Assembly (NCBI GenBank): GCA_037131105.1
Contig: JBAXRQ010000001.1
Span: forward strand, 66,039-130,038
Length of the DNA stretch: 64,000 bases
Direction: 5' to 3'
Source of the DNA: a bacterium
GTDB lineage: Bacteria; Patescibacteriota; UBA1384; CAILIB01
Part shown: positions 1 through 64,000 of the stretch, piece after piece
Layout of the letters: the number at the start of each line of letters is the position of its first letter
Position numbering within the stretch: position 1 is the stretch's first letter
Translations under genes and position numbers: made by a program
Notes under the pieces: generated by a model
Database searches by the model: none
What the model was told of the DNA's origin: nothing
The model's input: only the letters and a program-made list of their open reading frames with translations

Positions 1-81
1 ATTGGGATGGCCGATAGGAGCAATAACCGGCGCGTTACCCGCGTAGGCCTTCTGGACAAAAAGCGCAAGAAGTGATATCAT
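1..81 (-). CDS. possible 5'-partial CDS (27 N-terminal codons, runs off the window start)
   Basis: ATG at rc 79-81 opens the frame MISLLALFVQKAYAGNAPVIAPIGHPN, which continues past position 1; no clear SD. Confidence 0.2.
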   Translation of the reverse strand, partial: MISLLALFVQKAYAGNAPVIAPIGHPN

Positions 82-144
82 CGATCGATGTTGAAAGGTT
101 TCATTTCATTCATTATATGAATCTTACTCGTTAAAGTAAACGAT

Positions 145-1206
145 ATGTCACAAGAAGGAGAGATGGTTAACCCTACCTGGACTAAATATGTCTGTACCAT
201 AGGGCCTGCCAGTCAAAGTAGGGAAGTTATGGAAGGCCTCATTTTGGCCGGCGCAAATATCATGCGTAGCAATTTTGCACATACTCAGTACGACGAGTAC
301 CGGGAGCGCAAGGCTGTCGTGGATGATATGAATGCCCTTTATGGTCTGCACGTCGAGATGCAGGCTGATTTACAGGGTCCAAATATCCGGGTCGGCAGCG
401 GCATCCCCGAGGACGGCATGGATATTGAGGCCGGCAAGGAGTATACCTTCTATACCAATGCCTGCACCGATCCTCAGGAGGGCGAGATCCAGATCAATGA
501 TGAGACCCTGCACATGGATGTTAAGGCCGGTGAGCCTATTACCTTCATGGATGGTGCCCTGGAAGGTACCATTACTGCGGTAGACGGAGCCAGGATCAAG
601 TGCATACTGATCAACAGCGGTCGGCTGAAGCCCCGCAAGAGCGTTAATGTGCCTGATACCGACCTTTCTTCTCCTTCTATTACAGAAAAGGACCGCCGCG
701 ACCTGGAATTCCTCCTGGAAGCCGGTGTGGACTGGATCGCGCTGTCCTTCATCCCCAGTCGCAAGGAAGTGGATGAGATTCGTCAGATGATCGGTAGCCG
801 TCCGGTCAAGATCATGACCAAAGTGGAGCGCAAGGCTGCTATCAAGAATATCGTTGAGCTGGTAGACGCTTCCGACGCCATCATGATCGCCCGCGGTGAC
901 CTGGGCATCGAGATGCCAATGGAGGAGCTACCAATCCTGCAGCGCGATATGATCGACCTCTGCCGCCAGGCCGGCAAGCCGGTACTGACCGCTACCCAGA
1001 TGCTGATGTCCATGACCAGCGCCCTGCGGCCTACCCGCGCCGAGGTGTCTGACGTTGCTAATGCAGTATTTGCTGGTTCAGACGGACTGATGCTCTCTGA
1101 GGAGACCGCCGCCGGTATCGACCCGGTCAACGCTCTGAAGACTATGGTGAAGATCGCCCGCCGGATAGAGGAGTACAAGGCCCGCCCGAACTACTTCAAC
1201 CTTTAG
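145..1206 (+). CDS. pyk: pyruvate kinase, short form (353 aa, catalytic barrel only)
   Basis: TKYVCTIGPAS N-terminus, MTKVERKAAIKN, IMIARGDLGIEMP, LMLSEETAAG motifs; ends where the usual C-terminal regulatory domain would begin. Confidence 0.9.
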   Translation: MSQEGEMVNPTWTKYVCTIGPASQSREVMEGLILAGANIMRSNFAHTQYDEYRERKAVVDDMNALYGLHVEMQADLQGPNIRVGSGIPEDGMDIEAGKEYTFYTNACTDPQEGEIQINDETLHMDVKAGEPITFMDGALEGTITAVDGARIKCILINSGRLKPRKSVNVPDTDLSSPSITEKDRRDLEFLLEAGVDWIALSFIPSRKEVDEIRQMIGSRPVKIMTKVERKAAIKNIVELVDASDAIMIARGDLGIEMPMEELPILQRDMIDLCRQAGKPVLTATQMLMSMTSALRPTRAEVSDVANAVFAGSDGLMLSEETAAGIDPVNALKTMVKIARRIEEYKARPNYFNL

Positions 1207-1223
1207 GAGTTAGAAACAGAAAA

Positions 1224-1250
1224 AGGACCCCCGAAAGGGGGTCTTTTTTA
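1224..1250 (+). terminator. rho-independent terminator after pyk
   Basis: ggaccccc-gaaa-gggggtc stem-loop followed by a T6 run. Confidence 0.8.
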
Positions 1251-1435
1251 TTACCCAGATTATTGGAGAGTTATCCCATGTTATCCACCTGTGGAAAAGT
1301 GCCAAATGCTGAAAACCAAACATGCATATTAAAGGTATGATAGTATATGATTCATTATTTCTCTTGATTGCGCATAGCAAAACCACCCCCGACACAAACG
1401 TCGTGAGGTGGGTGGAATTGTGCGGCGGACCGCGA

Positions 1436-1774
1436 TTAGGCCTCGGCAGGTATTGTGGCGCTGTCGAGGAGTGCTCTCAGCTCCTCTGCTACTTGAGGAC
1501 CAAGGTTGAACTCGGAACGGTGCAAGATCCAGCGGATGATACCCAGGTCGATGCCGACGCCGGTGTGGTTTGGCTCCATGGCGTGGAAGAGGAGGACGGC
1601 ACTTGCCGCCTCGAAGCTGGTCATTGTGGTGGCGGTGGACTCAAAGCCATCGTCATACGTTATCAACTCGGCGTACCCACCTCCGAAACTGAAAGCGACC
1701 ATGTGGAGCTCCTTGTCCGGAGGTGTCTCTCCAAAAATAATCAGCGTACGTTCGGCTAAAGTACCTATCTTCAC
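1436..1774 (-). CDS. hypothetical protein (112 aa)
   Basis: GTG start preceded by AAAGGAG 7 nt upstream; the antisense + ORF lacks an RBS. Confidence 0.5.
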   Translation of the reverse strand: MKIGTLAERTLIIFGETPPDKELHMVAFSFGGGYAELITYDDGFESTATTMTSFEAASAVLLFHAMEPNHTGVGIDLGIIRWILHRSEFNLGPQVAEELRALLDSATIPAEA

Positions 1775-1876
1775 TTTGATCTCCTTTGTACGGCATCATG
1801 CCGGCCAGTGAGAGCTGGCAGTCGAAGAATACCATTTCTGCCTTAAAAAACAAGGCTCCTTTCAGATAGTTTCTTG

Positions 1877-1965
1877 AGCGTCAGGCAGTTGCTTATTGCT
1901 GCCTCCGCAGTACCGAATGGTTAGTTCAGTTTGAGGACAGTAGCAATAAGCAACTGCCTGACGCT
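1877..1965. promoter_or_regulatory. 24-bp perfect inverted repeat with a 41-nt loop, overlapping the stop codon of the antiporter gene
   Basis: agcgtcaggcagttgcttattgct at 1877-1900 and its exact reverse complement at 1942-1965. Confidence 0.6.
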
Positions 1966-3667
1966 AATCATAGTACAGCGCGTGGTTCTTGGCCTTTAGT
2001 AGCTTCAGCTCCTCGGCCTGCTGCTTGATGAAGCCGCGCAGCTCGTGATGCTCGTACTCGCTGATCAGGTCAGCTACATGCTCGCCGCCAAGCAAATGGG
2101 GCAGGATGACGTAATTGGCGCCCAGCTTGTAGTATTCCAGGGCGTCGTCGATGTGGTGGCTGGTGACGATAAGAATCGGCTTCTTGTGATGCGCCTTCAC
2201 CTCATTGATAAGGAAGGTGGTCTCCTGGCTGTGGGGGATGGTCGAGATGATCATCGAGGCCTTGTCGGCCTGGATTAGCTCCAGAATGTCCTCGTCCTGT
2301 ACGTCGCCGTACAGGCAGTCTACGCCCTGCTCCTTGAGCCGGCGGATGATGTCGGGATTGAAGTCCACTACCAGCACCCGATGGTGCAGAGCCCGCAGCT
2401 TGCTGAGGATGTGGTAGCCCATGCGGTGATAGCCGAAGATGATAATATGGTTCTCCAGCTCCTTCTCCTCGGCCAAATACAGGTGTTCGCGACCGTTGTG
2501 CTCAATGTGGCGCAGCGGCTTGCGGACTAGGTTATAGAGCCTCTCACGGTTATTGAGCAGGATGGTCGAGACAAAGATGGAAGCGATGGTGGTGAAGACG
2601 ATGCCGGTGGCGATATCGGAAGAGATCTGTCCCTGGGCCAGGCCGATGCTTACCAGTATCAAGGAGAACTCACTCATCTGTCCTAGGCTTAGCGAGGTGA
2701 GGAAGGCTGTGCGGTTCCGGAAGCCGCGCAGGTGCAGGGTAATAAAGGTCATCAGGGGCTTCACGATGACCGTGATGACCATCATGCCACCGATCAGGGC
2801 GTAGATGGAGGGACCGGGTATGGAAAGCTCGGTGCCGAAGCTTACAAAGAGCAAAATGACGAAGAAGTCCCTCAGCGACCTCAGGCGGCTTAGGATATCC
2901 AGGCTGTACGGCAATGCCGCCAGGCTGACGCCGGCCAGGAAGGCGCCGATCTCTACCGGGAAGTCATAATACGATCCGGCAATGGCCACTACGAAGCACC
3001 AGGCCAGACTGGCCAGGAAGAGCAGCTCACCTGACCTGGCAATCCTTCTGAACAGGCGTGGCAGTACGTACTGGGAAAGGAAGTAGAGGATGGCCAGTAG
3101 GGCCAGTGACTTGAGTAGCAGTAGCAAGAGCAGGCTACCGGTGCCCAGGCTGCTGGGGCTGCCGACGCCACCCAGCACTATCATCACAATGATGGCAGCC
3201 ACATCTTGGAACAGCAGCAATCCAACCGAGAGGCGGCCGTGCAGGGAGTTCATGTCCCGGGACTCGGAAAGGATCTTGATGACGATAACCGTAGAGGAGA
3301 AGGAGAGGGCAGCCCCCAGATAGATGCCGGTAAGCACCGGAAGACCAAGTACTGTGCTTAAAAGGTAGCCAGCCAGGAAGCTGCCACTGACCTGGGCGCT
3401 GCCGATCAGGAAGGTAGTGGCTAATTGGTGCTTGGTCTTGCTCCAGTCAAGTTCCAGTCCGACCAGGAAAAGCAGCAAGGCGATGCCGATCTGGCGAATG
3501 CCCTCGAACAGGTTCTGGTTCTGAATGAAGTGGGCACCGATGGGGCCGAGAATGACGCCGGCGATGATATAGCCCAGTATCGGAGGCTGCTTGAGTAGGC
3601 GGACCGCCAGAGCGCAAAACGTGGCGGCGGCCACCACTACGCCTATTTCGGTAAAGATCGTGTTCAT
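1964..3667 (-). CDS. monovalent cation:proton antiporter (CPA2/Kef-type) with C-terminal RCK/TrkA-N domain
   Basis: about 12 TM N-terminus, then IIIFGYHRMGYHILSKL...VVDFNPD Rossmann-type RCK domain. Confidence 0.85.
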   Translation of the reverse strand: MNTIFTEIGVVVAAATFCALAVRLLKQPPILGYIIAGVILGPIGAHFIQNQNLFEGIRQIGIALLLFLVGLELDWSKTKHQLATTFLIGSAQVSGSFLAGYLLSTVLGLPVLTGIYLGAALSFSSTVIVIKILSESRDMNSLHGRLSVGLLLFQDVAAIIVMIVLGGVGSPSSLGTGSLLLLLLLKSLALLAILYFLSQYVLPRLFRRIARSGELLFLASLAWCFVVAIAGSYYDFPVEIGAFLAGVSLAALPYSLDILSRLRSLRDFFVILLFVSFGTELSIPGPSIYALIGGMMVITVIVKPLMTFITLHLRGFRNRTAFLTSLSLGQMSEFSLILVSIGLAQGQISSDIATGIVFTTIASIFVSTILLNNRERLYNLVRKPLRHIEHNGREHLYLAEEKELENHIIIFGYHRMGYHILSKLRALHHRVLVVDFNPDIIRRLKEQGVDCLYGDVQDEDILELIQADKASMIISTIPHSQETTFLINEVKAHHKKPILIVTSHHIDDALEYYKLGANYVILPHLLGGEHVADLISEYEHHELRGFIKQQAEELKLLKAKNHALYYD

Positions 3668-3760
3668 GATGTCATTATAACCTGGCGAGGGGTCTCCGGT
3701 CTAATGAGTTGAGCCGTGCTTACCAGAGCCTATTATCCCTGTTGCCTCCTGCCCAACAGA

Positions 3761-3789
3761 TTGACAAAGTGGTCGGATTGGCCTATACT
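3761..3789 (+). promoter_or_regulatory. sigma70-like promoter (TTGACA-17-TATACT) with an A-rich leader of about 90 nt
   Basis: consensus hexamers upstream of the 3879 gene. Confidence 0.45.
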
Positions 3790-3878
3790 AATATAATTTC
3801 CAAAAAGGAAAAGACGAATACCAAAAAGAGGCGCGACAAAAGAGGGTTCAAAAGAAAAACAAAAACAAAAAGGTTCGC

Positions 3879-4433
3879 ATGACTTCCCAGTCTACCCGCA
3901 CAACCTATCGTCAGATCGCCGTCGCCTTCGTGGTATTCCGCTTGGTGGCGTTCTTCAGTGCCTCGCCTCTGGCTTTCGCCAAGGCAGGGGATACTGGCAC
4001 CGTGAGCGCTGCGGCTACCTCCGCCCGTCTTGAGCAATTCCCACCTCAGCAGTTTCTTGACCTCACCAATGCCGTCCGCCAGACCTACGGTGTCCTTCCT
4101 CTTACCCTGGATGACCAGCTGAATGCCGCCGCTCAGGCCAAGGCCCAAGATATGGTGGACAAGGGGTATTGGGCCCACTTCCGCCCCGGTGACAACAAGG
4201 CTCCTTGGGACTTCATTAGCGAGGCCGGTTATAGCTACCACGTGGCAGGTGAGAACCTGGCCAAGGGTTTTCGTAGTCCTGAGGGCATTACCCAGGCCTG
4301 GGTTGCTAGTCCTACTCATTTGGCTAACCTGGTTTCTCCTAAGTATAGTAATGTCGGATATGCCAGCGTGATGAGCACTGACAGTGATGGCTCTTCAGTC
4401 CTCCTGACTGTTGAAATGTTCGGCCACAAGTAA
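3879..4433 (+). CDS. CAP/SCP (PR-1-like, YkwD-type) domain secreted protein
   Basis: signal-anchor N-terminus; HVAGENLAKG and ASPTHLANL motifs typical of the CAP superfamily. Confidence 0.7.
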   Translation: MTSQSTRTTYRQIAVAFVVFRLVAFFSASPLAFAKAGDTGTVSAAATSARLEQFPPQQFLDLTNAVRQTYGVLPLTLDDQLNAAAQAKAQDMVDKGYWAHFRPGDNKAPWDFISEAGYSYHVAGENLAKGFRSPEGITQAWVASPTHLANLVSPKYSNVGYASVMSTDSDGSSVLLTVEMFGHK

Positions 4434-4448
4434 GAACGTGCGGGTTTT

Positions 4449-4931
4449 GTGGAGGTCGTGAAGTGCTATAATGGGCTTGTGAGCAGCCATCCTTACCGAT
4501 ATTTTTTCCGCCGCCTCTTACTCTGGCTGCGCGGTTCATTCAGCTTTCTCTGGCTGGCCCTGGTGGCCGGCTACTTGATGGTGCTGGCTGGGCACGCCGT
4601 CTACGCTAATTATCAGTCCCAACAGGAAACGGTTGACCTGCAGCGACAGCTTGTCAGGTCCCAGGAGCAGGAGGCCCGGTTGAATGCTCTTCTCATTTAC
4701 TATCGCACTGACTCGTTCAAGGAAAAGGTGCTGCGTAAGGATCTTCTTCTGAAATTGCCACAGGAACAGGTGTTTGCGCTTCCGGAGTCAAGCGGTAGTG
4801 CCAGTGAGCTTGATGAGGGGACGGTGGCGGAAGGTTTGGCCGATACGTCGTCTGTCTCTGGAAAAATAGAAAACGCCGGAGAATCCATATGGCGGCGGTG
4901 GGTGGATTACCTCTGGACCGGGCAGCGCTAA
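4449..4931 (+). CDS. septum formation initiator (FtsB/DivIC-like) protein
   Basis: single TM followed by coiled coil, then KEKVLRKDLLLKLPQEQVFALP; GTG start. Confidence 0.5.
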   Translation: MEVVKCYNGLVSSHPYRYFFRRLLLWLRGSFSFLWLALVAGYLMVLAGHAVYANYQSQQETVDLQRQLVRSQEQEARLNALLIYYRTDSFKEKVLRKDLLLKLPQEQVFALPESSGSASELDEGTVAEGLADTSSVSGKIENAGESIWRRWVDYLWTGQR

Positions 4932-4967
4932 ATCCCGGTTTTAACCTGTTGATATGTGGCTAGGGGA

Positions 4968-4996
4968 TTGACAAATCCCCCTTTTTGTGGTACATT
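4968..4996 (+). promoter_or_regulatory. sigma70-like promoter (TTGACA-17-TACATT)
   Basis: hexamers upstream of 5054; small hairpin ggggattgacaaatcccc overlaps the -35. Confidence 0.4.
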
Positions 4997-5053
4997 GGCT
5001 CAACTATCCACAGCCTGCGTGAGTGGGAGTGAGGTAGCGGAGGTGTAAGTATA

Positions 5054-5740
5054 ATGGTTAAGTTTTCGACGATTCTCGTTTTGCTTGCTGTTTTTTCCGG
5101 GATGGCCCATGCGGCAATCAACGTGGAGAGCGTTACTACCACAGCGGTGGTAAATACGTTAGCGGTTGATCAACTGGACGACTCGTCTAGCATCGCTAAA
5201 TACATCTTCCACGATGCTGCGGCCCACCAGGTCGCAACGGGCAGCTACTGTCTGCGAGTCAACTCGACGCTGGTCATCTCGACCACCGACTACAGTCAGT
5301 GTGCTACCCTCGACATGAGGGCCGACCTGAGTGGTCCCAGCGGGACGGTCTGCCTTACCAATAGGGTGGAGAAGACCGTCCAAAATAGGGATGTGGCGTC
5401 GGGCCAGTATCAATGCGCCCATCGCCAAGCGGTGAGGGCAGCAGCGTACTGCATGGTCGGTCTGATACGTAACCAGATCGAATCTTGGGAGCGTAACTGC
5501 CGCCACCCGTACATCACGGGGCCTTACTACTCTGACCAGGTCTGCACGACGCCGCGCCGGTATTGCGAGCCGCCGGTAGTCTACACGACGCCGCGCCGGT
5601 ATTGCGAGCCGCCAGTGGTCGTCATCGAGAGCCATTTCGGGGGTGGTAGAAGTCGTTTCCCCGTTAATATCATCATCCCTGTGCAGCCACAAGGCTGTCG
5701 GGATGACAGGAGGGGAGGTTATCGCCACTACGGGCGCTAA
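5054..5740 (+). CDS. secreted Cys-rich hypothetical protein with tandem TTPRRYCEPPVV repeat
   Basis: signal peptide MVKFSTILVLLAVFSGMAHA; 39-nt unit repeated twice. Confidence 0.6.
   Translation: MVKFSTILVLLAVFSGMAHAAINVESVTTTAVVNTLAVDQLDDSSSIAKYIFHDAAAHQVATGSYCLRVNSTLVISTTDYSQCATLDMRADLSGPSGTVCLTNRVEKTVQNRDVASGQYQCAHRQAVRAAAYCMVGLIRNQIESWERNCRHPYITGPYYSDQVCTTPRRYCEPPVVYTTPRRYCEPPVVVIESHFGGGRSRFPVNIIIPVQPQGCRDDRRGGYRHYGR
5546..5623 (+). repeat. 2 x 39-bp in-frame tandem repeat inside the CDS
   Basis: acgacgccgcgccggtattgcgagccgcc(g/a)gt(a/g)gtc(t/g)(a/t)c repeated. Confidence 0.8.
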
Positions 5741-5755
5741 TCTCAAAGAAGTACG

Positions 5756-5796
5756 AAAAGGGCGCGACCACATCAGTGGTCGCGCCCTCTTTCTTT
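5756..5796. terminator. bidirectional terminator between convergent genes
   Basis: gggcgcgaccac-atca-gtggtcgcgccc 12-bp stem, A-run upstream and T-run downstream. Confidence 0.8.
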
Positions 5797-5808
5797 GATT
5801 TCTAGGAA

Positions 5809-6258
5809 CTACTGGGTGGAAACGTTGGTGGAGTCGCTGCCGCCGACCGTGGTGCCGATACCGACGGCAAAACGGACGATGAAGAAGGCGGCTACGATGA
5901 CCACGATACCGATGACGGCGTTGATGATACCCTGGCGGGCTACCTTGGCTTTTTCTGCATTTCCGGCCGAGGTGATGTACTGGAAACCTGACCAGATCAG
6001 GTAGATCACAGCAAGGATACCGGCCAACAGCAATAGGATGTTGATGGCACGTCCAGCGATGGTGCCGATGCTGCCCTGTAGGTCATCAGCAGCTCCGGAG
6101 CCGTTGAAGTCAGTGCTTCCATTTATCTTGAGCTGGTAAGGGTCATTTCCTCCGACGCCGTTAGCGGCGAAGGCGCGACCGGCTCCGGCCATGGCGAGTG
6201 TAGCTCCGGTAGCGAACATTCCTGCGTACGTATAGGCCTTATAGGCTAATTTCTTCAT
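5809..6258 (-). CDS. TrbC/VirB2-like (T4SS-pilin-like) small membrane protein, paralogue 1
   Basis: signal peptide ...AFA, then TM-YITSAGNAEKAKVARQGIINA-TM module shared with three upstream paralogues. Confidence 0.6.
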   Translation of the reverse strand: MKKLAYKAYTYAGMFATGATLAMAGAGRAFAANGVGGNDPYQLKINGSTDFNGSGAADDLQGSIGTIAGRAINILLLLAGILAVIYLIWSGFQYITSAGNAEKAKVARQGIINAVIGIVVIVAAFFIVRFAVGIGTTVGGSDSTNVSTQ

Positions 6259-6343
6259 TTTCCTCCTTCTGGATTATGATTGTTACACTTATTGTAAGGT
6301 GGATCAGTTTTGCCTGTCAATCTCTGTATCGGCAAATAGACTC

Positions 6344-6775
6344 CTAAACCCTGCCTGCGAGGATGCGGGCAACGCCTATAATGGCTCCTAGTAAGGTATA
6401 AGCCGTTGCTATTACAACGACGGCGAGCAAGGAGTTAATGATGACCTGGCGGGCGCGCGTGACCGCCTCAGCGCTGCCATTGGCGGTGATATAGAGGATG
6501 CCGCCGTAAATAAGGCTTAGGACTGCCAGGCCGCCGAGAATGGGGAGGGCGACACGGTTGACCAGATGGTCCCAGACGAAATTTCCTACCCGGTTTACGT
6601 CGTCACCCTGCCCGTCAATAAAGCCGAACTGGGCTACGATAGCGGGGCTATTTGTACCGGCCGTACCCTGGCCGACGATATCGGGTATGGTGTTTCCGGC
6701 GTGGACAGCTGTCGGCGTGACGAAGGCCAGAGCCAGAGGAAGTAGTCGAAATGCGGTGAGTAGGCGGGCGATCAT
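6344..6775 (-). CDS. TrbC/VirB2-like small membrane protein, paralogue 2
   Basis: signal peptide; LIYGGILYITANGSAEAVTRARQVIINS-TM module. Confidence 0.6.
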   Translation of the reverse strand: MIARLLTAFRLLPLALAFVTPTAVHAGNTIPDIVGQGTAGTNSPAIVAQFGFIDGQGDDVNRVGNFVWDHLVNRVALPILGGLAVLSLIYGGILYITANGSAEAVTRARQVIINSLLAVVVIATAYTLLGAIIGVARILAGRV

Positions 6776-7548
6776 TGTACGACGCCGCTAAGGCCTGATG
6801 GCGGGGTGCCTGCATTGATATTTCCATCCACGGTGGCCTGGATAGATCCGTACAGAATAATTTTGGCAAAGATGGTGATAATGAGACCGGCATAGACAGC
6901 GATGAGGATGGTCTTGGCCTTTTTGACGTTTGCCTCACTGGCAAAGCCGGCGATGTACAGGAGTCCGGCATAGACGGTGAAGATGACCGCAAGAGCGCCA
7001 GCCGCCCAGTTTATAAGGGTAAGCCCCTTGTAAGAGAAAAATCTGAAGACGTCCAGACCCCAGTCTGCCGGAGGACAGGCGTTGGCGCCGGTGGCGTCGG
7101 GGCGAAGGTTATCAGGAATAAGGGGAAATACTGTATTGGCTGCCGGTTCCAGCACTTCAATAGTGCAGCCAGTGATGGGGGCTGGTGGATCTGCGATGGG
7201 AAGCGGTGTAGCCGGCTTGGTGTCTGGCTTGGTGTCCGGTTTAGTACCAGGTTTGGTACCCGGTTTAGTACCCGGCTTGGTGCCCGGCGGATCAGCTGCC
7301 AGAGTCCGTGAACTGGATACATCGCCCAATGTTCGTTCCTGAATAGACACAGTCGAATCCACTACGGCGGCCTGTGGCTTGGTGACAGTAAGGGTGGGGG
7401 CCAGAGCAAAAAGCAGTAGGCTTCCCCCGATGGTGACGGGAACGCCAATCAAGGCTGTCTTTGACTGCCAGCCAGTAGGTCCGCCGCTGCTCCTGGGAGC
7501 CGGCTTTGAGTGGGGGAAGGATTTTCCGAGGAAGGACTTCTTGGGCAT
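6772..7548 (-). CDS. TrbC/VirB2-like membrane protein, paralogue 3, with K-P-G-T repeat linker
   Basis: C-terminal VYAGLLYIAGFASEANVKKAKTILIAV-TM module; start placed at the ATG at 7548 (MPKKSFLGK..., signal-like) rather than the ORF-track 7593 start, which overlaps the upstream gene. Confidence 0.55.
   Translation of the reverse strand: MPKKSFLGKSFPHSKPAPRSSGGPTGWQSKTALIGVPVTIGGSLLLFALAPTLTVTKPQAAVVDSTVSIQERTLGDVSSSRTLAADPPGTKPGTKPGTKPGTKPDTKPDTKPATPLPIADPPAPITGCTIEVLEPAANTVFPLIPDNLRPDATGANACPPADWGLDVFRFFSYKGLTLINWAAGALAVIFTVYAGLLYIAGFASEANVKKAKTILIAVYAGLIITIFAKIILYGSIQATVDGNINAGTPPSGLSGVVQ
7213..7288 (-). repeat. 12-nt x 6 in-frame tandem repeat encoding (K/D)PGT
   Basis: ggcttggtgtct / ggtttagtacc(a/c) units on the + strand. 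Confidence 0.8.
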
Positions 7549-7549
7549 G

Positions 7550-7864
7550 CTACCTGAAGAGGTGGGTGATAAACCTGACGATGATGGCGGCAAAGACTAT
7601 AAGAAATATACCAAGAACCAGGTTCAATAAGTTCTTCTTGGCGGTAGTCCAGGCCTCAGGCTTGCCTGCCGAAGTGAGTAGAAGCCAGGCACAGAAGAGC
7701 AGGCACAGAAAGCCGAGCGGATAGGCGGCGAAGGTCAGCAGGTCGAGAGCCCGATTGAAGAGGTCGGGTACAGTTGTGACCGTTCCTGGTCCTGGAATGG
7801 TCAGAACGGCATCATCGGCATGGGCCGTCCCGATACCTAGCAGCAGTGTGAAGAATGGGTTCAT
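7550..7864 (-). CDS. TrbC/VirB2-like small membrane protein, paralogue 4
   Basis: signal peptide ...TAHA; LLLTSAGKPEAWTTAKKNLLNLV-TM module. Confidence 0.6.
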   Translation of the reverse strand: MNPFFTLLLGIGTAHADDAVLTIPGPGTVTTVPDLFNRALDLLTFAAYPLGFLCLLFCAWLLLTSAGKPEAWTTAKKNLLNLVLGIFLIVFAAIIVRFITHLFR

Positions 7865-7872
7865 GGCCAGAA

Positions 7873-9300
7873 CTAGGATGTGGGAACTGCGACTGGGTTC
7901 AGTAGGGTGTCTATCTGGTCGGCGGCAGTCTTGATGGCGTCAGCCGGGGAAATGCCGTTCTGGCTGACATTAACGATGGTTTGGTGGAAGGTTTGGTCAA
8001 ACTGGGTATGGCCTAGTTTGTAGGTGGTCTTGCCGGTGAGAATTTGCTTGCTCAGGAAGTCGCTGGAACTGTTCTGGTCCAAAGTAGCCGCAAATGGTGA
8101 CTTGAGCTTCAGTTCGCTGGCTAGGCCCTTGGCCATGGCTTGGTTGGTGTAAAGTTTCATAAAGGCAAAGGCGGCGGCTGGATTGTCGGCAGTCTTGGTG
8201 ACGGTCTCAAGAGAGAAACGGATCCAGTTTACTGGAGTCTGCGATACGCTTACCTGCGGCACAGGGCTAATTTGGGGACTGAAGTGAGGGTATTTTACTT
8301 TGAGTTTTTGTCCGAAGTCGGAGTACGCGACCACCATGGCAAGCTTTCCCTGGGCAAAGGCGTCGAGAGCGTCCGGCATGGAAGGGTTCCAGGAGTAGGT
8401 AGCCTTGCTAGGATCTGAGAACGAGGAGAAGAAGGAGAGGGCATTCTCACCTGGGCGTACCTGTCCTCCAGAAGGAGTGGTGGTGGGAACATGGAAAAGT
8501 GGGTTCTTGTGGTCGTCACTGACTATCTTGGCACCGTTCTGGCTGATCAGAAGTTCCAAAGTATCTTGGGCATTGGGAATGTTGTCGGCGGTACCGAGAG
8601 CGATGGCGGAGCGGGTGATGGTATTGCCGTTACGAATGGTAATGTACTTGACGTCATTGACTACATCGTCCCAGGTGGCCGGGGGATTATTCAATAGTAA
8701 GCGAACTGGTTGGTATAAGGCGTCGCTGAAATTGGTTCCGAGTGACTTGCGATAATCTTGTAGGGCTTGACTGAAGACGTCTTGGTTTACATAGAGCCTG
8801 AGAGTATCGACATTGGTAGGTAGGCCGTAGACATGGGTGCCGTCGGCACTGATGATCTGGCTGGAGATGCCGACAGGGTACAGTTTCTTCACTTCGTCCA
8901 CCGGCTTGGGGCTGCCGGTCACCTGGCTGAAGAAGTCGTCGGGGAGAGGCTGGACCTGGTCCTGGTAGTCGCCTATCCAGTCGTTGGGGATGCTCCAGAT
9001 ATCCGGCCCCTGCCTTCCGGCGAGCGACTTCAGGGAGGCAAATTCGTAGTTATCGATAGTTCGGTTCTGGTAGCTGACCTTGGTAGCTGTGTGGTCCTTC
9101 TGGAACTGAGTAATGGTGTCACGGAAGGAGTCGACTGCCTGGCCTACCCGCCAGATACGGATCAGGTTGGTATGGGGGGTGCTAGTACCGGTAGTGCTGC
9201 AGCCGGTCGCCACAAGGCCGAAAATGCCGATGAGGCCGACAGTGGCTCCCTTGGAGAGCTTCAGCCTCAGTTTTTTTGATGGTGAGTGGTGCTGCCCCAT
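7873..9300 (-). CDS. lipoprotein, extracellular solute-binding protein (ABC family-1-like), orphan
   Basis: lipobox LVATGC; PDIWSIPNDWIGDY and LYVNQDVF resemble sugar-binding proteins; no permease or ATPase adjacent. Confidence 0.55.
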   Translation of the reverse strand: MGQHHSPSKKLRLKLSKGATVGLIGIFGLVATGCSTTGTSTPHTNLIRIWRVGQAVDSFRDTITQFQKDHTATKVSYQNRTIDNYEFASLKSLAGRQGPDIWSIPNDWIGDYQDQVQPLPDDFFSQVTGSPKPVDEVKKLYPVGISSQIISADGTHVYGLPTNVDTLRLYVNQDVFSQALQDYRKSLGTNFSDALYQPVRLLLNNPPATWDDVVNDVKYITIRNGNTITRSAIALGTADNIPNAQDTLELLISQNGAKIVSDDHKNPLFHVPTTTPSGGQVRPGENALSFFSSFSDPSKATYSWNPSMPDALDAFAQGKLAMVVAYSDFGQKLKVKYPHFSPQISPVPQVSVSQTPVNWIRFSLETVTKTADNPAAAFAFMKLYTNQAMAKGLASELKLKSPFAATLDQNSSSDFLSKQILTGKTTYKLGHTQFDQTFHQTIVNVSQNGISPADAIKTAADQIDTLLNPVAVPTS

Positions 9301-9312
9301 AGCACGAGATGA

Positions 9313-10194
9313 TTATGAGATGGTTTCCTGAAGGTACTTTCTAAAGTCGGCACCGAGGTCCTCGCGCTCGAGGGCGAACTCAACAGTGGCCTTCAGGTAC
9401 TCAAGCTTATTGCCGCAGTCGAAGAACTTGACTCCCTTGAGCTCCTTGGCGAAAGTAGGGCGCTCCTGAAGAAGGGCGTTGAGGGCGTCAACCAGCCAGA
9501 TCTCGCCGCCTTTGCCGGCAGTCTGCTGTTCGAGCTTGGTAAAGATGTCCGGGGTAAGTACGCAAGAGCTGATGAAGGCATAGGGGGAGATCTTGTTGTC
9601 TACGCCTGGCTTTTCTACGACCTCGGAGAGTTCATACACTCCGTTTCCCTTGTCTTCCTTCACCTTGACATAGCCGTACTTGTCGTAGTCGCTGTCGGCG
9701 GTTCGTTCCATTACCGAGAGAACTGGTCCCTGGTATTGCTCGTAGGTGGCGATCAGCTGCTCGATCTTAGAGGGGGTTCCCTTGTAGACCTCATCCCCCC
9801 AGACCATGACGAAGGGCTCGTCGCCTACCACTTCCTTAGCCTGGAGAATGGCATGGCCGTTGCCCAGCTGCTCCTTCTGGCGGACGTAGACGAACTTGGC
9901 GATATCAGAGATGTCGCGGATCATCTTCTTCTGGGCCAGCTTACCTGATTTCTCAAGCAGGTATTCGAGCTCCAGATTGTAATCGAAGTAGTCCTCGATG
10001 GCCCGCTTACTGTAGCCGGTGATAAGAATGACCTCGGTGATGCCAGCCGCTACCGCCTCTTCGACGATATACTGGATGACCGGACGGTCAACGATGGGCA
10101 GCATCTCCTTGGGTATGGACTTGGTGAAGGGGAGAAAGCGGGTGCCGTAGCCGGCTACCGGGATGACGATCTTGCGAATTTTGGACATTTCCAA
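9313..10194 (-). CDS. galU: UTP--glucose-1-phosphate uridylyltransferase
   Basis: KIVIPVAGYGTRFLPFTKSIPKEMLPIVDRPVIQYIVEE. Confidence 0.9.
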   Translation of the reverse strand: MEMSKIRKIVIPVAGYGTRFLPFTKSIPKEMLPIVDRPVIQYIVEEAVAAGITEVILITGYSKRAIEDYFDYNLELEYLLEKSGKLAQKKMIRDISDIAKFVYVRQKEQLGNGHAILQAKEVVGDEPFVMVWGDEVYKGTPSKIEQLIATYEQYQGPVLSVMERTADSDYDKYGYVKVKEDKGNGVYELSEVVEKPGVDNKISPYAFISSCVLTPDIFTKLEQQTAGKGGEIWLVDALNALLQERPTFAKELKGVKFFDCGNKLEYLKATVEFALEREDLGADFRKYLQETIS

Positions 10195-10251
10195 TGAATG
10201 TTACGGTGGGTAGATACTCTTCCTTTGGGCGCTCTTGAGGCGGGCTCCGAA

Positions 10252-10647
10252 CTAACCGATTTCGACGGCGATGGTCTTAGTCCTAGCCTTGGCGGCCTTG
10301 GGAACGGTGACAGTAAGGATGCCATTGACCAGACGGGCTGTGGCCTTGTCGGAGTCTACGGCGACAGGTAGAGCATAGACGCGGGAGAAGGAGCCCCAGT
10401 AGCATTCCTGGACCATGTAGCCGTCTACCTGCTCGCTCTGGTTGTCATGGCGCTCACCTCGGATGCTGACCTGCTCGTCGGTGATGGTGACGTCAAGGTC
10501 TTCCTGGCGTACGCCGGCGATAGGGGCTTTGAGGATGATTTCGGACGGGGTCTGGTAGACGTCGATAGCCAGCTGGCCTTCAAGCTCTTCCATCCAGTCG
10601 GCCGGATCCACTATGGCCTGCATTGTCTCTTCTGGTTTTTTGCTCAT
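10252..10647 (-). CDS. Hsp20/alpha-crystallin small heat-shock protein
   Basis: alpha-crystallin domain; GILTVTVPK C-terminus. Confidence 0.85.
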   Translation of the reverse strand: MSKKPEETMQAIVDPADWMEELEGQLAIDVYQTPSEIILKAPIAGVRQEDLDVTITDEQVSIRGERHDNQSEQVDGYMVQECYWGSFSRVYALPVAVDSDKATARLVNGILTVTVPKAAKARTKTIAVEIG

Positions 10648-10695
10648 ACGGTCCTCCTTATTCCTATAATTCCTAGGATCTGATCTGTCACTAGT

Positions 10696-12003
10696 ATGCC
10701 CCAGTTTCCAGTGGCTTGCAAGGGTGGCCCGGACCTTGGAAATGCGGTAATGTACAGAGGTATGGCATATCTCTCTACACTCATTGCCTGGGCTCGCCGC
10801 CGCCCTGCCTCTGCCTTGCTCGCTGTCTTGGGAGTGGTCGCATTTGCAATTGGTATCTGGGCCCGGCTATATCACCTGGGAACTCCTAGTTCGCAGGTGT
10901 TTGACGAGGTCTATTTCCCGGTTTTTGCCAATGATTATCTGACCCACGTCAACTTCTTCGACGTGCATCCGCCGCTGGGTAAGTTCATCATCGCCCTAGG
11001 GGTCTGGGTATTCGGCAATGTGCCGTTTGGTTGGCGGATCATGCCGGCAGTGTTTGGCTTGGGTCTACCGGTGCTAGGCGGCTTCACTTGGTATTGGTGG
11101 CGCAAGGAGAGGCTGGGCGCCCTGCTGTTCGCAGTCTTTCTGGCTATTGAGACGATACTCATTGTCTATTCTCGCACCGGGCTGATGGACGGCATCCAGA
11201 CCTTCTTCATACTGGCTGTGTTTGCGGCGGCGGTGCGGATCAAGCGGCCCGAGCAGGTGGTCTGGGTGGCCTTGCTGCTGGGCATGGCTTGTGGGGTCAA
11301 GTGGATTTCACTGGGAGTCATCGTGCCGGTTCTCTATGTGATGTGGCGGCGGAAGTTGTTACTTCCGTTTCTGTTGAGTGTGCCGGTGGTTTTGGCGGCG
11401 TACCTGGTAGTCGTGGTGGTCGGCCAGGCACTTACGGGCTCTACCGATCCCTGGCAGGGTATGGTGCTATGGCACCAACAGGCCTGGGGCTATCAGCTGG
11501 GACTCACCGCCACCCATCCGTGGAGCTCGAAGTGGTGGAGCTGGCCGCTGATGCTGAGGCCGGTACTCTTTTATTACCAGTCCGATGACCAGGGTCGCAT
11601 AATGATGATTACCGCGCTAGGCAATCCCATTCTCTGGTGGAGTAGTACTGCAGCGGTAGTAGTTAGCCTTTTCGTGGTAATCAATGCCTGGTGGCAGGCC
11701 GGGTGGAGGAAGATGCTTGAGCATCCGCTTGTACCGTTGCTGCTCGGCTGGTCGGCACTATTTCTGCCGTTTATCCCGGTACACCGGGTCATGTTCATTT
11801 ATCATTACCTGCCGTCATATGCGTTTGCCATGCTGATGCTGACCGATCTGCTGGGCCGGATCTGGAAGCGCTCGCCCTGGCCGGTGGTGCTGTTTGTGGC
11901 AGTGGTGCTGGGGATCTCAATCTACTACCTGCCCTTTGCCATGGGTCTGCCGCTTAGTCCTGAAGGAAACCAGCAGCATCTCTGGCTGCAGTCGTGGCTC
12001 TAG
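10696..12003 (+). CDS. dolichyl/polyprenyl-phosphate-mannose--protein O-mannosyltransferase (GT39/PMT family)
   Basis: DEVYFPVFANDYL...FFDVHPPLGK signature loop, polytopic; true start may be M19 or M23. Confidence 0.75.
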   Translation: MPQFPVACKGGPDLGNAVMYRGMAYLSTLIAWARRRPASALLAVLGVVAFAIGIWARLYHLGTPSSQVFDEVYFPVFANDYLTHVNFFDVHPPLGKFIIALGVWVFGNVPFGWRIMPAVFGLGLPVLGGFTWYWWRKERLGALLFAVFLAIETILIVYSRTGLMDGIQTFFILAVFAAAVRIKRPEQVVWVALLLGMACGVKWISLGVIVPVLYVMWRRKLLLPFLLSVPVVLAAYLVVVVVGQALTGSTDPWQGMVLWHQQAWGYQLGLTATHPWSSKWWSWPLMLRPVLFYYQSDDQGRIMMITALGNPILWWSSTAAVVVSLFVVINAWWQAGWRKMLEHPLVPLLLGWSALFLPFIPVHRVMFIYHYLPSYAFAMLMLTDLLGRIWKRSPWPVVLFVAVVLGISIYYLPFAMGLPLSPEGNQQHLWLQSWL

Positions 12004-12662
12004 CCCACTGGGCGAGTCGCTGGGAGACGAGATTGCTGGACCTCTTCTTTCCTCGGAAGTGTGTTGAGTGTGGTATGGCAGGTGCGTGGCTTTGTGCTGG
12101 GTGTGAGGGTAAGTACCTGGTGGGGGCGGTGCCAGAGGTGCTGCCTTCGGAGGTGCTGCCGGCCGTTGTGTGTCTGCTGGACTTCGGCGCGGGTCCGGTC
12201 CGGGAGCTTATTCATTCCTTGAAATATGACGGGATCCGCGAGGCGGCGGGTGTTTTGGTGGGGTTGGCGGGGAAGTGTGTCAGTCTTGATGAGGCGCGAG
12301 GGTATTACGGGCCTGAGGCTATCTTAGTGCCGGTACCAACTAGCAAGGCAAAGCTAAAAATGCGGGGATACAACCAGGCACAGCTGTTGGCTGAGGAGAT
12401 TGCGGCGTGGCTGGGAGTGGAAGTAAAGGAGGGCTTAGTCGCGCATAAAAGAAAGCAGTCCCAGGTGGGCAAGGGACTGGCGGAACGGAGTCATTTGGAA
12501 GGCCGCTTTAGTGTGGTAAAGGATGGACTGCCCAAGGACCGGCCATTGGTGCTGGTGGATGACGTGTATACGACGGGGAGCACGCTCAGGGCCTGTGCGG
12601 AGGCGCTAAAGAGGGACGGGTATCGGGTGGCGGGTGGGTTGGTGCTGGCGCACAAACGCTAA
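11994..12662 (+). CDS. comFC: ComF family protein (double zinc ribbon + phosphoribosyltransferase domain)
   Basis: CxxC...CxxC N-terminus; VLVDDVYTTGSTLRACAEAL PRTase motif. Confidence 0.7.
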   Translation: MALAHWASRWETRLLDLFFPRKCVECGMAGAWLCAGCEGKYLVGAVPEVLPSEVLPAVVCLLDFGAGPVRELIHSLKYDGIREAAGVLVGLAGKCVSLDEARGYYGPEAILVPVPTSKAKLKMRGYNQAQLLAEEIAAWLGVEVKEGLVAHKRKQSQVGKGLAERSHLEGRFSVVKDGLPKDRPLVLVDDVYTTGSTLRACAEALKRDGYRVAGGLVLAHKR

Positions 12663-12741
12663 GGCGGTCCGTTGCTTTGGTGAGCTACGAACCGCCTTGG
12701 AAGCTTTTTGGTAGTACGCGTAGTGCGCAGCACCTCTGTCG

Positions 12742-13002
12742 TTAGTCGATGACCATATCCCAGAATTCAGGGGGAAAGTTGCTTTGGGAATCGTCGAGCC
12801 ATCTTAGCGTAGGAATCACTACTGTCTCATTGCGATGGGCAAGTTTCGCACATACCAGTCGGAGACGAGCGGTCTCAACCTGCGTGTGCGTTGCGCGTCC
12901 CGATATCTTCATATTTCGCAATCTTCTGTACCTCGCCTTGGCCCTTTTTACTGTGTGAGCCAATTGCGACGGACTTTTTGGGGAATCAAGATTCAGTACC
13001 AT
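12742..13002 (-). CDS. possible small basic protein (86 aa)
   Basis: internal ATG preceded by AAGGAG at 5 nt spacing; no recognisable domain. Confidence 0.3.
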   Translation of the reverse strand: MVLNLDSPKSPSQLAHTVKRAKARYRRLRNMKISGRATHTQVETARLRLVCAKLAHRNETVVIPTLRWLDDSQSNFPPEFWDMVID

Positions 13003-13217
13003 GATGCTCCTTTGCATGGTCGATACGGGGGTATCAGCCTACTGTCTCAAGAGTACTATTTTGGGGGAGAAAGTACAGGTACTTTGCCCGGCAGGAATGT
13101 GCCCTTCGGGCACCGCTTCCCGGTCTGCAGCGGCCGCTTAGGCGGCCTTGCTTACGCCGGGAGCACGAACGAACCTGCATCTATCGTAAGAAGGTCGCAG
13201 GTTCTTTCAGTTGAACG

Positions 13218-13263
13218 CACCAAAGAAAAAGAACCAACCGAAGTTGGTTCTTTTTCTTTGGTG
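13218..13263. terminator. terminator hairpin after tRNA-Arg; stem extends into the tRNA 3' end
   Basis: caccaaagaaaaagaaccaac-cgaa-gttggttctttttctttggtg; the same 38-nt trailer follows tRNA-Met at 56175. Confidence 0.75.
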
Positions 13264-13334
13264 CGCCCGGCAGGAATCGAACCTGCGACCTTCTGGACCG
13301 CAACCAGACGCTCTATCCCCTGAGCTACGAGCGC
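13259..13334 (-). tRNA. tRNA-Arg; anticodon reads GCG, CCA encoded
   Basis: manual cloverleaf GCGCTCG/CGGGCGC acceptor, TTCGATT T-loop, anticodon loop TTGCGGT; close to E. coli tRNA-Arg(ACG) overall. Confidence 0.8.
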
Positions 13335-13437
13335 AAACACTTTGCGGTTAATCTCACTTACCTCCTTCTCTAAGCGGAAGGTCTTCGCTGGTGTGGGACA
13401 CACACAGTGGAAACCATTCAGACCCTAGGACTCGCCT

Positions 13438-13470
13438 CCCGGCGGTCCGTCGCCTGAGCTACGAGCGCGA
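13438..13470 (-). repeat. degenerate copy of the tRNA-Arg 5' end (17 nt identical, then diverges)
   Basis: cctgagctacgagcgc shared with the tRNA-Arg 5' acceptor and D-arm. Confidence 0.5.
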
Positions 13471-13605
13471 ACAGTGGTGCCGACGACCGGCTTTGTGCGG
13501 ATAACAGGGTAACTATAGCGGAACCTGGTCTTTTTGGCAATGATCCGGGGCTATCCCCATATTGGAAAAGCTATGCTACGGTAAAAGCGACCCTAACTTC
13601 TCCTT

Positions 13606-14388
13606 ATGCGCATTGGCATCTTTGATTCCGGCTTGGGCGGTCTGCTCATCTGCCACTCCCTAGTGGCGGCATTACCTGACTATGATTACGTGTATCTCGG
13701 AGATACCAAACGAGTGCCCTACGGCAACCGTTCCCAGGAGGCGGTGTTCGAATTTACCTGCCAGGCGGCACAGTATCTTTTTGAAAAGGAAGACTGCCAG
13801 CTGATCATTGTGGCCTGCAATACGGCTTCGGCCGAGGCCTTGCGGAAGGTCCAGCAGGAGTGGCTGCCACAGCATTTTCCCGAGAGAAGGGTGCTGGGAG
13901 TGATCGTGCCGACGGTAGAGGCGCTCGGTTCGTTACAAGAAGGTGATAAGGTAGGTATCCTGGCTACCACAAGTACGGTAAACTCGCAGGCTTATCCCAT
14001 TGAGATTGCCCAACGTTTCCCAAGCCTTACCGTGATCCAGCAGGCGGCTCCGCTTCTGGTACCGCTCATCGAGCATAAGGGGCTTCAGTGGGCTGGGCCT
14101 ATCCTTGATCACTATCTCGAACCGCTGAGGGACTGCGCGGCCATAGTGCTCGGCTGCACCCATTATGCGGCCATAAAGGACATGGTGGCGGAGCGGCTGC
14201 CGCATGCGCAGATAATCGCCCAGGACGAGCTGATTCCGGCTTCGTTCAAGCAGTATTTGGGGCGTCACCCTGAGACTGAAATACTACTGGGACGAGGTGG
14301 AGGCAGACACTACCTGGTGACCGACTTGACCGAGAACCTACCTCATTTCAATAGCGTTGACATCAGCCTAACCGAGATCGCCCTATGA
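13606..14388 (+). CDS. murI: glutamate racemase
   Basis: IGIFDSGLGGL, YLGDTKRVPYG, VACNTAS motifs. Confidence 0.9.
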   Translation: MRIGIFDSGLGGLLICHSLVAALPDYDYVYLGDTKRVPYGNRSQEAVFEFTCQAAQYLFEKEDCQLIIVACNTASAEALRKVQQEWLPQHFPERRVLGVIVPTVEALGSLQEGDKVGILATTSTVNSQAYPIEIAQRFPSLTVIQQAAPLLVPLIEHKGLQWAGPILDHYLEPLRDCAAIVLGCTHYAAIKDMVAERLPHAQIIAQDELIPASFKQYLGRHPETEILLGRGGGRHYLVTDLTENLPHFNSVDISLTEIAL

Positions 14389-14846
14389 ACGCAGAAAACC
14401 CGCTAAGCCAGGAAGAGTTCGACAGCATCTATGCGAAGGTTCCCCGCCTGACGGTTGAGATTATTGTGAAGAATGACTCTGGCGCCATATACCTCACTGA
14501 GCGGGCCATCGGGCCTTGCAAGGGGAAGTGGCATCTGCCGGGTGGGACCGTGCGCTTCGGCGAGCCCATGGTGGAGGCGGTGGCTAGGATTGCCAAGCGG
14601 GAGCTGAGTATTGAAGTGACAGCCAGTCAGAATGTGGGGTATATCGAGTATCCCAGCCATTATCTACACGGGCTGGACTCACCGGTGGGCATTGTCTTTG
14701 AAGTGACGGCGTTTGACGGTGAGCTGGCGGTCAATGCCGAGGCCTCACACGGAGGCTGGTTCACTGCAGTCCCTGAGTGCATGCACGAGGATCAGGATGT
14801 TTTTCTCATTGAGCGCCGTTACTTGTCGACTTCAGGTAAGGGGTAA
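14385..14846 (+). CDS. NUDIX hydrolase
   Basis: Nudix box GGTVRFGEPMVEAVARIAKRELSIEV. Confidence 0.8.
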   Translation: MNAENPLSQEEFDSIYAKVPRLTVEIIVKNDSGAIYLTERAIGPCKGKWHLPGGTVRFGEPMVEAVARIAKRELSIEVTASQNVGYIEYPSHYLHGLDSPVGIVFEVTAFDGELAVNAEASHGGWFTAVPECMHEDQDVFLIERRYLSTSGKG

Positions 14847-15274
14847 TTGCCGAGGACCCGGCCGATGATCTGGCTCTTCAGAATCGGTCCGTAGACCCGG
14901 GAGTCAGTGCTGCCGCCCCGGTTGTCGCCTTCGACGAAGTATTGGTTCTCTTGTAATACTACCGGCTGGTTCTGCACGAGTACGGTCTCACCGGGAAGTC
15001 CCTCGACCCGCTTTACGAATCTTACCGACTGGGCGCCCTCGTACTGGACGATGACTACATCGTCTTTCTGGGGAGTGCGGAACCAGAGGCAGGCCTCGCA
15101 CACCGCCAGCGGCTGTCCGTTCTGGAGGGTGGGCTGCATGCTGTGGCCGTCTACCCTGAAGATGGTGATGACAAAGGCATTGGCCAGGATAAGCACTACC
15201 AGCAGTACGGCGATGCGACCCAGTAGGGTGTGGGCGTAGCGGAGCAGGCGGATGGGCTTGATGCTATTCAACAT
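14819..15274 (-). CDS. lepB: signal peptidase I
   Basis: VDGHSMQPTL, KRVEGLPGE, GDNRGGSTDSR boxes. Confidence 0.8.
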   Translation of the reverse strand: MLNSIKPIRLLRYAHTLLGRIAVLLVVLILANAFVITIFRVDGHSMQPTLQNGQPLAVCEACLWFRTPQKDDVVIVQYEGAQSVRFVKRVEGLPGETVLVQNQPVVLQENQYFVEGDNRGGSTDSRVYGPILKSQIIGRVLGNYPLPEVDK

Positions 15275-16679
15275 TGGGGTCCTTTAGTGAGGCCATGTCC
15301 TTGGAAATGGATTTGACAGTGTTCTCGATCCTGCGCAGAAATAGCAGGGGCTCGACGATGGCTTCATCCTGGGTGCTGTACCACTGAGGGACGCTGCAGC
15401 TAGTGTGACGGAAACGCTCGAGCCACTGATGAGAGCGGCGTCCCGCCAATGCGAACGGCATGAGCTGGAAGAGGAGGATGCCTTGGGTGCCCTCTTGCCC
15501 GATATGCTGGGAGTCAGCCAGGTAGCCGAGGAACTTCGAGCACTCTCCCAGGTAGCTCTTTCCCAGCGCTGAAAAGCTGAGGGTATGGCCTCCTGCCCAG
15601 TAGAGGGCGACGCCACCCAAGTACAGACCTACTCCCGCCCAGAGAATGACCGAAAAGCTGCTGAGCAGGGTGGCTCCTAGAGCCGCATAGAGCAGGCCAG
15701 CGAACTGCACCCCGATAGCCAGGGTCTTGATGCGCAGGTGGGTGAAGCGGGGATTCTCGGCAAAATAACCTTGTGTCTGGAAGCCGTCATAGATCTCAAG
15801 GTAAATCTGGTTTACCGCTGCTGAGAAGAGGTCCTTATCCAGGCTGGCCAAAATGTCCTCGAGGTGGCTGGTCTGGTTGGTGGCAAAAAGCAGGGCCAGA
15901 AGGCCGCGCTCATAGTCAGTCAGTCCTTCTACGGTTGCAGTGCGGAGAAATAGGATGCCATGGGGACCTTGGATGATTTGGAGATAGCCACGTTCAGCCA
16001 GGTCAAATAGCAGGGCGATGAGATCGGCAGGACCGACACCGCCATGGTGAAGGATGGCCAGTTGGATGGGGCGCAGGTCGGCCGGAGGGGTCGGGGTGCT
16101 TTGACGGCCGGTTTTCAGGGGAGAACGGCTGATCCATACTGAATAGCCTGAAAGCACCAGTAGAATGAGACCGGCGGCTATCGGTCCGTCATTGGGATTG
16201 AGGCCTCCCAGCCAGCGCTCAAAACGGACGAGGAGTCCTGGTGTGAAGAATCCCGGGTCAGCCTGGAGGGAGACGGCGGTATAGGAGTCAGGAACGATGT
16301 CGACTATCTGCAGGGTGAGGCGCCGCTCATCCAGCCAGCTGCTGTACAGAGTGCTGGTACCTTGTATAGAGATAAAGGTGGGAGTCACCTGCTCTTCTGC
16401 CTGGCTTTGGTCGAAGTCTATTTCGACCTGGGTATTGACCGGCTGGTCGGCATTATTTGGGGTGACCAGGGGAATGGAGAGCTCTCCAGCGGGTGTAAGC
16501 CTACCTACCAGCGTATTTCCTTGGCGGGCGTTACCCTGGCTGTCTACGCTGATGGGGAGAGCAAGATCTACGGGTGAGATCCGGCTATTCAGATAGAGTC
16601 CCGAAACGGCAAAGGCCAGTACCGCGACGGTGACGAGCGGCAGGGCCTGGGCAGCGAGAGTACGAGTCGAGAACGGCAT
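15264..16679 (-). CDS. hypothetical membrane protein (DUF2207-like architecture)
   Basis: signal peptide, extracytoplasmic domain, TM, cytoplasmic segment, then 2-3 C-terminal TMs. Confidence 0.5.
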   Translation of the reverse strand: MPFSTRTLAAQALPLVTVAVLAFAVSGLYLNSRISPVDLALPISVDSQGNARQGNTLVGRLTPAGELSIPLVTPNNADQPVNTQVEIDFDQSQAEEQVTPTFISIQGTSTLYSSWLDERRLTLQIVDIVPDSYTAVSLQADPGFFTPGLLVRFERWLGGLNPNDGPIAAGLILLVLSGYSVWISRSPLKTGRQSTPTPPADLRPIQLAILHHGGVGPADLIALLFDLAERGYLQIIQGPHGILFLRTATVEGLTDYERGLLALLFATNQTSHLEDILASLDKDLFSAAVNQIYLEIYDGFQTQGYFAENPRFTHLRIKTLAIGVQFAGLLYAALGATLLSSFSVILWAGVGLYLGGVALYWAGGHTLSFSALGKSYLGECSKFLGYLADSQHIGQEGTQGILLFQLMPFALAGRRSHQWLERFRHTSCSVPQWYSTQDEAIVEPLLFLRRIENTVKSISKDMASLKDPNVE

Positions 16680-16707
16680 GATTCCAGTATACTCCGGACA
16701 GCTTCCT

Positions 16708-17427
16708 TTAGGCTACGAGCCCGGCCAGCCAGTAGGCCAGGCCACCGGCGGCACCGCCCACTAGAACAGTTTGGAGGGAGCTGCGCAAGGCAGGACTGCC
16801 AGTTGCCTTGCCCTTGAGATAGCCAAACAGAATAAGGGCCAGTAGGGTGAATCCTATTGAGAAGAGCAGTCCTTCATGGGCGTTGCTGGTAAAGAGATAG
16901 GGTGCCAGGGGGATGGATCCACCGACAATGTAGGCGGCGGCTATAGTGGCGGCACTGACAAGGGCACGCTGGGGATGTGGCTCCTCAAGACCTAGCTCGA
17001 ATCTCATCATGAAATCTACCCAGGCTTCTGGCTTGCGCCGTAGTCCGTCTACTACGATCTTCGCCTCGTCATGGTTCAGTCCGTAGGTGGTTAGTACGTG
17101 GGCGACCTCCTGGGCTTCGGTCTCAGGTACGCGCTCCACCTCATCCACTTCTCGCTTGCGTTCATTCACGTAATGCTCGGCCTCGCTACGGGCTGCCAGG
17201 TAGCCTCCCAGTCCCATGGAAATGGATCCGGCGGCGATCTCGGCCAGTCCTGCCGCGACGATGATATGCGAGGCGGCCACGGCTCCGGCGAGTCCGGCAG
17301 CCAGGGCGAAGGGTACGGTAAGCCCATCGGCCATTCCCAGGATGACATCGCGGATGGAGTCGGAAGAATGAAGGTGAGGCTCGGGATGATGGTGGTCGGT
17401 TGGCATACGTTGAAATGAGTTAGACAA
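16708..17427 (-). CDS. VIT1/CCC1-family iron/manganese transporter
   Basis: RDVILGMADGLTVPFALAAGLAGA motif, two TM bundles. Confidence 0.75.
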   Translation of the reverse strand: MSNSFQRMPTDHHHPEPHLHSSDSIRDVILGMADGLTVPFALAAGLAGAVAASHIIVAAGLAEIAAGSISMGLGGYLAARSEAEHYVNERKREVDEVERVPETEAQEVAHVLTTYGLNHDEAKIVVDGLRRKPEAWVDFMMRFELGLEEPHPQRALVSAATIAAAYIVGGSIPLAPYLFTSNAHEGLLFSIGFTLLALILFGYLKGKATGSPALRSSLQTVLVGGAAGGLAYWLAGLVA

Positions 17428-17460
17428 TAAAAAGTAACTGGCTGTACCTGTAGGCGGGGC

Positions 17461-18291
17461 TTAGTAGCCGAAGCGCGCTATCAGTATGAGCAGCACCAAG
17501 GCCAGGGCGAACCTATAATAGGCGAAGCTGGTCAGCGAGTAGCGGGTATAGAACCTCAGCAGGAACTTCAGGGTGAAGTATCCGGTGATGAATGAGACGA
17601 CCGCGCCTACGAGATAGAAGGCAAGTACGTCGGCGGCAATTCCCTGGCTATGAATGAGGCTAACGAAGTCCAGCAGCTTCTTGCCGGTGGCGGCGATGGT
17701 GATCGGTACTGAGAGGAGGAAGCTGTAGCGGGCGGCAGTTACCCGGTCCATACCGAGGAAGAGACCGGTGGTAATGGTTATGCCGGAACGGGAGACGCCG
17801 GGAACGAATGCCAGACACTGGGAGAGAGCGGTCGCAACTATCTGAAGAGGAGTAGGTTCAACGTTGTGGTCGCGCCGCCAGGTGATCACTTCGGCCACGA
17901 TCATCAGGATACCTACGATGACAAGGCTGGCGGCGATATATGAGAGTGAGCGAAACTGGGTCTCGATCCGCTTCTGCAGCAGCATGCCGAGCAGGCCAAC
18001 CGGGACAGTGGCTCCCAGTATTAGCCAGGGCATCTGTTCCTTGGCGGCAAGCGGCTTGGCACCGGAGGGGAGGCGGAGCCTTCCGAAGATGTCCCTAAGG
18101 TCACTCCAGAAAAAGATAAGGACGGCGGCGATAGTCCCAAGATTGATAAACATGTCGAAGGACAGGCCGTAGGTGGCCTGATTCAGTCCGAACAGCTTCT
18201 CGGTAATGATAAGGTGTGCGGTGGAGGAGACCGGCAGGAATTCGGTAATGCCTTGGACGGCACCAAGGATGATAGCTTGGATAATGTGCAT
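17461..18291 (-). CDS. uppP: undecaprenyl-diphosphate phosphatase
   Basis: GITEFLPVSSTAHL signature. Confidence 0.9.
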   Translation of the reverse strand: MHIIQAIILGAVQGITEFLPVSSTAHLIITEKLFGLNQATYGLSFDMFINLGTIAAVLIFFWSDLRDIFGRLRLPSGAKPLAAKEQMPWLILGATVPVGLLGMLLQKRIETQFRSLSYIAASLVIVGILMIVAEVITWRRDHNVEPTPLQIVATALSQCLAFVPGVSRSGITITTGLFLGMDRVTAARYSFLLSVPITIAATGKKLLDFVSLIHSQGIAADVLAFYLVGAVVSFITGYFTLKFLLRFYTRYSLTSFAYYRFALALVLLILIARFGY

Positions 18292-18383
18292 AGCCTTACT
18301 ATAGCTGCCTTAGCTGAGGGTTTCCAGCCTAAAAGCCAAAACCCCGGCCACAGGACGTGGGCGGGGAGTTGGGAAAGGCCGTG

Positions 18384-18767
18384 TCAGTCGATGCGGCGGC
18401 TCTTCATCCAGGTGCTGAAGATCTCTTCTCGAAGGAGGTTAAGGACTCCAGGAGTCACAAGGAAGAGGACGTAGACGGCAGGTATGGCTACATAGCCAGG
18501 AAATCCAACAGAGCAGGATATCCAGCCGGCGGCTATGCCAAGGCAGATAGTGCGGACAAGCTCCAGATAGCGGGCTGGCGCCTCAAGCCAGCGGACTACA
18601 ACGTCGGATGTGAAAGGGGCGGCTGCCACTCCCAATAGGATATACACGTGCTCGGTAGTGCGTAGGAATTCAACTTCAACCCCAACGAGTGTGATGAGCA
18701 ATAGTATCTTCATGCCAGCAATAACTCGTCTTGCTATGCGCTCAAATATTGCAGGGTTCACGGTCAC
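18384..18767 (-). CDS. hypothetical small membrane protein (127 aa, 3-4 TM)
   Basis: hydrophobic profile; same strand and tightly spaced with 18787 and 19200. Confidence 0.45.
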   Translation of the reverse strand: MTVNPAIFERIARRVIAGMKILLLITLVGVEVEFLRTTEHVYILLGVAAAPFTSDVVVRWLEAPARYLELVRTICLGIAAGWISCSVGFPGYVAIPAVYVLFLVTPGVLNLLREEIFSTWMKSRRID

Positions 18768-18786
18768 TCCTTTTCAAATGCTAGGA

Positions 18787-19167
18787 CTATACTGTCCAGT
18801 CGGCTCCACCGACTTCCCATCCTACCTTCCCGACATAGTAGTTGCTGATTGCTACCACTGCTCCCCAGGCAAGGGAGGCGATGGCAAGAAGGACCGGTGT
18901 GAGGTTGGCGTATGCCCAGATTACGCAGACGCTGATAGCTACAAAGGCCAGTATCGGTGAAGCGCATTCGAGGGACATGCCGAAAGCTCTTCTGGTGTCC
19001 CATCTCTCACTGTAAAAGCCCTTGCTTACGCTGGTACTCGTGAGTCGTATACCCCAATACTGGGCAGCTAATGAAAGAACCCACATGACTACACAAATGA
19101 TGATCATCAGTCTATCCTTTTGTGCCACAGGAATGTTAAGCGGCAAATAATGTCCGTGGCGGGACAC
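18787..19167 (-). CDS. hypothetical small membrane protein (about 110-126 aa)
   Basis: hydrophobic profile; 30-bp gap from the upstream large gene. Confidence 0.45.
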   Translation of the reverse strand: MSRHGHYLPLNIPVAQKDRLMIIICVVMWVLSLAAQYWGIRLTSTSVSKGFYSERWDTRRAFGMSLECASPILAFVAISVCVIWAYANLTPVLLAIASLAWGAVVAISNYYVGKVGWEVGGADWTV

Positions 19168-19199
19168 TCTTCAGGAGGAGTGTATCTGTTCTGCTACTC

Positions 19200-21059
19200 T
19201 TATTCAAGGCCGGGAGTCAGCTGTTTCATACGTTCCTGAAAGCGTTTGTTTTGCTGTGCTTGCTGATATAGGTTTGGAAATCTTTTGAGATGGTCAAGGG
19301 CGAGTATCTGCAGTTCGTCGTCGTCAAACGTTACGCAGCTAAGGGATATCTCGCCAAGGTCATCCTTTCGATACAGGCTGTCAAATACTGCTCTCATGTC
19401 GATGCCTAGTTCAGGGTACTCTTTCTGGAGACTGAAGAGAGTCCCGGTCTTGCTGGAGGTAAATATTCTCTTAGTTGTGTTGGGGATCTCAGCGGCTAAA
19501 TAGGGGATAAGTGTTGGAGGTAGGTTCTGGGTGGTGCCGGTGGTTAGGATGAAGTCAAGAACATTACGGGCAAAGACGGCTTGTTGGGCCTCAACTGTGG
19601 AGTGGCCGCCGGCATCCTTCCGGGAAGCGCTTTCTATTCTTTGTGCGTAGTAGGCCATGATGGCATGGATCGCCTCGGGGTCTGGGTTGCGTCTTAGCTG
19701 GTCTTCGTAGGCTTGAACTATGGGTTCCATGCGAGTCGGGGTATAGTCCAGATCGTACATTTCGCCGGTTTTGAGGTTCTCTTTTGCCCAGGTTGCATCA
19801 ACGACCGTGACTTCGCCGGAGCCGTCCTTTGTGACGGTGAGAAAGCTGTTCCAGGCATGGGATGTGTCGAGGTTTTCCTTTCCGGGCGCATAGTCGTGGC
19901 CGCTGCTGTATATACAGTGGGTGTTGCGAAGCTGGTTGAGCTCTTTCTGGCTTGCCTTTAGTGCGTTGAAGACATCCAGTACGGCTGCGGCAAAGTTTCG
20001 ACAGACCCCGTTTCCTTTCCAATCAGGATCGCTACGATTGATTAGTCCTTCCTCCAATAGCTCGATGGTGGAGCTGGTGTCGGCGGACGTAGGGGCATAC
20101 CGTTCTGTTATCTCCCCTTTCTCATCTCTCTTCACCCGCTCTGATTTATAGTCGGCGTAGTATTTTCTGAGCTTGACTATCAGAGAGGTCGATAGCTCGG
20201 CCGCTTGCCGGGGGCTCAACTCGCGCAGGTTGGTGATCCCGATCTGGCGGGCAAGTTCGGGCTCTTCCTGGAGCAAATAGCCTTGCACAAAGCGGTAGAG
20301 CTCTCGTTCCCACCCCTCTCGTTTCATGGTCTCACTGTGGGTGGCCACTCTCGTAAGCTCACGCTCGTACTCGCCTCTTACACCCCCGATCTGGGAGTGA
20401 GCGTAAGCGTTATCAGAGGTGTAAAACTTATCCCCGAGCTCCTTGCTGATGGGGTATTCCTGGTCAGTAGGCGAAGGCTGAGGGTCGTAGCCGTTGAAAT
20501 CCACGAACGAGACGGTAGTGTTTGGGTCGGGCTTGAAGCGGAGCAGGGGGCTGTGACTGAGCTGTTCCTCGTAGTGGGCCCGTTGGTCGATGTAGCAGTG
20601 TCTGGCTTCTTCCCAGGTCGCACAACGTGAGCTCCCGATGACCAGTTCACCACTTTCCAGGTCAACTAGCTGGGGGTAGACTACGGCATACGTTCCATCC
20701 GGCTTTTTCTCAATGCTGCAGTTCACCGTATAGGTCGCGGCCAGCTCTTTCTGGTCGTAATATTCGCGCATGAGGGTTCGTTTCTGCATCCAGTCACCTG
20801 CTCCTTTCTGGATGTCGGCTTGTGCCTGCATGTCGATCTGAGAGTCAGCTGCGGCACGCTCGGCACTTTCGCGGTCAAAAAACCCTTCGGTGGCGGTACC
20901 GATTATTCTTCCGTTGAAATCGGTGAGCCCTGGGAGAATTGCCTCGAAGGCGCCGCTTGCAGTCTCTCGCACTTCATACAATGCGGAAAGACCCCGCTGT
21001 TCCGGCCTAGGTGTCTCGGCGTCTTTAACCGGTGGTGCTTCGTGCTCGTAACTCATCAC
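19200..21059 (-). CDS. large cytoplasmic protein with central transglutaminase-like cysteine-protease core
   Basis: GNGVCRNFAAAVLDVF (Cys), about 39 aa later SHAWNSFL (His), about 17 aa later VVDATW (Asp): spacing typical of the transglutaminase-like superfamily; about 340-aa N-terminal and 200-aa C-terminal regions unrecognised; no signal peptide. Confidence 0.6.
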   Translation of the reverse strand: MMSYEHEAPPVKDAETPRPEQRGLSALYEVRETASGAFEAILPGLTDFNGRIIGTATEGFFDRESAERAAADSQIDMQAQADIQKGAGDWMQKRTLMREYYDQKELAATYTVNCSIEKKPDGTYAVVYPQLVDLESGELVIGSSRCATWEEARHCYIDQRAHYEEQLSHSPLLRFKPDPNTTVSFVDFNGYDPQPSPTDQEYPISKELGDKFYTSDNAYAHSQIGGVRGEYERELTRVATHSETMKREGWERELYRFVQGYLLQEEPELARQIGITNLRELSPRQAAELSTSLIVKLRKYYADYKSERVKRDEKGEITERYAPTSADTSSTIELLEEGLINRSDPDWKGNGVCRNFAAAVLDVFNALKASQKELNQLRNTHCIYSSGHDYAPGKENLDTSHAWNSFLTVTKDGSGEVTVVDATWAKENLKTGEMYDLDYTPTRMEPIVQAYEDQLRRNPDPEAIHAIMAYYAQRIESASRKDAGGHSTVEAQQAVFARNVLDFILTTGTTQNLPPTLIPYLAAEIPNTTKRIFTSSKTGTLFSLQKEYPELGIDMRAVFDSLYRKDDLGEISLSCVTFDDDELQILALDHLKRFPNLYQQAQQNKRFQERMKQLTPGLE

Positions 21060-21125
21060 TTTTTATAGTAGAAAATAGAGCCTCATAGTTGTTCCTGGCG
21101 GTGCCATTGGCTTACACTAGTATAT

Positions 21126-21752
21126 ATGAAATACCAGGTGCCTGCACTCTACAAGCGCATAGATGCCTTTGCCAAGACCCCGGCCAATGCCCTGGTCGCC
21201 TTTCTATGGGGGGTATGCGAGGGGATATTCTTCTTTATAGTACCGGATGTCTACTGCGCCTATATCACGCTTTTCAACCGAAGAGCCGGCTGGACCGCTA
21301 TAGGCTTTTCAATCCTGGGTACCCTTCTGGCCTCGGTGGTCATGTATGCAGTCGTAGTGCTGGCGGGCAACGGGATCATTACCTACCTTCTGCACGTGCC
21401 TGAGATTAGCCGCCCCATGCTGGATACTGTTTCGAATACGCTAGCGGCTGGGGGCCTGGCGGGGCTGGGGAAGCTGCACATCTCCCGGCTGATACTGGGG
21501 GCCATTCCCAGTAAGGTGTATTCGAGCTTGGCGGCGCTTGCCGGAATACCCCTGTGGGCCTTTCTGCTCTGGACCATTCCTATGCGTATTCTGAGGCTTT
21601 CTTGGGCCATGCTGCTTTCCACCTGGCTGAATGGCAGATATAGCGCTAGTATTAAGGCGCATACCAAATCCTGGACCGTGGGGTATGTCATATTCTGGAC
21701 CGTGTTGCACGCATCATACTATGTAGTCGTCGCCCTTAGCTTTCACCAGTAA
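21126..21752 (+). CDS. hypothetical polytopic membrane protein
   Basis: 5-6 TM; first gene of the phospholipid cluster. Confidence 0.5.
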   Translation: MKYQVPALYKRIDAFAKTPANALVAFLWGVCEGIFFFIVPDVYCAYITLFNRRAGWTAIGFSILGTLLASVVMYAVVVLAGNGIITYLLHVPEISRPMLDTVSNTLAAGGLAGLGKLHISRLILGAIPSKVYSSLAALAGIPLWAFLLWTIPMRILRLSWAMLLSTWLNGRYSASIKAHTKSWTVGYVIFWTVLHASYYVVVALSFHQ

Positions 21753-21763
21753 CTGAAATTATC

Positions 21764-22363
21764 ATGGGTATCTACTCGGTAAAGCCAAAGTTTCAGAAGA
21801 TTCTTACCCCGGTGAAAGACCTGCTGGTGAGGGGAAAGGTGCATCCGACCACCATCAATATCATCGGGCTGGCGATCTCGCTCCTGGCGGGCATAGCGCT
21901 TTATTACTCAGGACAGTATGCCCTGCTGCTCTGGTACATCCCGGTGGCCGGCTTTGTGCGTACTGCCTGTAACGCCTTGGATGGCCTGGTTTCAAGAGAG
22001 CTGGGGGAGGCCTCGGCCTTTGGGGAGGTGCTCAATGAGTTCATTGACCGCATATCCGACTCGGCTATCTTTCTCGGCGTCACGTTCTCGGCATTAGCTG
22101 ATATGCGACTGGGGATAGTTACTCTGGTAGTTATCCTGCTGAACAGCTATCTCAGCATCGTCAGCAAGGCAGCTGGCGGTAGTAGGCAGTACGGAGGCAT
22201 CATGGGTAAGGCCGATAGGATGATCTACCTCGGTATCGCTGCGGTGGCTGTAGCTGTGAGCGGTTATACGGAGATCTGGAATTATTTCCTTGTCTTTATT
22301 CTAGCCGGCACTATGATTACCATGTACCAGCGCTTCATGGTCACCCGCAAGGAGCTTGCCTAG
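21764..22363 (+). CDS. CDP-alcohol phosphatidyltransferase family protein
   Basis: DG(x2)AR(x8)G(x3)D(x3)D motif: NALDGLVSRELGEASAFGEVLNEFIDRISD. Confidence 0.75.
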   Translation: MGIYSVKPKFQKILTPVKDLLVRGKVHPTTINIIGLAISLLAGIALYYSGQYALLLWYIPVAGFVRTACNALDGLVSRELGEASAFGEVLNEFIDRISDSAIFLGVTFSALADMRLGIVTLVVILLNSYLSIVSKAAGGSRQYGGIMGKADRMIYLGIAAVAVAVSGYTEIWNYFLVFILAGTMITMYQRFMVTRKELA

Positions 22364-23315
22364 TATGGAGGGCCTCTTTGCGAATCCGCTGGCAAATCCC
22401 ATTTTCATCCCCCTGATGACCAGGATGTTGGTGCTCTTTTCGGCCGGCTTCCTGATCCTGTTGGCACTGAAGAAGGGTAATTATGCTGCCCTGATGGGCT
22501 CGAACCTCGGCCAGCGTTACGTTGGCTGGCTCATTCTTTTTCCGATCTACGTGGTAGGCACCTTTTTCGGTGCTCTTTTTGGTCATATCGTACTCTTTGC
22601 TTTTATGTACCTGGCCTTGGCCGAGATAGTCAGGGTCTCGGGACTTTCGCGGGCGTACCACGTCGCCTTGGTGGTTCTCTCGATCTATAGCCTGTTCATC
22701 GCTGCCTTGCATCCTGAGTATTTCTTCTCCCTCCCCTTGGTGTACTTCATTGTCCTCACCCTGGTCGCTATCCGGTCCAATGACGCTGAAAAGGGTCTGC
22801 AGCAGGCGGCCGTCTCCCTATTCGTGGCCATCTGGATTATCTTCAGCATGAGTCATATCGACCTACTGGCCCACCTGAACAACCATCTTGATCAGACCAG
22901 TAGCTTGGTCTTCCTGGTGATCTTCGCGGTGGCCCTGGCCGATATCGGAGGATATATCTTCGGCAAGACGTTTGAGAAGCTGCATTTCTTTGATGCCTAC
23001 AAAATCGCTCCCAACCTTAGTCCAAATAAGACGTATGCGGGGACGCTGGGCTATATGATTGGCGCCGGCATCGGTATCGCCTTCCTCTACTTCGCGGTGG
23101 GAGGGTACCTGGCCCCTCCGCTCTGGGTTGTTGTAGCTGTTCTGATTGGCTTGTTCGCTCCGGTCGGGGGGATGACTCACTCGCTTTTCAAACGTTTTTA
23201 CGGTGTGAAGGACAGCGGTAGCCTGATTCCCGGACACGGCGGTATCCTGGACCGGGTAGACAGCATGGTCCGCGTAGTGGTCATCCTCTATTATTTCTTC
23301 CGACTATTCCTCTAG
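22356..23315 (+). CDS. cdsA: phosphatidate cytidylyltransferase
   Basis: SPNKTYAG...KRFYGVKDSGSLIPGHGGILDRVDS signature. Confidence 0.85.
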   Translation: MPSMEGLFANPLANPIFIPLMTRMLVLFSAGFLILLALKKGNYAALMGSNLGQRYVGWLILFPIYVVGTFFGALFGHIVLFAFMYLALAEIVRVSGLSRAYHVALVVLSIYSLFIAALHPEYFFSLPLVYFIVLTLVAIRSNDAEKGLQQAAVSLFVAIWIIFSMSHIDLLAHLNNHLDQTSSLVFLVIFAVALADIGGYIFGKTFEKLHFFDAYKIAPNLSPNKTYAGTLGYMIGAGIGIAFLYFAVGGYLAPPLWVVVAVLIGLFAPVGGMTHSLFKRFYGVKDSGSLIPGHGGILDRVDSMVRVVVILYYFFRLFL

Positions 23316-23642
23316 GAGGGTCACGGTGGCGATAGCATAGTCGCAGTCATGGGAGATGCTGCAGTCTAGTGAGAGAATGGTTTTTTGGTGGGCTTCGGGG
23401 GATATCTTAAGGGACGGTTTGCCGTTTTCAGCATAGATGACCTCGATATCCAGCCAGCTGCCAGCTTTGAGCCCGAACGCCTTGAGAGCGGCCTCCTTCA
23501 GGGCGAAGACTCCTGCCGCATGCAGGGGATCGCGGCGGCGCAGCTCCCCGGGATGAAATATGCGGAAACTCGAGGCTTCGCTTTCTATAAGGGGAAGGAC
23601 ACGATCTATCTTCACGATGTCGCAGCCGGTAGAAATAGTCAT
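23304..23642 (-). CDS. acpS: holo-[acyl-carrier-protein] synthase (4'-phosphopantetheinyl transferase)
   Basis: start at internal M (MTISTGCDIVKI), AGVFALKEAALKA, SISHDCDYAIATV; ORF-track start at 23753 adds 37 non-conserved residues. Confidence 0.75.
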   Translation of the reverse strand: MTISTGCDIVKIDRVLPLIESEASSFRIFHPGELRRRDPLHAAGVFALKEAALKAFGLKAGSWLDIEVIYAENGKPSLKISPEAHQKTILSLDCSISHDCDYAIATVTLLEE

Positions 23643-26101
23643 AACTCTTCCACCATCTTCTGGATCGCTTCGGTCGCTTGGATATAGGAAAGGGTTCTGG
23701 AAAGCGTGACCGGGGACCCGATTGTGACCGTAGTAGTTCCTTTTTTTGGCCAATGAGAGCCTTTAGGGAGAAGGTTCTGGTTTCCCTGCATCTTAATAGG
23801 AACGATAGGGCCCCCGAGTTCCAGGGCGGCCAGTCCTATACCATGTTTGAAGGCGCCGAGTCTGCCAGTAGTGCTGCGGGTTCCCTCAGGATAGATCAGT
23901 ACCGAGTAGCCGCGGTCCAGGAAGGCTCCCATGGCGGCAATGCTGCTGCCGGCATTTCCGTCCCGGTCGACGGGGAAGGCATTGAAGAGTAGTCGGGCCC
24001 AGAACGAGCGGATCCTGGTTTTGAAGAAGTAATCCTTGGCAGCGGCGGTAGCTAGATGGTCACTGATGCCAAAAGGCAGGGACCGCAGAACGGTAGGGGT
24101 GTCGAAATGACTGGTATGGTTGGCGACGAAGATAGACGGTTGCTGAGGCATTTCGCCCACCAGTCTGACCTGAAGCCGCTGGTAATACCAGACAAAGACC
24201 ACAATGGGAACGCGAAGGATGACGCGGATAAAGCCTATTCCCCATGAGAGTGGCCAAAGGACTATGGGCTGTCCGCTTAGTTCAGCGGCCTTTCCGACCT
24301 TGACCAAGTTTGCCAGTTGACCGACGCTGGTGGTCTGGTCGAGCTCATCCTCGCTCAATACGGTCCCTAGATCTTCTTCAATCTGGGAAAGAAGCTCTAG
24401 CCGTTTGATTGAATCAAGACCAAGGTCAGCCACTAACAATTGGGAATCCGCCAAGGTGTCAGGCGCTACCGAGCAGACGCGGGAAAGAATAAGAAAAAGG
24501 GCTGAGACATCCTTGCCAGTGTCACTGTGGGCTAGCGTCTTGTCGTCATGCGACTGCTCTAGCCGCTTCCTTATCTCCTCCCTACGGACTTTGCGGGTGG
24601 TGGTGCGGGGAAAGTCCTCATCAGGCCAAGGGATTATCTCGCGTAGGGTCTGGTGCGAAGCCAGGCGTCCGTTTAGGGTGACTGCCATCTCTTTCAGGTC
24701 GGGCTGTCCGACGGAAATGACCGTGGCTACCAGTTGAATCTCGCCGTGGCGCTCTATACCGGTTACCACGCTGTCACGCACCGTAGAGAGTCCGTTTAAG
24801 AGCTTTTCGATGTCTTCCGGGTGCACCTTCATTCCCGAACTAGTAATGATCATGGTCTTGATGCGGCCTTTCAGTCGCAGGTAGCCATCAGAGCCAAGCT
24901 CGCCAATATCGCCGGTTTTGAACCAGCCTTCCGGGGTAAGGGTCGCTGCGGTAGCCTCGGGGTTCTGCCAATAGCCCTTAAAGATGTGCGACCCCTTGAG
25001 CTGGATCTCGCCGCCTTCGGCAAGGGTCAGCTCTTGTTCGGGAAGTGGTCTGCCGACGGTCCCGGCCTGATAGAAGAGCAGGCTACTTGAGGTGACGGCG
25101 GGACTGCTTTCGGTCATCCCGTAGCCTTGCAGAACGTGGATGCCTAGCCTTTCCCAAAAGTCTTCGACTTCGGTGGGAAGGGGGGCGCCGGCTACAGTAA
25201 AGAAGATAAGTCTGCCGCCGAGGCTTCGGTGGATGCCATGGAAGAGTCGTCGTCGAAAGGACCGGGGAAGGCGGCCGGCCAGGTGTAATGCTCGCTCGAG
25301 CTGCTTGCTGCGGCCTTGTTCGCTAGCCTCCTGGACGATGCGATGCTGCATAAGCTCAAGAAATGCCGGCACGGTCACCATGGTGGTAGGCCGTTCCAGT
25401 CTGAGGCTGCGGCGAATCTCCACTGGCCTAACCGATATCGGATAGATCACTGGGCTGCCGCAGGCAAAGGGTACGAACAGGCCGAGAGTCTGCTCGAACA
25501 TATGGCTGAGAGGTAGGGTGGAAAGGAGCCTGTAGTCGTTGCCAATCTCCCAGGCCTGTCTGAGTGAGGTTATGTCGGAAAGGATATTGCCATGGCTGAG
25601 CATCACTCCTTTGGGCGTCCCAGTGCTGCCTGAAGTGTAAACAATCTCGAGTAGATCATCGGGCTCGGTGGCTATGGTAGTGGTGTGACGGGGAAGCCCA
25701 CTTATGAGGGAGGGGAGCTCTTCAAGGGGAACGACCATGGCGTTTGTGGGGAAGAAGGACTGTTTGAAGAGTGAGGTGAAACAGAGCTTGGGAGAGGTCT
25801 GCTTTAGAACGCTGTCGATAAAATCGGGCGTGGAGTTTAGATCCAAGGGCACCGCGATGACACCTAGCTTGGCGCAGGCGAGGAAGGCGGCCACCCAGAG
25901 GGGGCTGTTAGTGCCACAGATCACTACTCGGTCTCCCTTGCGGAGGTGGCCGTATTCAAGCAGTGTTGCTATGCGGGCCGATACCTGCAAAATCTGCTCA
26001 TAGCTCCATTCAATGCGGCGATAGCGTCGTCGTTCGATGAAGGCTGTCTGAGATCCGCGTCCAGCCGCCGTATTCTCTAGGTAGTGAAAAAGATTCTCCA
26101 T
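23639..26101 (-). CDS. three-domain fusion: acyl-AMP/acyl-CoA ligase + phosphopantetheine carrier domain + PlsC-type acyltransferase
   Basis: YTSGSTGTPKGV AMP-binding box; LGLDSIKRLEL carrier motif with Ser; NHTSHFD (HX4D) and YPEGTRS acyltransferase motifs. Confidence 0.8.
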   Translation of the reverse strand: MENLFHYLENTAAGRGSQTAFIERRRYRRIEWSYEQILQVSARIATLLEYGHLRKGDRVVICGTNSPLWVAAFLACAKLGVIAVPLDLNSTPDFIDSVLKQTSPKLCFTSLFKQSFFPTNAMVVPLEELPSLISGLPRHTTTIATEPDDLLEIVYTSGSTGTPKGVMLSHGNILSDITSLRQAWEIGNDYRLLSTLPLSHMFEQTLGLFVPFACGSPVIYPISVRPVEIRRSLRLERPTTMVTVPAFLELMQHRIVQEASEQGRSKQLERALHLAGRLPRSFRRRLFHGIHRSLGGRLIFFTVAGAPLPTEVEDFWERLGIHVLQGYGMTESSPAVTSSSLLFYQAGTVGRPLPEQELTLAEGGEIQLKGSHIFKGYWQNPEATAATLTPEGWFKTGDIGELGSDGYLRLKGRIKTMIITSSGMKVHPEDIEKLLNGLSTVRDSVVTGIERHGEIQLVATVISVGQPDLKEMAVTLNGRLASHQTLREIIPWPDEDFPRTTTRKVRREEIRKRLEQSHDDKTLAHSDTGKDVSALFLILSRVCSVAPDTLADSQLLVADLGLDSIKRLELLSQIEEDLGTVLSEDELDQTTSVGQLANLVKVGKAAELSGQPIVLWPLSWGIGFIRVILRVPIVVFVWYYQRLQVRLVGEMPQQPSIFVANHTSHFDTPTVLRSLPFGISDHLATAAAKDYFFKTRIRSFWARLLFNAFPVDRDGNAGSSIAAMGAFLDRGYSVLIYPEGTRSTTGRLGAFKHGIGLAALELGGPIVPIKMQGNQNLLPKGSHWPKKGTTTVTIGSPVTLSRTLSYIQATEAIQKMVEEL

Positions 26102-26131
26102 AAGCTTAGTGTGCTTTGTGTCCTAATCTCA

Positions 26132-27268
26132 TCACTTGGTATATAAGTAAAAAAAGTCTTTTTCGTAGCCGTGTAGGTAGGCCTTGCCCCCGTCTGTTAG
26201 TCCTTTGACCAGCGGGGACCAGGTGTATCCGCCTCCTGTATAATCATACACCATGAACCTGACCCAGAAATCGTTGATGTCGAGCTGCATGGCATTCTGA
26301 CTACCGGCCAGGCGTAAGGCGTCAGCGAGGGAAGTCGGGGTGAGCGAAGGCCCGACTGCATAGACCAGATCTCCGTCTGCCGTCACCCCTAGTCCAGACC
26401 TCCAAGTGACATAGCCTCCGGCCGCCGTGCCGGCCCAGAGGTCTATGCCGTGGGAGGTATTCTGGGCAGTCTTACCGTTAATGACCAAGAGGGGGCCGTT
26501 CTGGCGGGCGGCAATGACGTCAGAAGGTAGAGGAGTGCCTTCATAGGTAGTCAACTCGGTATGACCGTCGGCATATATGAGAAAGATGCTCAGGCCCTTC
26601 CGGAAGGGAACGTAGGTAGTGCCATCGGCGTACATGCCGTAGTGCCCGTCCTTCCCCTGGAATCCTCCGTTAAAGGCGGCGATGAGTCGGCCGCTATCTT
26701 GTATTGCCTGGGGGACCTTGCCCGGACCGGGTGCTCCGCCGGGGTACTTGGTGCCGGCCACCTCGTTGATACCTACCAGCTTCGAGGGGATCTCAACCAG
26801 ATTGACCACCGCAAACGGCCGCTCCTGATCGGTACGGATAAAGGTGGTAAACAACGGCGTCCCGGCAATGCCGCGCCAGACCCCTTCCCCGGCCAGCGGA
26901 TGGGTGATGTCAATAATGGGCGTGATAGGTGTCGGGGGTGGATTCGGGTCGGGAGTAGAGGCGGCCAGTGGCTCAGTAGTGGGGACCGGAACGGTCTTCA
27001 CGTCTACGGCATAAGCGGTAGTATCAGGGAGGTGGCCTAAGTGACGCTTGATCCTGTCCTGTAGTCCAAAGACGGCCCCCTCAAGGGAAATTACCGCCTT
27101 GTCACCGATGAGGGGTCGCAGAACGTTATCGGTGAAGGTGGCCGCTCCGGCCGGATTTTTGGAGAGATACAGCAGTCCGCCGCCCGAGACCATAATAAAA
27201 AAGACCAGGATGCCGCCGGTGGTATAAGCGGTAAGCCGCCAGGTGCGGGGAGATATGCGCATGACCAA
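26132..27268 (-). CDS. phosphodiester glycosidase-family (DUF2233-like) exported protein
   Basis: N-terminal TM anchor; AAFNGGFQGKDG...VINGK resembles the NAGPA-like domain. Confidence 0.45.
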   Translation of the reverse strand: MVMRISPRTWRLTAYTTGGILVFFIMVSGGGLLYLSKNPAGAATFTDNVLRPLIGDKAVISLEGAVFGLQDRIKRHLGHLPDTTAYAVDVKTVPVPTTEPLAASTPDPNPPPTPITPIIDITHPLAGEGVWRGIAGTPLFTTFIRTDQERPFAVVNLVEIPSKLVGINEVAGTKYPGGAPGPGKVPQAIQDSGRLIAAFNGGFQGKDGHYGMYADGTTYVPFRKGLSIFLIYADGHTELTTYEGTPLPSDVIAARQNGPLLVINGKTAQNTSHGIDLWAGTAAGGYVTWRSGLGVTADGDLVYAVGPSLTPTSLADALRLAGSQNAMQLDINDFWVRFMVYDYTGGGYTWSPLVKGLTDGGKAYLHGYEKDFFYLYTK

Positions 27269-27279
27269 ACTATACAGGT

Positions 27280-28233
27280 TTGGTCACCGGCTTGTATACT
27301 TGGGGCATGTCAAAACCCAGAAAAAAGCGGATACGCTGGATACGGGTCTTTACCCTACTGTGTGTAGTGGTTTTGGTGGCGGGCGCCGGGACGTATTGGT
27401 ACGGGAGAAAGGGCGGGGAGCCCGTCGTGGTGTTGGCGACTCCGACTCCGACTGCCCTTGTGACAGCTGATGCTGTGGCCACACCTTCGTCCACTCCGAC
27501 GCTTGCAGCTTCAGCTACTCCGTTTGCGGTCCAAATTTCTGTGGTCAAGATCGCATTGCAAAAAGCGATCTCCGCCCATCCTGAGCTTATAGTTGGCGCC
27601 AGTTTTATTGACCTGAATACCGGCACCCGTACCGATGTGAACGGCGACCGGGTCTTCACGGCGGCCAGTACCACTAAAGCCCTCATCGCCTGCCTGGTGC
27701 TTTCCCAGGTGGAGGCGGGGAAACATAGTCTGAGTGATCCGCTGGATGGGGGCACGGTGAAGTCACATCTGCAGCGTATGATAAACCAGAGCAACAATGA
27801 CTCCTGGATGGATTTGATGCAGTTCATTGGCTACTCCTACCAGATTCCCTACGCCAAGAGTATCGGCATTACTACCTATGACTTTCAGAATAACCGGATC
27901 TCGCCCAATGACGACGCCCTCCTGCTTTCGAAGTTGTATGCCGGCAAGCTGCTAAACCAGGCCGATACGGCCTTGTTGCTTTCCTATATGCATGACACCA
28001 ACTTCGACTATCTGATCCCGCCGGCCGTGCCAAAGGGGGTGAAGGTGTTTCACAAGTACGGGGACTATGAGGACGGGCTCCATGATACGGCTATCATCGA
28101 CGACGGGAAGAATCCCTTCGTACTTACGATCTATACCAACAGCACCAGCGGCGGCCTGGGGTATGAGGTCCGCTACCCGGCCTTTCAAGAGATTACCAAG
28201 GCGGTGGAGGAGGCGATGAATGTGCAGCTTTAG
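27280..28233 (+). CDS. class A beta-lactamase-like serine hydrolase, membrane-anchored
   Basis: FTAASTTK (SxxK), SNND (SDN-like), HKYGD (KTG-like) triad positions; Thr/Pro linker after TM. Confidence 0.6.
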   Translation: MVTGLYTWGMSKPRKKRIRWIRVFTLLCVVVLVAGAGTYWYGRKGGEPVVVLATPTPTALVTADAVATPSSTPTLAASATPFAVQISVVKIALQKAISAHPELIVGASFIDLNTGTRTDVNGDRVFTAASTTKALIACLVLSQVEAGKHSLSDPLDGGTVKSHLQRMINQSNNDSWMDLMQFIGYSYQIPYAKSIGITTYDFQNNRISPNDDALLLSKLYAGKLLNQADTALLLSYMHDTNFDYLIPPAVPKGVKVFHKYGDYEDGLHDTAIIDDGKNPFVLTIYTNSTSGGLGYEVRYPAFQEITKAVEEAMNVQL

Positions 28234-28303
28234 CTCAGCGCTCATGGTCGCCTAGGAACACAATGTGCTGTGCTTCTAGGCAAGATGGGGGCTGCGATGA
28301 AGG

Positions 28304-28570
28304 CTATAATGTGCCATCTGGTCGTTCCTTTGCTACCGGTACCTTGAATCCGGTGATCCTATCGTTCTCAACTCTGACTTCGGCGCCGCAGACATTGCAC
28401 CACAGCGTAACGGTACCCCTGCTGAGATCATCTGCGATCTCGATAGGGAGCGGTAGCTCGGTTTTCTTTGCCTGACACTCTGGATTAGGGCAGAGCACCA
28501 CCGACTTGTCGCCAATGTAGCTCCACATATCCTGTGGCGCTTCCGTATCTACTTCCGACATGGTCATCAC
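28304..28570 (-). CDS. small zinc-ribbon protein (88 aa)
   Basis: CPNPEC...CNVCG; AGGAGG SD 5 nt upstream of the ATG. Confidence 0.5.
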   Translation of the reverse strand: MMTMSEVDTEAPQDMWSYIGDKSVVLCPNPECQAKKTELPLPIEIADDLSRGTVTLWCNVCGAEVRVENDRITGFKVPVAKERPDGTL

Positions 28571-28722
28571 CTCCTTTGCGTATCCGCCTTTACCATATGG
28601 GAAAGACGGGAAATGTCAATGACAACGAGGTAGTTGGCGGATGGTTGACGTCTGCGGGGTAATTCTATAGGGTGTGGGGTACCGCGACAGTATGCGGAAA
28701 TGCGAGAGAAGGGGGCGGGGTA

Positions 28723-29157
28723 ATGAATTTCATATACGTGTTGTCGACCCATGGGACGGTGCTGTGCGTGGACTGCGCTACTAAGCCGAAGTCAAATGGG
28801 TCAGTAATCGTCACAAGACACGCCGGGATATACGGTTATTGTGATTATATCGTCGGAGGGGAGCTTACCGATGGCGAGTCCATCGGTATCAGCGAGCCAC
28901 GTGGCATCGTTATCTATACCCCGGAGGCCGGTACGGTAAAACGTGACGGTCTCTGGGCACCTGTGTGGCACTCCGGGATTCCAGCTGAGCATACCGCCCC
29001 TATTGTCGGGTTGTTTCCCAGTCCTAATGGGCTAGGCGATATCTCTGCTTGTCGAGATCTCTTGTCATGGGATCCTCGCTGGGCTGAGCAGAGCTTCGAC
29101 CTTTTGGCTGAGATGCGTCAACTGGAGGGTGTTATATTTCTGCCTGCCTGGGTGTGA
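28723..29157 (+). CDS. hypothetical protein (about 144 aa)
   Basis: start at M18 preceded by a G-rich SD; no domain recognised. Confidence 0.35.
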   Translation: MNFIYVLSTHGTVLCVDCATKPKSNGSVIVTRHAGIYGYCDYIVGGELTDGESIGISEPRGIVIYTPEAGTVKRDGLWAPVWHSGIPAEHTAPIVGLFPSPNGLGDISACRDLLSWDPRWAEQSFDLLAEMRQLEGVIFLPAWV

Positions 29158-29168
29158 AGCCAGTGATC

Positions 29169-29912
29169 TTACAAGCCTCCTTGTCCCGTGCCACTAGTTG
29201 GCGCGGGACATTGTGCTATATAGATGCTTTTCTGTTCTGTAGATACTCCAGCAGGCCGTGGTGGAGATGCTGCTTTCCGTCCCAGACTACCTTGCCCAAG
29301 GTTACTGGGCGATGGCGTTGGTGAAGTCACGTATAGTAAGTGCCTGGCAGTATAGGTGCTTAGTGTGTCGACATTGGCGACGGTGACGCCGGCGGTCTGG
29401 CCGGGGAGGGTGATCTTTAGGCTCTTGATGGGCTTGCAGACGCCGCTGGTGAAGGTGGCGGGATTGGGGAAGCCGACGCTGGTATAGACGCTCCTGGCAG
29501 GAGCGACGGTAAGGTGAGTAGTTGAATCAGGGGTGGGGGCAGTGGTGCCGACGACAGTGCCACTAGCGTTCAGCGCGGCGATTGTGGGGGGATCGGTGGT
29601 GACTGTGCAGTCGACAGTGCCCTTATTGGTAAGGGTGAGATTGTAATAACTGGTGCCCGCAGTTCCCCCACCTACCTGGGCGGTAAGAGTGGCGGTGAGA
29701 TTGGCGGGAAGACAGGCAGCTACAGTGGGGGTCGAGGGGCTGGGCGTGGCTGCGGCGGGTGGGGTGGGCGTTCCTATCTGCTTCTGTAGAGCGGTAATCT
29801 GGTTCTGTAGGTCAGCCTGTTTGATATCAGTTTGGTGCTTCAGATAGAGAAAGGAGATGCCGCCAGCAACTAGAGCAGTAAGGACGATGGTGGTGACGAT
29901 GCTAGGAAACAT
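29169..29912 (-). CDS. signal-anchored hypothetical protein (DUF4232-like)
   Basis: N-terminal TM, Pro/Thr linker, Cys-flanked beta-rich domain. Confidence 0.45.
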   Translation of the reverse strand: MFPSIVTTIVLTALVAGGISFLYLKHQTDIKQADLQNQITALQKQIGTPTPPAAATPSPSTPTVAACLPANLTATLTAQVGGGTAGTSYYNLTLTNKGTVDCTVTTDPPTIAALNASGTVVGTTAPTPDSTTHLTVAPARSVYTSVGFPNPATFTSGVCKPIKSLKITLPGQTAGVTVANVDTLSTYTARHLLYVTSPTPSPSNLGQGSLGRKAASPPRPAGVSTEQKSIYIAQCPAPTSGTGQGGL

Positions 29913-30102
29913 GCTCTTGGGAGGTATGGGGAATTATTACAGATACATTCGTAGTTGATTGAGGCCGGGAATCTCACAAACTCCCTCCGGTCGTTTCAAA
30001 GGGCCCCTCGGCCCTTTGCGCTCGCTTCGCTCGCTGAACCCGCCGCGGGAGAACTCCCGTTCTCCCGACCCCTCTCCCGTTCGAATCCCGACTCTCGACC
30101 AA

Positions 30103-30136
30103 ACAAAAAAGACCGTCCTAAGGACTGTCTTTTTTG
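30103..30136. terminator. terminator hairpin after tRNA-Ser(GCT)
   Basis: aaaaaagaccgtcc-taa-ggactgtctttttt. Confidence 0.7.
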
Positions 30137-30138
30137 TT

Positions 30139-30229
30139 CTGGCGGAGAGGCCGGGATTCGAACCCGGGAAACCCTTTTGGAGTTTAACTCGTTAGCAGTG
30201 AGCCGCTTTCGACCACTCAGCCACCTCTC
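30139..30229 (-). tRNA. tRNA-Ser (anticodon GCT), type II, CCA encoded
   Basis: manual cloverleaf; 3-bp D-stem, long variable arm, anticodon loop CTGCTAA; close to E. coli tRNA-Ser(GCU). Confidence 0.85.
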
Positions 30230-30287
30230 CACGTCCTCCAAGGTATCATAAACCAGATACCAGGACAAGCTGAGATAATCTGGGAAC

Positions 30288-30806
30288 CTAGATACGGAAG
30301 TAGCGGCTGATGGCGTCTGCGGTGGTTTGCTTGCGGGGTTCCACCTCGGCCATGACGCCATGTAGGATCTGACGGGCCTCTTCCTCGTTGTCATTGGCGT
30401 ACAGGAAGCAGACCGGGTAGGTGGCCGCCTTGGAGGGCTCTATGTTGACGAGTAGCTGGCCAAGATCCTCCTGCAACCAGAATCCGGCAAGGGTGCCGAG
30501 AGGATATTCGTGCTTTCCGACCACTAGGCGAGTTGTGGTGAGGGCGATCTCCAGGGAGGGATGTACGCGACGACGCTGGGTGACTAGGAAAATACCGGCG
30601 GCCACAGCGGCTACGGCAGCCATATAAAAGGTAATGTCCTGCTGGAAGTAGCCCAGAAGAAGCATGAGGACGGTCACGACTGAGGCCCCGGCAAAGACCT
30701 GGAGTGTGAACTGCTGCTGGTTTGGCGGCGTGACGCGGGTAGGCTCAGTCCACTGGGCGACGAGCTCCTCGGGTTGTGCCGGCGCGGCGGGCGCTTTTGG
30801 ATCCAT
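30288..30806 (-). CDS. hypothetical membrane protein (2 TM)
   Basis: hydrophobic profile. Confidence 0.45.
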   Translation of the reverse strand: MDPKAPAAPAQPEELVAQWTEPTRVTPPNQQQFTLQVFAGASVVTVLMLLLGYFQQDITFYMAAVAAVAAGIFLVTQRRRVHPSLEIALTTTRLVVGKHEYPLGTLAGFWLQEDLGQLLVNIEPSKAATYPVCFLYANDNEEEARQILHGVMAEVEPRKQTTADAISRYFRI

Positions 30807-30858
30807 GGTCCTCCTTTGTAATAGCTATACCCATACTATGCCAGGGAAGGGGTTGTGT

Positions 30859-32037
30859 CTAGCCGAGCAAGAAGAAGTCGTCCTGGGTATGTGTGGTGAC
30901 GACTGGGCCTTTTTCGGGATCCATATAGACGTTGAGCTCTAGTCTGACCCCAAAGTCCTTGGTGTAGATGCCGGGCTCTACGGTGAGGCCGATGCCGGGG
31001 ATGATAACGCGGGTGTCATGGGCGGAAATGTCGTTGAGGCCGACGCCAGGGGCATGCACGGAGTCGCCGGGGCCGATGGGATGGCCTGTGCTGTGGATGA
31101 ACTGGTCGCCGTAGCCTTGGCTTGTGATGTAGTCGCGGGCGATCCTGTCCAGCTCCCAGCCCTGGAGGGTCTCTTTCTTGGTCCAGGTTTCAGTGAGTCG
31201 TTCGACTACCAGTTTCTGGGCGGTACGGACGGCGTCAAAGACCTTTCTGGCTTCAGGAGGGACGGTGGTTCCGGCGAAGCCCATTACGGTAATGTCTGCG
31301 AAGGTGCCGTCAGCACCTTCGGGCTTGGCCCAGAGGTCGATGAGGACGATGTCGCCTTTTTGGACGGGGCTGTGGTGCTCTTTGGTGGGTTCGTAGTGGG
31401 GGAATCTGCCGTTTTTGCCGGCTGCGACGATGGCAGGCCCGTCCTGGATTAGCTTGTGACGGTCCATCTCGGCAATGATCAGCTGCTGGACGGTGTATTC
31501 GTCGATGGGCTTATCCCCGCGCAAGGAAGTGCTGATGAGGTCGAAGGCCTTGGCGTTGATTTCTTCGAGGGCGCGGGCGGCTTGGTGATGGGAGGCAAGA
31601 TTGGCGGGGGTCCAGGTGGGGGCGGTGGCTTGCAGAAGATCGGCAGAAGTGACGATCTCCGGGCCGAAGCTGCGGACCAACTCAAGGGTGCCAGCGTCTA
31701 CGAATGAAACGCTGGGTAGGTCGCTGTTTGGAGAGTATTCCATGGCCACCTTCTTGTGCGGAGTAAGGTTTTTCTCAAGCCAAGCGCGAATGTCTTGGTG
31801 GCTGACGAAGCTGTCAACGACGATGTCAGAGTCCTTGTGGTTAAGGATCTCAAGGGTGTGGACCAGCAGGCGGGGCTGGCCGTTAGCAGGGATGATGAGG
31901 AAGGTTCGCCCAGTGTCGTGGCTCTGCTGGGTAATGAACTTGGAGAGGGTGGGATTGCTGCCGCAGTAGTCATGAATAAGCCAGGCGTCGAGGCCGAGGG
32001 AGGAGAGGGCGGTTTGGGCGGCGGGGATGGAGATCAT
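30859..32037 (-). CDS. M24-family metallopeptidase (Xaa-Pro aminopeptidase/prolidase-like)
   Basis: HSTGHPIGPGDSVHAPG and GLTVEPGIY pita-bread motifs. Confidence 0.85.
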   Translation of the reverse strand: MISIPAAQTALSSLGLDAWLIHDYCGSNPTLSKFITQQSHDTGRTFLIIPANGQPRLLVHTLEILNHKDSDIVVDSFVSHQDIRAWLEKNLTPHKKVAMEYSPNSDLPSVSFVDAGTLELVRSFGPEIVTSADLLQATAPTWTPANLASHHQAARALEEINAKAFDLISTSLRGDKPIDEYTVQQLIIAEMDRHKLIQDGPAIVAAGKNGRFPHYEPTKEHHSPVQKGDIVLIDLWAKPEGADGTFADITVMGFAGTTVPPEARKVFDAVRTAQKLVVERLTETWTKKETLQGWELDRIARDYITSQGYGDQFIHSTGHPIGPGDSVHAPGVGLNDISAHDTRVIIPGIGLTVEPGIYTKDFGVRLELNVYMDPEKGPVVTTHTQDDFFLLG

Positions 32038-32105
32038 AAGGATATGGTAGCAGGAGTTTAACGTAAAGGAATTCGCCCTTCGGACTTGCTGCTAGAGCAA
32101 AGGTT

Positions 32106-32165
32106 GTCCTCGCTGCGCGCTAACAGCGCGGAGGTTTCCGCTCGGACACTAGCCGGTCCTCCCGG
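32106..32165 (-). repeat. conserved roughly 60-nt element, copy A (also at 45814-45875)
   Basis: CCGGGAGGxCCGGCTAGxGTCCGAGCGGAAACCTCCGC-[hairpin]-GCAGCGAGGAC; internal hairpin differs between copies but keeps pairing. Confidence 0.6.
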
Positions 32166-32202
32166 ATCGGCGTCGCCTGGTTTCGATCCTTTACCCTCCG
32201 CC

Positions 32203-32239
32203 AAATGAAAAAGTACCACTTAGTGGTACTTTTTCATTT
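32203..32239. terminator. perfect hairpin after tRNA-Ser(TGA), core of a longer imperfect IR (32178-32264)
   Basis: aaatgaaaaagtaccac-ttag-gtggtactttttcattt. Confidence 0.75.
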
Positions 32240-32323
32240 GGCGGAGGGTAAAGGAATCGAACCTTCAACATTGCTGTTGGTCCGGTTTTCAAGACCGGTT
32301 ACGAGCCACTCGTACTACCCTCC
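32239..32323 (-). tRNA. tRNA-Ser (anticodon TGA), type II, CCA encoded
   Basis: manual cloverleaf; anticodon stem CCGGT/ACCGG, loop CTTGAAA, variable arm CAACA-GCAA-TGTTG. Confidence 0.85.
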
Positions 32324-32361
32324 ACGTGCCGTCCCAGTCCCAGCACTATACCAATTCCAGG

Positions 32362-33942
32362 TTATCTCGTCAAAAGCAGATTGCCGCCTACCATTCCGTT
32401 GAAGCTGAAGTCCGATGCTTCCAGGTGTTCGTGGTCCTGGCCGGACTGCTTCAGATACATAAGGGCGTCGTGAAAACCGGGTTGGTCAGGCAGGTCGTAG
32501 CTGATGGTGGCCGGGAGGCTGACGCTAATGCGCTGCCAGGAGGGCTGGCTGTCCAGCTTGTAAGCCTGGCTTATGGCAAGGTTGCTGGCCTGAACCGGCA
32601 GATAGACATCCAGGGATCCGGAGCCACCACTCAGCGTTACGGTCTGCCTCAGGCTATGACCAAAGAGCGTGCCGGCCTGACTGACCTGAGTAGTACGGGG
32701 ATCGGCAGTGGTACCTACGGTCTTCAGCCAGTTACCTTCCTTTGGGGCTTGGTCGGAGTCGGCGTGGGCAGCTATGACAGACTCAAGATCGGACAGTCGA
32801 GCCCAGAGCTGTAGGGTCTTGTTCTGGTTAGCTTCGGCCAGGACCAGTGCGAGACGGCTGGCGGCTTCAGGAAGGCGGCTCAGCTTGTCTACTAGTCCAG
32901 GGAGCAGAGCGGCCAGGGACGGGGTGGCCAACAGCTGGGGTTTCCCTGAAATGACGCTGACTGTAGGATTTTCGGTCCGACCGGTAGTAATGGGTCCGCT
33001 GAGACCTAGGAGCTTGTCCATGAACGGCGCGTCCAGGAGGACGATGCCGTCGACAGATGTTCCTAGGCTGCTGGAATACGCGTTGGCCAGCTGGGGAGAC
33101 GACTCGGCAAACAGGCCGGGGTAGGTTTTGCTAAAGGCCAGCGGGATCTGGTCAGAATAGGTGAGGCCGGTAATGGCGCCGCCCTTTCCGTTAATCAGGA
33201 CGTAGTTTACTATCTGGCTGCCGAAATCCTGAAGGTGGGCGGGATATTGGAAACCGACTAGTATGGTGTGGGTGTTGGTGTCCTTGCTGCCAAGAGCTAC
33301 TGGAAGCTGGTCGCTGACCCCGCGGGCCACCTGGAGATTGCTGTCGGCTGCGGCCACATCGGCTTTCAATTGGCGGAGCTGGGCAGAATTTCCCAGTAGT
33401 ATCCAGTCGGGTATTCCCTGGAGCTGGTCGTTGGCTTCATCGAGATTGGACTGCAGGTCAGCTAGCTCCTGGGCATGACTGGCATACCAGTGCAGATAGG
33501 CGGAGCTGCTGTCGCGCAGAAGCGGTGAAAGCTCCTCGGGCTGTGCCGGAGTAAGCACGGGGAAGCTGGCGACCAGCTGGCTGGCTTGGCCACCGGCGAC
33601 GGCAAGCGCGTGACTTCCCTTCAGAAGTCGTACCTCCCAGCGGAAGGGGGGAATAGTGGCTACCAGCTTTACCAGGAAGGGAAGTCCTTGGAGACGCTGG
33701 AAGCCCTGCTCAAGATCAGCGGCAGCTGAGTTGAACGACTGGGTGGCGTCTGTGGGATGAGAAAGGAGCTGGCTTTGGCCCACCTGGAGTTCGGTGAGCC
33801 CCTGGCGGGAGGACGGCAGTGAGAGAGTGACGAGGATGACTAATGATGCAACTAGATAAACTGCCCCCAGGAAAGCCAGAAGCCTGAATACGAGCGGAGC
33901 GTGACGCCGTCTGTGTGCCATATACCCTTTAGTATATACCAC
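32362..33942 (-). CDS. signal-anchored extracytoplasmic hypothetical protein (DUF4012-like)
   Basis: N-terminal TM then about 480-aa soluble domain. Confidence 0.45.
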   Translation of the reverse strand: MVYTKGYMAHRRRHAPLVFRLLAFLGAVYLVASLVILVTLSLPSSRQGLTELQVGQSQLLSHPTDATQSFNSAAADLEQGFQRLQGLPFLVKLVATIPPFRWEVRLLKGSHALAVAGGQASQLVASFPVLTPAQPEELSPLLRDSSSAYLHWYASHAQELADLQSNLDEANDQLQGIPDWILLGNSAQLRQLKADVAAADSNLQVARGVSDQLPVALGSKDTNTHTILVGFQYPAHLQDFGSQIVNYVLINGKGGAITGLTYSDQIPLAFSKTYPGLFAESSPQLANAYSSSLGTSVDGIVLLDAPFMDKLLGLSGPITTGRTENPTVSVISGKPQLLATPSLAALLPGLVDKLSRLPEAASRLALVLAEANQNKTLQLWARLSDLESVIAAHADSDQAPKEGNWLKTVGTTADPRTTQVSQAGTLFGHSLRQTVTLSGGSGSLDVYLPVQASNLAISQAYKLDSQPSWQRISVSLPATISYDLPDQPGFHDALMYLKQSGQDHEHLEASDFSFNGMVGGNLLLTR

Positions 33943-33951
33943 TGAACTCGT

Positions 33952-34038
33952 TGGAAAACTCTGTTTCCAGCTGCAAACCGGTTTTTTCGCTGAAAAAAGA
34001 ATTTTCCAATGAGTTCATTGTATACTGGGTTTATGCCC
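33952..34038. promoter_or_regulatory. divergent intergenic region with 19-bp imperfect inverted repeat
   Basis: cactgaactcgttggaaaa ... ttttccaatgagttcattg flanking a 49-bp core. Confidence 0.4.
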
Positions 34039-34752
34039 TATCTTTCTATCATTATACCCGCCTACAACGAGTCGCACCGGCTGCCTGAGACCTTGGTGTT
34101 GCTAAAGGATTATTTGGCCAAGCAGTCGTATGACTACGAGGTGCTGGTGGTGGATGACGGTAGTACTGACGATACGGTGGAGCTGGCCGGTAAGGCTGCT
34201 AAACGTTTCCCCGGCCTGCGAGTCATTCGAAATGCTCAGAATAAGGGCAAGGGCGGCGTGGTCAAGCAGGGGATGCTGGAGGCAAAGGGCGAGCTCAGAC
34301 TGTTCATGGACGCTGATTACTCTACTCCGATTGACCAGATTGAGAAGCTGCTTCCCCAGACCAAGAAGTATGACGTTGTGATCGGCTCCCGTTATCTTGA
34401 GCCTGGCAGCATTAAAGTGAGGCAGCCCCTGAGACGGCGTATCATTTCTCGTACCTGCAATGTAGTGATCCAGGCCCTGATCTTACCTGGTATCAAGGAC
34501 ACCCAGTGCGGCTTTAAGTTGTTTTCGGCTGGGGCTACCGAGAAGATCTTTCCCAAGCTTACGATGAGCGGCTGGGCCTTTGATATCGAGCTGCTGGCCA
34601 TTGCCAAGCAGACTGGCAATCCTATTAAGGAAGTGGCTGTAGACTGGTTTGACTCCAAGTGGTCGAGCCTGCGCGCAACCAGAGGCATTGGCACCTTTCT
34701 TTCTGACCTGGCGACCATAGTCAGGCGCTACCGTAGCCAGGCATACCGCTAG
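34009..34752 (+). CDS. GT2 polyprenyl-phosphate sugar synthase (Dpm1-like)
   Basis: IIIPAYNE, VDDGSTD, DADxS motifs. Confidence 0.8.
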   Translation: MSSLYTGFMPYLSIIIPAYNESHRLPETLVLLKDYLAKQSYDYEVLVVDDGSTDDTVELAGKAAKRFPGLRVIRNAQNKGKGGVVKQGMLEAKGELRLFMDADYSTPIDQIEKLLPQTKKYDVVIGSRYLEPGSIKVRQPLRRRIISRTCNVVIQALILPGIKDTQCGFKLFSAGATEKIFPKLTMSGWAFDIELLAIAKQTGNPIKEVAVDWFDSKWSSLRATRGIGTFLSDLATIVRRYRSQAYR

Positions 34753-34760
34753 CCCCTGCT

Positions 34761-35294
34761 GTGCGAAGGCTTTTTCTCATACTCCTGATACCCGTCGCCC
34801 TGGCTGCTGCTTGGTGGCTGCGTCTGCCGGCTGAAAGCCAATTTGTCGCGGCCACTCCCACTTCCACACCGACGCTTTCCAATGACACAGCTTTGCTGCC
34901 CGATTCGGCCCGGGCGGTGCTGGCCAATTTCTATACCGCCTATGAGGAGCGTGACCGTGAACGGCTGGCTACTCTTTTTACCCCAGATATCGTGGCTGCG
35001 GACCAGCATGTGCATGAGGGGTTGTTTCCGATTCAAGCTCATGAGGGGTCACCTTTGTTTGCCTCGGTAACTACCGACCAGTCACCCAGTAGGTATGTGG
35101 TCCTTGATACGGTAGCTTCTGGAGACGGCTGGCTTCTTACTATCAGGGAATATCGGCATACAGGCGGAGGTCGTGAGGTCGGAACGGTGACCACTCAGAT
35201 GCTCCTGATGCCCTCTCAGCCTTCTCCGTGGGCGCTGGCCTCGTACTCCCATGTTGCTCGAGCTGGCAAGTATGATGGTTTTCTGCTTGAATAA
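34761..35294 (+). CDS. hypothetical secreted or anchored protein
   Basis: N-terminal hydrophobic segment. Confidence 0.4.
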   Translation: MRRLFLILLIPVALAAAWWLRLPAESQFVAATPTSTPTLSNDTALLPDSARAVLANFYTAYEERDRERLATLFTPDIVAADQHVHEGLFPIQAHEGSPLFASVTTDQSPSRYVVLDTVASGDGWLLTIREYRHTGGGREVGTVTTQMLLMPSQPSPWALASYSHVARAGKYDGFLLE

Positions 35295-35328
35295 GCCTAG
35301 ACGCTATCATATTTCCTCCTTCTTATAG

Positions 35329-35562
35329 ATGCTGCTAAGAAAACAGGCTACATTGGATCGTACCGAGGGCAAATTGGCAGTGCTCTCATTGGAAAACGGC
35401 CAGGAGCTACGCCTGCTTCGGAGTGAGTTGGGGGACGCAGAGGTAGGAGGGGGCTTCACCGTCCAGATTCTTCCTGAGGAAGAGGCGGGACTCGAGCGCG
35501 AATCACTGGCCCGGACTATTCTCAATCAGATCATCAACGATGACAGTCAAGCTGAAAACTGA
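35329..35562 (+). CDS. hypothetical small protein (77 aa)
   Basis: ORF overlaps the downstream start by 23 nt. Confidence 0.35.
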   Translation: MLLRKQATLDRTEGKLAVLSLENGQELRLLRSELGDAEVGGGFTVQILPEEEAGLERESLARTILNQIINDDSQAEN

Positions 35563-37384
35563 AAAGAAATCGGATTCCGAGAATCCTGAGGCCAAGGCCA
35601 GGACCGGAAGAGTGCGGCGGCTGCGGCCGTGGCACTGGGTTGTAATCTCGGGACTTGCTCTCCTTATCGTGCTGGCAGGTGGCCTGACTGGCTATGCCTT
35701 TTACGTGAATACCCGCATCCTTCCCCACACCCAGATCTCCGGGGTGGAAGTCGGAGGACTTACCAAGTCTGAGGCGAGCATCCGTCTTGCCGCCAAGGAG
35801 GCTTCTTTCAAGGCGGGTACCCTCACCTTGCGCTACCAGGACAAGAGCTGGCCGGTGGCCGTGAAGGATTTGGACGTCAAGTTCCAGAACACTGCTTCCC
35901 TGGACGCTGCCTACGCCGTCGGGAAGAGCGGGGGTGCTTACGGCCAGGTAAAGGATTTTCTCGCTTCACTGGTACGGTATCGTTATTTTGAAGCTGACAT
36001 GGCGCCACTTACGCCCGCCGCTCTCAAGGGCCTTGATACTAAGGTCCTCACCACTATCGAGGTTCCTCCTACCGAGACTGGCCTGGTGCTGGTGCCTGGA
36101 AAAGTGACGGTAGCTCCCGGCAAGACTGGTCAGAAACTGAAGGTGGATGTCTTCGAGGGTTCTCTGTATCACGATTTCAAGTCTGGTGACACGAGGATCT
36201 CATTGGAGCTGGCACCCTTTGCCCCTGAGGTGACTCCGGACGAGGCTATACCGGCCCGCGACCTAGCAAGCGCAATACTGTCAGATAGTTGGAAGTTGCA
36301 GGCTGGCGACAAGGTGCTGACTATTTCTCCCCAGGATGTAGCTGGCTGGCTGACCGTCTCAGTGGCCCGTGATGCTGGCGGTCAGGCTACCGGACTTAGC
36401 GTGGCCCTTAGTAGTGACGGCCTCAGTAAGAAGGTGACTGACTTTGCTAAGACGGTGAATGTAGCTCCTGTCGACGCGCGCCTCAAGGCCGATGGTACTG
36501 GGCTGGCCATTACAGTGCCCGACAAGCCGGGGCTCACTTTGACCGCAGACACTAGTCTGACCAAACTAAAGACAGCTATCCTTGCCGGGGGTACCGGTGC
36601 GGCTCGAACCGTGGCAGCAGACGTGGTGGTGGCCCAGGCTGACCTCCGGGCCGACACTATCACCGCACTGGGTATCAAGGAACTTGTCGGTACTGGCACC
36701 ACTGACTTCTCGGGAAGTCCTTCAAACCGTATCACCAACATTGCCCGCGGGGTGGAGCTCTTGAACGGTAAGCTGGTCAAGGACGGTGAGACGTTTTCTA
36801 CGATTACCTCGCTCAGCCCTATCGACCAGGCCCATGGCTATGTCCAGGGACTGGTGATCGTGAATAACAAGACGCTGCCTGCCGACGGCGGCGGCCTCTG
36901 CCAGGTCTCTACTACCTTTTTCCGAGCGGTTCTGAACGCCGGACTACCGGTAGTGGCCCGGGCCAATCACTCCTATGAGGTCTCCTACTATCAGCGAGGC
37001 ATCGGCCCTGGTCTGGACGCCACCATCTATGACCCAAATCCAGACTTCAAGTGGAAGAATGACACCGGCCACGCCATTTACGTGCAAACCTACATCACAG
37101 GTAAGAACCTCACCTTCGAGCTCTACGGTACCAGGGACGGTAGGACGGCTGCGGTGGATGGCCCACACACCCTGCAGACCTTCGAGCCGAGCGGTGACCC
37201 TATCTATGTGAATACCGACACCCTGCCCAAGGGTACCACTAAACAGATTGATCCGCCGGTACAGGGAGCCAAAACCACTGCGACCTATACGGTGACCCGG
37301 GGCGGTACCGTGATAAATACCCAGACGTTCAACAGTTTTTATCAGGCCATGCCTGCTCAGTATCTGGTGGGGACACACGAGTAA
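35540..37384 (+). CDS. VanW-family protein with N-terminal TM and repeated beta domains
   Basis: DGGGLCQVSTTFFRAVLNAGLPVV VanW signature. Confidence 0.7.
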   Translation: MTVKLKTEKKSDSENPEAKARTGRVRRLRPWHWVVISGLALLIVLAGGLTGYAFYVNTRILPHTQISGVEVGGLTKSEASIRLAAKEASFKAGTLTLRYQDKSWPVAVKDLDVKFQNTASLDAAYAVGKSGGAYGQVKDFLASLVRYRYFEADMAPLTPAALKGLDTKVLTTIEVPPTETGLVLVPGKVTVAPGKTGQKLKVDVFEGSLYHDFKSGDTRISLELAPFAPEVTPDEAIPARDLASAILSDSWKLQAGDKVLTISPQDVAGWLTVSVARDAGGQATGLSVALSSDGLSKKVTDFAKTVNVAPVDARLKADGTGLAITVPDKPGLTLTADTSLTKLKTAILAGGTGAARTVAADVVVAQADLRADTITALGIKELVGTGTTDFSGSPSNRITNIARGVELLNGKLVKDGETFSTITSLSPIDQAHGYVQGLVIVNNKTLPADGGGLCQVSTTFFRAVLNAGLPVVARANHSYEVSYYQRGIGPGLDATIYDPNPDFKWKNDTGHAIYVQTYITGKNLTFELYGTRDGRTAAVDGPHTLQTFEPSGDPIYVNTDTLPKGTTKQIDPPVQGAKTTATYTVTRGGTVINTQTFNSFYQAMPAQYLVGTHE

Positions 37385-37413
37385 CGGCCGTAATACCGGA
37401 TTAACCCGAATAT

Positions 37414-38136
37414 ATGTCAGGACATAGCAAATGGGCAGGAATTAAGCACAAGAAGGCCCTTGTTGATGCTAAGAGGGGTAGCTCATTCACCAAACTTGCC
37501 AACAACATCACCGTTGCCGCCAAGCAGGGCGGCGGCGACCCAGTGATGAACGCGTCGCTACGGCTGGCCATTGAGAAGGCCCGTGGCGCCAACATGCCCA
37601 AGGACAACATCGAGAGGGCGGTGAAACGTGGTACAGGTGAGAGCGGCGGCGCTGCCGTCGAAGAAGTGCTCTATGAGGGCTTCGGTCCCGGTGGCGTAGC
37701 TATTTTGGTGGAGGCGCTAACTGATAACCGCAACCGCAGCAATTCTGACATCCGCAACATTTTTAATAAGAACGGCGGCCGTATGCCTGAAGGCGGAGGC
37801 ATTGCCTACCAGTTCGGCCAGAAGGGCGTCGTACGGGCTGATCTTTCCGATGCCAACCTTGATGTCTTTGAGGAGGCGGTCATCGAAAGCGGGGCCGACG
37901 ATTATACGCTGGGAGATGATTTTGCTACGGTTTACACTTCTATACCTGATTTGCATCGGGTCAAGGATGAATTGGAGGCCAAGGGCTTCAAGATCGGCTC
38001 TGCCAAGATCGAGAGGATTCCCAATCTGCCTATTGAGCTGGCTGATGAGGAGGATCTGGAAAAAGCCTTCAAACTTATCGAAGTACTAGAAGAGAATGAC
38101 GACGTGACCAACGTCTTCACGAACCTGGCCGAATGA
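37414..38136 (+). CDS. yebC: YebC/PmpR-family transcriptional regulator
   Basis: MSGHSKWAGIKHKKALVDAKRG. Confidence 0.9.
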   Translation: MSGHSKWAGIKHKKALVDAKRGSSFTKLANNITVAAKQGGGDPVMNASLRLAIEKARGANMPKDNIERAVKRGTGESGGAAVEEVLYEGFGPGGVAILVEALTDNRNRSNSDIRNIFNKNGGRMPEGGGIAYQFGQKGVVRADLSDANLDVFEEAVIESGADDYTLGDDFATVYTSIPDLHRVKDELEAKGFKIGSAKIERIPNLPIELADEEDLEKAFKLIEVLEENDDVTNVFTNLAE

Positions 38137-38618
38137 TAATCCTGGGGCTGGATCCCGGTACTGCCATCGTCGGCTGGGGGGTAATCGATACTGGTCCCCG
38201 CAACGACGTCTCATCCGCAGTGTGCGTGGCATACGACTGCATACTTACTGACAAGGGGCTCTCGGACAGCCGTCGGCTGGTGGCTATCGCTTCCGGACTT
38301 GAAGGTCTGCTGAAGCAGTACACTCCGGATCTGGTTTCGGTGGAGAAGCTGTTCTTTGCTAAAAACCAAACTACGGTCATGACCGTCTCCCAGGCCCGCG
38401 GCGTCCTGCTGCTTGGGATTGAGCAGCAGGGAATTCCGCTGGTAGAGTTTACGCCGCTCCAGGTAAAACAGGCGCTCACTGGCTATGGGAAGGCTGACAA
38501 GTCCCAGATCCAGAACATGGTGAAGCTGCTGCTGAAGCTGCCGGGAATACCGAAGCCGGATGACGCGGCTGACGCCTTGGCTATCGCCATTACCGCCGCC
38601 CAAACCCAGAAGTACTAG
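38133..38618 (+). CDS. ruvC: crossover junction endodeoxyribonuclease
   Basis: IILGLDPGTAIVGWGVID. Confidence 0.9.
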   Translation: MIILGLDPGTAIVGWGVIDTGPRNDVSSAVCVAYDCILTDKGLSDSRRLVAIASGLEGLLKQYTPDLVSVEKLFFAKNQTTVMTVSQARGVLLLGIEQQGIPLVEFTPLQVKQALTGYGKADKSQIQNMVKLLLKLPGIPKPDDAADALAIAITAAQTQKY

Positions 38619-39535
38619 GGTTTTTCCGTCTCCACAGTAAAGTGGTCTCCATACAAAACCAGATGTATGCGTCCTTGGGTATCAGTACGATAGGTCGGTA
38701 TGTGGGCGGCTGCAAGCTTGGCGATGGTCGAAGGGGCTGGGTGTCCGTAGGAGTTCTTGAGGCCTACCGGTATGACTGCGACCTGTGGTGCTACGGCGGC
38801 TAGGAATGGCGGCGAGAGGCCGGTAGCCGATCCGTGATGAGGAGTTTGTAGGACGGTAGCCGAAAGGGTGCAGTCTGGCGGGGGACAGGTTTCGAGCATC
38901 TGTTTCTCGTGGGTCTCGTTTAGATCCCCTATCAGAAAGAGTGATTCGCCGTGAAAGCTGACTTTGACCGATACGGTAGCATCGTGTTGGTCGCCCGGAA
39001 GACTGCCGGTCATATCGGTCAGGGGGTGGTAGACCTGTAGGGTAAGCTGACCGAAGACTGTCGTCGGCGGGCAAGGGGTACCTGCTACACAGTCGGCCGC
39101 CTTGAAGAAGCGGGTTTGTACGGGGACCTGGTGTTGGCTGATCTCTTTTTGGAAGGCCCTGAAGTCAGCAGTGGCGTACAGGGCTCCGGAAACCCAGATC
39201 TCCTTAACCGTATAACGCTGAAGTACTGTGATAAGGCCGCGCAAGTGGTCACTGTGATTATGGGAGAGAATGACTAGGTCGATGCTGCGGTCCCAGGCAG
39301 GCACTACGTCGCCTAGCTGGGTAAGCACCGAGTCGTCGGGCCCGCCGTCGTAAAGTATTTTCTTCCCGCTCGGCTCGTGGATAAGTACGCTTTCACCCTG
39401 ACCAACATCAAGTACCCAGGCATCCAGTGCTGGAGCGGCGGCGTAGTGAGGCCTGAGGCTGGCAAAGGTCCAGACTACTGCACAGAAGATGCAGAAGAAC
39501 AGGAGTGAGAGCTTGGTGATGGATTTCCGAGGCAT
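38615..39535 (-). CDS. comEC: ComEC/Rec2 C-terminal metallo-beta-lactamase domain (separate ORF)
   Basis: LDVGQGESVLI...LYDGG, SHNHSDH; no SD before the ATG; 8 nt from the upstream ORF in a different frame. Confidence 0.7.
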   Translation of the reverse strand: MPRKSITKLSLLFFCIFCAVVWTFASLRPHYAAAPALDAWVLDVGQGESVLIHEPSGKKILYDGGPDDSVLTQLGDVVPAWDRSIDLVILSHNHSDHLRGLITVLQRYTVKEIWVSGALYATADFRAFQKEISQHQVPVQTRFFKAADCVAGTPCPPTTVFGQLTLQVYHPLTDMTGSLPGDQHDATVSVKVSFHGESLFLIGDLNETHEKQMLETCPPPDCTLSATVLQTPHHGSATGLSPPFLAAVAPQVAVIPVGLKNSYGHPAPSTIAKLAAAHIPTYRTDTQGRIHLVLYGDHFTVETEKP

Positions 39536-39543
39536 AGTGGGGA

Positions 39544-40896
39544 CTAAGACGTGTGGATGACGCCGAACTGAACCTTTCCGAAGCTGCTGATGACCGAAAG
39601 CACTGCATGCAGCAGTATCCAGAGCGGCAATCTCATTGCCAGCATAATAGCAGGGATCCAGCCCAGTGCAGCAATAATAAGTCCGAGCACGGTGATGGCC
39701 GGCAGCAGCCAGAGAATGAGCGGATTGACGATGAGGCCAAGGAGTGAAAGCTGGTGGAACAGAAGTAATGAAAGCGGCGCAGTACCTAGAGTGGCTGCCG
39801 TCGTCTCTGCCAGGGCTGACTTGATCGGCTCTGGCCAGACCTTCGTGGGCTTGTAACGGTCGAGAAAGCTGTTTATGGGACCACTCAAGTAGAGAAGTCC
39901 AGCGAAGGCGGCAAACGACAGCTGAAAGCCGGGGTCAGCAGCCAGAAGTAATGGATTTCCCAGTACGAGCACGGTCATGGACAGTAAGAGAAACGGGGTC
40001 GCCCAAGCTTTTCGGGAGCGAAGCCTCAGGAATCTTCCAAGACATGCCACAAAGGCTCCTCGCATGACGCTGGCTGAGGCGCCAGTAAGTAGTGTCATGA
40101 ATAGGCTCAAGCCAACGACCATATGGAACTGGCGCCTAGCACAGTAGACCGGAAGTACTGATATCAGGATATCAAGCAGGATGGTGATGTTGGCACCGCT
40201 GATGGCGACGATGTGCGAGGTGCCGGTCTGACGCAGGTCGGCCTGGATCTGCTCAGGGATGGATCCTTTGCTGCCGAGTAGTATGCCGGCCAGCAGGCTG
40301 GCTTCCGGCTCTGGTATAGTGGCCTGAACGCGAGATTCTACCCCGTCTTTGAGACGGTACAGTGCGGCGAGTACGGGACTGCCGCGGTTATGGGAGATGA
40401 GTCTCAGCTTCTCTGGTCGACTGACGATGCCGGTGATGCCGAATCGCTCCAAATAGAGCGGATAGTTAAAGCTGTTAAAGGGTTTGGGAGCTTCGACGGC
40501 TCCCTCCCACTGTACGAGGTCTCCGTATGCCCAGGTAGGGTAGCGGTCGGCCCTGATCAGCAGTTTGGTAGGCGGTCCGTTGTCGACTACCCGTACGGTC
40601 AGCTGGATAGCTGTCGCCCTCACATCGGGCGGCTCGCTGATAATGCCGGTGAGCGTACCGTTTGTCCCTGCCAATGAGGCCTGGTGTAAAAGTCTCCAGG
40701 CTGATATGTAAACATGGCCTGCCGTCAAAAAGCCCAGGCAGAGGGCCAGACTTCTAGCCTTTCTATTATGAAATAGAACGGAGATCACCAGGAAGGCAGC
40801 CCCTAGCAGGAGTGAGGGACCGATGGGGTCGGGAGCCTGAAAGGACCCGGTAAGCACCCCGATAAGGAAGCTGGCGAGAGAGATAGTGAGGTACAT
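39544..40896 (-). CDS. comEC: ComEC/Rec2 membrane part (DUF4131 + competence domain)
   Basis: polytopic; TSHIVAISGANITIL competence-domain motif. Confidence 0.75.
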   Translation of the reverse strand: MYLTISLASFLIGVLTGSFQAPDPIGPSLLLGAAFLVISVLFHNRKARSLALCLGFLTAGHVYISAWRLLHQASLAGTNGTLTGIISEPPDVRATAIQLTVRVVDNGPPTKLLIRADRYPTWAYGDLVQWEGAVEAPKPFNSFNYPLYLERFGITGIVSRPEKLRLISHNRGSPVLAALYRLKDGVESRVQATIPEPEASLLAGILLGSKGSIPEQIQADLRQTGTSHIVAISGANITILLDILISVLPVYCARRQFHMVVGLSLFMTLLTGASASVMRGAFVACLGRFLRLRSRKAWATPFLLLSMTVLVLGNPLLLAADPGFQLSFAAFAGLLYLSGPINSFLDRYKPTKVWPEPIKSALAETTAATLGTAPLSLLLFHQLSLLGLIVNPLILWLLPAITVLGLIIAALGWIPAIMLAMRLPLWILLHAVLSVISSFGKVQFGVIHTS

Positions 40897-41010
40897 GCGC
40901 TCACCTTAGTTTGCAGGGACATGCCCGACAAGCTAGTTTGCAGAGTAGTAAATCAACACTAGGTCGAGGGCAGCTTTGTAAGCGGGGATCGGCATGCGGA
41001 GTGGTATTCA

Positions 41011-41039
41011 TTGACAGACTCACCTGTCGGGACGATAAT
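41011..41039 (+). promoter_or_regulatory. consensus sigma70 promoter TTGACA-17-GATAAT for the pilin gene
   Basis: perfect -35 and near-perfect -10 hexamers. Confidence 0.55.
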
Positions 41040-41059
41040 AGTCTCAAGTAGCTATCTCT

Positions 41060-41815
41060 ATGTCCTTGCGCATTCGAACGAAGATGACCGGCTTCACTCT
41101 CATTGAGCTTGTTTTGATTGTGGCTATCGTCGGTATCCTGGCTACTCTTGGAGTCCAGAGCTATGACGGTGCCCGCACTAGGGCCTATAATACGAATCTT
41201 CGAGGTAGCGTGGGCGAGTACTCCCAGGCTATGGATCTGTATTATGCTCAGAGCCACACCTACTTTGTGACCTGGGCGGGAGCGGGTGCGACCACCTGTG
41301 AGGCTCCTTACGACCTTGGTAAAGTTGAGAAAATATCCGGAACGCCGTGGGGTTATACCCTGCAGGGCTATGGTAACGGTTCGCCTACCTGCGTAGGATT
41401 GGATGGTGGCAGCCAGGGCAGGATGACCCGTTCACATATCCATGGCACCACTATTGCACTGGGATCCAGCCGTGGCGGTGGTATGATCTTGCAGTTCAAC
41501 CACGCCTATGACAACTACTCCATTGCCGACGCCTTGGTCTCACAGGGTGTCCTTAAGGAGGTAAGGGCCTATCCGGGGGTCGATTCCTTTCAGGAAGACT
41601 CGCCCGACTTTGTCCTTACTCTCTGTAATGCCCAGGGTCAGCAGGCCACCGGTAAGGCCGACGCACTTAACTTCGCGGTCTATGCTAGTCTGAAGGGGGC
41701 CGCTACATCTGTTGATACCAGCAAGGTCCATAGCCTGTGCGGCAGCGCGGACACCCGTTACGGCTGGAATTACGTCGAAGACTGGGAAGACGCTGACCTT
41801 CCTCCTGCCCCGTAA
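41060..41815 (+). CDS. type IV pilin (prepilin with class III leader), 251 aa
   Basis: leader then G|FTLIELVLIVAIVGILATL prepilin cleavage/methylation motif. Confidence 0.75.
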   Translation: MSLRIRTKMTGFTLIELVLIVAIVGILATLGVQSYDGARTRAYNTNLRGSVGEYSQAMDLYYAQSHTYFVTWAGAGATTCEAPYDLGKVEKISGTPWGYTLQGYGNGSPTCVGLDGGSQGRMTRSHIHGTTIALGSSRGGGMILQFNHAYDNYSIADALVSQGVLKEVRAYPGVDSFQEDSPDFVLTLCNAQGQQATGKADALNFAVYASLKGAATSVDTSKVHSLCGSADTRYGWNYVEDWEDADLPPAP

Positions 41816-41844
41816 AGAAGTACGAGGGCTCTGCTGATTTTTTG

Positions 41845-41874
41845 CTTGACAAAATGTCAAGTATACTTTACATT
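41845..41874 (+). promoter_or_regulatory. promoter TTGACA-17-TACATT overlapped by the perfect palindrome CTTGACA-AAA-TGTCAAG
   Basis: upstream of grpE-dnaK-dnaJ. Confidence 0.5.
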
Positions 41875-41900
41875 TTAAGGGATCACTCATAACCCGTCCC

Positions 41901-42401
41901 ATGTCCAGTAAGAAGCCCGTCGAACCTGATATGCAGCCTGAGGAGGTACTTATTTCCGAGCCCCAGGAGCCAGATTACCAGGATCTTTGGCAGCGGGCGG
42001 TGGCTGAGCAGCAGAACGCCCAGAAGCGGTTTGAGACCGAAAAGCAGAACCAGGCCCGTTACTCCAAACAAGGCCTGATTGACTCACTGCTGCCGGTAGT
42101 CGATAACTTCTATAGGGCTACTGAGCATGTCCCAACCGAGCTGGAGGGCTCTCCCTGGGTGGCTGGCATTCTCTACATCCAGAAGAACCTTTTGGACGTA
42201 CTGGAGGGTGAAGGCGTAGCTGAGATATCTGCCAAGGCCGGCGATCAGTTTGATCCTCATCTGCATGAGGCCATCGGCGTCGTGCATGAGCCGGCTCAGC
42301 CTGACGATGTGATCACTGAGATCAAGAACAAGGGCTATAAGCTGCATGACCGGATCCTCCGGCCGGTGCAGGTTATCGTCAATCATCATTCTACAAACTA
42401 A
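41901..42401 (+). CDS. grpE: nucleotide exchange factor GrpE
   Basis: DNFYRATEHV...FDPHLHEAIG. Confidence 0.85.
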   Translation: MSSKKPVEPDMQPEEVLISEPQEPDYQDLWQRAVAEQQNAQKRFETEKQNQARYSKQGLIDSLLPVVDNFYRATEHVPTELEGSPWVAGILYIQKNLLDVLEGEGVAEISAKAGDQFDPHLHEAIGVVHEPAQPDDVITEIKNKGYKLHDRILRPVQVIVNHHSTN

Positions 42402-42413
42402 TAAAACAGCCTT

Positions 42414-44321
42414 ATGGCAAAAGTAATCGGCATCGACCTCGGTACCACCAACTCATGTGTAGCCGTCATGGAAGGCGGCACCGCTAAGGTAATTCCATCC
42501 GCTGAAGGCGCTAATACCGTCCCTTCTATCGTCGCCGTCAAAAAGGACGGGGAGCGGGTAGTTGGTACTCCGGCCAAGCGCCAGGGCGTCACCAACCCTG
42601 CTAACACCATCTTCTCGGTAAAGCGCTTCATCGGCCGTCACTTTGCCGACAAGGAGACCCAGGAGGACGCCAAGCGGGTCCCATATAAGATTGCCAAGGG
42701 TAAGAACGACGCCGTCGAGGTGGTCATGGGCGACAAGGAGTACACTCCCCAGGAAATCTCCGCATTTATCCTCCAGAAACTGAAGGCTGACGCCGAGGCC
42801 TATCTTGGTACTACGGTCACCGAGGCGGTCATTACCGTTCCCGCCTACTTTAATGACGCCCAGCGTCAGGCTACCAAGGACGCCGGTAAGATCGCTGGCC
42901 TTGAGGTGAAGCGCATCATCAACGAGCCTACTGCCGCCGCCCTGGCCTACGGTATCGAACGCAAGAAGGACGAGAAGATTGCTGTCTATGACCTGGGAGG
43001 CGGAACCTTCGACATCACAATCCTGGAGCTGGGCAGCCATGAGGGCGAGTCCTCCTTTGAGGTGCTTTCCACCAACGGCGACACCCACCTTGGCGGTGAT
43101 GACTTTGACAAGGCCCTGATGGATTATATCCTGGCCGAGTTTAAGACCCAGGAAGGCAGCGACCTTTCCAGTCAGGTAGACGCTATCCAGCGCGTCAAGG
43201 AAGCTGCAGAGAAGGCCAAGATTGAGCTCTCCAACGCTACTGAGACTGAGATCAACCTACCTTTCATTACCGCGGACGCCTCCGGTCCTAAGCACCTGGT
43301 GCTGAAGCTGACCCGGGCCAAGCTTGAGCAGCTGACTGAGACCTTGGTGCAGCGTTCCATTGAGCCGCTTAAGAAGGCTTTGAAGGACGCCAAACTGGAG
43401 CCTAAGGACATTGACGAGGTGATCTTGGTGGGCGGCCAGACTCGCATGCCTAAGGTCGTTGAAGAGGTCCGTGCCTTCTTCGGCAAGGAACCCAACCGCT
43501 CAGTAAACCCTGACGAGGCAGTCGCCCTCGGCGCTGCTATCCAGGCTGGTGTACTCTCAGGAGACGTCAAGGACATCCTGCTGCTGGACGTTACCCCGCT
43601 TTCCCTGGGAATCGAAACCATGGGCGGCGTCATGACCAAACTGATCGAGCGCAATACCACCATTCCTACTTCAAAGAGCCAGGTATTCTCTACTGCCGCA
43701 GACAACCAGACCCAGGTAGAGGTCCACGTACTGCAAGGTGAGCGCGAGATGGCTGCGGACAACCGTACCTTGGCCCGCTTTACCCTCGATGGCATCCCAC
43801 CGGCACCCCGTGGTGTGCCTCAGGTAGAAGTAAGCTTTGACATCGACGCCAACGGCATCGCCCATGTAAAGGCGGTCGACAAGGCTACTAACAAAGAACA
43901 GAAGGTTACTATCACCGCCTCCAGCGGTCTGTCCGAGGAAGAGGTGGAGAAGATGCGTCAGGACGCTGAGGTGCACGCCGAGGACGACCGTAAAAAGAAG
44001 GAGCTGGTCGAGGTTCGCAATGACGCCGACAGCCTGATCTACACGGCAGAAAAGACCCTGCGCGAGGCCGGCGACAAGGCCAAGCAGGAGGATAAGCGGG
44101 CCGTAGAGGACGCCGTAGCTGAACTGAAGAGTGTGCACGGCAATGAGGACGTCGAGGCCATCAAGGCCAAGCTGAACGTCCTGAGCGAGAAGCTGCAGGT
44201 AGTTGGCGCCGCCATGTACCAGCAGGCCCAGGAAGAAGGCGCCACTGAGGAGCCAAAGGCTGACACCGAAGAGTCCAAGAAGGATGAGGAGAAGGGCGAC
44301 GACGAACCCCATAAAGAGTAG
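42414..44321 (+). CDS. dnaK: molecular chaperone DnaK
   Basis: [23 protein letters not shown]-terminal EEVEKM. Confidence 0.97.
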
Positions 44322-44326
44322 TTCCG

Positions 44327-44905
44327 GTGGCCGCTGACGATTATTACGGCTTGCTAGGGGTCGCAAAGGGCGCCAGTCCTGATGAGATAAAGAAAGCCTT
44401 CAGGAAGAAGGCCCATGAGCTGCATCCTGACAAAGGGGGTGATGCCGAGGCCTTCAAGAAGGTAAACGAGGCCTACCAGGTACTTTCTGATCCCCAGAAG
44501 AAAGCCCAATACGACGCTTACGGCACCGCCGGCCCTCAGGGCTACGGAGGCGGAGGAGGCTTCGACGGATCCGACTTCGGAGGGGGATTCGGATTTGGCG
44601 GGGGATTTGCCGATATATTCTCCGATATGTTTGGCGCTGCCATGGCAAACATCCAGGCTGAAGTTGACATTTCAGTGCCCCAGGCGGTATTGGGTGACCA
44701 TATTGAACTGCGGGTAGGGGACGAGCGTCTGCGCTTGGAAATTCCAGCCGGATGCCAGGACGGCTCCCAGCTGGTATTCCGTGGAAAAGGGCGCCAGCAT
44801 CAGCGCGGCCGGGGGGATCTTACTATTATTATTCGGGTCGTAGTGCCGCGTCGCCTTTCCCGCCGTCAAAAAGAACTCTACGAAGAGTTGAAGAAACTAG
44901 GGTAA
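44327..44905 (+). CDS. dnaJ: short J-domain protein (DnaJ-like, Gly/Phe-rich, no zinc-finger domain)
   Basis: DYYGLLGV...HPDK J-domain, G/F-rich linker, 192 aa total. Confidence 0.75.
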
Positions 44906-44924
44906 TGCCGCATACTAGGGGCAT

Positions 44925-45431
44925 ATGAATCTTCTCACCTGGGATACCGGGATCATTGCCTCGCTTGGTCTACTCTTGGCCTACAGCCTACTTATTCGTA
45001 AGCATAAGTCGCTGGCCACATTGGTGAGCGTCTACGCCGGGTATGTTATGGCTGCCGCTTGGGGAGCCACTATTACTCAGTTATTTACAGGTGACAGGGT
45101 CATCTTTAGCTCAGTGTGGATCAAGGCCAATGCTTCACCCTGGGTGGTACAGTCCTTTTTACTGGTTCTGGTCGCCTTTTTGCTTTCTTCGTTCATTAAG
45201 CTGGGGGGCCGTCGAGCACGGTATTCGGCTGTAGAGGTAACTGCCTATGCAATAGCTACTTTAGCACTTGCCGTCGCCTGTATTGTAGGATTTATGCCTC
45301 CTCCCGTCCTTGCCCATGCTGAGGCAGGTTCCAAGATTTTGCCGTATATCTACCAGTTCCGGCCCTGGATCATGGTGGTACCAGTGTTTGTGATTATTTT
45401 CTTCGGAATTTACTCTAACGAAGACAACTAA
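44925..45431 (+). CDS. hypothetical membrane protein (4 TM)
   Basis: hydrophobic profile. Confidence 0.45.
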   Translation: MNLLTWDTGIIASLGLLLAYSLLIRKHKSLATLVSVYAGYVMAAAWGATITQLFTGDRVIFSSVWIKANASPWVVQSFLLVLVAFLLSSFIKLGGRRARYSAVEVTAYAIATLALAVACIVGFMPPPVLAHAEAGSKILPYIYQFRPWIMVVPVFVIIFFGIYSNEDN

Positions 45432-45605
45432 CTAGACCTGGGCGGGTTTTTCAGATATGGTACGGGGGTAATCCCGTGATGCAGAACGTTCACTCGGGTC
45501 GTACTCGCAGCTATGCTGCTCGTGGGTCTGTCTACGCACTGCGTGCGTAGCCTCCCTCGCTCGGACCAAGCTGTCCAAGCAAGCTTGACAGCTTTCTCCT
45601 CACTC

Positions 45606-45680
45606 GGGTCTGTAGCTCAATGGTAGAGCAGTGGCCTTTTAAGCCATTGGTTGTGGGTTCGAGTCCCACCGGACCCACCA
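45606..45680 (+). tRNA. tRNA-Lys (anticodon TTT), CCA encoded
   Basis: manual cloverleaf; anticodon loop CTTTTAA; T-loop TTCGAGT. Confidence 0.9.
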
Positions 45681-45775
45681 CAAGTATGCCCTCAGAAAAC
45701 TGATCGACTCAAGGGAGCCTGTCTACAGTATCCCTCCGGGATACGTCTCAAAAGTTTTCTGAGGGCATACTTGTG
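45679..45775. repeat. 23-bp perfect inverted repeat with a 51-nt spacer, starting at the tRNA-Lys 3' end
   Basis: cacaagtatgccctcagaaaact ... agttttctgagggcatacttgtg; spacer has its own small hairpin tatccc-tcc-gggata. Confidence 0.75.
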
Positions 45776-45813
45776 GTGTGAAAAGGGGACTCAAACCCGT
45801 GGGCGAAGCCGGC

Positions 45814-45875
45814 CCGGGAGGGCCGGCTAGCGTCCGAGCGGAAACCTCCGCACTTGTCGGTGCGGCAGCGAGGAC
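45814..45875 (+). repeat. conserved roughly 60-nt element, copy B, followed by a degenerate half-copy at 45887-45914
   Basis: same consensus as copy A; hairpin gcacttgtcggtgc. Confidence 0.6.
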
Positions 45876-45994
45876 GAGTCCTTTTCCGGGAGGGTTGGCT
45901 AGGACGTGAGCGGTATCCTCTGTGCGCGTCCCGCACCAGCGAAGGTCTTCCTCGTAGTGCTCCCGATTGAGTTTCAGGCAAAGTTGTTTGTTGT

Positions 45995-46024
45995 TTGCAT
46001 CCCCTTGCCGTTCTCCTCTATACT
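45995..46024 (+). promoter_or_regulatory. sigma70-like promoter TTGCAT-18-TATACT
   Basis: upstream of the 46056 start, which has an AAAGGGGGG SD. Confidence 0.45.
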
Positions 46025-46055
46025 GAACCTAGAACGTTTGAGCCTAAAGGGGGGA

Positions 46056-47765
46056 ATGCCACACGCAACTATTGAGCAACATGTGCAGAAGCTGGACGAG
46101 CGCGTTGAGCGTCTGGAACGTCGTGTAGACGCTTCCTGGCATCGTCGTCTCCTTGCCTCCATTCGTGCTCTGACCCCTGGTGAGGTTTTGCATATGACTG
46201 GTTGGCTGCTTGTGACCGTCTCTGCTCTTTCCCTCTTTGCCACCAACGACAGCGCCGACACCAGCGTGCTGGTTTCCTGCGTCGGTCTGCTGGCCGGATT
46301 GTGGCTAGTATTTAGGGACTCTTCCTGGCCTCGCATCAGCCAGTCTACTCGTCATCTACTCCAAGAGGAGCGCAGTGCTCGTCGCATTCATGCTACTAGC
46401 CAGCACCAGCCGTTCTTTTCCTTTGCCAAAGAGGACACATCCTGGCAGGCTATGACTGGTTACTACCTAGTTCTAGCTGCTTCGCTCTTATTTGCTCTAG
46501 TGTATGCATGGTTGGTTCTCACCTATCTTCCTGAAGGTGCTTGGCAGCTATGGGGGGCATTGCTGGTGCCTACCGTGGGTCTGGCCTATTCCCTAGCTGG
46601 CTCTCATCGCTCACTACTGTACTTCTCCTTGGTCGCTGTCTTCTTGCTGCTGAGCTTCACCCAGGCTCCGCTCTTTGCCCTGGGATATCTTACCCTTCTG
46701 GCCCTAGCCTTCGTCGCGTGGGTCTGGATGAGCCGTGATTGGCCCTCTCTGCTTCTGGTAGTGGCAGGAAGTTACGCAGTACTTGCTCGCTGGGCACTCT
46801 ATCCTGAAAGCTCCGCCACCATTTTGATGGTACTGCTGACTTCCCTCATCCTTTCGCTTGCCTTCGTACTTCCTTTTGCTCTGTTCCGCCGCGAGGCTGC
46901 GAATCGAGAGTTTGTCCGCCGGACCATATTTGGTAGCGTGGCGGCTTTCGTGCTGTTGCCCCTCCTACTACCTGGTAATCCTGTTTTCTCAGTAGCCTGG
47001 ATGGAGTCAGCCGGCCTGTATCTGCTAGTACTTATTGCTTTGGGCCTCATTAGCCTTATGCGCTACGGACGCTATTCCTTTGCCAAGTACTACGGCATAG
47101 CGGCTTTGGGACTACTCATGCTGGTGGCGCTGCTGGCGGGCAATACCGGGCTTACTAGTATCCTCTGGTTTGCCGTAAGTATCATTGCCCTGGGACTGGG
47201 CTTCTCAGTAGGGAGCTACAGCGTACGTACCGTCGGGCTCTGCTTGCTCGGGCTTACGCTTCTCTATTATCTTTCCGCCATTTTCCCCTATCCTACTTTG
47301 GTTCCCGGTCCCTTCCTGCTCCAGCAGCGTATCTGGCTGGGGGCAATATTTGCGCTGTTCCTTCCGGTGCTTGGGTTCTGGTATCGCGACCTTCCGGCTG
47401 GTGAGCCTGAGACGGCCGAGCGAAGCTATATCATTGAGCTGCTCTATGTAGGGTCCTTCATGCTGCTGCTTGGCATCGGCTGGGTTGGCTTTCAGGCTCC
47501 GGCCCAGACTGTATTTTGGTTGGTAGTGGGAGGTGTGTACCTCCTGGCTGGGCGTATTCAGAAGCTGCAGGTGGTCCAGTCTTTGGCTATCGCTGGGATG
47601 CTTTCGGGACTGGGCAAATACTTCTTCTTTGACAGCCTTTCATTGCCAAGAGAGGATCGCATTGCCATGCTGGCTGGGTTCGCTGTGTTGGCGCTACTGG
47701 CGGGCGTGCATCTCATCAGACATGTTTCCAAACCTCATATTACCCGTAAGTCAGAAACCCTATGA
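46056..47765 (+). CDS. large polytopic membrane protein with N-terminal coiled coil (DUF2339-like)
   Basis: start at M51 of the ORF-track ORF (good SD and promoter); at least 14 TM. Confidence 0.5.
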   Translation: MPHATIEQHVQKLDERVERLERRVDASWHRRLLASIRALTPGEVLHMTGWLLVTVSALSLFATNDSADTSVLVSCVGLLAGLWLVFRDSSWPRISQSTRHLLQEERSARRIHATSQHQPFFSFAKEDTSWQAMTGYYLVLAASLLFALVYAWLVLTYLPEGAWQLWGALLVPTVGLAYSLAGSHRSLLYFSLVAVFLLLSFTQAPLFALGYLTLLALAFVAWVWMSRDWPSLLLVVAGSYAVLARWALYPESSATILMVLLTSLILSLAFVLPFALFRREAANREFVRRTIFGSVAAFVLLPLLLPGNPVFSVAWMESAGLYLLVLIALGLISLMRYGRYSFAKYYGIAALGLLMLVALLAGNTGLTSILWFAVSIIALGLGFSVGSYSVRTVGLCLLGLTLLYYLSAIFPYPTLVPGPFLLQQRIWLGAIFALFLPVLGFWYRDLPAGEPETAERSYIIELLYVGSFMLLLGIGWVGFQAPAQTVFWLVVGGVYLLAGRIQKLQVVQSLAIAGMLSGLGKYFFFDSLSLPREDRIAMLAGFAVLALLAGVHLIRHVSKPHITRKSETL

Positions 47766-48418
47766 TCCCGCGCATTTCTGAAGTGCATGTCAGGTGGATA
47801 ATCGCTGAGCTCATCGGTACTTTACTGCTAACTGTGACCATCGGGGTGACTGCTATTGGCGGCGAACTGTATCTAAACCTGTATCGTTCCCTGTATTCGC
47901 CACTACTTATTGGCCTGGTCATAACCGTTCTGGTCTATCTGTTCGGCTCGGTCAGTGGTGCTCATTTCAATCCTGCCGTGACCATCTCGCTTTGGGTGGT
48001 TCGGAAGATAAAGCACGAACAGCTGGTTATTTACGTTGTATCTCAAATCGTTGGTGCTTATGTAGGTCTGCGTCTAGTGAAGCTCTTACTGGGAACGGCA
48101 CCTCAATTTTCAGGGGTGACTACCAGCGCGGCTATGCTGGCCGAGGCCATGGGAGCTTTTGTCCTGGTACTTGCTGTGACGTCGGTTGTGATAGGGAGGG
48201 TATCTGAATCGCTGAGCGGTTTGGTTATCGGACTGGCTCTGGTCATCGGCATCAGCATTGCCCTGATTCCCAGCGGCGGCGTATTGAACCCGGCGGTCGC
48301 CCTTAGCCTGGGTGCTATTCATTTTGTCTACTTGCTAGCTCCTATAGTTGGAGGCATCTGCGGCGCCGTGCTTGCAGTGGTGATTGGTGGATCAGAGGAA
48401 GAAAAAGCAAAGGTCTAG
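47762..48418 (+). CDS. MIP-family aquaporin/glycerol facilitator
   Basis: two NPA boxes: SGAHFNPAVT and GGVLNPAVAL. Confidence 0.85.
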   Translation: MIPRISEVHVRWIIAELIGTLLLTVTIGVTAIGGELYLNLYRSLYSPLLIGLVITVLVYLFGSVSGAHFNPAVTISLWVVRKIKHEQLVIYVVSQIVGAYVGLRLVKLLLGTAPQFSGVTTSAAMLAEAMGAFVLVLAVTSVVIGRVSESLSGLVIGLALVIGISIALIPSGGVLNPAVALSLGAIHFVYLLAPIVGGICGAVLAVVIGGSEEEKAKV

Positions 48419-48425
48419 GGGTATA

Positions 48426-49181
48426 ATGGCCAACCAGGAGATACTCAAGCGCGAGCAGCGCATCGAAGAGCTTGAGCTACAGGCTAGCAAAAAGCTGGAG
48501 TTCTTCCTGGCCGCTTCGCACCAGCTGAAGTCGCCCTTGGCCATCATTCAGTGGTGTCTGCAGACCGTCCTGGAGTCAAAGGAGGTAGTCGGCAAGGACC
48601 GTGAGCTGGTTCAGACCTCTATCGTGCAGGCTGAGGCCATGACTAGTCTGGTTACCGACATGCTGCATGTATTCAGGTTGTCAGACCGGCAGAACCGACG
48701 CCAGGAGTACGTGGCGGTGAATATGAACGGGCTCATTGACACGGTGCTGAAGGAATATGAGATGACGGCCAGCCAGAAGGGCATCCATCTGATCCGCGGG
48801 CCCATCGAGGTGCTGCCTACTATCTACGCCGACCAGGCCTATCTACGCCAGGCAGTCATCAATCTCATTACCAATGCCATCAAGTACTCAAGTGATGGCA
48901 GCTCGGTGACGGTCACGTCCCAGACTTCGGCTGACGGCTGGATCGAGGTGGCAGTAGAAGATCACGGCATCGGTATGACCGAGGCCGACCAGCAGCGTCT
49001 ATTTAGTGAGTTTTTCCGCAGTGAAGAGGCCCGCCAGATCGCCCATGAAGGGACCGGATTGGGGCTGGTACTGGTGAAGCGGATCATTGAGGAGCTCGGC
49101 GGAGAAGTGAAGGTGAAGAGCGAGCTGCACAAAGGATCTACATTTACCCTTAGGCTGCCGGTCGGAAACAGCCCAGAATAA
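48426..49181 (+). CDS. cytoplasmic sensor histidine kinase (HisKA + HATPase_c), orphan
   Basis: H-box AASHQLKSPL; N, G1, G2 boxes (NAIKYS, DHGIGM, GTGLGL); no TM and no adjacent response regulator. Confidence 0.75.
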   Translation: MANQEILKREQRIEELELQASKKLEFFLAASHQLKSPLAIIQWCLQTVLESKEVVGKDRELVQTSIVQAEAMTSLVTDMLHVFRLSDRQNRRQEYVAVNMNGLIDTVLKEYEMTASQKGIHLIRGPIEVLPTIYADQAYLRQAVINLITNAIKYSSDGSSVTVTSQTSADGWIEVAVEDHGIGMTEADQQRLFSEFFRSEEARQIAHEGTGLGLVLVKRIIEELGGEVKVKSELHKGSTFTLRLPVGNSPE

Positions 49182-50147
49182 AGAACGACGCCCCCGGCCG
49201 AATGGCCGGAGGCGGTTGGCGAACGTGCGGAGAACGTCGAGGGGACGTTGCCAGCGAGGTCGCGGTGCACCGGGAGGTGCGAACCTGAAGTGGGCTTCTC
49301 GTGTATTTGAGTTCTGCTGGGCATTCCAGCTGTAGTCAAACAGAAAAGCGTCGTTGGTGCCAAGTCCTTTCAAGAATTGAAAGCTGGCGTGGTCTTGTTC
49401 AACCGAGAAGGTGAAGGGGACCATGCCGTGCGAAGAGTGGATCACGGCCTCTATGCAATACTGGGAGGAATAGAGCGACTGGGCCAAGGGGCGCGTCACA
49501 TTGGCCAGACGCAAGCCCAAAAGGCAGTTGATGGTACGAGCCTCCTTCCAGGTTGGGCATTCCTCGATGCCGCCGTATCCCAGGCGCCACACGATATCTT
49601 GGCTGGCATGCAGCAGTATCATGAGAACGTTCCTGCCGGGGCGCTTAAGTCGAGAGAGATGGACCTTCATGTCCTGGGCGATCTCGTACACGACATTACC
49701 GCGGGGCCAACCGGAATCCATCGCTTCTTTCATTTCCATAGCTATGACATCGAGACCTTTGGTAAAGAGCAGGCCAGACAGCCAACCGAATTGGTACACT
49801 ACGACGACTATGGACCATTGGCTGATGTCGGGTGTGAGCATTGCCACTCTGGCGGCACTGAGTCCCATGAGAAACGCCGTGAGTTGCATGAGTAGGCCGA
49901 GGACAATGGCGGATATCGGCTCCGGTGGGTGGGGCTTATAAAGCCTGTCCATAAGCAGAAGTGTGGGAACGCCGCTGGCTAGGGCTGCAAGGAATAAGAC
50001 GAAGGGGTCTGTCTTACCCAGATACGTGACAAAACTCGTGCCGCATATCGCTATGGAAATCGCTACCGTGTATAGCACGGCCTTGCCGGTTACCTGGCCT
50101 GCAAACGAACAAACTGATCTGAACACAAGAGTACCTCTCTCAATCAA
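48999..50147 (-). CDS. hypothetical membrane protein; 3' about 180 nt overlap the convergent HK gene
   Basis: N-terminal 4 TM plus soluble region look genuine; last about 110 aa are Arg/Pro-rich antisense-looking translation. Confidence 0.35.
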   Translation of the reverse strand: MIERGTLVFRSVCSFAGQVTGKAVLYTVAISIAICGTSFVTYLGKTDPFVLFLAALASGVPTLLLMDRLYKPHPPEPISAIVLGLLMQLTAFLMGLSAARVAMLTPDISQWSIVVVVYQFGWLSGLLFTKGLDVIAMEMKEAMDSGWPRGNVVYEIAQDMKVHLSRLKRPGRNVLMILLHASQDIVWRLGYGGIEECPTWKEARTINCLLGLRLANVTRPLAQSLYSSQYCIEAVIHSSHGMVPFTFSVEQDHASFQFLKGLGTNDAFLFDYSWNAQQNSNTREAHFRFAPPGAPRPRWQRPLDVLRTFANRLRPFGRGRRSLFWAVSDRQPKGKCRSFVQLALHLHFSAELLNDPLHQYQPQSGPFMGDLAGLFTAEKLTK

Positions 50148-50185
50148 GATTGTGTCAAAGCGGCAACACTAACCGTTTTATACCA

Positions 50186-51979
50186 CTACCGCTTCAGCAG
50201 GTCAATAAATACCTGGGTAGGGATCTGGACGTTGCCGAACTGCTTCATCCGCTTCTTACCCTTTTTCTGCTTCTCGAGCAGTTTGTTTTTTCGGGTAACG
50301 TCGCCGCCGTAGAGCTTGGCGGTCACGTCTTTGCGCACGGCTGAGATGGTCTCGCGGGCGATGATCTTGCCGCCAATGGTGGCCTGCAGGGCTACTTCAA
50401 AGTTATGGCGGGGAATGAGCTCCTTGAGCTTTTCCACAGTGGCCCGGCCGATACCTACCGAGCTTTCGCGGGGACAAACGCTGGAGAGGGCCTCCACGTC
50501 ATTGCCGGCCACCATGATGTCCAGGCGGACCAGGTCGGCGGTCCGGTAGCCGATGATTTCGTAGCTCATTGAGGCGTAGCCGGCGCTGACTGACTTCAGG
50601 TGGTCGTAGTAGTTCACGACTATCTCGGAAAGCGGCACCTCGTAGCTCAGGACTACCCGCTCCTCGTCGAGGAACTGGGTCTCCTGGTAGACGCCGCGGC
50701 GCTGCTGGGTGAGATCCATGATGGAGCCCATGTAGTTCTTGGGAGTGACCACTTCCAGCTTGATCCAGGGCTCACGAGTTTCGCTGATCTGGGACTGATC
50801 GGGTAGTTCACTGGGATTGTGCACCTCGAGTTCCTTGCCGGCCGTGGTGACGATGCGATAGGCGACTGAGGGGACGGTGGCGATCACTTCGACGTCATAC
50901 TCGCGGGCCAGCCGCTCAATGACAATCTCCATGTGCAGCATGCCAAGGAAGCCACAGCGGAAGCCAAATCCCAAGGCCTGGGAATGCTCGGGCACATAAC
51001 TCAGTGAGGCGTCGTTTAGCTTCAGCTTGCCGATGGAGTCACGCAGCTCTGGATATTCGTCAGTATCAAGGGCGTAAAGCGAGGCGAAGACCATGGGGGT
51101 GACTACCCTGTAGCCGGGCAGTGCCTCGGGCAGCTCGCGTCCGTCACCGGTAATGGTGTCTCCGATACCGATATCGCTGACTTCCTTGAGTCCAGTGACG
51201 ATGTAGCCGATCTCTCCTGTTTCCAGGCTGGCTGACTTGTTGCGGCTAGGTAGAAAATAGCCGACTTCCAAGGCCTCGGTGGTCTTATTCCCCTGGATCA
51301 GGCGCACCTTAGTGTCAGAGCGGAGGCTGCCATCCATGACTCTGACGTAGGCGACTACTCCACGGTAGGGATCATAGATACAGTCAAAAACCAGGGCTCG
51401 TAGTGGTTTCTCAGCTGGTAGTTCGGGTGCCGGGACATGTTTCACTACGGCGTCCAGGATGTCGGTGACGCCCAGGCCGGTCTTGCCAGAAGCGAAGATG
51501 ATCTCGTCGGGGGAGCAGCCGATCAGCTTAATCAGTTCCTGGGCCCGTCGCTCAGGCTCGGCGTGGGGGAGGTCGATCTTGTTGATGACCGGGATGATGG
51601 TCAGTCCCTGCTCAATGGCCTGGTAGAGGGTGGAAAGGGTCTGGGCCTGGACGCCTTGGGATGCATCCACAAGTAATACGGCGCCTTCAACGGCCGCCAG
51701 AGAGCGGGAAACCTCATAGGAAAAGTCGACGTGGCCGGGGGTATCGATGAGGTTTAGGAGGTATTCCTGGCCTTCGGTGGAGTAATGCATCCGTACCGGC
51801 TGCAGCTTGATGGTGATGCCGCGCTCGCGCTCAAGGTCCATGGTGTCCAGGAGTTGTTCTTGCATGTCACGGTCTGCCACCGTGTGGGTGAGCTCGAGCA
51901 TGCGGTCAGCCAGGGTGGATTTCCCGTGATCGACGTGGGCGATGATGCAGAAGTTTCGAATCGGGAGATTACTCATCAA
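50186..51979 (-). CDS. lepA: elongation factor 4
   Basis: IRNFCIIAHVDHGKSTLADR and LepA-specific C-terminus. Confidence 0.95.
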   Translation of the reverse strand: MMSNLPIRNFCIIAHVDHGKSTLADRMLELTHTVADRDMQEQLLDTMDLERERGITIKLQPVRMHYSTEGQEYLLNLIDTPGHVDFSYEVSRSLAAVEGAVLLVDASQGVQAQTLSTLYQAIEQGLTIIPVINKIDLPHAEPERRAQELIKLIGCSPDEIIFASGKTGLGVTDILDAVVKHVPAPELPAEKPLRALVFDCIYDPYRGVVAYVRVMDGSLRSDTKVRLIQGNKTTEALEVGYFLPSRNKSASLETGEIGYIVTGLKEVSDIGIGDTITGDGRELPEALPGYRVVTPMVFASLYALDTDEYPELRDSIGKLKLNDASLSYVPEHSQALGFGFRCGFLGMLHMEIVIERLAREYDVEVIATVPSVAYRIVTTAGKELEVHNPSELPDQSQISETREPWIKLEVVTPKNYMGSIMDLTQQRRGVYQETQFLDEERVVLSYEVPLSEIVVNYYDHLKSVSAGYASMSYEIIGYRTADLVRLDIMVAGNDVEALSSVCPRESSVGIGRATVEKLKELIPRHNFEVALQATIGGKIIARETISAVRKDVTAKLYGGDVTRKNKLLEKQKKGKKRMKQFGNVQIPTQVFIDLLKR

Positions 51980-51983
51980 AAGA

Positions 51984-52370
51984 TTAAGGTGTAGAAGTGG
52001 GGATCTGACTGGCTGCGGCCTTCTTGGCAGCGTCTATCTGGGCCTGGACCTGTTTGTCAGCTTCTTTCTGAATGGCGTCTTTGGCTGCGTTTCCGGCCTG
52101 CTCCTTGGCCTGATCGGCCGAGTTTTGTACGCTTTGGCCGAGGTTCTGCTTGATCTGGTTCAGGAAGTCATCATTGGCGTTTACACCGTTGGTAGTGGGG
52201 ACTACTAAGTTCAAATGGAATAGCCGGCTGTGCTTGACGATAGAGCCAAGCTGCAAGAGTATCAATCCTACTACAATGAGGTATGCTACCACGATGGCCG
52301 CCACCCAACTGCACCCCGCGTAGGGAGTGTGGTCTACCGGCCCCTCGACAAGACCTTGCTCTGCAGCCAT
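51984..52370 (-). CDS. hypothetical single-TM protein with Ala/Lys/Gln-rich tail
   Basis: TM then low-complexity C-terminus. Confidence 0.4.
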   Translation of the reverse strand: MAAEQGLVEGPVDHTPYAGCSWVAAIVVAYLIVVGLILLQLGSIVKHSRLFHLNLVVPTTNGVNANDDFLNQIKQNLGQSVQNSADQAKEQAGNAAKDAIQKEADKQVQAQIDAAKKAAASQIPTSTP

Positions 52371-53920
52371 GAAAGTTCCTCCTTATTTCTGATGCTACTA
52401 TAGCCAAAATAGACTAACATTCCAACTCCTGCAGCCAAGAAGGTCTGTACAAGTAAGCCTAGGACCTTTTCGGTGCCAAATCCTGGCGTAAAGGTGTATG
52501 CGTAATCGACGGCATGAAGGGTAAGCCACGTTGCTCCTGCCAGTAGGATGGAGCCGACGCCAGAGACCAGAGTTATATGACTGAGAAGCTGGGTAGAGAG
52601 GTTGAGATGATTGCGCCGATGTAGGATTACCAGGTAGAGCACGCACTGGACACTGGCGATAAGGGTCTCACTGACCGCGAGCGTGGCAACCGTGGAGTGG
52701 AAGTAACGGATACCGATTATGCTGAGGACAATACCGCAGGCAGCACTTACTGAAGTAATGATCAGAGGAGTCTTGGTATCCTTGGTGGCGTAAAACACCC
52801 GGGCGAGAATAACTACCAGGGATGAAGGAATGATACCGATAATGAACCAGGTGAACGTGGCGATGGCGATGTCGGTAAGCTCCCAGTTGGTGTGGCCGAT
52901 GCCTATGTATAGCCGGACAATCTGGGCCCGTAGGACTAAGCTCATAACCAAGGTGGGTAGGAGTAAAAAGAGGCTTACTCTAATGACTTTGGTTAGGAGG
53001 TGGCTCATCTCCTCCCACTTCTCACTAGCCACTTGGGTAGCCAGAGCGGGGAAGACGGCGGTAGCAAGCGAGTTGGCAATGATCACTGTAGGAGTGGTTT
53101 GCAAGTCATTCATACCACTGAAGATGGCAATCGAGCCGGCGGTAAGTCCGGAGGCCAGGCTGGTATAGACCAATAGGACAATCTGGTTCATGCCCTGGCT
53201 GAGGCTCCTGGGAACCATCAGGCGGGCTACCGTCTTTACTTCCTCGCTCAGGCGCAGGTCGATGCGGGGAATGAAGCCGATTCTCCAGGCTTCGACAAGC
53301 TGGATCAGGAAATGCCCGAAGGCGCCGACTACCACTAGTAGTACCAGGATCTTCACCCCATGCTGGTTGGCTAGGACGCCGCCTACTATGAGGGCGATAT
53401 TGTAGACCAAAGGGGCCAGGGCGTAGCTGGTGAAGCGTCGGTAGCCGTTTAGCAGGGCTCCAATAATAAACGACCATGAGAAAAACAGGGCCTGGATGAG
53501 TAGTATCCGGCTTAGGAAGACCGTGTCTAGCTGGCGGGCGGCATCAAAGCCGTAGAACAGGTGACTGACCAGCCACGGCATGATGGCAGCCAGTATGCTG
53601 ATAAGCACCAGGATGGCCAGGCTAGCCCAGCTGAAGATCTGGTTGGTAACCCGTCGGGCCTCACCCTCCTTTTGATTAGCGATAAGCTCTGATAGTACCG
53701 GAATCACGGCACTGGTGACTGCACCGATGATCAGAAGGTTCAGTATGAAGTCAGCAATCCGGAAGCTGGCGAAGTAGACATCGAGCTGGCCTTTGTCGAT
53801 GAATCGGTAAAATACCAGGTTCCGCATCAAGCCGAGCCCGTTGCTGAGCAGTGCAGTAATCGCAAGCAACGTTGAAGCCTGGCGTACCGACTGGGACCGA
53901 AAGAGTGAGGGAAGGCCCAT
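52334..53920 (-). CDS. murJ: lipid II flippase MurJ
   Basis: 14-TM MOP/MviN architecture with MurJ-typical N-terminus. Confidence 0.8.
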   Translation of the reverse strand: MGLPSLFRSQSVRQASTLLAITALLSNGLGLMRNLVFYRFIDKGQLDVYFASFRIADFILNLLIIGAVTSAVIPVLSELIANQKEGEARRVTNQIFSWASLAILVLISILAAIMPWLVSHLFYGFDAARQLDTVFLSRILLIQALFFSWSFIIGALLNGYRRFTSYALAPLVYNIALIVGGVLANQHGVKILVLLVVVGAFGHFLIQLVEAWRIGFIPRIDLRLSEEVKTVARLMVPRSLSQGMNQIVLLVYTSLASGLTAGSIAIFSGMNDLQTTPTVIIANSLATAVFPALATQVASEKWEEMSHLLTKVIRVSLFLLLPTLVMSLVLRAQIVRLYIGIGHTNWELTDIAIATFTWFIIGIIPSSLVVILARVFYATKDTKTPLIITSVSAACGIVLSIIGIRYFHSTVATLAVSETLIASVQCVLYLVILHRRNHLNLSTQLLSHITLVSGVGSILLAGATWLTLHAVDYAYTFTPGFGTEKVLGLLVQTFLAAGVGMLVYFGYSSIRNKEELSWLQSKVLSRGR

Positions 53921-53923
53921 AGG

Positions 53924-55894
53924 CTAGGCCAGGGTTGTCTCGACCGGTGGCTTGTCCACCTTGGTACTGCTTTCCAAAATCTTAGTCAGTTCTTCGCCAC
54001 CGATGGTTTCTTTTTCTAGGAGCTGCTCGGTAAGAATCTCCAGGGCGCTACGGTACTTGGCGAGTACTTCCTTGGCCTTGGCCTTAGCTTCCTCGATGAT
54101 ACGGGTTACCTCGAGATCGATCTTTTCGGCAGTAGCCTCGGAGTAATCCTTCTCCTCACCCATGCTGCGGCCCAGGAACATCTGACCCTGGCGCTCACCG
54201 TAGGTGCGCATACCCAGCTTCTCACTCATGCCGTATTCGGTGACCATGGCCCGGGCTGTGGCGGTGGCCCGCTGCAGGTCATTGGAAGCACCAGTGGTAG
54301 GCTCGTTGAAGTACTGGATCTCGGCCAGCAGACCGCCCAGCATCATGGCGAGCTCGTCTTGGAACTTGCTGCGGGAGGTGGTGTGGGTGTCTTCGCGGGG
54401 TAGGCTCCAGGTCAGACCGAGGGCATTACCCCGGCTGATGATGGACACCTTATGCACGTCATTGGTGTTGGGAAGTACATGTCCGACGATAGCATGACCG
54501 GCCTCGTGAACGGCGGTGATCTTCTTCTCTTTTTCAGTAAGTACTCGGCTTGGGCGCTCTGGGCCAACCAGAATCTTCTCCACGGCTTCGTGCAGAATCT
54601 CCTGGGTAATTTCCTTAAGGCCGCCCCGGGCAGTAAGAATAGCAGCCTCGTTCATGACATTCTTAAGGTCGGCAGGGGACAGTCCGGCGGTCTGTCCGGC
54701 GATATCGTCAAGTTTCACGTTGGCTGCGATAGGCTTGTGGGCCGAGTAGACTTTCAGTACCTCTAGGCGCTCGCCGCGAGTGGGCAAGTCGACGGTAACC
54801 CGGCGGTCAAAGCGTCCGGGACGCAGCAGAGCGGGGTCGAGTACGTCAGGGCGGTTAGTAGCTGCCATGACGATGACCCCCTGGTCGGTATCGAAGCCGT
54901 CCATCTCGACAAGAATCTGGTTCAAGGTCTGCTCACGCTCATCGTGTCCACCGCCCATACCAGAGCCGCGCTGGCGTCCGATGGCATCAAGCTCATCGAT
55001 AAAGATGATACAAGGGCTGGTTTTCTTAGCCTTGGTAAAGAGGTCGCGGACGCGGGAGGCGCCTACACCCACAAACATCTCGACGAACTCTGAGGCTGAG
55101 ATTGAGTAAAATGGTACGCCTGCCTCACCGGCGACTGCCTTGGCCAGCAAGGTCTTACCGGTTCCAGGAGGGCCTACCAAGAGTACTCCCTTGGGGATCT
55201 CGGCGCCGATGCTCCTAAATTTACCAGGATTGCGTAAGAACTCTACTTCTTCCATGAGTTCCATCTTTGCCTCCTTCAGGCCGGCGACGTCCTTGAAACG
55301 GATCTTGGACATATTGGCGATCTTGGCCTTGCTCTGGCCGAAACTCATGGCCTTCATGTTGGCACCGGCGGTGGCGCGGAACATGTAGATGATCAGGCCG
55401 ACGATGATGAGGGCAGGTAGAAAGGTCTGCAGGAAGGCTAGGGCGATGGCGCTAGTGGAATCGTACTTTATGTCGATGCTGGTTTTATCAGAGGTAATGC
55501 CGTAATCCTTTAGGGAGTCGGCTGAGCGCACCGTCGACTTTTCCTGGCTGCCATCTTTAAGGTCGACTACCAGGTCGGTGTCGTTGTTTACGGTCACCTG
55601 TTTCACTTCGCCCTTGCCAACCTGGGTGGCCACCTGGGAGAGTGGGACCTCAGGGACAGTCTTGCGATTAGGGTTGTAGAAGTAGGAAAGGAGGGCGAGC
55701 GCGATAAGAATGCCGGCGATCCAATACAGGTTCCGGCCGCAGCCAGGAGTCTGCTCGGGCATCTGGGGCATCTTTAAGTTTGAGGGACGCTTGCCGGGCC
55801 GACGGGGTGGCTTTGGGCTTTGAGGGGTGGGTTTACCTTCAGCTTCCGGGTGAATACCCGACTGGTTTTCGTCCTGTGGTTCGGTGGTTGGCAT
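53924..55894 (-). CDS. ftsH: ATP-dependent zinc metalloprotease FtsH
   Basis: [18 protein letters not shown] Walker A, SRH region, HEAGHA zinc motif. Confidence 0.95.
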
Positions 55895-56097
55895 GAACTA
55901 TAAGGTTAGTCGGTAAGGTGGCTCACTTGACGCTCCGGCTGCAGTAGGGTAGTATTGCATCTGTAAGTGTCGTTCCGGAAGTTGTCGGTAGGCAGGGATG
56001 GCAGCATGCCAGCGTGCCCATGACAATTTCCAGTATGACAAAACCAGGCAAATTGTAAAGTCTGTTTTACATTTTTGTCTATTATTGTGTGACCCAA

Positions 56098-56174
56098 AGC
56101 GGGGTGGAGCAGCCCGGAAGCTCGTCTGGCTCATAACCAGAAGGTCGTTGGTTCAAATCCAACCCCCGCTACCA
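56098..56174 (+). tRNA. tRNA-Met (CAT), initiator-like body, CCA encoded
   Basis: AGCGGGGTGGAGCAGCC...CTCATAA...GGTTCAAATCC, close to bacterial tRNA-fMet but with an A1-U72 pair and only two G-C pairs in the anticodon stem. Confidence 0.8.
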
Positions 56175-56213
56175 AAGAAAAAGAACCAACTTCGGTTGGT
56201 TCTTTTTCTTTGT
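56175..56213 (+). terminator. terminator hairpin, same 38-nt sequence as the tRNA-Arg trailer
   Basis: aagaaaaagaaccaac-ttcg-gttggttctttttcttt. Confidence 0.8.
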
Positions 56214-56410
56214 CAGGAAGCTGGATTTGAACCGTGAGTTGGGTCGGAAGAACAGTAGTTCTTCCGTGGAGGAAGGTAGCCGCGAAGCGGCGTCAAGGAA
56301 ACCGTGGGTTTCCTGAAACGAGCGAAGTGCCTGCCGGAGGCGGCCGAAGCACTGGCGCTTCTCGCGTAAGCAAGCGGAGCGCTGCAGACGAGAAAGCCGT
56401 GGAGCGTAGC

Positions 56411-56445
56411 GGAACCGTTTGTTCAATTCCCAACCCCCGCATTGC
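56411..56445 (+). repeat. degenerate direct copy of the tRNA-Met 3' end (T-arm + acceptor + CCA)
   Basis: cgtttgttcaattcccaacccccgcattgcca vs tRNA cgttggttcaaatccaacccccgctacca. Confidence 0.5.
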
Positions 56446-56453
56446 CAGGAGTC

Positions 56454-57170
56454 TTATTCTTTCGCCAGCGCCGTTGTCTCCCCCTCCAGATAATTTCTAA
56501 TTCCCTTCGCCACCCCTTCCGCCAGCATGTCGTCATGCTTCTTGAACATCGATCTATCAATGGAATTGGTGATAAACCCTAGCTCGATAAGCGCTCCGGG
56601 AGTCTTGGGATCGATGGAATGGATGAACTTGCTGTAGTTGAATGCGTAGTACTGGGTCATATTGTCAGTGATGGTAGGATTGCGATACATGCCGGTGACT
56701 TCGCCGTAGGCTGCTTCGATACTGTCGCTGAGCGACTGGGCTTTGCTGTCTATACTGTCCCACTGTGAGGGGGCCACCTTGTACCCGTACACCGACGAAT
56801 CGTCATTACCATCGGCATGAATGGCTATGAAGGCATTGGCGCAGTAGTCCTCGGGAATAGTGGCAGGTAATATGTCGACGGCAATATTCTCTGACTTGAG
56901 AAGGGCTGCCACCTTCTGAGCGATATTAAGGTTCACATCTACTTCATTTACTCCGGCGGCTGAGGCGCCGTAGTCCCATTGTAGCTTTGAGAGCTCATCG
57001 GGAAGTTGGTCGATCCGCCAGTGTCCGGCCTGGATGCCCACTTTCTTGGCGGCTCCGAGGGTTTCGGGACAAGTAGCGGGTATAGCCTCTGCATTGGCTA
57101 ATGTAACAACCTTCTTAATTACGCTAGCAGTTGGTTGCGTGGCTAGTGCGTCGTGACGATAAGTAAACAC
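56454..57170 (-). CDS. N-acetylmuramoyl-L-alanine amidase (Amidase_3 family); true N-terminus probably further upstream
   Basis: GIQAGHW, AFIAIHADG, LIELGFITN motifs; annotated GTG start lacks the signal/TM, which is encoded in-frame just upstream without a canonical start. Confidence 0.65.
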   Translation of the reverse strand: MFTYRHDALATQPTASVIKKVVTLANAEAIPATCPETLGAAKKVGIQAGHWRIDQLPDELSKLQWDYGASAAGVNEVDVNLNIAQKVAALLKSENIAVDILPATIPEDYCANAFIAIHADGNDDSSVYGYKVAPSQWDSIDSKAQSLSDSIEAAYGEVTGMYRNPTITDNMTQYYAFNYSKFIHSIDPKTPGALIELGFITNSIDRSMFKKHDDMLAEGVAKGIRNYLEGETTALAKE

Positions 57171-57282
57171 ATAGTATCCAGTGCCGCCCAGAGCGACTAA
57201 CAGAATGGCGCTAGCTACGGTAGTGAAGAGAAGGACTCGCTGGCTGATGGAGGAAGAAATAGAGACTTTGACTAAGGATATA

Positions 57283-57600
57283 TCAAGAAGCTGAGGGACC
57301 CATGAGGATGGTGGATAGAATACTAAGCTTCTCCTCGATCATTCGGAAGCGTTTTTCATCGTTACGATCTTTCTCTACAAGGAAGTCAAGGATCTTGTCG
57401 ACTTTGTCTTCTAGCCTTTGCATGCGATCCTCCAGGGCATCGAGCCGTCTCTCGATTGCATCAAATCGCTTATTGATAGACTCAAAGATCCGGTCGTGCC
57501 TGATGAGCTCCTGTTCAGTCCCGCGCACTCGCACGTCTAATTCGACTACCTTTTCGGCAACGAATGAGGGCGCTGAGGAATGGGAAGGCTTGATGGACAT
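57283..57600 (-). CDS. coiled-coil small protein (105 aa), possibly the N-terminal part of the amidase
   Basis: heptad-rich sequence; frame is +1 relative to the amidase; both frames open over 57283-57338. Confidence 0.4.
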   Translation of the reverse strand: MSIKPSHSSAPSFVAEKVVELDVRVRGTEQELIRHDRIFESINKRFDAIERRLDALEDRMQRLEDKVDKILDFLVEKDRNDEKRFRMIEEKLSILSTILMGPSAS

Positions 57601-57689
57601 GGGCTAAGTATATGACAGGCGATGGCGGCAGTGAACCTATTTCACAGTGGCACATATCGTACTAGCTGTAATATTCCTACCAGAGGGCC

Positions 57690-58196
57690 TTATAACAAGG
57701 AAACGTGTTCAAAGTTTCCAGTTTCCGTGTCGTAGATGCCGAAGCTGGGTTTTCCAAACCTGAAACCTGCCACTTCTCCCGGATTTGCGAGAAGGGATTC
57801 CCCAACCATTTCCTGGGCTGCCACATGGTTGTGGCCATGGAAGGCAGCGTCATAACGCCCAGAAAGCGCGGCGATACGGGCAACTTCGGGATAGTGGGTG
57901 ATAAAGATCTTTTTGCCGCCTAATTCTATCTCGGCAAAGTCCTGCTCGGCGTATTCCATGGTGCCGTACTCAGCCGTCTTGCGATAGGTCTGCAGTTTGT
58001 CGCCGTCCACGTTTCCCCAGACACAGTGCCACTTGAGGCCTGATTCAGCTAAGAGGATGGCAGCTGGAGGCGCACACATGTCGCCAAGGTGTAGGCCTTC
58101 GGAAATGCCGCGGGCCTTGGTCAGCTCCAGGGCTTTCTTGATGTTTTCCATATTGTCGTGGGAGTCGGAGAGTATGGCGATGAGCATGACAGGCAT
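57690..58196 (-). CDS. YfcE/MJ0936-type metallophosphoesterase
   Basis: DSHDN, GD, GNVD, GHNH motif series. Confidence 0.75.
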   Translation of the reverse strand: MPVMLIAILSDSHDNMENIKKALELTKARGISEGLHLGDMCAPPAAILLAESGLKWHCVWGNVDGDKLQTYRKTAEYGTMEYAEQDFAEIELGGKKIFITHYPEVARIAALSGRYDAAFHGHNHVAAQEMVGESLLANPGEVAGFRFGKPSFGIYDTETGNFEHVSLL

Positions 58197-58368
58197 TAGG
58201 TTTCTACTACCAGTATACTACATGGTCGGATGGGGGAGAACGTAGCGAAGGTAGTACACTGGGCCGCTCCTGAAATGTTCAAATGAGGGGGAATGGATGG
58301 CCTTCGCTGGTGCGCGACGTGACAGATGAGTCACTCTGGCCATAGCCGATTCTCCCGGATCAGCGTCT

Positions 58369-58443
58369 AATTCCCGCCCCTGCCACCAAAAAGAGAACCA
58401 TCTAAAATAAATGGTTCTCTTTTTGGTGGCAGGGGCGGGAATT
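58369..58443. repeat. 33-bp perfect inverted repeat (9-nt loop) containing the tRNA 3' 20 nt
   Basis: aattcccgcccctgccaccaaaaagagaaccat-ctaaaataa-atggttctctttttggtggcaggggcgggaatt. Confidence 0.85.
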
Positions 58444-58498
58444 GAACCCGCGACCAAGAGCTTATGAGTCTCCTGCTCTACCCCTGAGCTACCCTGCC
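58424..58498 (-). tRNA. tRNA with CAT anticodon, body closest to tRNA-Ile2 (lysidine) type; elongator Met possible
   Basis: GGCAGGGTAGCTCAGGGGTAGAGCAGGAGACTCATAAGCTCTTGGTCGCGGGTTCAATTCC...; resembles E. coli tRNA-Ile2. Confidence 0.8.
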
Positions 58499-58609
58499 AT
58501 GCGAGACTACCATATCAGATTTACACCTGGTTCTCAAGGTTGAGCGTAGTCGCCTGGATAGTCTGCCGAGGTCATTCATTCTGGCTCTGCTTACTGCTAT
58601 ACTGGCTGT

Positions 58610-59803
58610 ATGCGTATTCTGTTAGCCACGGAGTCATTTCATCCGGTAGTCTCAGGCGTCTCGGTAGTCACCCAGCGATTGGGGGCTGCCTTGGCGGAGC
58701 GTGGTCACGAGGTTACCATCGTCGCTCCTTCGCTTGACCGTCGCTTCCGCCGGGAGACCCAGGATGGCTATACTGTTTACCGGCTACCTTCGCGCCGTCA
58801 TCCCTTCAAGAAAGGGGCTCGCTTCGCCCCGTTCAGCTACCGCTACGTGAAGCGGGTGCTTGATGTGACGCAGCCCCAGGTGGTACACATCCAGGAGCCA
58901 GCTACCCTCTGTAGGCCGGTGGCCCGCCAGGCTTTCCGCCGGGGTATTCCAGTGATCGCCACTCAGCATTTTCTATTTGAGTTCCTGATGACCTTTCTGC
59001 CGCTACTCAAGAGCTGGCATCCGCTCATCCAGACCGTTACCGAGCGCAATATCCTTTCCTTTTACAAATGCTGCGATGTGGTGACAGTGCCGAGCCAAAC
59101 GTTGAAGCGTTACCTTGAGGAACGGGATATTACCGTACCAGTAGTGGTCATAAGTAATGGCGTGGACACTACCCGGTTCGCCCCCCGTCAGCGGTCTACT
59201 GCCCTTTTACGTAAATACCGCCTCCCCAACGACAGGCCCCTGCTGGGCTATGTGGGACGTCTGGACCCTGAGAAAAATCTAGAGGTATTTCTAGAGGCGT
59301 TGGCTCTGGTCAAGGATGAGTATGATTTTCAGGCCGTAATGGTCGGAAGCGGCCAGGCCAGTCGCCATCTGCAGGCCAGGTCGCGTCAGATGGGGCTTTC
59401 ACCGATGATTCGCTGGATCCGGCCGGTAGCCAACAAAGACAAAGCCTTGCCCCAGATCTTCAATCTTATGGATGTGTTTTGTATTCCCTCAGTGATCGAG
59501 ACTGAGTCTTTGGTGACTATGGAAGCTATGTCCAGCGGTCTGCCGGTCCTGGCCGCTAACGAAGGGGCGCTGCCTGAGCTGGTTACCTCAGGGAAGAACG
59601 GCTACCTGGTGTCTGAGGATACCGCCGAGTCCTGGGCAACTTCTCTTCGTCGTATGCTTTCCAACCAGGAGGCTTTCAAGGCGATGGGCGAGGATAGCCG
59701 CAAGCGTATTGCCAAGCGAGACGTAGTGGATAGTGTCATCCAGTTTGAAGAGCTATACGCCAAGGTGGCATCAGGGGCTGATCACAAGGCTGAGGTCACC
59801 TAA
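58610..59803 (+). CDS. GT4-family glycosyltransferase
   Basis: EAMSSGLPVLAANEGALPELV E-x7-E region; -10 TATACT 13 nt upstream, so nearly leaderless. Confidence 0.85.
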   Translation: MRILLATESFHPVVSGVSVVTQRLGAALAERGHEVTIVAPSLDRRFRRETQDGYTVYRLPSRRHPFKKGARFAPFSYRYVKRVLDVTQPQVVHIQEPATLCRPVARQAFRRGIPVIATQHFLFEFLMTFLPLLKSWHPLIQTVTERNILSFYKCCDVVTVPSQTLKRYLEERDITVPVVVISNGVDTTRFAPRQRSTALLRKYRLPNDRPLLGYVGRLDPEKNLEVFLEALALVKDEYDFQAVMVGSGQASRHLQARSRQMGLSPMIRWIRPVANKDKALPQIFNLMDVFCIPSVIETESLVTMEAMSSGLPVLAANEGALPELVTSGKNGYLVSEDTAESWATSLRRMLSNQEAFKAMGEDSRKRIAKRDVVDSVIQFEELYAKVASGADHKAEVT

Positions 59804-60301
59804 GTTCTGTAGAAGATTGCGGTCGCCCTGGGTCAGGCGGCTTTTTTGCTGCGTTGTTATGAGGGTGGAGCCTGCCTGAAGCGGTGTAATAGTAAGAGCC
59901 ACCAACGGGGAGACCTGGGCAAGGGTGGCAGCACTGGCCAGACTGCAGCTTACCTGGATTGACCCAAGTACCGGGTCAATCTTTTGGGTGAGTTGACTGG
60001 AGCAGATAGTTCCAGCCGATGTGACGTTGTCGATGTGCAGTATGGCGGGATCGTAGGAAAGTAAGGCGCTGGCCTGTTCAATGCGGCCGCCACCATTGTC
60101 GATGAGTAGACTGATAGAGGTCGCAGTACCTACCCGGATGCCTGCGGGACCTTTGCGGAGAAGAAGGCGGGCGCTACCGGCACGAACCGAGGGATCAAAG
60201 GAGAGGGATCGCTTGGCAACCAGGTTCTGCTCGACAGCATACGACCCGTATACACTTACGACTGCCACCATGATCAGGGTGATAAGAGCGGTTCCTTTCA
60301 T
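59771..60301 (-). CDS. signal-anchored protein with cohesin-like beta domain
   Basis: LLSYDPAILHIDNV resembles the cohesin-domain core. Confidence 0.4.
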   Translation of the reverse strand: MKGTALITLIMVAVVSVYGSYAVEQNLVAKRSLSFDPSVRAGSARLLLRKGPAGIRVGTATSISLLIDNGGGRIEQASALLSYDPAILHIDNVTSAGTICSSQLTQKIDPVLGSIQVSCSLASAATLAQVSPLVALTITPLQAGSTLITTQQKSRLTQGDRNLLQNLGDLSLVISP

Positions 60302-61335
60302 CGGAGGCAGTTACGGGAAAGGGAAAGAGGGACCGTAGTAAGTAGGGAGACCGGGGCTTCTCCGCCCAGGGTGGCAATGGTTTTCCCAATGAGTACTTGA
60401 GAGCTTCCGGCGGCTATGACTGGCTGCCTGAAGTCGGTGCCAAGGTGTTCCTGCACATATCCTATGGTGTCGGCGGAGCCTAGCAGTACTCCATCAGTGG
60501 TAACCGGTGCATGCAGGGCCAGTATTCCCCGGTTATCTGCGAGAGCCAAGTTCCTGTTTCCAGGTGATAGTGATGAAAGATACTCGCTATCTATACGGCG
60601 GCCTATCAGCAGCCAGCCGGCCGGGCTCCCGTCTCCACTCACTATAGTGTGGCCGGCCACGAGAAACAGTCCAGTGTCACGGATACGGGCCAGCCCTGAA
60701 AAGGTATCCTGGACTTCTAAGCCGGGGAGCCAGGCCATATAATCGGCCAGGCTACCGTTCCAACTCTGTGCATTCGGAGTCGCTGCCACTATGATCCCCT
60801 TTGCATCGGTAATGATGGACAGTTGGAGCTGGTTAGTGCGGGCCGTACTCGTCATCCAGCTGGGTGTTGGAAGGAGGACTGTGGGATCCTGGGCCAGTCG
60901 GGCGACTACTGAGCTCAGGGCATCCCTATTGGCGCCGATGGCTTCAACGGTTGCGGTGAGGGTTGTGGAGGCGCGGTCTGTCTCTATCTCTTGGCAGTAG
61001 CGACCGGCCAGAATGGTTCCAGTAGGTATCGTAACAAGGATGAGTGCACAGAGCAGTAGCCAAACAACGGGAAGGCGAGAGGAGCGCAACAACAACAGAG
61101 CTAGACAACAGCCGGCAATGCCACCAAGACCGGCCATCCAGCCCCAGGAGGTCTCCCATACCAGCAGGGGAATGATCAAACCCGCCATCACGAGGACTCC
61201 GCTTATCACCGATCTCCAAAGGGGTCGCCAGGCCTGCACCGGTGTCATTATCACAAAGACCAGAGCAGCAAAAAGCAGGGAGCTGGTACCGGTCACCAGG
61301 TAGAAAATGGCCAGGTGAAGCTGGTATGCGGTCAT
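60298..61335 (-). CDS. hypothetical membrane protein (4 TM + extracytoplasmic domain)
   Basis: hydrophobic profile. Confidence 0.45.
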   Translation of the reverse strand: MTAYQLHLAIFYLVTGTSSLLFAALVFVIMTPVQAWRPLWRSVISGVLVMAGLIIPLLVWETSWGWMAGLGGIAGCCLALLLLRSSRLPVVWLLLCALILVTIPTGTILAGRYCQEIETDRASTTLTATVEAIGANRDALSSVVARLAQDPTVLLPTPSWMTSTARTNQLQLSIITDAKGIIVAATPNAQSWNGSLADYMAWLPGLEVQDTFSGLARIRDTGLFLVAGHTIVSGDGSPAGWLLIGRRIDSEYLSSLSPGNRNLALADNRGILALHAPVTTDGVLLGSADTIGYVQEHLGTDFRQPVIAAGSSQVLIGKTIATLGGEAPVSLLTTVPLSLSRNCLR

Positions 61336-61350
61336 TGCTGGCGTGGAGGA

Positions 61351-62535
61351 CTAATTGGTGAACTTGATCGAAGTGATCATGCGGGCGAGGCGCTGGCCAT
61401 CATCGGTGGTGGGAGGCTCTTCCTTGATCCAAAAGGCATAGACGGTGTCAGCATGCTGGACGAAATATTGGTATCCCGAAAGGGGATTATGGGAAGTAGG
61501 CTGTGCCAACCAGGCTGGCTGACCCATGAAGGTGCTTTGGTTGAGGGAATAATCGCTGGTCGGTGCATAGGTATTAGTGTTGCTGGCCATCCAGTCATCC
61601 AGCTTTGTGTGGGCCGGTACTACGGTCCGGGTTACCTTCAGGAGGTAGCCACTCTTACGTAGAAACCAGAGATTACTTCCCCCGGTGGTGTGTACCATGT
61701 TTGAGGTATTTTTGGGGTATTCCATGGTAATACCGAAGTCACTGTCAGTGGTGGTGGACCAGACGGTGCTGGCATAGGCCAGATCGGCAAATGACTCGGA
61801 GAAACTTTCGGCAATATCAGCTCCTGGAGAGGCGTTGATACTTGGGTCGGTACTGGCTCCGGCTACTTTGCCGGTTGCGGAGGGCTGCTTGGGTATGGTG
61901 CTGCCGGTCTTAAGTACGTTCCAGGTGAAGCCTCCCACGGCTACCACGATGGTCAGGCCGACAAGACGTACTACCAATCTACGGACAGGTACGGGACGTC
62001 GAGGGGACCGCTCCTTTTTTTCCTTCTTTACTCTCTTTTCAATGGGAGGCAGCTTGAGCTGGGTGACTACCGGTACCACGGGCTCCGGTTGCAATTCAGG
62101 AATGACGACTACAGGAGTCGGGGTCTCGATAGTTGCTTGGGGGGTTACCGGACGAGGCCTGATGTCTCGCAGGTGGAGTACTCCTGTGGGTCCTCCATGT
62201 ATGAATACCTCACGCACCTGGCGCTGGTAGTCGGTAAGGCGCTCTTCTAGCTGGCTGAGCTGGCTGTTTTTCTCCTGGTTTTCAGCATGGAGAGAAGTGA
62301 CTGCCTCGCGCAGCCTTTTCATTTCATCGGCAAGTCGTGAGCCCTCATCTTGTACTACGGGTTCATGAAGGCCGCCCTCTTCAACCTGGCGCTTGAGTAG
62401 GTCAAGCTCCTGGGAGGTCTGTCGAACAAGCTCGAGCTGTCGCTGTTGAAGGCGGCTGATCTGTTCGCTCAACGAATAACGGGGATCGCTGGTATCCATG
62501 TCTCCATGATACCATGCGGGTTCTTCCACTCTCAA
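61351..62535 (-). CDS. bitopic protein: cytoplasmic coiled coil, TM, extracellular domain
   Basis: heptad N-terminus, Pro-rich linker, TM LVGLTIVVAVGGF. Confidence 0.45.
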   Translation of the reverse strand: MRVEEPAWYHGDMDTSDPRYSLSEQISRLQQRQLELVRQTSQELDLLKRQVEEGGLHEPVVQDEGSRLADEMKRLREAVTSLHAENQEKNSQLSQLEERLTDYQRQVREVFIHGGPTGVLHLRDIRPRPVTPQATIETPTPVVVIPELQPEPVVPVVTQLKLPPIEKRVKKEKKERSPRRPVPVRRLVVRLVGLTIVVAVGGFTWNVLKTGSTIPKQPSATGKVAGASTDPSINASPGADIAESFSESFADLAYASTVWSTTTDSDFGITMEYPKNTSNMVHTTGGSNLWFLRKSGYLLKVTRTVVPAHTKLDDWMASNTNTYAPTSDYSLNQSTFMGQPAWLAQPTSHNPLSGYQYFVQHADTVYAFWIKEEPPTTDDGQRLARMITSIKFTN

Positions 62536-62546
62536 CCAATGAGTTC

Positions 62547-63734
62547 TTACTTCTTTTCTGCGTCAGGTGCGGCTTCCGCGGCTTTGGTAGGCTCGGCGGC
62601 AGGCTTGCCCTTTTCCTTGTCAGATTCTACAGGTTTGTTGAAGTCGGGTTTGAGTTGGCGGAGAATGTTCTCCTTGGCCTTCTGGAACTCCTCACGGTAC
62701 TGCTCACGGCCCTTGGCGCCCTTCTCAGCCAATAGGTCTAGCTTTCCTTCAAGTGAGGCTAGTTCGCCTAGCTCCATCTCGAAGAGACGGTCCAGGGTCC
62801 GCTTGCGCCGGCGCTCGAGAAGGTATAGCCGATAGGTAAAGAAGACAATAGCAAGGGTGAGGCTCAGTACCGGTATCATGCCGATCATAAGGGCGGCAAG
62901 GCCGGTGGTATCTTTCTTCATGGAGCCAAGCTGTCCAAATGAGGAGAATACGTCACGAAGGGCTTGGATCACCGATCGTTTCTGGGAGGTGCTGGCAGCG
63001 TTGTCTTTTGAGGAGGCAGCCGTCGCAGCTGGGGTAGCAGTTGCCTTGGGGAGGTTTTGTACCGGCGCGGCGGTAGGGGCTACGGTGGGAGCAGGGGTGG
63101 TCTCTACCTTAGGCGTCTCGGCTGCCTTGGGGGCCTGGCTAACGACGGGAGTAGGTGTGGCCTTAGCAGGGGTGGGCGTGGCCTTTGTAGTGGTACTGCC
63201 GGCAGCAGGAGTGGCCGTAGCGGCAGGAGGAGGCGTCGCGGCAGCCGTTACGGTAATGCTGCGCCCGCTGCAGCCACCGGTGATGTCTGTACCGTGTCCG
63301 TCGTTAGCTAGTACCTGGCAGCCGCTCAATCCGAACGTGCCGCTTCCGGCAGCAATGGCCTTGAGGGTAATAGTGCCCACCAGTCCGGAGCCGGTCAGTC
63401 CGGCTGGGGCGCCGCAGGTGGCCGTGGCTGAGCCGCCGCTTGGGTTAGGTGTGGTAATGGGTAGGGTACAGACTGAGCCTGAGAAGCTACCGCTCGCACC
63501 GCTGAAGAGACCACTGTTATAGCTGAGTGTGGCGTCGAAGGAGTTGGCGCTGACGCCGCCAGTATTCACATTGATGCTTACCGTCACCGTGTCGCCGACA
63601 GCAACGCTGCTGGGGGCCGAGACTGACATGCTGGCCGCCGCCTCAGCCGTAGGAATGACGCCAGCTACCAGCGCTCCGAAGGCGAAGACCAGTGATAGGC
63701 TGAGGAAGAGAATTCTTTTGAGTATGGTGCGCAT
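62547..63734 (-). CDS. surface protein: signal peptide, cohesin-like domain, Pro/Thr/Ala linker, TM, charged tail
   Basis: SFDATLSYNSGLF cohesin-like core; C-terminal TM LAALMIGMIPVLSLTLAIVFF. Confidence 0.5.
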   Translation of the reverse strand: MRTILKRILFLSLSLVFAFGALVAGVIPTAEAAASMSVSAPSSVAVGDTVTVSINVNTGGVSANSFDATLSYNSGLFSGASGSFSGSVCTLPITTPNPSGGSATATCGAPAGLTGSGLVGTITLKAIAAGSGTFGLSGCQVLANDGHGTDITGGCSGRSITVTAAATPPPAATATPAAGSTTTKATPTPAKATPTPVVSQAPKAAETPKVETTPAPTVAPTAAPVQNLPKATATPAATAASSKDNAASTSQKRSVIQALRDVFSSFGQLGSMKKDTTGLAALMIGMIPVLSLTLAIVFFTYRLYLLERRRKRTLDRLFEMELGELASLEGKLDLLAEKGAKGREQYREEFQKAKENILRQLKPDFNKPVESDKEKGKPAAEPTKAAEAAPDAEKK

Positions 63735-64000
63735 CAGAGCGATTGTCGAATGAGAAGGTCTTGCTTGGGTAGGGTTCCTTTGTAAAGCTGAGTGCCCTTG
63801 CCGTCATTGGCGAGTATCTGGGCGGTATCGTTCTGAAGGCTGAACGAGGTTGACCCTACGTTGTGACTGGTGATGTTTATCAGCAGTATTGACGAATCGC
63901 CGGTAAAGCCTGGCGAAGGGGCGCCGCAGGAGATACGTATCTCCCCCTTTATGTTATCAAAGGCGTTGCCAGTATAAAAGGAGCAGAAGGAAGCTGCTGT
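63734..64000 (-). CDS. 3' fragment of an upstream gene (88 C-terminal codons); TGA overlaps the ATG of the next gene (TGATG)
   Basis: open frame ...GKGTQLYKGTLPKQDLLIRQSL* from the window edge. Confidence 0.4.
   Translation of the reverse strand, partial: TAASFCSFYTGNAFDNIKGEIRISCGAPSPGFTGDSSILLINITSHNVGSTSFSLQNDTAQILANDGKGTQLYKGTLPKQDLLIRQSL

Follow-up and report, generated by a model that had tools for sequence, protein, structure and literature searches.

A ligase-carrier-acyltransferase fusion encoded with AcpS and next to CdsA: a candidate enzyme for turning free fatty acids into phosphatidate

The window analysed here, a stretch of 64,000 nucleotides taken as a whole, contains on its minus strand a gene for an 820-aa protein in which a ligase, a carrier and an acyltransferase follow one another, succeeded by a gene for a phosphopantetheinyl transferase, while two genes of phospholipid synthesis lie on the plus strand. 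The features are as follows.

21764..22363, plus strand: CDP-alcohol phosphatidyltransferase (Pfam PF01066)
22356..23315, plus strand: CdsA, phosphatidate cytidylyltransferase (Pfam PF01148 at 4.9e-44)
23304..23642, minus strand: AcpS-type 4'-phosphopantetheinyl transferase gene, 112 aa (gene call, Pfam ACPS, TIGR00556)
23639..26101, minus strand: tri-domain protein gene, 820 aa, ATG start at 26101, TGA stop at 23639-23641 (ORF list, translation, Pfam, NCBIfam)
23789..24151, minus strand: PlsC/LPLAT-type acyltransferase domain, residues 651-771 (PF01553, PDB 5KYM, TIGR00530, conservation counts)
24185..24247, minus strand: hydrophobic helix, residues 619-639, GIGFIRVILRVPIVVFVWYYQ, with W615 ahead of it (model secondary structure)
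24302..24490, minus strand: carrier (thiolation / PP-binding) domain, residues 538-600 (Pfam PF00550)
24560..26077, minus strand: ANL adenylate-forming ligase domain, residues 9-514 (Pfam PF00501, motifs invariant in 111 sequences)

Translation of 23639..26101 yields one ORF, for which a sequence-only reading had given the same coordinates and the strand is to be added as minus; read on the plus strand, the interval contains many stops. The order proposed in that reading (ligase, carrier, PlsC-type acyltransferase) and its domain sizes (about 520, 80 and 200 aa) agree with the Pfam calls, and all four motifs that it quoted, YTSGSTGTPKGV, LGLDSIKRLE, NHTSHFD and PEGTRS, are present in the translation. 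Judged from sequence, the domain scores and the motif conservation are far above chance. An identical protein is available in public data as 'MAG: AMP-binding protein [bacterium]' (P0001). In the ligase, the N-terminal subdomain matches AMP-binding (PF00501, residues 9-378, E 1.9e-67, 228 bits) and the C-terminal subdomain matches AMP-binding_C_3 weakly and under the cut-off (residues 417-514). The YTSGSTGTPKGV motif spans residues 154-165, with the P-loop T155-S-G-S-T-G-T-P-K-G; A5 (GYGMTE, 325-330), A7 (TGD, 395-397) and the A10 lysine (K503, in the C-terminal subdomain) follow, and both the P-loop and K503 are invariant in the family alignment of 111 sequences, which have 35-43% identity to the query.

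Both sequence and structure neighbours place the ligase domain nearest the CoA ligases (FadD13, MatB, feruloyl-CoA synthetase) and not the FAALs: it matches 8WEU at 7e-44 and FadD13 at 6e-39, versus 4e-22 for the FAAL 3PBK, and FAALs are absent from the top 50 Foldseek matches of the model. This likeness makes release of acyl-CoA conceivable, so that the protein could be an ordinary acyl-CoA synthetase with an acyltransferase that uses acyl-CoA and a carrier that is vestigial or serves another enzyme, and the JGI annotation of family members is indeed 'long-chain acyl-CoA synthetase'. We regard this explanation as highly improbable in view of the carrier, its modifying enzyme and the model. 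The carrier domain (PF00550, 2e-9, 38 bits against a cut-off of 20.8) has its phosphopantetheine attachment site at Ser563 (codon 24413-24415) within LGLDSIKRLE (residues 559-568). This serine, the absence of which in alignments the sequence-only reading had named as a reason to abandon the idea, is present in 111/111 family members and Asp562 in 108/111, with the D-S-L/I motif around Ser563 intact.

Likewise, the ATG of the AcpS-type gene (PF01648, ACPS, 40 bits against a cut-off of 25; TIGR00556, 58 bits against 45) overlaps the TGA of the fusion gene (ATGA), a junction that makes translational coupling of the two genes probable. This overlapping AcpS gene is a new observation of the present analysis. 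It recurs at the fusion's stop in three of the four closest relatives looked up (L082, L083, L087). Among 79 genome loci, AcpS lies at most 14 nt from the fusion and on the same strand in seven, including all five Patescibacteria loci, and elsewhere in the fetched flanks in five more. In each of the five retrieved Patescibacteria loci AcpS is immediately upstream of the fusion, in one case preceded by a lipase-like hydrolase. The overlapping gene would provide the cognate phosphopantetheinyl transferase that a carrier-dependent enzyme calls for. The probably coupled AcpS gene directly downstream, which the sequence-only reading had missed, is the strongest supporting feature at the locus.

The AlphaFold2 model of the 820-aa protein (pLDDT 89.7, pTM 0.85), the confidence of which falls only in two linkers, also speaks against a vestigial carrier. 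It places carrier helices at residues 533-542, 563-577 and 592-603, the second starting with Ser563, and superposes at 3-5 Å rmsd on thioester-forming or thiolation-state structures (on MenE 5X8F; on 4CL with AMP and CoA, 5BSR; on holo-EntF 5T3D, in the thioester-forming state, over 647 columns at 4.9 Å; on LgrA 5ES8, in the thiolation state, over 638 columns), but at 10-12 Å only on adenylation-state structures. It follows from this difference that carrier and ligase are docked in the model in the manner of NRPS A-T pairs, a predicted geometry that matches NRPS structures of the thiolation state.

The third domain (PF01553, residues 651-771, 6.9e-18, 65 bits against a cut-off of 23) carries both the HX4D and the PEGTR signatures of the PlsC / LPLAT superfamily (PF01553): motif I is NHTSHFD at 660-666 (H661, D666), a motif II-like F708-P-x-x-R712 follows, and motif III is PEGTRS at 737-742 (P737, R741). 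His661 and Pro-Glu-Gly 737-739 are found in 111/111 family members and Asp666 in 110/111. Ahead of this core, W615 and R625 are conserved in at least 90% of the family alignment. T. maritima PlsC has N-terminal helices, and by analogy the helix 619-639 is probably a membrane-interface anchor. Among solved structures the same PlsC (5KYM) comes nearest to the domain (E 9e-12 over 167 residues), while the best NCBIfam models are AGP_acyltrn (TIGR00530, 53 bits, under its cut-off of 102.95) and those of Aas type; a model for lyso-ornithine-lipid acyltransferase is also matched weakly. The sequence-only reading would have taken a match to a non-lipid acyltransferase as a refutation, and the best matches are to lipid acyltransferases. 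The domain reaches no curated NCBIfam cut-off, and for this reason the acceptor cannot be read from homology.

The query joins a large family that has been noticed before, is biochemically uncharacterised and makes the protein anything but unique. The 120 top homologues range from 789 to 879 aa in length, and nearly all of them carry PF00501, PF00550 and PF01553 (PP-binding is unrecorded in about seven of them); 75 of the 79 genome loci have ORFs of 781-897 aa, the four longer ORFs reflecting upstream in-frame start codons. Both sets are mostly from Chloroflexota and also include Patescibacteria, Acidobacteriota, Geobacter and others. The query shares the domain order, the single polypeptide and the catalytic residues of all three domains with this tri-domain A-T-AT family (~790-880 aa), the members of which are known as 'AMP-binding protein' or as reductase-less ElbD-like proteins. 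A literature search for biochemical data on any tri-domain member found none. The fusion is therefore nothing unusual, and its nearest described relative is of the ElbD type and not Aas.

The genes around the fusion bear on the acceptor. The CdsA gene is convergent with the AcpS gene (12-nt overlap of the 3' ends), and just upstream of it lies the CDP-alcohol phosphatidyltransferase gene (8-nt overlap with the listed TTG start of CdsA), the product of which scores 104 bits as archaetidylinositol phosphate synthase (cut-off 180) and 88 as PIP synthase (cut-off 170) in NCBIfam and is by sequence closest to (archaetidyl/phosphatidyl)inositol-phosphate synthases. Because CdsA and the PIP-synthase-like gene are on the opposite strand to the fusion, they are outside its operon in this window. 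CdsA and/or the CDP-alcohol phosphatidyltransferase lies beside the fusion in ten further loci, with CdsA adjoining in L082, L083, L084, L085, L086, L087, L003, L006, L011 and L071 and the phosphatidyltransferase co-occurring in all of these except L085, where CdsA alone is adjacent. The arrangements are convergent, co-directional or swapped in order and the flanks are unrelated, which is a classic sign of functional linkage between the fusion and the lipid genes. In the closest relatives (~40-43% identity) the fusion, AcpS, CdsA and the PIP-synthase-like enzyme recur together as a module within otherwise unrelated flanks, and this recurrence is a new observation. As to the acceptor, which the sequence-only reading had supposed to be a lysophospholipid, CdsA and the CDP-alcohol phosphatidyltransferase point to phosphatidate synthesis over an Aas-style repair of 2-acyl-GPE.

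Phosphatidate synthesis has to be weighed against acceptors other than lysophosphatidate, such as the head group of a finished phospholipid, a lyso form, G3P or an amino-lipid; by analogy with the mycobacterial pgsA1-operon acyltransferase, the enzyme might for example remodel inositol or lyso-PI. The neighbour is specifically PIP-synthase-like, and the sub-threshold scores of the acyltransferase domain together with its weak matches to Aas-type and lyso-ornithine-lipid enzymes would fit such an acceptor. The EGTR arginine of GPAT/AGPAT enzymes binds glycerol-phosphate. This arginine is replaced by leucine in 63/111 family members, so acceptors may differ between clades, and the paralogues that stand side by side in L003 and in L006, as well as the two acyltransferase domains within the single protein P0262, would suit different acceptor positions. 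On the other hand, CdsA, which takes phosphatidate as its substrate, is the most constant partner, the best relative in structure and sequence is a genuine LPA acyltransferase, and the clade of the query retains the canonical arginine; EGTR is kept in 7/79 genome loci, and these seven include all four loci that have downstream PIPS-like and CdsA genes. We therefore hold a different acceptor to be unlikely, though of the competing explanations it is the one to be taken most seriously.

The reading that we favour, and judge to be rather probable, is that the fusion by itself takes free fatty acid, via an acyl-S-carrier, to (lyso)phosphatidate, which would feed CDP-diacylglycerol synthesis; the fusion would resemble Aas in its working without being an Aas member. 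The fatty acid substrate, in-cis loading, the lysophosphatidate acceptor, membrane association and the physiological role of the fusion are what we infer from the features above. The fusion would be built like a small NRPS-like module (A-T-X) with a terminal PlsC-type acyltransferase. The co-translated AcpS would first convert Ser563 of the carrier into the holo (phosphopantetheinyl) form; the ligase would then form acyl-AMP from ATP and a free fatty acid, rotate to the thioester-forming state and load the acyl group onto its own phosphopantetheine thiol. On two flexible linkers (residues ~515-532 and 604-618), the carrier could swing to the acyltransferase domain, held at the membrane surface by helix 619-639, where the His661/Asp666 dyad would use the acyl group to esterify a glycerol-phosphate lipid precursor at its free hydroxyl; the likeliest acceptor is 1-acyl-glycerol-3-phosphate, and the product would then be phosphatidate. 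CdsA would convert this into CDP-diacylglycerol and the PIP-synthase-like enzyme would make a phosphoinositol-type lipid from it. The outcome would be that of E. coli Aas: free fatty acids would be recovered for phospholipid with neither acyl-CoA nor FASII acyl-ACP taking part. Unlike Aas with its borrowed ACP, the fusion would use a carrier in cis and belongs to another protein family.

The ElbD type, represented by Myxococcus xanthus MXAN_1528 (UniProt Q1DC43), has the architecture FAR-ACS-ACP-AGPAT, with the same core order as the query. The homology is drawn from two ElbD-architecture proteins and not from the M. xanthus sequence: in BLASTP, residues 11-819 of the query align end to end with the A-T-AT core of P0260 (31% identity, E 1e-118) and P0236 (32%, E 3e-103), with LGLDS, NHTSHLD and PEGTRS among the common motifs. 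Hence the fusion might be an ElbD-like part of alkyl-ether lipid synthesis, in which the carrier-bound acyl group would be reduced by a separately encoded reductase ('split elbD') and an ether-lipid intermediate or dihydroxyacetone phosphate would be the acceptor for the acyltransferase domain. In vitro assays of ElbD bore out its ACS and ACP activities but detected no acyltransferase activity, and 'ElbD-like homologues lacking the FAR1 domain' were already mentioned for other phyla (PMC9131029); homology screens list such proteins among the ElbD homologues of Chloroflexota and further phyla (PMC11868695; bioRxiv 10.64898/2026.06.23.733905), and split Re | A-T-AT variants are on record (bioRxiv 10.64898/2026.06.23.733905). 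However, the N-terminal reductase of P0260 and P0236 (NAD_binding_4 / Sterile, residues ~15-540, about 560 aa) is absent from the Pfam calls of the query, in which the ligase begins at residue 9 and with which all homologues align from the N-terminus. Neither a reductase nor an ElbB-like HAD protein, an ElbE-like epimerase, AGPS or an ElbA-like NAD-dependent epimerase/dehydratase turned up among the genes called in the 10 kb to each side or among the other scanned ORFs of the window. Neighbours like elbA/B/C/E are missing; the conserved partners of the query are AcpS, CdsA and the CDP-alcohol phosphatidyltransferase, none of which is an elb gene. A crude NJ tree separates the clade of ElbD-type proteins from every tri-domain protein, and in Pontiella, which has ElbD homologues, ether lipids were undetected (PMC11868695). 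Participation in ether-lipid synthesis is accordingly quite improbable, more so than a different acceptor.

For the window itself, the result is that the annotation 'AMP-binding protein' can be refined on good evidence; it is not the discovery of a new kind of system. If the favoured mechanism is true, a single polypeptide does the job that textbook bacteria split over FadD or Aas, a soluble ACP and PlsC, and a free fatty acid is activated and put into a membrane-lipid precursor with neither acyl-CoA nor acyl-ACP being released. Metagenomic lipid surveys at present enter these proteins as 'ElbD homologues' and so count them towards ether-lipid potential; because the reductase is lacking and the context is one of CdsA and AcpS, we argue that this potential is over-called. 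The mechanism would also bear on membrane making in ultra-small CPR bacteria and other FASII-poor lineages, and would offer enzyme engineering an A-T-acyltransferase module for loading chosen fatty acids into phospholipids. A full lipid pathway and ACP machinery are reportedly missing from Patescibacteria/CPR (PMC7242380). A broader proposal, which we put forward as a possibility that is on balance doubtful, is that the tri-domain family with its private AcpS can on its own turn free fatty acids into phosphatidate without FASII acyl-ACP, PlsX/PlsY or acyl-CoA, that this is the main way in which these bacteria build membranes from scavenged fatty acids, and that in the clade of the window it is the dedicated entry to a four-gene module that produces an inositol-type phospholipid out of salvaged acyl chains.

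Among known systems, E. coli Aas and the LplT-Aas fusions share with the query the fusion of an adenylate-forming ligase and an acyltransferase of the PlsC family, and the re-esterification of free fatty acid into phospholipid by Aas via a phosphopantetheine thioester resembles the role proposed here. Both halves of the query match Aas models in NCBIfam weakly, far below the equivalog cut-offs (NF005959, 19.9 against 886 bits; NF006386, 169 for the whole protein against 1221; NF005291, 150 against 1349). As the sequence-only reading had maintained, the Aas models place the acyltransferase N-terminal to the ligase (profile positions 25-140 of 719 in NF005959; 414-553 of 1147 in NF006386, with the ligase part at 777-892 and beyond) and contain no carrier domain, whereas the query has its acyltransferase at the C-terminus and a PP-binding domain with an invariant serine. 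Aas itself relies on free soluble ACP and includes no carrier domain. No LplT-type transporter is found next to the fusion, the MFS gene beside the Geomonas homologue not being LplT-like. T. maritima PlsC (5KYM) has in common with the query domain the HX4D motif, the motif II-like FPxxR, PEGTRS as motif III and a hydrophobic helix before the core, but it stands alone, whereas the domain in the query sits behind a ligase and a carrier, and the expected donor of the latter domain is this carrier in cis instead of acyl-ACP or acyl-CoA. Finally, NRPS modules with A-T-terminal order (EntF, LgrA) and carboxylic acid reductases resemble the query in the succession of adenylation, thiolation and a releasing or transferring domain and in their requirement for a phosphopantetheinyl transferase. 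Their terminal domains are thioesterases, condensation domains or reductases in place of a PlsC-type lipid acyltransferase, NRPS adenylation domains are of the amino-acid type in contrast to the fatty-acyl/CoA-ligase type of the query, and NRPS genes belong to secondary-metabolite clusters, whereas the context of the query is primary phospholipid metabolism.

The fusion, in which a ligase, a carrier domain and an acyltransferase follow one another (A-T-AT, or tri-domain, order), is encoded by a single ORF of 820 codons on the minus strand (23639..26101), open from its ATG start (Met1) to a TGA in both the ORF list and the translation. The sequence-only reading had described one ORF with four quoted motifs in this interval and all four are present, the sole correction being the strand, since the plus-strand reading is ruled out by many stops in its translation. 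The proposed three-domain anatomy was also right, as the Pfam matches in the following list indicate.

Domains and motifs of the fusion (residue numbers; all on the minus strand)
Residues 9-378: AMP-binding domain (Pfam, E 1.9e-67)
Residues 154-165: ligase motif YTSGSTGTPKGV (translation)
Residues 417-514: C-terminal ligase subdomain (Pfam, weak match)
Residues 538-600: PP-binding domain (Pfam, E 2e-9)
Residues 559-568: carrier motif LGLDSIKRLE, with Ser563 (translation)
Residues 651-771: acyltransferase domain PF01553 (Pfam, E 6.9e-18)
Residues 660-666: acyltransferase motif NHTSHFD (translation)
Residues 737-742: acyltransferase motif PEGTRS (translation)

An identical protein is on public record (P0001, 'MAG: AMP-binding protein [bacterium]'), and the nearest homologue beyond it is only 43-44% identical. 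The best 120 homologues all measure 789-879 aa, nearly all with the same three Pfam domains on record. Conservation was counted in an alignment of 111 homologues with 35-43% identity to the query, in which the P-loop and the A10 lysine K503 are invariant. The carrier serine, Ser563, had been expected to be conserved and is found in 111/111 sequences, as are His661 and the Pro-Glu-Gly of residues 737-739, with Asp666 in 110/111. The arginine of motif III (EGTR), present in the query, is kept by 42 of the 111 and replaced by Leu in 63. In PDB searches, the ligase domain is nearest to CoA-ligase-type ANL enzymes (8WEU, MatB 4FUQ and FadD13 3R44 at 1e-39 to 1e-44; FAAL 3PBK only 4e-22). A rival reading, in which acylation runs simply through acyl-CoA and the carrier is vestigial, would agree with this similarity; set beside a carrier serine kept in every aligned homologue, it is very improbable. 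The acyltransferase domain, searched alone, has a single solved relative in the PDB, T. maritima PlsC (5KYM, E 9e-12), and its top NCBIfam model is AGP_acyltrn (53 bits, cut-off 103), followed by Aas-type models (47 and 33 bits); no curated NCBIfam cut-off is reached by this domain. These best matches agree with the earlier suggestion of a lipid acyltransferase type.

A confident AlphaFold2 model built on the 111-sequence alignment (mean pLDDT 89.7, pTM 0.85) has low-confidence stretches only at residues 520-529 and about 601-610, the predicted ligase-carrier and carrier-acyltransferase linkers. Ser563 is modelled at a helix N-terminus, as in carrier proteins, and a long hydrophobic helix (619-639) is predicted ahead of the acyltransferase core. 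In Foldseek comparisons with the PDB, structures in the thioester-forming or thiolation state match the model at 3-5 A rmsd (the MenE ternary complex 5X8F, 4CL with AMP and CoA 5BSR, the second conformation of luciferase 4G37, and two NRPS structures, holo-EntF 5T3D over 647 columns and LgrA 5ES8 over 638 columns), whereas adenylation-state structures fit at only 10-12 A. This difference argues that the model represents a carrier docked on the ligase, and the predicted geometry, which is not an experimental one, shows docking as in NRPS A-T pairs.

Three neighbouring genes complete a four-gene lipid module with the fusion.

Lipid genes beside the fusion (window positions)
23304-23642, minus strand: AcpS-type 4'-phosphopantetheinyl transferase, 112 aa (public gene calls on the identical contig; PF01648, TIGR00556)
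22356-23315, plus strand: CdsA, convergent with AcpS
21764-22363, plus strand: CDP-alcohol phosphatidyltransferase, preceding CdsA on the same strand

The ATG of AcpS overlaps the TGA of the fusion (…TTATGA…), and its product scores above both cut-offs (PF01648, 40 bits against 25; TIGR00556, 58 against 45). The 3' ends of AcpS and CdsA share 12 nt (23304-23315), so a terminator could not fit between the genes; a convergent overlap is also present in the relatives L082, L083 and L087 (15-24 nt). The CDP-alcohol phosphatidyltransferase is nearest to inositol-phosphate synthases of the archaetidyl and phosphatidyl types (104 and 88 bits, respectively; neither score reaches its cut-off) and is called PIP-synthase-like (PIPS-like) here. 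Directly upstream of it on the same strand lies an ORF of 208 aa (21126-21752) that matches no Pfam or NCBIfam model; only L011 and L071 have homologues of it close to the fusion, and the ORF may belong to the lipid module as well.

A genome scan with one genome per species returned 79 loci with fusion homologues, mostly from Chloroflexota (Dehalococcoidia, Limnocylindria), and others from Patescibacteria/Saccharibacteria/Parcubacteria, Acidobacteriota, the cultured Geobacter argillaceus and Geomonas oryzae, MAGs of Verrucomicrobia and Spirochaetia, and one 'archaeon' MAG. At 7 of the 79 loci, the fusion has a same-strand AcpS gene no more than 14 nt away, and at five more AcpS is found elsewhere in the fetched flanks. 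The seven include all five Patescibacteria loci (L030, L032, L055, L061 and L067, from Patescibacteria/Saccharibacteria/Parcubacteria MAGs), where AcpS is directly upstream of the fusion. In L061, a lipase-like alpha/beta hydrolase of 223 aa (weak PGAP1/LCAT matches) precedes AcpS. The arrangement resembles a small operon for fatty-acid salvage, in organisms reported to be without ACP machinery.

The lipid neighbours recur in several arrangements. Of the relatives closest to the query, three (P0005, P0009 and P0006) have the exact order of the window, with AcpS overlapping the fusion stop and convergent CdsA and CDP-alcohol transferase genes, and their flanks beyond the lipid genes are unrelated. 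In P0003 the lipid genes are the same and AcpS is separated by 4 kb; in P0016, CdsA follows the fusion on the same strand after 3 nt; and in P0107 (Binataceae) the CDP-alcohol transferase overlaps the fusion stop and CdsA is convergent. In four Chloroflexota loci (L003, L006, L011 and L071), the fusion is followed on one strand by the PIPS-like gene and then by CdsA; the PIPS-like gene adjoins the fusion directly except in L003, where it comes about 2 kb further downstream. These loci make up four of the seven in the genome scan that retain EGTR in motif III. Since the same partners recur in three gene orders around proteins of about 37-43% identity, there is good evidence for a functional link between the fusion and the branch of phospholipid synthesis that leads from phosphatidate to CDP-diacylglycerol.

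Other neighbours are restricted to particular lineages. Two groundwater MAGs of Chloroflexi each carry a pair of paralogous tri-domain genes no more than about 5 kb apart (L003 3004-10520, L006 2702-10472), and the two products may acylate the two glycerol positions. An alpha/beta hydrolase of about 400 aa directly follows the first paralogue, the PIPS-like and CdsA genes come after, and a PF12147 methyltransferase in L006 overlaps the second paralogue at its start. The window itself holds no second tri-domain paralogue. In Dehalococcoidia, a metallo-beta-lactamase-fold hydrolase of 244 aa is directly upstream on the same strand at 22 loci (within L005-L059, e.g., L012 7187-7921) and near the fusion at 26 overall. 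This neighbour may be a functional partner, for instance a thioesterase or an enzyme of phospholipase-like type, or its position may reflect synteny within the lineage. In Geobacter argillaceus (L054 10475-13111), a P-type cation ATPase gene begins at the last base of the fusion ORF, an arrangement not conserved elsewhere.

The best explanation as a whole, which we favour with some reserve, is a self-loading route to phosphatidate. AcpS would convert the carrier to its holo form; the ligase would adenylate a free fatty acid and then thioesterify it to the fusion's own phosphopantetheine; the carrier, on two flexible linkers of about 15-18 residues, would swing to the PlsC-type domain, presumably apposed to the membrane; and His661/Asp666 would catalyze acylation of a glycerol-phosphate acceptor, with 1-acyl-G3P as the most likely candidate. 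The phosphatidate formed would pass to CdsA and the PIP-synthase-like enzyme. AGP_acyltrn as top model is in keeping with 1-acyl-G3P, and the PIPS-like neighbour would suit a different acceptor; lyso-PI, PI, G3P or an amino-lipid in its place is unlikely. Extension of the self-loading route to the whole A-T-AT family, as an autonomous path that would turn free fatty acids into phosphatidate without drawing on ACP and CoA pools, is a tentative and rather doubtful proposal. CPR bacteria are reported to lack ACP machinery (PMC7242380), and such a route, if true, could explain how they build membranes.

Elsewhere in the window, a NAGPA-domain gene that lies upstream (26132-27268, 30 nt from the fusion start codon) was rejected as a partner, being beside 0 of 79 homologues. 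A minus-strand ORF of 185 aa next to it (27270-27827) was likewise dismissed as a neighbour: it is absent from public gene calls, lies opposite a class-A beta-lactamase-like gene (PF13354; 27280-28233, plus strand) and is probably a shadow ORF. Two large ORFs, each of 619 aa with a GTG start and no Pfam match (19200-21059, minus; 45906-47765, plus), show no mutual relationship by BLASTP. The remaining scanned ORFs are ordinary chromosomal genes (pyruvate kinase, DnaK, LepA, MurJ, FtsH, ComEC).

Among known systems, Aas had been named in the label given by the sequence-only reading ('Aas-like, reversed'). As a functional analogy this label is fair, but it does not place the fusion in the Aas family, as Aas has the opposite domain order and no carrier domain, and the fusion scores far below the equivalog cut-offs. 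An LplT-like transporter partner was also rejected: downstream of the Geomonas homologue lies an MFS gene whose matches are confined to generic MFS families, and the neighbourhoods of homologues show no conserved MFS gene beside the fusion.

The second parallel is ElbD of M. xanthus, in which a reductase (FAR) precedes an acyl-CoA synthetase, an ACP and an AGPAT-like acyltransferase; in vitro, its ACS and ACP activities were shown and acyltransferase activity was not detected, and in other phyla, most ElbD-like homologues are without the FAR domain (PMC9131029). Residues 530-819, the carrier-acyltransferase half, were the query of an exhaustive HMMER search, which gave 231 clusters (50% identity) at E <=1e-30, most of about 800-850 aa. 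Pfam analysis of selected matches revealed FAR-A-T-AT variants (P0260 and P0236; 1443 and 1568 aa), an A-T-AT-AT variant with two PF01553 domains (P0262, 1115 aa) and stand-alone T-AT proteins without a ligase (P0134, P0156 and P0167, about 295 aa). These ElbD-architecture proteins from the representative search, and not M. xanthus ElbD itself, served for comparison: their cores align with query residues 11-819 (P0260, 31% identity, E 1e-118) and 57-818 (P0236, 32%, E 3e-103), and in a crude neighbour-joining tree they fall outside all tri-domain proteins. As judged by alignment and tree, the fusion is therefore a member of ElbD's reductase-less sister family, not an ElbD orthologue.

Metagenomic lipid surveys have taken ElbD BLAST matches in Chloroflexota, DPANN and others as ether-lipid potential, and concede that Pontiella has ElbD homologues and undetectable ether lipids (PMC11868695; bioRxiv 10.64898/2026.06.23.733905). 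For the fusion, a role in ether-lipid synthesis would call for a reductase supplied in trans. The shared core would accommodate this; an elb operon or reductase partner nearby is ruled out, with no reductase, HAD phosphohydrolase, epimerase or AGPS called in the 10 kb to each side or found among the remaining scanned window ORFs, and we regard such a role as quite unlikely. We thus argue that reductase-less A-T-AT proteins should not count as ether-lipid markers. Fusions of this ligase-carrier-acyltransferase type are common and have been noticed before. A literature search for a characterised tri-domain enzyme found passing mentions only (PMC9131029; PMC8460268), with a FAAL survey giving one sentence to bacterial fusions with lysophospholipid acyltransferases (PMC8460268). 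To these accounts, the present comparison adds the probably coupled AcpS, the conserved four-gene lipid module and the argument against reading such proteins as ether-lipid markers.

Follow-up and report, generated by a model that had tools for sequence, protein, structure and literature searches.

A folded-RNA module recurs in tRNA-trailer elements of a Patescibacteria-like clade

The closest described relatives of the elements reported here are dicistronic tRNA-ncRNA genes, in which a ncRNA lies beside a tRNA or a tRNA-like fold, presumably uses the tRNA promoter and has its ends set by tRNA-processing enzymes. MALAT1-mascRNA and the tRNA 3' external transcribed spacer RNAs of E. coli are tRNA-linked cases, and bacterial tandem inversion duplications show the direct-inverted-direct pattern that is expected from snap-back synthesis. 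T-box riboswitches, RNAs near translation-related genes and beside a terminator, carry a UGGN that pairs with the NCCA of a tRNA. Plant tRNA-snoRNA genes are a dicistronic tRNA-ncRNA case cited in PMC12045711. Short GC-rich hairpin repeats after genes, with several copies, tandem pairs and compensatory stem changes, are known as REP/BIME/REPIN sequences, which are mobilised by RAYT, and in the attL/attR duplications at tRNAs an insert next to an intact tRNA has the tRNA 3' end, CCA included, repeated in direct orientation on both sides.

The tRNA-trailer elements described below share features with each of these systems and differ from them. Compared with dicistronic genes they are framed by inverted and direct copies of their own tRNA, carry exchangeable modules, can end in an acceptor strand with CCA and are present at most or all tRNA genes seen; their co-transcription with the tRNA is putative. 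A REP/REPIN sequence is a single palindrome of ~20–40 nt with a flanking tetranucleotide, dispersed around the genome, whereas the module is a 67-nt three-helix structure with conserved junction nucleotides that is found at tRNA flanks only, in tRNA orientation and with no copy away from tRNAs in 64 kb. Unlike in a tRNA-integrated island or prophage remnant, which comes with an integrase and large cargo, the inserts measure 150–230 nt and no integrase domains occur in the window; there is an extra inverted tRNA copy and the same cargo stands beside five tRNA identities, with cognate flanks each time. Like a T-box, the element offers a 5'-UGGN-3' complementary to tRNA NCCA beside a terminator, but it has no Stem I, specifier or T-box sequence, and its complementarity of up to 20 nt is to the tRNA in cis and lies after the terminator/antiterminator choice. 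There is also no RF00230-type match at E<=10, the downstream genes are neither aaRS nor amino-acid genes, and a T-box was rejected. Tandem inversion duplications and quasi-palindrome template switches share the direct-inverted-direct order with junctions at palindromes, as predicted by snap-back synthesis (PMC8794818), but they are a mechanism and not an element, and they account for the tRNA-derived frame and not for the conserved module sequence.

The window, by which we mean the whole 64-kb stretch of DNA that was analysed, contains five copies of an element of 66–69 nt, the type 1 module. Copy A lies at 32105-32171(-) (82.7 bits with the covariance model R1, and seen in pair counts and RNAalifold), copy B at 45808-45876(+) (89.6 bits), copy C at 45880-45947(+) in tandem to B (pattern match; 76.7 bits), copy D at 58299-58364(-) (R1), after the tRNA-Met at 58424-58498(-), and copy E at 13380-13448(-), upstream of the tRNA-Arg at 13259-13334(-) (48.9 bits, E about 1e-7). 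The original prediction of a conserved element was right as to its existence but had counted only two copies. Its shared core of 38 nt, CCGGGAGGRCCGGCTAGYGTCCGAGCGGAAACCTCCGC, is exact at 32128-32165(-) and 45814-45851(+), where shuffles expect no match at all. Copies C, D and E were found with a loosened pattern and a regular expression; in copy C the first hairpin (Ha) has a weak 5' strand, which overlaps with the closing 3' strand of copy B. The covariance-model scan that had been suggested was run with R1 built from copies A–D, and it recovered two copies outside this training set, namely E in the window and L102 in another metagenome. Across the whole window R1 gave no matches beyond A–E and none away from tRNAs. 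The sixth copy, L102 (55.5 bits), is located on an unrelated metagenome contig after a tRNA-Pro and is preceded by a hairpin of the window's family and an inverted T-arm copy. Two strict patterns had no match in 185,579 species genomes or in the JGI metagenomes, and a looser one returned 25 JGI metagenome stretches, which is about the chance number, and one viral stretch, of which only L102 passed the covariance model. A blastn search of locus A against phage and plasmid collections gave no match.

No window copy is more than about 135 nt away from a tRNA. The six type 1 copies known, five of them from one genome, adjoin five tRNA identities (Ser, Lys with two copies, Met, Arg and Pro), have the orientation of the adjoining tRNA in every case and mostly sit between inverted and direct partial copies of it. 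With tRNA neighbourhoods making up ~5% of the window, our own arithmetic gives a p of about 1e-5 for four independent loci falling near tRNAs by chance. The adjacency and co-orientation known from dicistronic tRNA-ncRNA genes are thus found in 6/6 type 1 modules, and also in 9/9 elements of the sister type 3/4 described below, all of which are co-oriented with the tRNA and at most about 135 nt away from it.

At locus A the tRNA-Ser(UGA) at 32239-32323(-) was identified by ARAGORN; the marginal Rfam call for this interval is tRNA-Sec, the anticodon however is UGA. The promoter scan detected a sigma-70-like promoter (TTGACG-17-TATAGT, 32373-32345(-)) just upstream of the tRNA. Behind the tRNA the sequence shows a terminator-like hairpin with A-tract, 8-bp stem and U-tract (32204-32238(-)), on which a perfect palindrome from the repeat search is centred (32187-32255, 34-nt arms, 100% complementary) that extends into the tRNA. 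This is followed by TGGCGGAGGGTAAAGGA (32187-32203(-)), in which the 3' end of tRNA-Ser, CCA included, is repeated in inverted form as an exact 17-mer (reverse complement of tRNA nt 69-85), and by the linker TCGAAACCAGGCGAC (32172-32186(-)), which combines an inverted T-loop remnant with a conserved AGGCGAC common to copies A, E and L102. Module A comes next, and the element is closed by a direct copy of the 3' part of the T-loop/T-stem of tRNA-Ser, ATTCCTTTAC (32063-32072(-)), an exact 10-mer of tRNA nt 67-76. The ATG of an M24 peptidase gene is found at 32037, 68 nt beyond the module, and the scan found no promoter between tRNA-Ser and this gene. As the nearest M24 peptidase orthologue is just 48% identical and not syntenic, no orthologous copy A could be compared.

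The second locus starts with tRNA-Lys(UUU) at 45606-45680(+), called by both ARAGORN and Rfam, and a long hairpin seen in the sequence and the repeat search (45676-45778(+), 26-nt perfect arms, 51-nt loop), whose arms take in the CACCA of the tRNA together with a matching TGGTG and which is not followed by a U-tract. An inverted T-arm-like stretch, GAAAAGGGGACTCAAACCC (45779-45798), and the linker GTGGGCGAA lead on to copy B (together 45779-45807(+)). GGGACTC in this stretch is the reverse complement of tRNA nt 56-62, and the stretch is complementary to GAGTCCTTTTCC at 45876-45887. Downstream of copies B and C an in-frame ATG at 46056 opens the next gene. For loci A and B the described succession, in which the tRNA is followed by a hairpin, an inverted copy of the tRNA 3' part, the element and then a gene, is therefore correct. 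The '5' flank' of the element is itself derived from the tRNA, which the first reading of the sequence had missed.

The same arrangement surrounds the other tRNAs of the window. At the copy D locus the tRNA-Met is followed by its hairpin (58389-58423(-)), a perfect inverted copy of 20 nt of its 3' end (58369-58388(-)), the module and a decayed direct copy, ATTCCCCCTCA (58284-58294(-)). Before copy E, nucleotides 1-16 of tRNA-Arg are repeated (13453-13468), and the surroundings of this tRNA read, in order, direct 1-16, module E, inverted 48-32, tRNA, hairpin, inverted 76-41 and direct 49-70, the latter split by a different module, type 2 (13115-13164(-); motif CGTAAGCAAG...CTGCAGA). Type 3/4, a hairpin GGGUNGG..., GGAGGAG and a second hairpin, with compensatory changes in the hairpins, is present as a pair in two trailers. 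One belongs to tRNA-Ser(GCU) at 30140-30230(-), where the pair (29991-30071(-), 80.7 bits with the covariance model R2) stands in the same frame as type 1 between an inverted copy at 30079-30101 and a direct copy at 29961-29973 (both (-)). The other belongs to the tRNA-Met next to ftsH at 56098-56174(+), where the pair (56241-56325(+), 80.5 bits with R2) is followed by a type 2 module (56357-56397(+)) and by a direct tRNA copy (56421-56440(+)).

After 6/6 window tRNAs the features come in one order, namely terminator-like hairpin, inverted 3' copy, structured modules and direct T-loop/T-stem/acceptor copy. The inverted copies have diverged to a varying degree and extend the hairpin palindrome at five of the six tRNAs, from 5 nt at tRNA-Lys up to 20 nt. 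A downstream inverted match of at least 12 nt was found for 5/6 window tRNAs versus one of about 39 tRNAs in loci outside the clade. The tRNA-trailer elements, which are specific to a Patescibacteria-like clade, carry interchangeable modules of at least three types, type 1 among them, and the element first noticed is a real module within a larger tRNA-flanking system common to the whole clade.

The type 1 consensus runs from Ha, a stem of 8 bp closed by the tetraloop GGGA, through a CUAG linker to P1, whose 5 bp are prolonged by tandem G.A and by two G-C pairs, the joining strand GGWWWCCUCY, the hairpin Hc of variable sequence, CA, GC, GA and the 3' strand of P1. In copy A (32105-32171(-)) these parts are Ha GCCGAUCC-GGGA-GGACCGGC, CUAG, P1 UGUCC/GGACA with tandem G.A and GC/GC, the joining strand GGAAACCUCC and Hc. 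For the five window copies standard pairs fill 89.4% of the pair cells versus 74.1% in shuffles, with none of 500 shuffles as high, and two-sided changes affect 11/19 pairs versus 4.8 in shuffles and 0–3 with slid partners. RNAalifold found the same three helices independently from six copies, with 12/20 pairs compensatory. The unpaired GGGA, CUAG, GAG and CAGCGA are invariant although whole copies are only 56–87% identical. The central hairpins of copies A and B are indeed unlike in sequence and both still paired, as had been predicted, and the pair counts bear out the view that the element is a structured RNA or a recognised motif and not debris. The ~67-base element is genuine, a module of folded RNA. 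Pairing of GGA in the Ha loop with CCUC in the joining strand, as a pseudoknot, fits 16/18 cells by eye in alignment A8, but as the change is one-sided only we do not claim it.

This module matches no described RNA family, and the tRNA-trailer elements are not described before in the literature found: a literature search returned no description of such tRNA-flanking elements. A scan of the whole window with Rfam 15 (4227 models, gathering thresholds) yielded tRNAs only and left the module unmatched, and relaxed searches (E<=10 for loci A and B, E<=1 for the Arg and Met loci) gave only sub-threshold chance matches of hairpin type. Several other candidates were rejected as well. ARAGORN finds no tmRNA, and tmRNA_permuted reaches 11.2 bits against a threshold of 47. 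The group I introns reported from Patescibacteria tRNAs are located at position 35/36 in the anticodon loop (PMC13011429), and here the tRNAs are intact and there is no Intron_gpI match. TIGR-Tas systems, which have been found in CPR, form long arrays whose units of about 36 nt combine edge/loop repeats with two spacers, and a Tas gene with a Nop domain lies beside them (PMC12045711); the unit described here is 67 nt long, at most two stand in tandem and no Nop-domain protein is encoded nearby. A retron was dismissed as no RT was found among the 40 ORFs scanned, and protein coding as overlapping ORFs are only short and unconserved.

About 50 relatives have an FtsH 67–77% identical to that of the window, followed by Berkelbacteria and other Patescibacteria at about 60%, and by FtsH the closest species genome is a MAG named 'Patescibacteria group bacterium'. 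The relatives compared have FtsH proteins 71–77% identical to the window's and streamlined genomes of roughly 1 Mb. Here the direct copy can be complete, taking in the acceptor strand and CCA, with a second terminator behind it, as seen at tRNA-Lys in L086 and L089 and at tRNA-Met in L085 and L089. The intact unit thus consists of an inverted T arm, modules, the tRNA 3' part with CCA and a terminator. At tRNA-Lys of L086 and at tRNA-Lys and tRNA-Met of L089 the order is tRNA, first hairpin, inverted T arm, modules, GTCCCAGTGGGCCCACCA or ..CCCCCGCTACCA and second hairpin; GTCCCAGTGGGCCCACCA and the hairpin are duplicated at tRNA-Lys of L086, and the L089 Lys/Met and L085 Met loci are alike in this. 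No element in the window has retained CCA and a second terminator, and the direct copies there are decayed. The duplex between the two flanks is better than in shuffles for 7/9 type 3/4 elements (z -2.0 to -3.9). With type 1 (copies A, B, D and L102) it shows no gain over shuffled flanks (z about 0), and we therefore claim this closing helix, P0, solely for the sister elements.

Orthologous sites differ in the presence of an element and in the module carried. At tRNA-Lys L088 has an empty site, where the hairpin and TGTCT run directly into the promoter-like TGTCTCGC of the next gene, and L089 has an element of 215 nt between two TGTCT at the place where L088 is empty. The cargo at tRNA-Lys is type 1 in the window versus type 3/4 in L086 and L089. 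At the orthologue of tRNA-Met 58424-58498, which carries copy D in the window, the trailers of the six relatives examined contain neither a type 1 nor a type 3/4 module. The element after the tRNA-Met on the ftsH side (56098-56174) is kept in 6/7 genomes with compensatory changes, a case of long retention at one locus. The model R2 for type 3/4 recognised three elements outside its training set, in L087 (54 bits), L005 (46 bits) and L085 (37 bits), and had no match in 26 loci of other Patescibacteria and Chloroflexota.

As our leading though still tentative reading we propose that the element is a folded RNA domain in tRNA sense, one module of clade-specific tRNA-trailer elements that are made by read-through, are set in a tRNA-mimicking frame and originated by template switching. 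Transcription would come from the tRNA promoter by read-through, as suggested by the promoter before tRNA-Ser, the lack of a detected one between tRNA and element, and the tRNA-Lys hairpin without U-tract; the hairpins at A, D and Arg resemble efficient intrinsic terminators, so that read-through may be low. The inverted and direct copies would pair and display the modules on a stem imitating T arm and acceptor end, and the 3' end of the RNA might be finished and protected in a tRNA-like manner, in intact versions at the CCA. The tRNA-derived frame could have been built by fold-back (snap-back) template switching, with the terminator hairpin and the T arm as the two adjacent quasi-palindromes involved and tRNA-hairpin-inverted-direct-hairpin as the product. 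We propose this because of the direct-inverted-direct order and the junctions at terminator loop and T-loop, and the tRNA-Arg pieces fit as well. The modules may then have spread from one tRNA locus to another without a dedicated transposase, using the near-universal T-loop for recombination or template switching. The T-loop differs little from tRNA to tRNA and is almost a palindrome, and the homology that it thereby provides on either side of a module could explain why one module type stands beside different tRNAs with cognate flanks. This mechanism of origin and spread is reconstructed from end states. Candidate activities of the module are protein binding, processing and the insulating of read-through transcripts; it is our guess that the module acts as a stable, protein-bound or processing-related RNA and not as a gene-specific regulator, the latter being improbable because the downstream genes are unrelated.

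The elements might also be by-products without RNA function, that is, decaying debris of partial tRNA duplications by template switching, with the covariation resulting from hairpin perfecting. Template switching can produce compensatory-looking changes without selection and can both create and repair stems (PMC8794818). Alternating direct and inverted pieces of the own tRNA around tRNA-Arg, perfect 34–36-nt palindromes reaching into the tRNAs, decayed direct copies without second terminator in the window and elements missing at orthologous sites of relatives all speak for such a process. We nevertheless consider it unlikely, since the module sequence is not tRNA-derived, GGGA, CUAG, GAG and CAGCGA are fixed across copies with identities as low as 56–74%, the same module turns up in another metagenome beside a different tRNA, and the sister modules are conserved across streamlined ~1-Mb genomes with FtsH 71–77% identical.

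Several copies per genome, the tandem pair B–C and the presence/absence polymorphism would also suit a repeat or mobile element at the DNA level (REP/REPIN-, MITE- or att-like), which would be recognised as folded single-stranded or duplex DNA by a recombinase or transposase encoded elsewhere and targeted to tRNA ends. Ha and CTAG, in what we take to be a superficial likeness, recall a REP palindrome with its flanking tetranucleotide, and the insert lies between direct repeats of the 3' end of the tRNA, as at tRNA-integrated islands; such repeats were found at tRNA-Lys of L086, at tRNA-Lys and tRNA-Met of L089 and at tRNA-Met of L085, and only in decayed form in the window. However, these repeats copy whichever tRNA adjoins and are not element-specific termini. 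A Pfam search found no transposase, integrase, RT or RAYT among 40 ORFs, covering ~71 kb of a ~0.95-Mb genome, the ORFs being ordinary housekeeping genes; the adjoining 7.3 kb of the source sequence contain no tRNA. Together with the constant tRNA orientation and the RNA signatures (GNRA tetraloop, tandem G.A, G.U pairs) this makes recognition as DNA quite unlikely.

Even less probable is a cis-regulatory 5' leader for the downstream gene, be it a riboswitch, an attenuator or a T-box-like tRNA sensor. Copies A, B/C and D do lie 60–180 nt upstream of co-oriented genes, for the M24 gene no separate promoter was found, and the inverted copy begins with UGGN. But the genes concerned are unrelated (M24 peptidase, unknown membrane protein and a Metallophos_2 protein), for which reason a riboswitch was rejected, copy E precedes its tRNA, and L102 faces a convergent ORF. 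Moreover, there is no Rfam T-box or riboswitch match even at E<=10, the intact elements of relatives end in their own terminator, and in L088 the orthologous gene has no element.

The orientation on the coding strand, i.e. in tRNA sense, that had been predicted is favoured by the fold. Pairing gives it only a slight advantage (89.8% versus 85.6% in antisense) and folding z-scores of -0.01 to -3.2 on both strands do not discriminate, but the GNRA loop and the tandem G.A are present solely in tRNA sense, with a slight G.U excess (8 G.U cells). A small RNA from the opposite strand, which would converge on the tRNA, share a bidirectional terminator with it and end like a tRNA, with T arm, acceptor strand and CCA, is highly improbable, for although locus A in this direction ends in ..CCTGGTTTCGATCCTTTACCCTCCGCCA followed by the same hairpin and the fold z-scores are similar or slightly better, the GGGA tetraloop would turn into UCCC, tandem G.A into U.C/C.U and the eight G.U cells into A.C, the T stem is not kept at Lys or Arg, relatives have CCA and terminator at the tRNA-sense 3' end, and ARAGORN finds no tRNA or tmRNA.

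Coming back to the folded RNA domain in tRNA sense, a bolder version is conceivable, though we regard it as doubtful: the clade may carry an undescribed modular class of ncRNA on a mimic of the cognate tRNA with T-arm closure and CCA end, which would colonise tRNA genes by template switching guided by T-loop and terminator, with no transposase, and have a direct role at tRNA 3' ends. Such an RNA could serve there as decoy, primer or template, or else could bring about the destruction or processing of read-through transcripts, and its acting part might be either the 3' tail, free and identical to the tRNA, or the 5' segment that is antisense to it. If real and expressed, the module would represent an undescribed structured RNA family with sister modules, linked to tRNA genes both by position and by sequence, in a lineage whose genomes of ~1 Mb presumably retain little dispensable DNA. 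Framing by cognate tRNA copies, one inverted and one direct, which in intact cases end in CCA and a terminator, suggests a natural 'tRNA scaffold' for the expression of other RNAs, and the elements suggest a transposase-free route by which RNA genes could spread among tRNA loci. The loci are also unusually clear natural examples of template switching at palindromes building RNA stems.

The hairpins behind the tRNAs stand out in the repeat search as the window's "six longest-but-one" hairpins, and one of 36 nt is identical after tRNA-Arg (13223-13258) and after tRNA-Met (56175-56210).

The intact tRNA-Arg gene (13259-13334) lies within 13086-13470(-), where fragments of this tRNA in alternating orientation are found on both sides of it. 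On the minus strand the region starts with a direct copy of nt 1-16, followed by module E (a type 1 module, the three-helix element found beside tRNA genes) and inverted copies of nt 48-42 and 38-32. The tRNA itself is followed by a hairpin, inverted copies of nt 76-70 and 56-41, a direct copy of nt 49-57, an insert of 75 nt and a direct copy of nt 58-70. A structured insert splits the downstream T-arm copy between positions 57 and 58.

The same 36-nt hairpin, AAGAAAAAGAACCAACTTCGGTTGGTTCTTTTTCTT, was found at 13223-13258(-) after tRNA-Arg and at 56175-56210(+) after tRNA-Met, and the match ends on each side exactly where the tRNA-specific sequence begins. Its stem GTTGGTTC is identical to the 5' strand of the T-stem plus TTC of tRNA-Met. 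Near-identical versions follow tRNA-Pro in the metagenome contig L102 and form the second hairpin after tRNA-Met in L089, a locus from the same clade. A further motif, which we call type 2, is common to two sites in the window, 13115-13164(-) and 56357-56397(+). In it, a stem is followed by CGTAAGCAAG, a hairpin, CTGCAGA and a closing stem. The latter covaries between the two copies, with CTCCCGG/CCGGGAAG in one versus CTTCTCG/CGAGAAAG in the other.

The long tRNA-Lys hairpin carries a small hairpin, GTATCCCTCCGGGATAC, inside its 51-nt loop (45702-45752(+)), and a long hairpin of similar build, with GTGCTCCTCCGGAGCAC, is present in the trailer of tRNA-Met (8373-8447) in the related locus L085. 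Such long hairpins may represent a further module type. A perfect inverted repeat at the end of the Na+/H+ exchanger gene (1877-1965(+)), with no tRNA nearby, resembles the long tRNA-Lys hairpin in build; its arms are 24 nt and its loop is 41 nt long. In L086, also from a relative, the trailer of tRNA-Met (9961-10037(-)) has only CGGCTAGCAACGCGTCCCCA between two identical terminator hairpins. This sequence, which is similar to CGGCTAGCGTCC in type 1 copy B, may be the leftover of a deleted element.

The tRNA 5' leaders of this clade share the motif CCTCCCTCGCTC...AAGCAAGC and also include a partial duplicate of the 5' start of the respective tRNA, as observed at 45524-45592(+), in L102 (500-590) and upstream of tRNA-Lys in L088 and L089. 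In the window, CGCTCGGAC in the tRNA-Lys leader and GTCCGAGCG, which modules A and B both carry, are exact complements, so that a pairing of this leader with its trailer is possible.

Downstream of tRNA-Lys in the relatives L088, L089 and L086, TTGTCT follows the tRNA terminators and resembles a promoter -35 box for the gene that comes next; the window stretch considered with these loci is 45990-46056. The candidate promoter TTGTCT-18-TACACT, with an ATG 8 nt further on, would imply that promoters abut the tRNA terminators and that the mRNA of the next gene is very short or leaderless.

A selenocysteine tRNA at 32242-32324(-), suggested by a marginal Rfam score (50.8 bits, threshold 47), was ruled out, since ARAGORN assigns the anticodon UGA (Ser); the call is an artefact of Rfam clan competition.

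Follow-up and report, generated by a model that had tools for sequence, protein, structure and literature searches.

The tRNA loci of the window

The window, i.e. the whole 64-kb stretch of DNA that was analysed, contains six tRNA genes, on which the lists obtained with ARAGORN and with Rfam agree:

13259..13334, minus strand: tRNA-Arg (GCG) (ARAGORN, Rfam)
30140..30230, minus strand: tRNA-Ser (GCT) (ARAGORN, Rfam)
32239..32323, minus strand: tRNA-Ser (TGA) (ARAGORN, Rfam)
45606..45680, plus strand: tRNA-Lys (TTT) (ARAGORN, Rfam)
56098..56174, plus strand: initiator-type tRNA-Met (CAT), here Met1 (ARAGORN, Rfam)
58424..58498, minus strand: tRNA-Met (CAT), here Met2 (ARAGORN, Rfam)

No further tRNA is found in the 8 kb and 7 kb beyond the window ends (79 kb in all). 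The protein genes 3' of the tRNA loci (M24 peptidase, DUF4232, metallophosphoesterase and amidase) are unrelated, and a T-box riboswitch reading was rejected on this ground and for lack of an Rfam match. The FtsH protein encoded in the window shows 70–77% identity to approximately 50 uncultured clusters and approximately 60% identity to Berkelbacteria and Patescibacteria; the host lineage and its relatives look like uncultured, Patescibacteria-like organisms. Each tRNA locus was read in its own direction, and mismatched tRNA/flank pairs, covariation and the loci of relatives were used as tests.

Layout of the tRNA 3' flanks

The same order of elements is found at the window tRNAs, namely tRNA, hairpin, R', X and R2. 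The encoded CCA of the six tRNAs leads directly into a hairpin, the stem of which is bordered by an A-tract and a T-tract and is adjoined by R', in which the 3' end of the very tRNA that precedes it is repeated in inverted orientation. R' is present at six of six loci, as maintained in the first-pass annotation, where all six tRNAs were said to be followed by a hairpin extended by an inverted copy of their own 3' end. X is a non-coding, hairpin-rich insert of approximately 70–200 nt between R' and R2, and R2 repeats part of the tRNA 3' segment in direct orientation; it is located 125–265 nt downstream of the tRNA 3' end and starts in or beside the T-loop (at tRNA positions 56–60 in 10 of the 15 loci examined in the window and in relatives). 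Since R2 follows X, R' is an arm common to two palindromes placed back to back; the terminator is at the centre of one and X at the centre of the other. The repeat pattern is one of direct, inverted and direct copies of the tRNA's own 3' segment, with R' in the middle. RNA folding and RNAalifold agree in predicting an R':R2 helix that would close X.

A stem and a run of 5–9 T can be read directly in every hairpin, which makes them candidate intrinsic (Rho-independent) terminators. The tRNA hairpins are not listed by a consensus terminator scan because their T-run is paired with the A-tract before it and is treated as stem sequence. The parts of each locus, in the order in which they follow the tRNA, are:

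Arg
13222..13258, minus strand: terminator-like hairpin, 38 nt identical to the Met1 hairpin
13189..13221, minus strand: R', inverted copy of positions 76 to 41, ends perfect, middle scrambled
13086..13178, minus strand: R2, direct T-arm copy (positions 49–57 and 58–70)
13099–13169, minus strand: 71-nt X(B) insert splitting R2, exactly in the T-loop
13376..13473: direct copy and motif region upstream of the tRNA, minus strand
13453–13473, minus strand: within this region, direct copy of the 5' flank and tRNA positions 1–16
13376–13448, minus strand: within this region, X(A) motif following the 5'-end copy

Ser(GCT)
30102..30139, minus strand: terminator-like hairpin
30075..30101, minus strand: R', degenerate inverted copy of tRNA positions 47–71
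29974..30074, minus strand: insert, X-core class (GGGGTCGGGAGAAC...GTTCTCCCGCGG)
29961..29973, minus strand: R2, direct copy of tRNA positions 57–69

Ser(TGA)
32204..32238, minus strand: terminator-like hairpin
32179..32203, minus strand: R', inverted copy of tRNA positions 54–76, 17 nt perfect, then one indel
32102..32171, minus strand: insert, motif class X(A)
32063..32081, minus strand: R2, direct T-arm copy, ATTCCTTTAC perfect

Lys
45681..45773, plus strand: long hairpin, 26-nt arms including CACCA, 51-nt spacer with nested hairpin
45774..45803, plus strand: R', degenerate inverted copy, T-arm part GGGACTCAAACCC retained
45808..45951, plus strand: two X(A) motifs (45808–45875 and 45880–45951)
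45875–45887, plus strand: R2, flanked by the two X(A) motifs

Met1
56175..56211, plus strand: terminator-like hairpin
56212..56233, plus strand: R', T-loop/T-stem complement (positions 52–63) perfect, acceptor part decayed
56234..56415, plus strand: insert, X-core (56234–56324) and X(B) motif (56358–56397)
56416..56440, plus strand: R2, direct copy of tRNA positions 48–71

Met2
58389..58423, minus strand: terminator-like hairpin (A-tract, stem, 9-nt loop, stem, T-tract)
58369..58388, minus strand: R', perfect inverted copy of tRNA positions 57–76 (TGGTGGCAGGGGCGGGAATT)
58295..58368, minus strand: insert, motif class X(A)
58281..58294, minus strand: R2, degenerate direct copy from approximately T-loop position 58

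Perfect arms of 33 nt are found at Met2 and Ser(TGA), and the remaining four tRNAs have degenerate arms. Those of Met2 (58369–58401 and 58411–58443) span 20 nt of the tRNA 3' end and 13 nt of trailer, in full agreement with the first-pass annotation; R' ends at position 57 and R2 restarts at approximately position 58, with the insert in between. The Ser(TGA) palindrome (32187–32255) has perfect arms of 33–34 nt. Arg has 23 perfect nt, to which another inverted block (16 nt, tRNA positions 41–56) is added, so that R' reaches back to position 41 and is followed by a turn and by the forward repeat of 49–57 and 58–70. Met1 combines 18 nt with a 12-nt block complementary to the T-arm, and Ser(GCT) has an 18-nt hairpin and a degenerate inverted copy over approximately 25 tRNA positions. 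The gradient of decreasing perfection described earlier across the other tRNAs is accurate, from perfect arms of 33–34 nt down to degenerate copies. The tRNA 5' end, with 5 nt of upstream flank, is also partially repeated in direct orientation upstream of Arg and Lys. Throughout the 79 kb insert-like sequence adjoins tRNAs only.

R2, the conserved structure of X, the 5'-end copies at Arg and Lys and the conservation in distant relatives are absent from the earlier reading of this DNA. The same reading attributed the spurious open reading frames that run over the tRNAs (e.g. 12835–13323, 29955–30251 and 56169–56426) to these structures, a remark that is correct and trivial.

One way of generating an inverted arm would be the decay, from its 5' end, of a second, inverted tRNA gene, convergent with the first one and sharing with it a bidirectional terminator. 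The symmetry of the A-tract/T-tract hairpins would agree with such an arrangement, as would the inverted similarity that reaches position 41 at Arg and position 44 in one relative (L070). However, the similarity stops at tRNA positions 41–57 and at no locus goes beyond position 41, neither ARAGORN nor Rfam calls an antisense tRNA or a pseudo-tRNA, and R2, the arrays found in relatives and the conserved X motifs are left unexplained. R' as an inverted pseudo-tRNA or antisense tRNA was therefore rejected, and its derivation from the remnant of a second gene is considered very improbable. A tmRNA or permuted tmRNA was also rejected (Rfam scores of 11.2 and 12.5 bits versus a threshold of 47).

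Chance, specificity and assembly

For each tRNA, the final 25 nt were reverse-complemented and locally aligned with the 150 nt downstream. With their own flanks the six window tRNAs score 20, 19, 12.5, 12, 9.5 and 8.5, to be compared with a mean of 5.99 (s.d. 1.12), a 99th percentile of 9.0 and a maximum of 12.5 for 1413 mismatched tRNA/flank pairs. All but the lowest of these six values lie above the 99th percentile of the controls, and the initial impression of a regularity beyond chance is borne out. The Arg score is too low because its inverted copy is split in two blocks. None of the tRNAs' own upstream flanks scores 12 in the same local alignment. The direct-copy score over all tRNAs was not taken as a statistic, being confounded by tRNA arrays. 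The terminator-like palindromes of protein genes (four in 79 kb) have arms of 10–14 nt versus the 18–33 perfect nt found at the tRNAs; the long arms are specific to tRNAs. Furthermore, each R' matches the tRNA of its own locus, which rules out a single repeated mobile sequence, one of the two findings that were originally put forward as jointly refuting the pattern.

Long palindromes may also be chimeric products of assembly. In an independent Logan assembly the contigs do break at the palindromes, as would be expected of such an artefact; yet the flanks are 100% identical in that assembly, the palindromes are inside metagenomic contigs of 283 kb (ENA ERZ27300165) and 949 kb, and the same layout is carried by many independent samples. 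An assembly artefact is unlikely because of the identity of the independently assembled flanks and of the relatives from other samples that share the layout, and its probability is regarded as negligible.

Conserved structured inserts

Three insert classes recur, namely X(A), X-core and X(B). X(A) is found after Ser(TGA), Lys (twice) and Met2, and upstream of Arg, and all of its five occurrences in the 64 kb adjoin a tRNA. Its fold contains 20 predicted pairs, 10 of which show changes on both sides, with a covariation score that is reached by none of 500 shuffles; on the tRNA-sense strand 9 G-U cells are counted versus 3 A-C cells. X-core, present in the window after Met1 and Ser(GCT), has an invariant part formed by GGGTCGG, a 9-bp hairpin and YGGNGG, and a second hairpin, AACC-GNG-GGTT. 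In the 9-bp hairpin (P1) 98.6% of the cells are paired, with compensatory changes at four pairs. X(B), at Arg and Met1, takes the form CGTAAGCAAG, hairpin, GCTGCAGAC, within a covarying stem. From these data we infer that the X inserts are conserved structures acting on the tRNA-sense strand. By analogy with the sRNAs made between the dual terminators of E. coli rRNA operons, the conservation and the strand bias suggest a read-through trailer RNA.

Across genomes the X-core copies cluster by tRNA locus rather than by genome, from which it follows that they are old, orthologous and retained, yet the sequence on either side of a copy matches the local tRNA in every case.

No Rfam 15 family corresponds to the inserts, tRNAs being the only matches at gathering score, and permissive E-value searches of Rfam gave chance-level matches, the best being the ylbH leader with 17 bits versus a threshold of 50. 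An X-core covariance model recovers only its eight training copies in 1.1 Mb of retrieved loci. The X(A) pattern yields 22 matches over genome contigs, among which the genome of the window is not included, a number close to the chance expectation, with none beside a tRNA. Viral contigs scanned for X(A) and X-core, and phages and plasmids compared with the inserts by BLAST, gave no match. HDV-like, hammerhead and twister ribozymes, a box C/D guide, a K-turn and, for X(A), an origin from tRNA-Ser were considered and dropped, there being in each case a resemblance without model support.

The layout in relatives

Inspection of relatives for the inverted copies had been indicated as a check, and the same layout is indeed found in uncultured relatives, not at every orthologue. 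All nine lineages retrieved (the window, L032, L087, L151, L152, L155, L115, L070 and L127) have the order hairpin, R', X at their initiator-tRNA locus. In all nine R' contains a perfect complement of tRNA positions 54–65, the acceptor part being decayed, and it tracks the lineage-specific changes of the T-stem (GTTAG/CTAAC in L032; GCAGG/CCTGC in L115, L070 and L127).

Several relatives show further duplication. A perfect direct repeat of approximately 56 nt (tRNA end, terminator and GCGT) brackets R' and X in L087. A unit of approximately 185 nt (terminator, R', X and R2) is present twice in tandem in L127, perfectly repeated, and is followed by a third terminator that lacks R'. In L032 the R2-CCA sequence leads to a second, different terminator and then to another inverted copy. 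R2 is often followed by CCA and by a terminator of its own (L032, L087, L045 and L136). X-core is also found after other tRNAs (L136 and L129), and the same logic with different inserts applies to L103 (tRNA-Asp), L045 and L105. The L129 R2 ends in CCA, and the tRNA gene itself has no encoded CCA, while the duplicated segment of L105, L127 and L087 includes the trailer and the terminator.

These features bear on a possible origin of R' as a primer-binding-site-like sequence, generated by tRNA-primed or snap-back reverse transcription and ending near position 58. The m1A58 modification stops reverse transcriptases, and this scheme would account for a Met2 R' that covers positions 57–76 and begins with TGG, for the clustering of the R2 and R' breakpoints at positions 56–60 and for the non-encoded CCA of the L129 R2. 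However, the surroundings contain neither long terminal repeats nor a gene for a reverse transcriptase, and the loci are old and vertically inherited. Moreover, the presence of trailer and terminator in the duplicates of L105, L127 and L087 indicates that they were copied from DNA and not from mature tRNA. The probability of such an origin is accordingly rated as very remote. The primer-binding site of an LTR element was also rejected, since the complementarity is present at Met2 and Ser(TGA), but not the LTR or the reverse transcriptase.

At the Met2 orthologues R' is perfect in the window, degenerate in L155 and absent in L032 and L152; taking Met2 and Lys together, the orthologues of L032, L152 and L155 have no R' or a degenerate one. 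The variation at Met2 would fit a lineage-specific gain or renewal of R'. These relatives are too distant for a single event to be reconstructed; in the syntenic L032 other proteins are approximately 50% identical. No gain or loss of a cassette is seen among near-identical strains (L155–L158 and L152–L154), and among relatives identified through the M24 peptidase (48% identity or less) synteny is lost and no tRNAs are present.

The main rival to an origin at the DNA level is that R' is selected as RNA, being required to pair with the T-loop and the 3' strand of the T-stem of the tRNA or with R2. R' might close a trailer RNA that copies the T-stem, the acceptor 3' strand and CCA, and is thus a mimic of the tRNA top half or 3' end; alternatively, it might misfold read-through transcripts and mark them for degradation, e.g. 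by RNase III. The 12–15 nt of perfect complement to positions 54–65 in the nine initiator lineages, which track the T-stem while their neighbours decay, are the kind of evidence expected under such selection, together with the CCA and terminator that often follow R2 and with the covariation and G-U bias of X on the tRNA-sense strand. Folding predictions also give −80 kcal/mol for the extended hairpin in the read-through RNA and −34 kcal/mol for the cloverleaf, so that in that RNA the extended hairpin would out-compete the cloverleaf. On the other hand, R' lies beyond the U-tract and is, for this reason, absent from the terminated pre-tRNA; some relatives do without the layout at their Met2 and Lys orthologues, so that it is not essential; Met1 has not kept the acceptor-like helix; and no Rfam family matches the inserts. 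By taking into account both sides, selection on R' is considered rather unlikely. The same two facts qualify the initial suggestion that the structure sequesters the tRNA 3' end: the predicted energies make this possible in read-through RNA, the position of R' beyond the U-tract does not allow it in the terminated transcript.

Comparison with known systems

Literature searches retrieved no description of the tRNA-hairpin-R'-X-R2 layout. The closest documented case is that of the 178-bp repeats of the E. coli tyrT-tyrV trailer, with tpr and an annotated sRNA, RttR. As verified here, four copies of the final 19 nt of that tRNA lie downstream of the gene at a spacing of 178 nt, in parallel with R2 and with the tandem unit of L127; units arranged in tandem, each of which closes with a direct copy of the tRNA 3' end, are likewise found in L127, L087 and L032. 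Differences are that the tyrT copies are all direct and none is inverted, whereas here R' is an inverted arm, that the tyrT repeats follow one tRNA operon rather than all six tRNAs of the window, and that they have no sequence similarity with the X motifs. What is new relative to the known cases is the inverted arm, its presence at every window tRNA and the conserved inserts.

Repeats of attachment sites in tRNA genes, including a class with a T-loop sublocation, were reportedly described by K. Williams in 2002. Such att repeats are similar in that the direct repeat of the 3' part starts in the T-loop, as R2 does at most of the loci examined, and in that several can accumulate at one tRNA. They differ in the presence of an integrase and cargo: here 100–250 nt of non-coding hairpins are found (70–200 non-coding nt between the repeats), and no integrase Pfam family is present in the gene calls, which cover the window except for approximately 13.7–20.9 kb and 42–50 kb. 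Furthermore, integration by an integrase would not be expected to leave an inverted copy. The early proposal that the copies are target-site remnants of a tRNA-targeting element thus agrees with the start of R2 in the T-loop and fails on the integrase and cargo genes wherever genes were called.

Integron attC and CTX phage attP(+) are recombination sites made of folded single-stranded DNA. A likeness is seen in the folded imperfect palindrome that mimics a double-stranded target, in the arrays separated by palindromes and in the strand-specific folding; unlike them, the tRNA loci have no linked IntI/Xer-type recombinase in the gene calls, lack GTTRRRY cores and have tRNA-specific arms. By analogy with these sites, the repeats could be tiny, non-autonomous mobile cassettes, in which a unit of approximately 200 nt (X, R2, terminator and R') takes the form of single-stranded or dumbbell DNA, its R2:R' stem mimics the double-stranded 3' end of a tRNA gene, and recombination takes place in the T-loop, with the order tRNA, terminator, R', X, R2 and native terminator as the product. 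Such a cassette would predict the order and orientation of every part, the start of R2 in the T-loop, arrays ending in a terminator without R' (L127) and long perfect direct repeats (L087). The identical 38-nt terminator at two loci that both contain X(B), the five copies of X(A), each beside a tRNA, and the strand-specific folding of X also speak for it. However, the cassette could not move between different tRNAs because its arms are tRNA-specific, and the X-core copies are old and orthologous rather than recent within one genome. In addition, no recombinase is found in the gene calls covering most of the window, strains show no polymorphism, no copies are found in viral contigs, phages or plasmids, and at Met2 the palindrome is fresh and R2 is old. 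This mobile form is regarded as improbable.

Quasi-palindrome mutations (PMC8794818) are similar in that a reverse-complement copy is placed beside a hairpin, perfect arms can arise in one event and repeated events can keep the stem perfect. The arms described here differ in reaching 33 nt, in including a functional tRNA end and in being present at every window tRNA, in alternation with direct copies and across deep divergence. The sRNAs of E. coli rRNA operons, encoded between dual terminators (PMC8144298), are also comparable, being structured RNAs produced by read-through between a leaky first and a second terminator; they contain no copies of the end of the upstream gene.

Proposed origin and implications

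The explanation that is tentatively preferred, with a probability judged to be somewhat short of even, is that the DNA was copied by repeated fold-back and tandem duplication, seeded at the terminator hairpin and at the T-arm hairpin, with conversion keeping the copies matched to the tRNA and X serving as a read-through trailer RNA. The origin of the layout is probably mutational. Fold-back (template-switch) copying at the terminator hairpin would generate R' at the DNA level, and R2 would result either from another turn-round, this time at the T-arm hairpin, or from tandem duplication. Conversion within the palindrome and between the repeats would then keep the copies matched to the tRNA, the selected tRNA gene acting as master copy. 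R' would remain outside the terminated pre-tRNA and, in the read-through RNA, would trap the tRNA 3' half. Among the origins listed in the first-pass annotation, template-switch duplication is therefore the one retained, in the form of fold-back at a hairpin and as an inferred mechanism.

In favour of such serial events, perfect palindromes at Met2 and Ser(TGA) lie beside decayed R2 copies, which implies that the palindrome is renewed independently of R2. R' is, moreover, a reverse-complement copy contiguous with an existing hairpin stem, as is found for products of template switching, a process that both creates perfect stems and maintains them (PMC8794818). The perfect repeats of L087 and L127 show that the loci are still rearranging.

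Other observations do not agree with fold-back and conversion alone. At the initiator locus the part of R' that is farthest from the centre is kept (9 of 9 lineages) and the nearest part has decayed; outward homogenisation predicts the opposite pattern, which points to selection on pairing. The X-core is old and retained while its flanks match the local tRNA. The conservation of the far part of R' at Met1 and this old core with locally matched flanks are the two facts that resist a purely neutral account. In addition, neither intermediates nor presence/absence polymorphism are seen among near-identical strains, and palindromes have not grown at protein-gene terminators, so that something specific to tRNAs is needed.

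It is possible, though on the whole somewhat unlikely, that the loci represent an undescribed tRNA-paired class, either of trailer RNAs that mimic the tRNA top half and are closed by an anti-T-arm sequence or of dumbbell units of approximately 200 nt that propagate at tRNA 3' ends; the inverted copy would then be the working part and not a scar. If functional, such tRNA-linked RNAs or mini-elements, copying or pairing with the adjacent tRNA 3' end, would bear on tRNA 3'-end processing, protection and targeting in bacteria with minimal RNA-processing machinery. If only mutational, the loci would provide an unusually clear natural record of hairpin-seeded fold-back and template-switch duplication, with a selected tRNA acting as the master copy for neighbouring repeats, and in reduced genomes the terminators of tRNA genes would be hot spots of this kind of event. 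In either case, X-core, X(A) and X(B) are three new conserved structured motifs that can now be searched for.

Structured inserts next to tRNA genes

Two of the classes of structured insert at the tRNA loci are of note. The first, X(A), is about 70 nt long. A hairpin whose loop is GGGAG is followed by CUAG, by a helix that covaries and contains GA/GA internal loops, by a second hairpin, which is variable, and by CAGCGARG; a pseudoknot is possible, in which GGGAGG would pair with CCUCC. It turned up only at tRNA-adjacent sites, and is a motif without earlier description. Its copies in the window are:
13376-13448, X(A)
32102-32171, X(A)
45808-45875, X(A)
45880-45951, X(A)
58295-58368, X(A)

The second class, X-core, is likewise structured and is conserved in the order GGGUCGG, a 9-bp hairpin, YGGNGGA and an AACC-GNG-GGUU hairpin; no family for it was found in Rfam. 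Every copy lies 3' of a tRNA, whose strand it shares, across several uncultured lineages:
29974-30074, X-core, window
56234-56324, X-core, window
loci L032, L087, L129, L136, L151 and L152 of other contigs, X-core

Copies of terminators and of tRNA ends

The terminator hairpins of tRNA-Arg (13221-13258) and of the initiator-type tRNA-Met (56175-56212), at loci 43 kb apart, are identical over 38 nt, including loop orientation. The inserts downstream of them are only about 70% alike, which suggests recent copying or conversion between the two loci.

With respect to R2, the partial direct copy of the tRNA 3' segment found beyond the insert, that of L129 (approx. 11330-11400) terminates in ...GCCAGCACCA. 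The adjoining tRNA gene reads ...GCCAGCAC and runs straight into AAAAA, so that CCA is not encoded. This R2 may represent the gene's original end, or may have been copied from mature tRNA.

Partial direct copies of tRNA 5' ends, with a few bases of upstream flank, were also observed upstream of intact tRNAs:
13376-13473, window, 5'-end copy
45490-45560, window, 5'-end copy
L078 and L085, downstream of tRNA-fMet, 5'-end copies
A hairpin-rich insert separates each copy from the intact tRNA, and the arrangement is the 5' mirror of that on the 3' side.

Identity of the TGA tRNA

The tRNA at 32239-32323, with anticodon TGA and an unusual D-arm, is assigned to Ser by ARAGORN and scores 50.8 bits with the Rfam tRNA-Sec model, barely over the gathering threshold of 47 bits. 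It is most probably a tRNA-Ser, since the anticodon is not TCA.

Palindromes and neighbouring features

Three contigs of an independent assembly (L002, L026 and L028; Logan SRR7053528) end exactly at tRNA palindromes, at window positions 13250, 32199 and approx. 30200. Short-read assemblies are broken up by palindromes of this kind, which may therefore be under-reported in MAGs. An inverted repeat whose 24-nt arms match perfectly across a 41-nt spacer (1877-1965) abuts the stop codon of a Na+/H+ exchanger gene (1964-3667, - strand), in the ‘long hairpin’ style also seen behind tRNA-Lys and the L032 orthologue of the tRNA-Met at 58424-58498.

Short tandem repeats occur at 5540-5620 (39 nt, 2.1 copies) and 7208-7288 (12/24 nt, 6.8/2.6 copies), within ORFs adjoining several T4SS-pilin-family genes. 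Finally, a HepT-like/MNT toxin-antitoxin pair lies approximately 250 bp 3' of tRNA-Lys in a relative (L155, 20402-21036), and is worth mentioning only because tRNA 3' ends are the target of some HEPN toxins.
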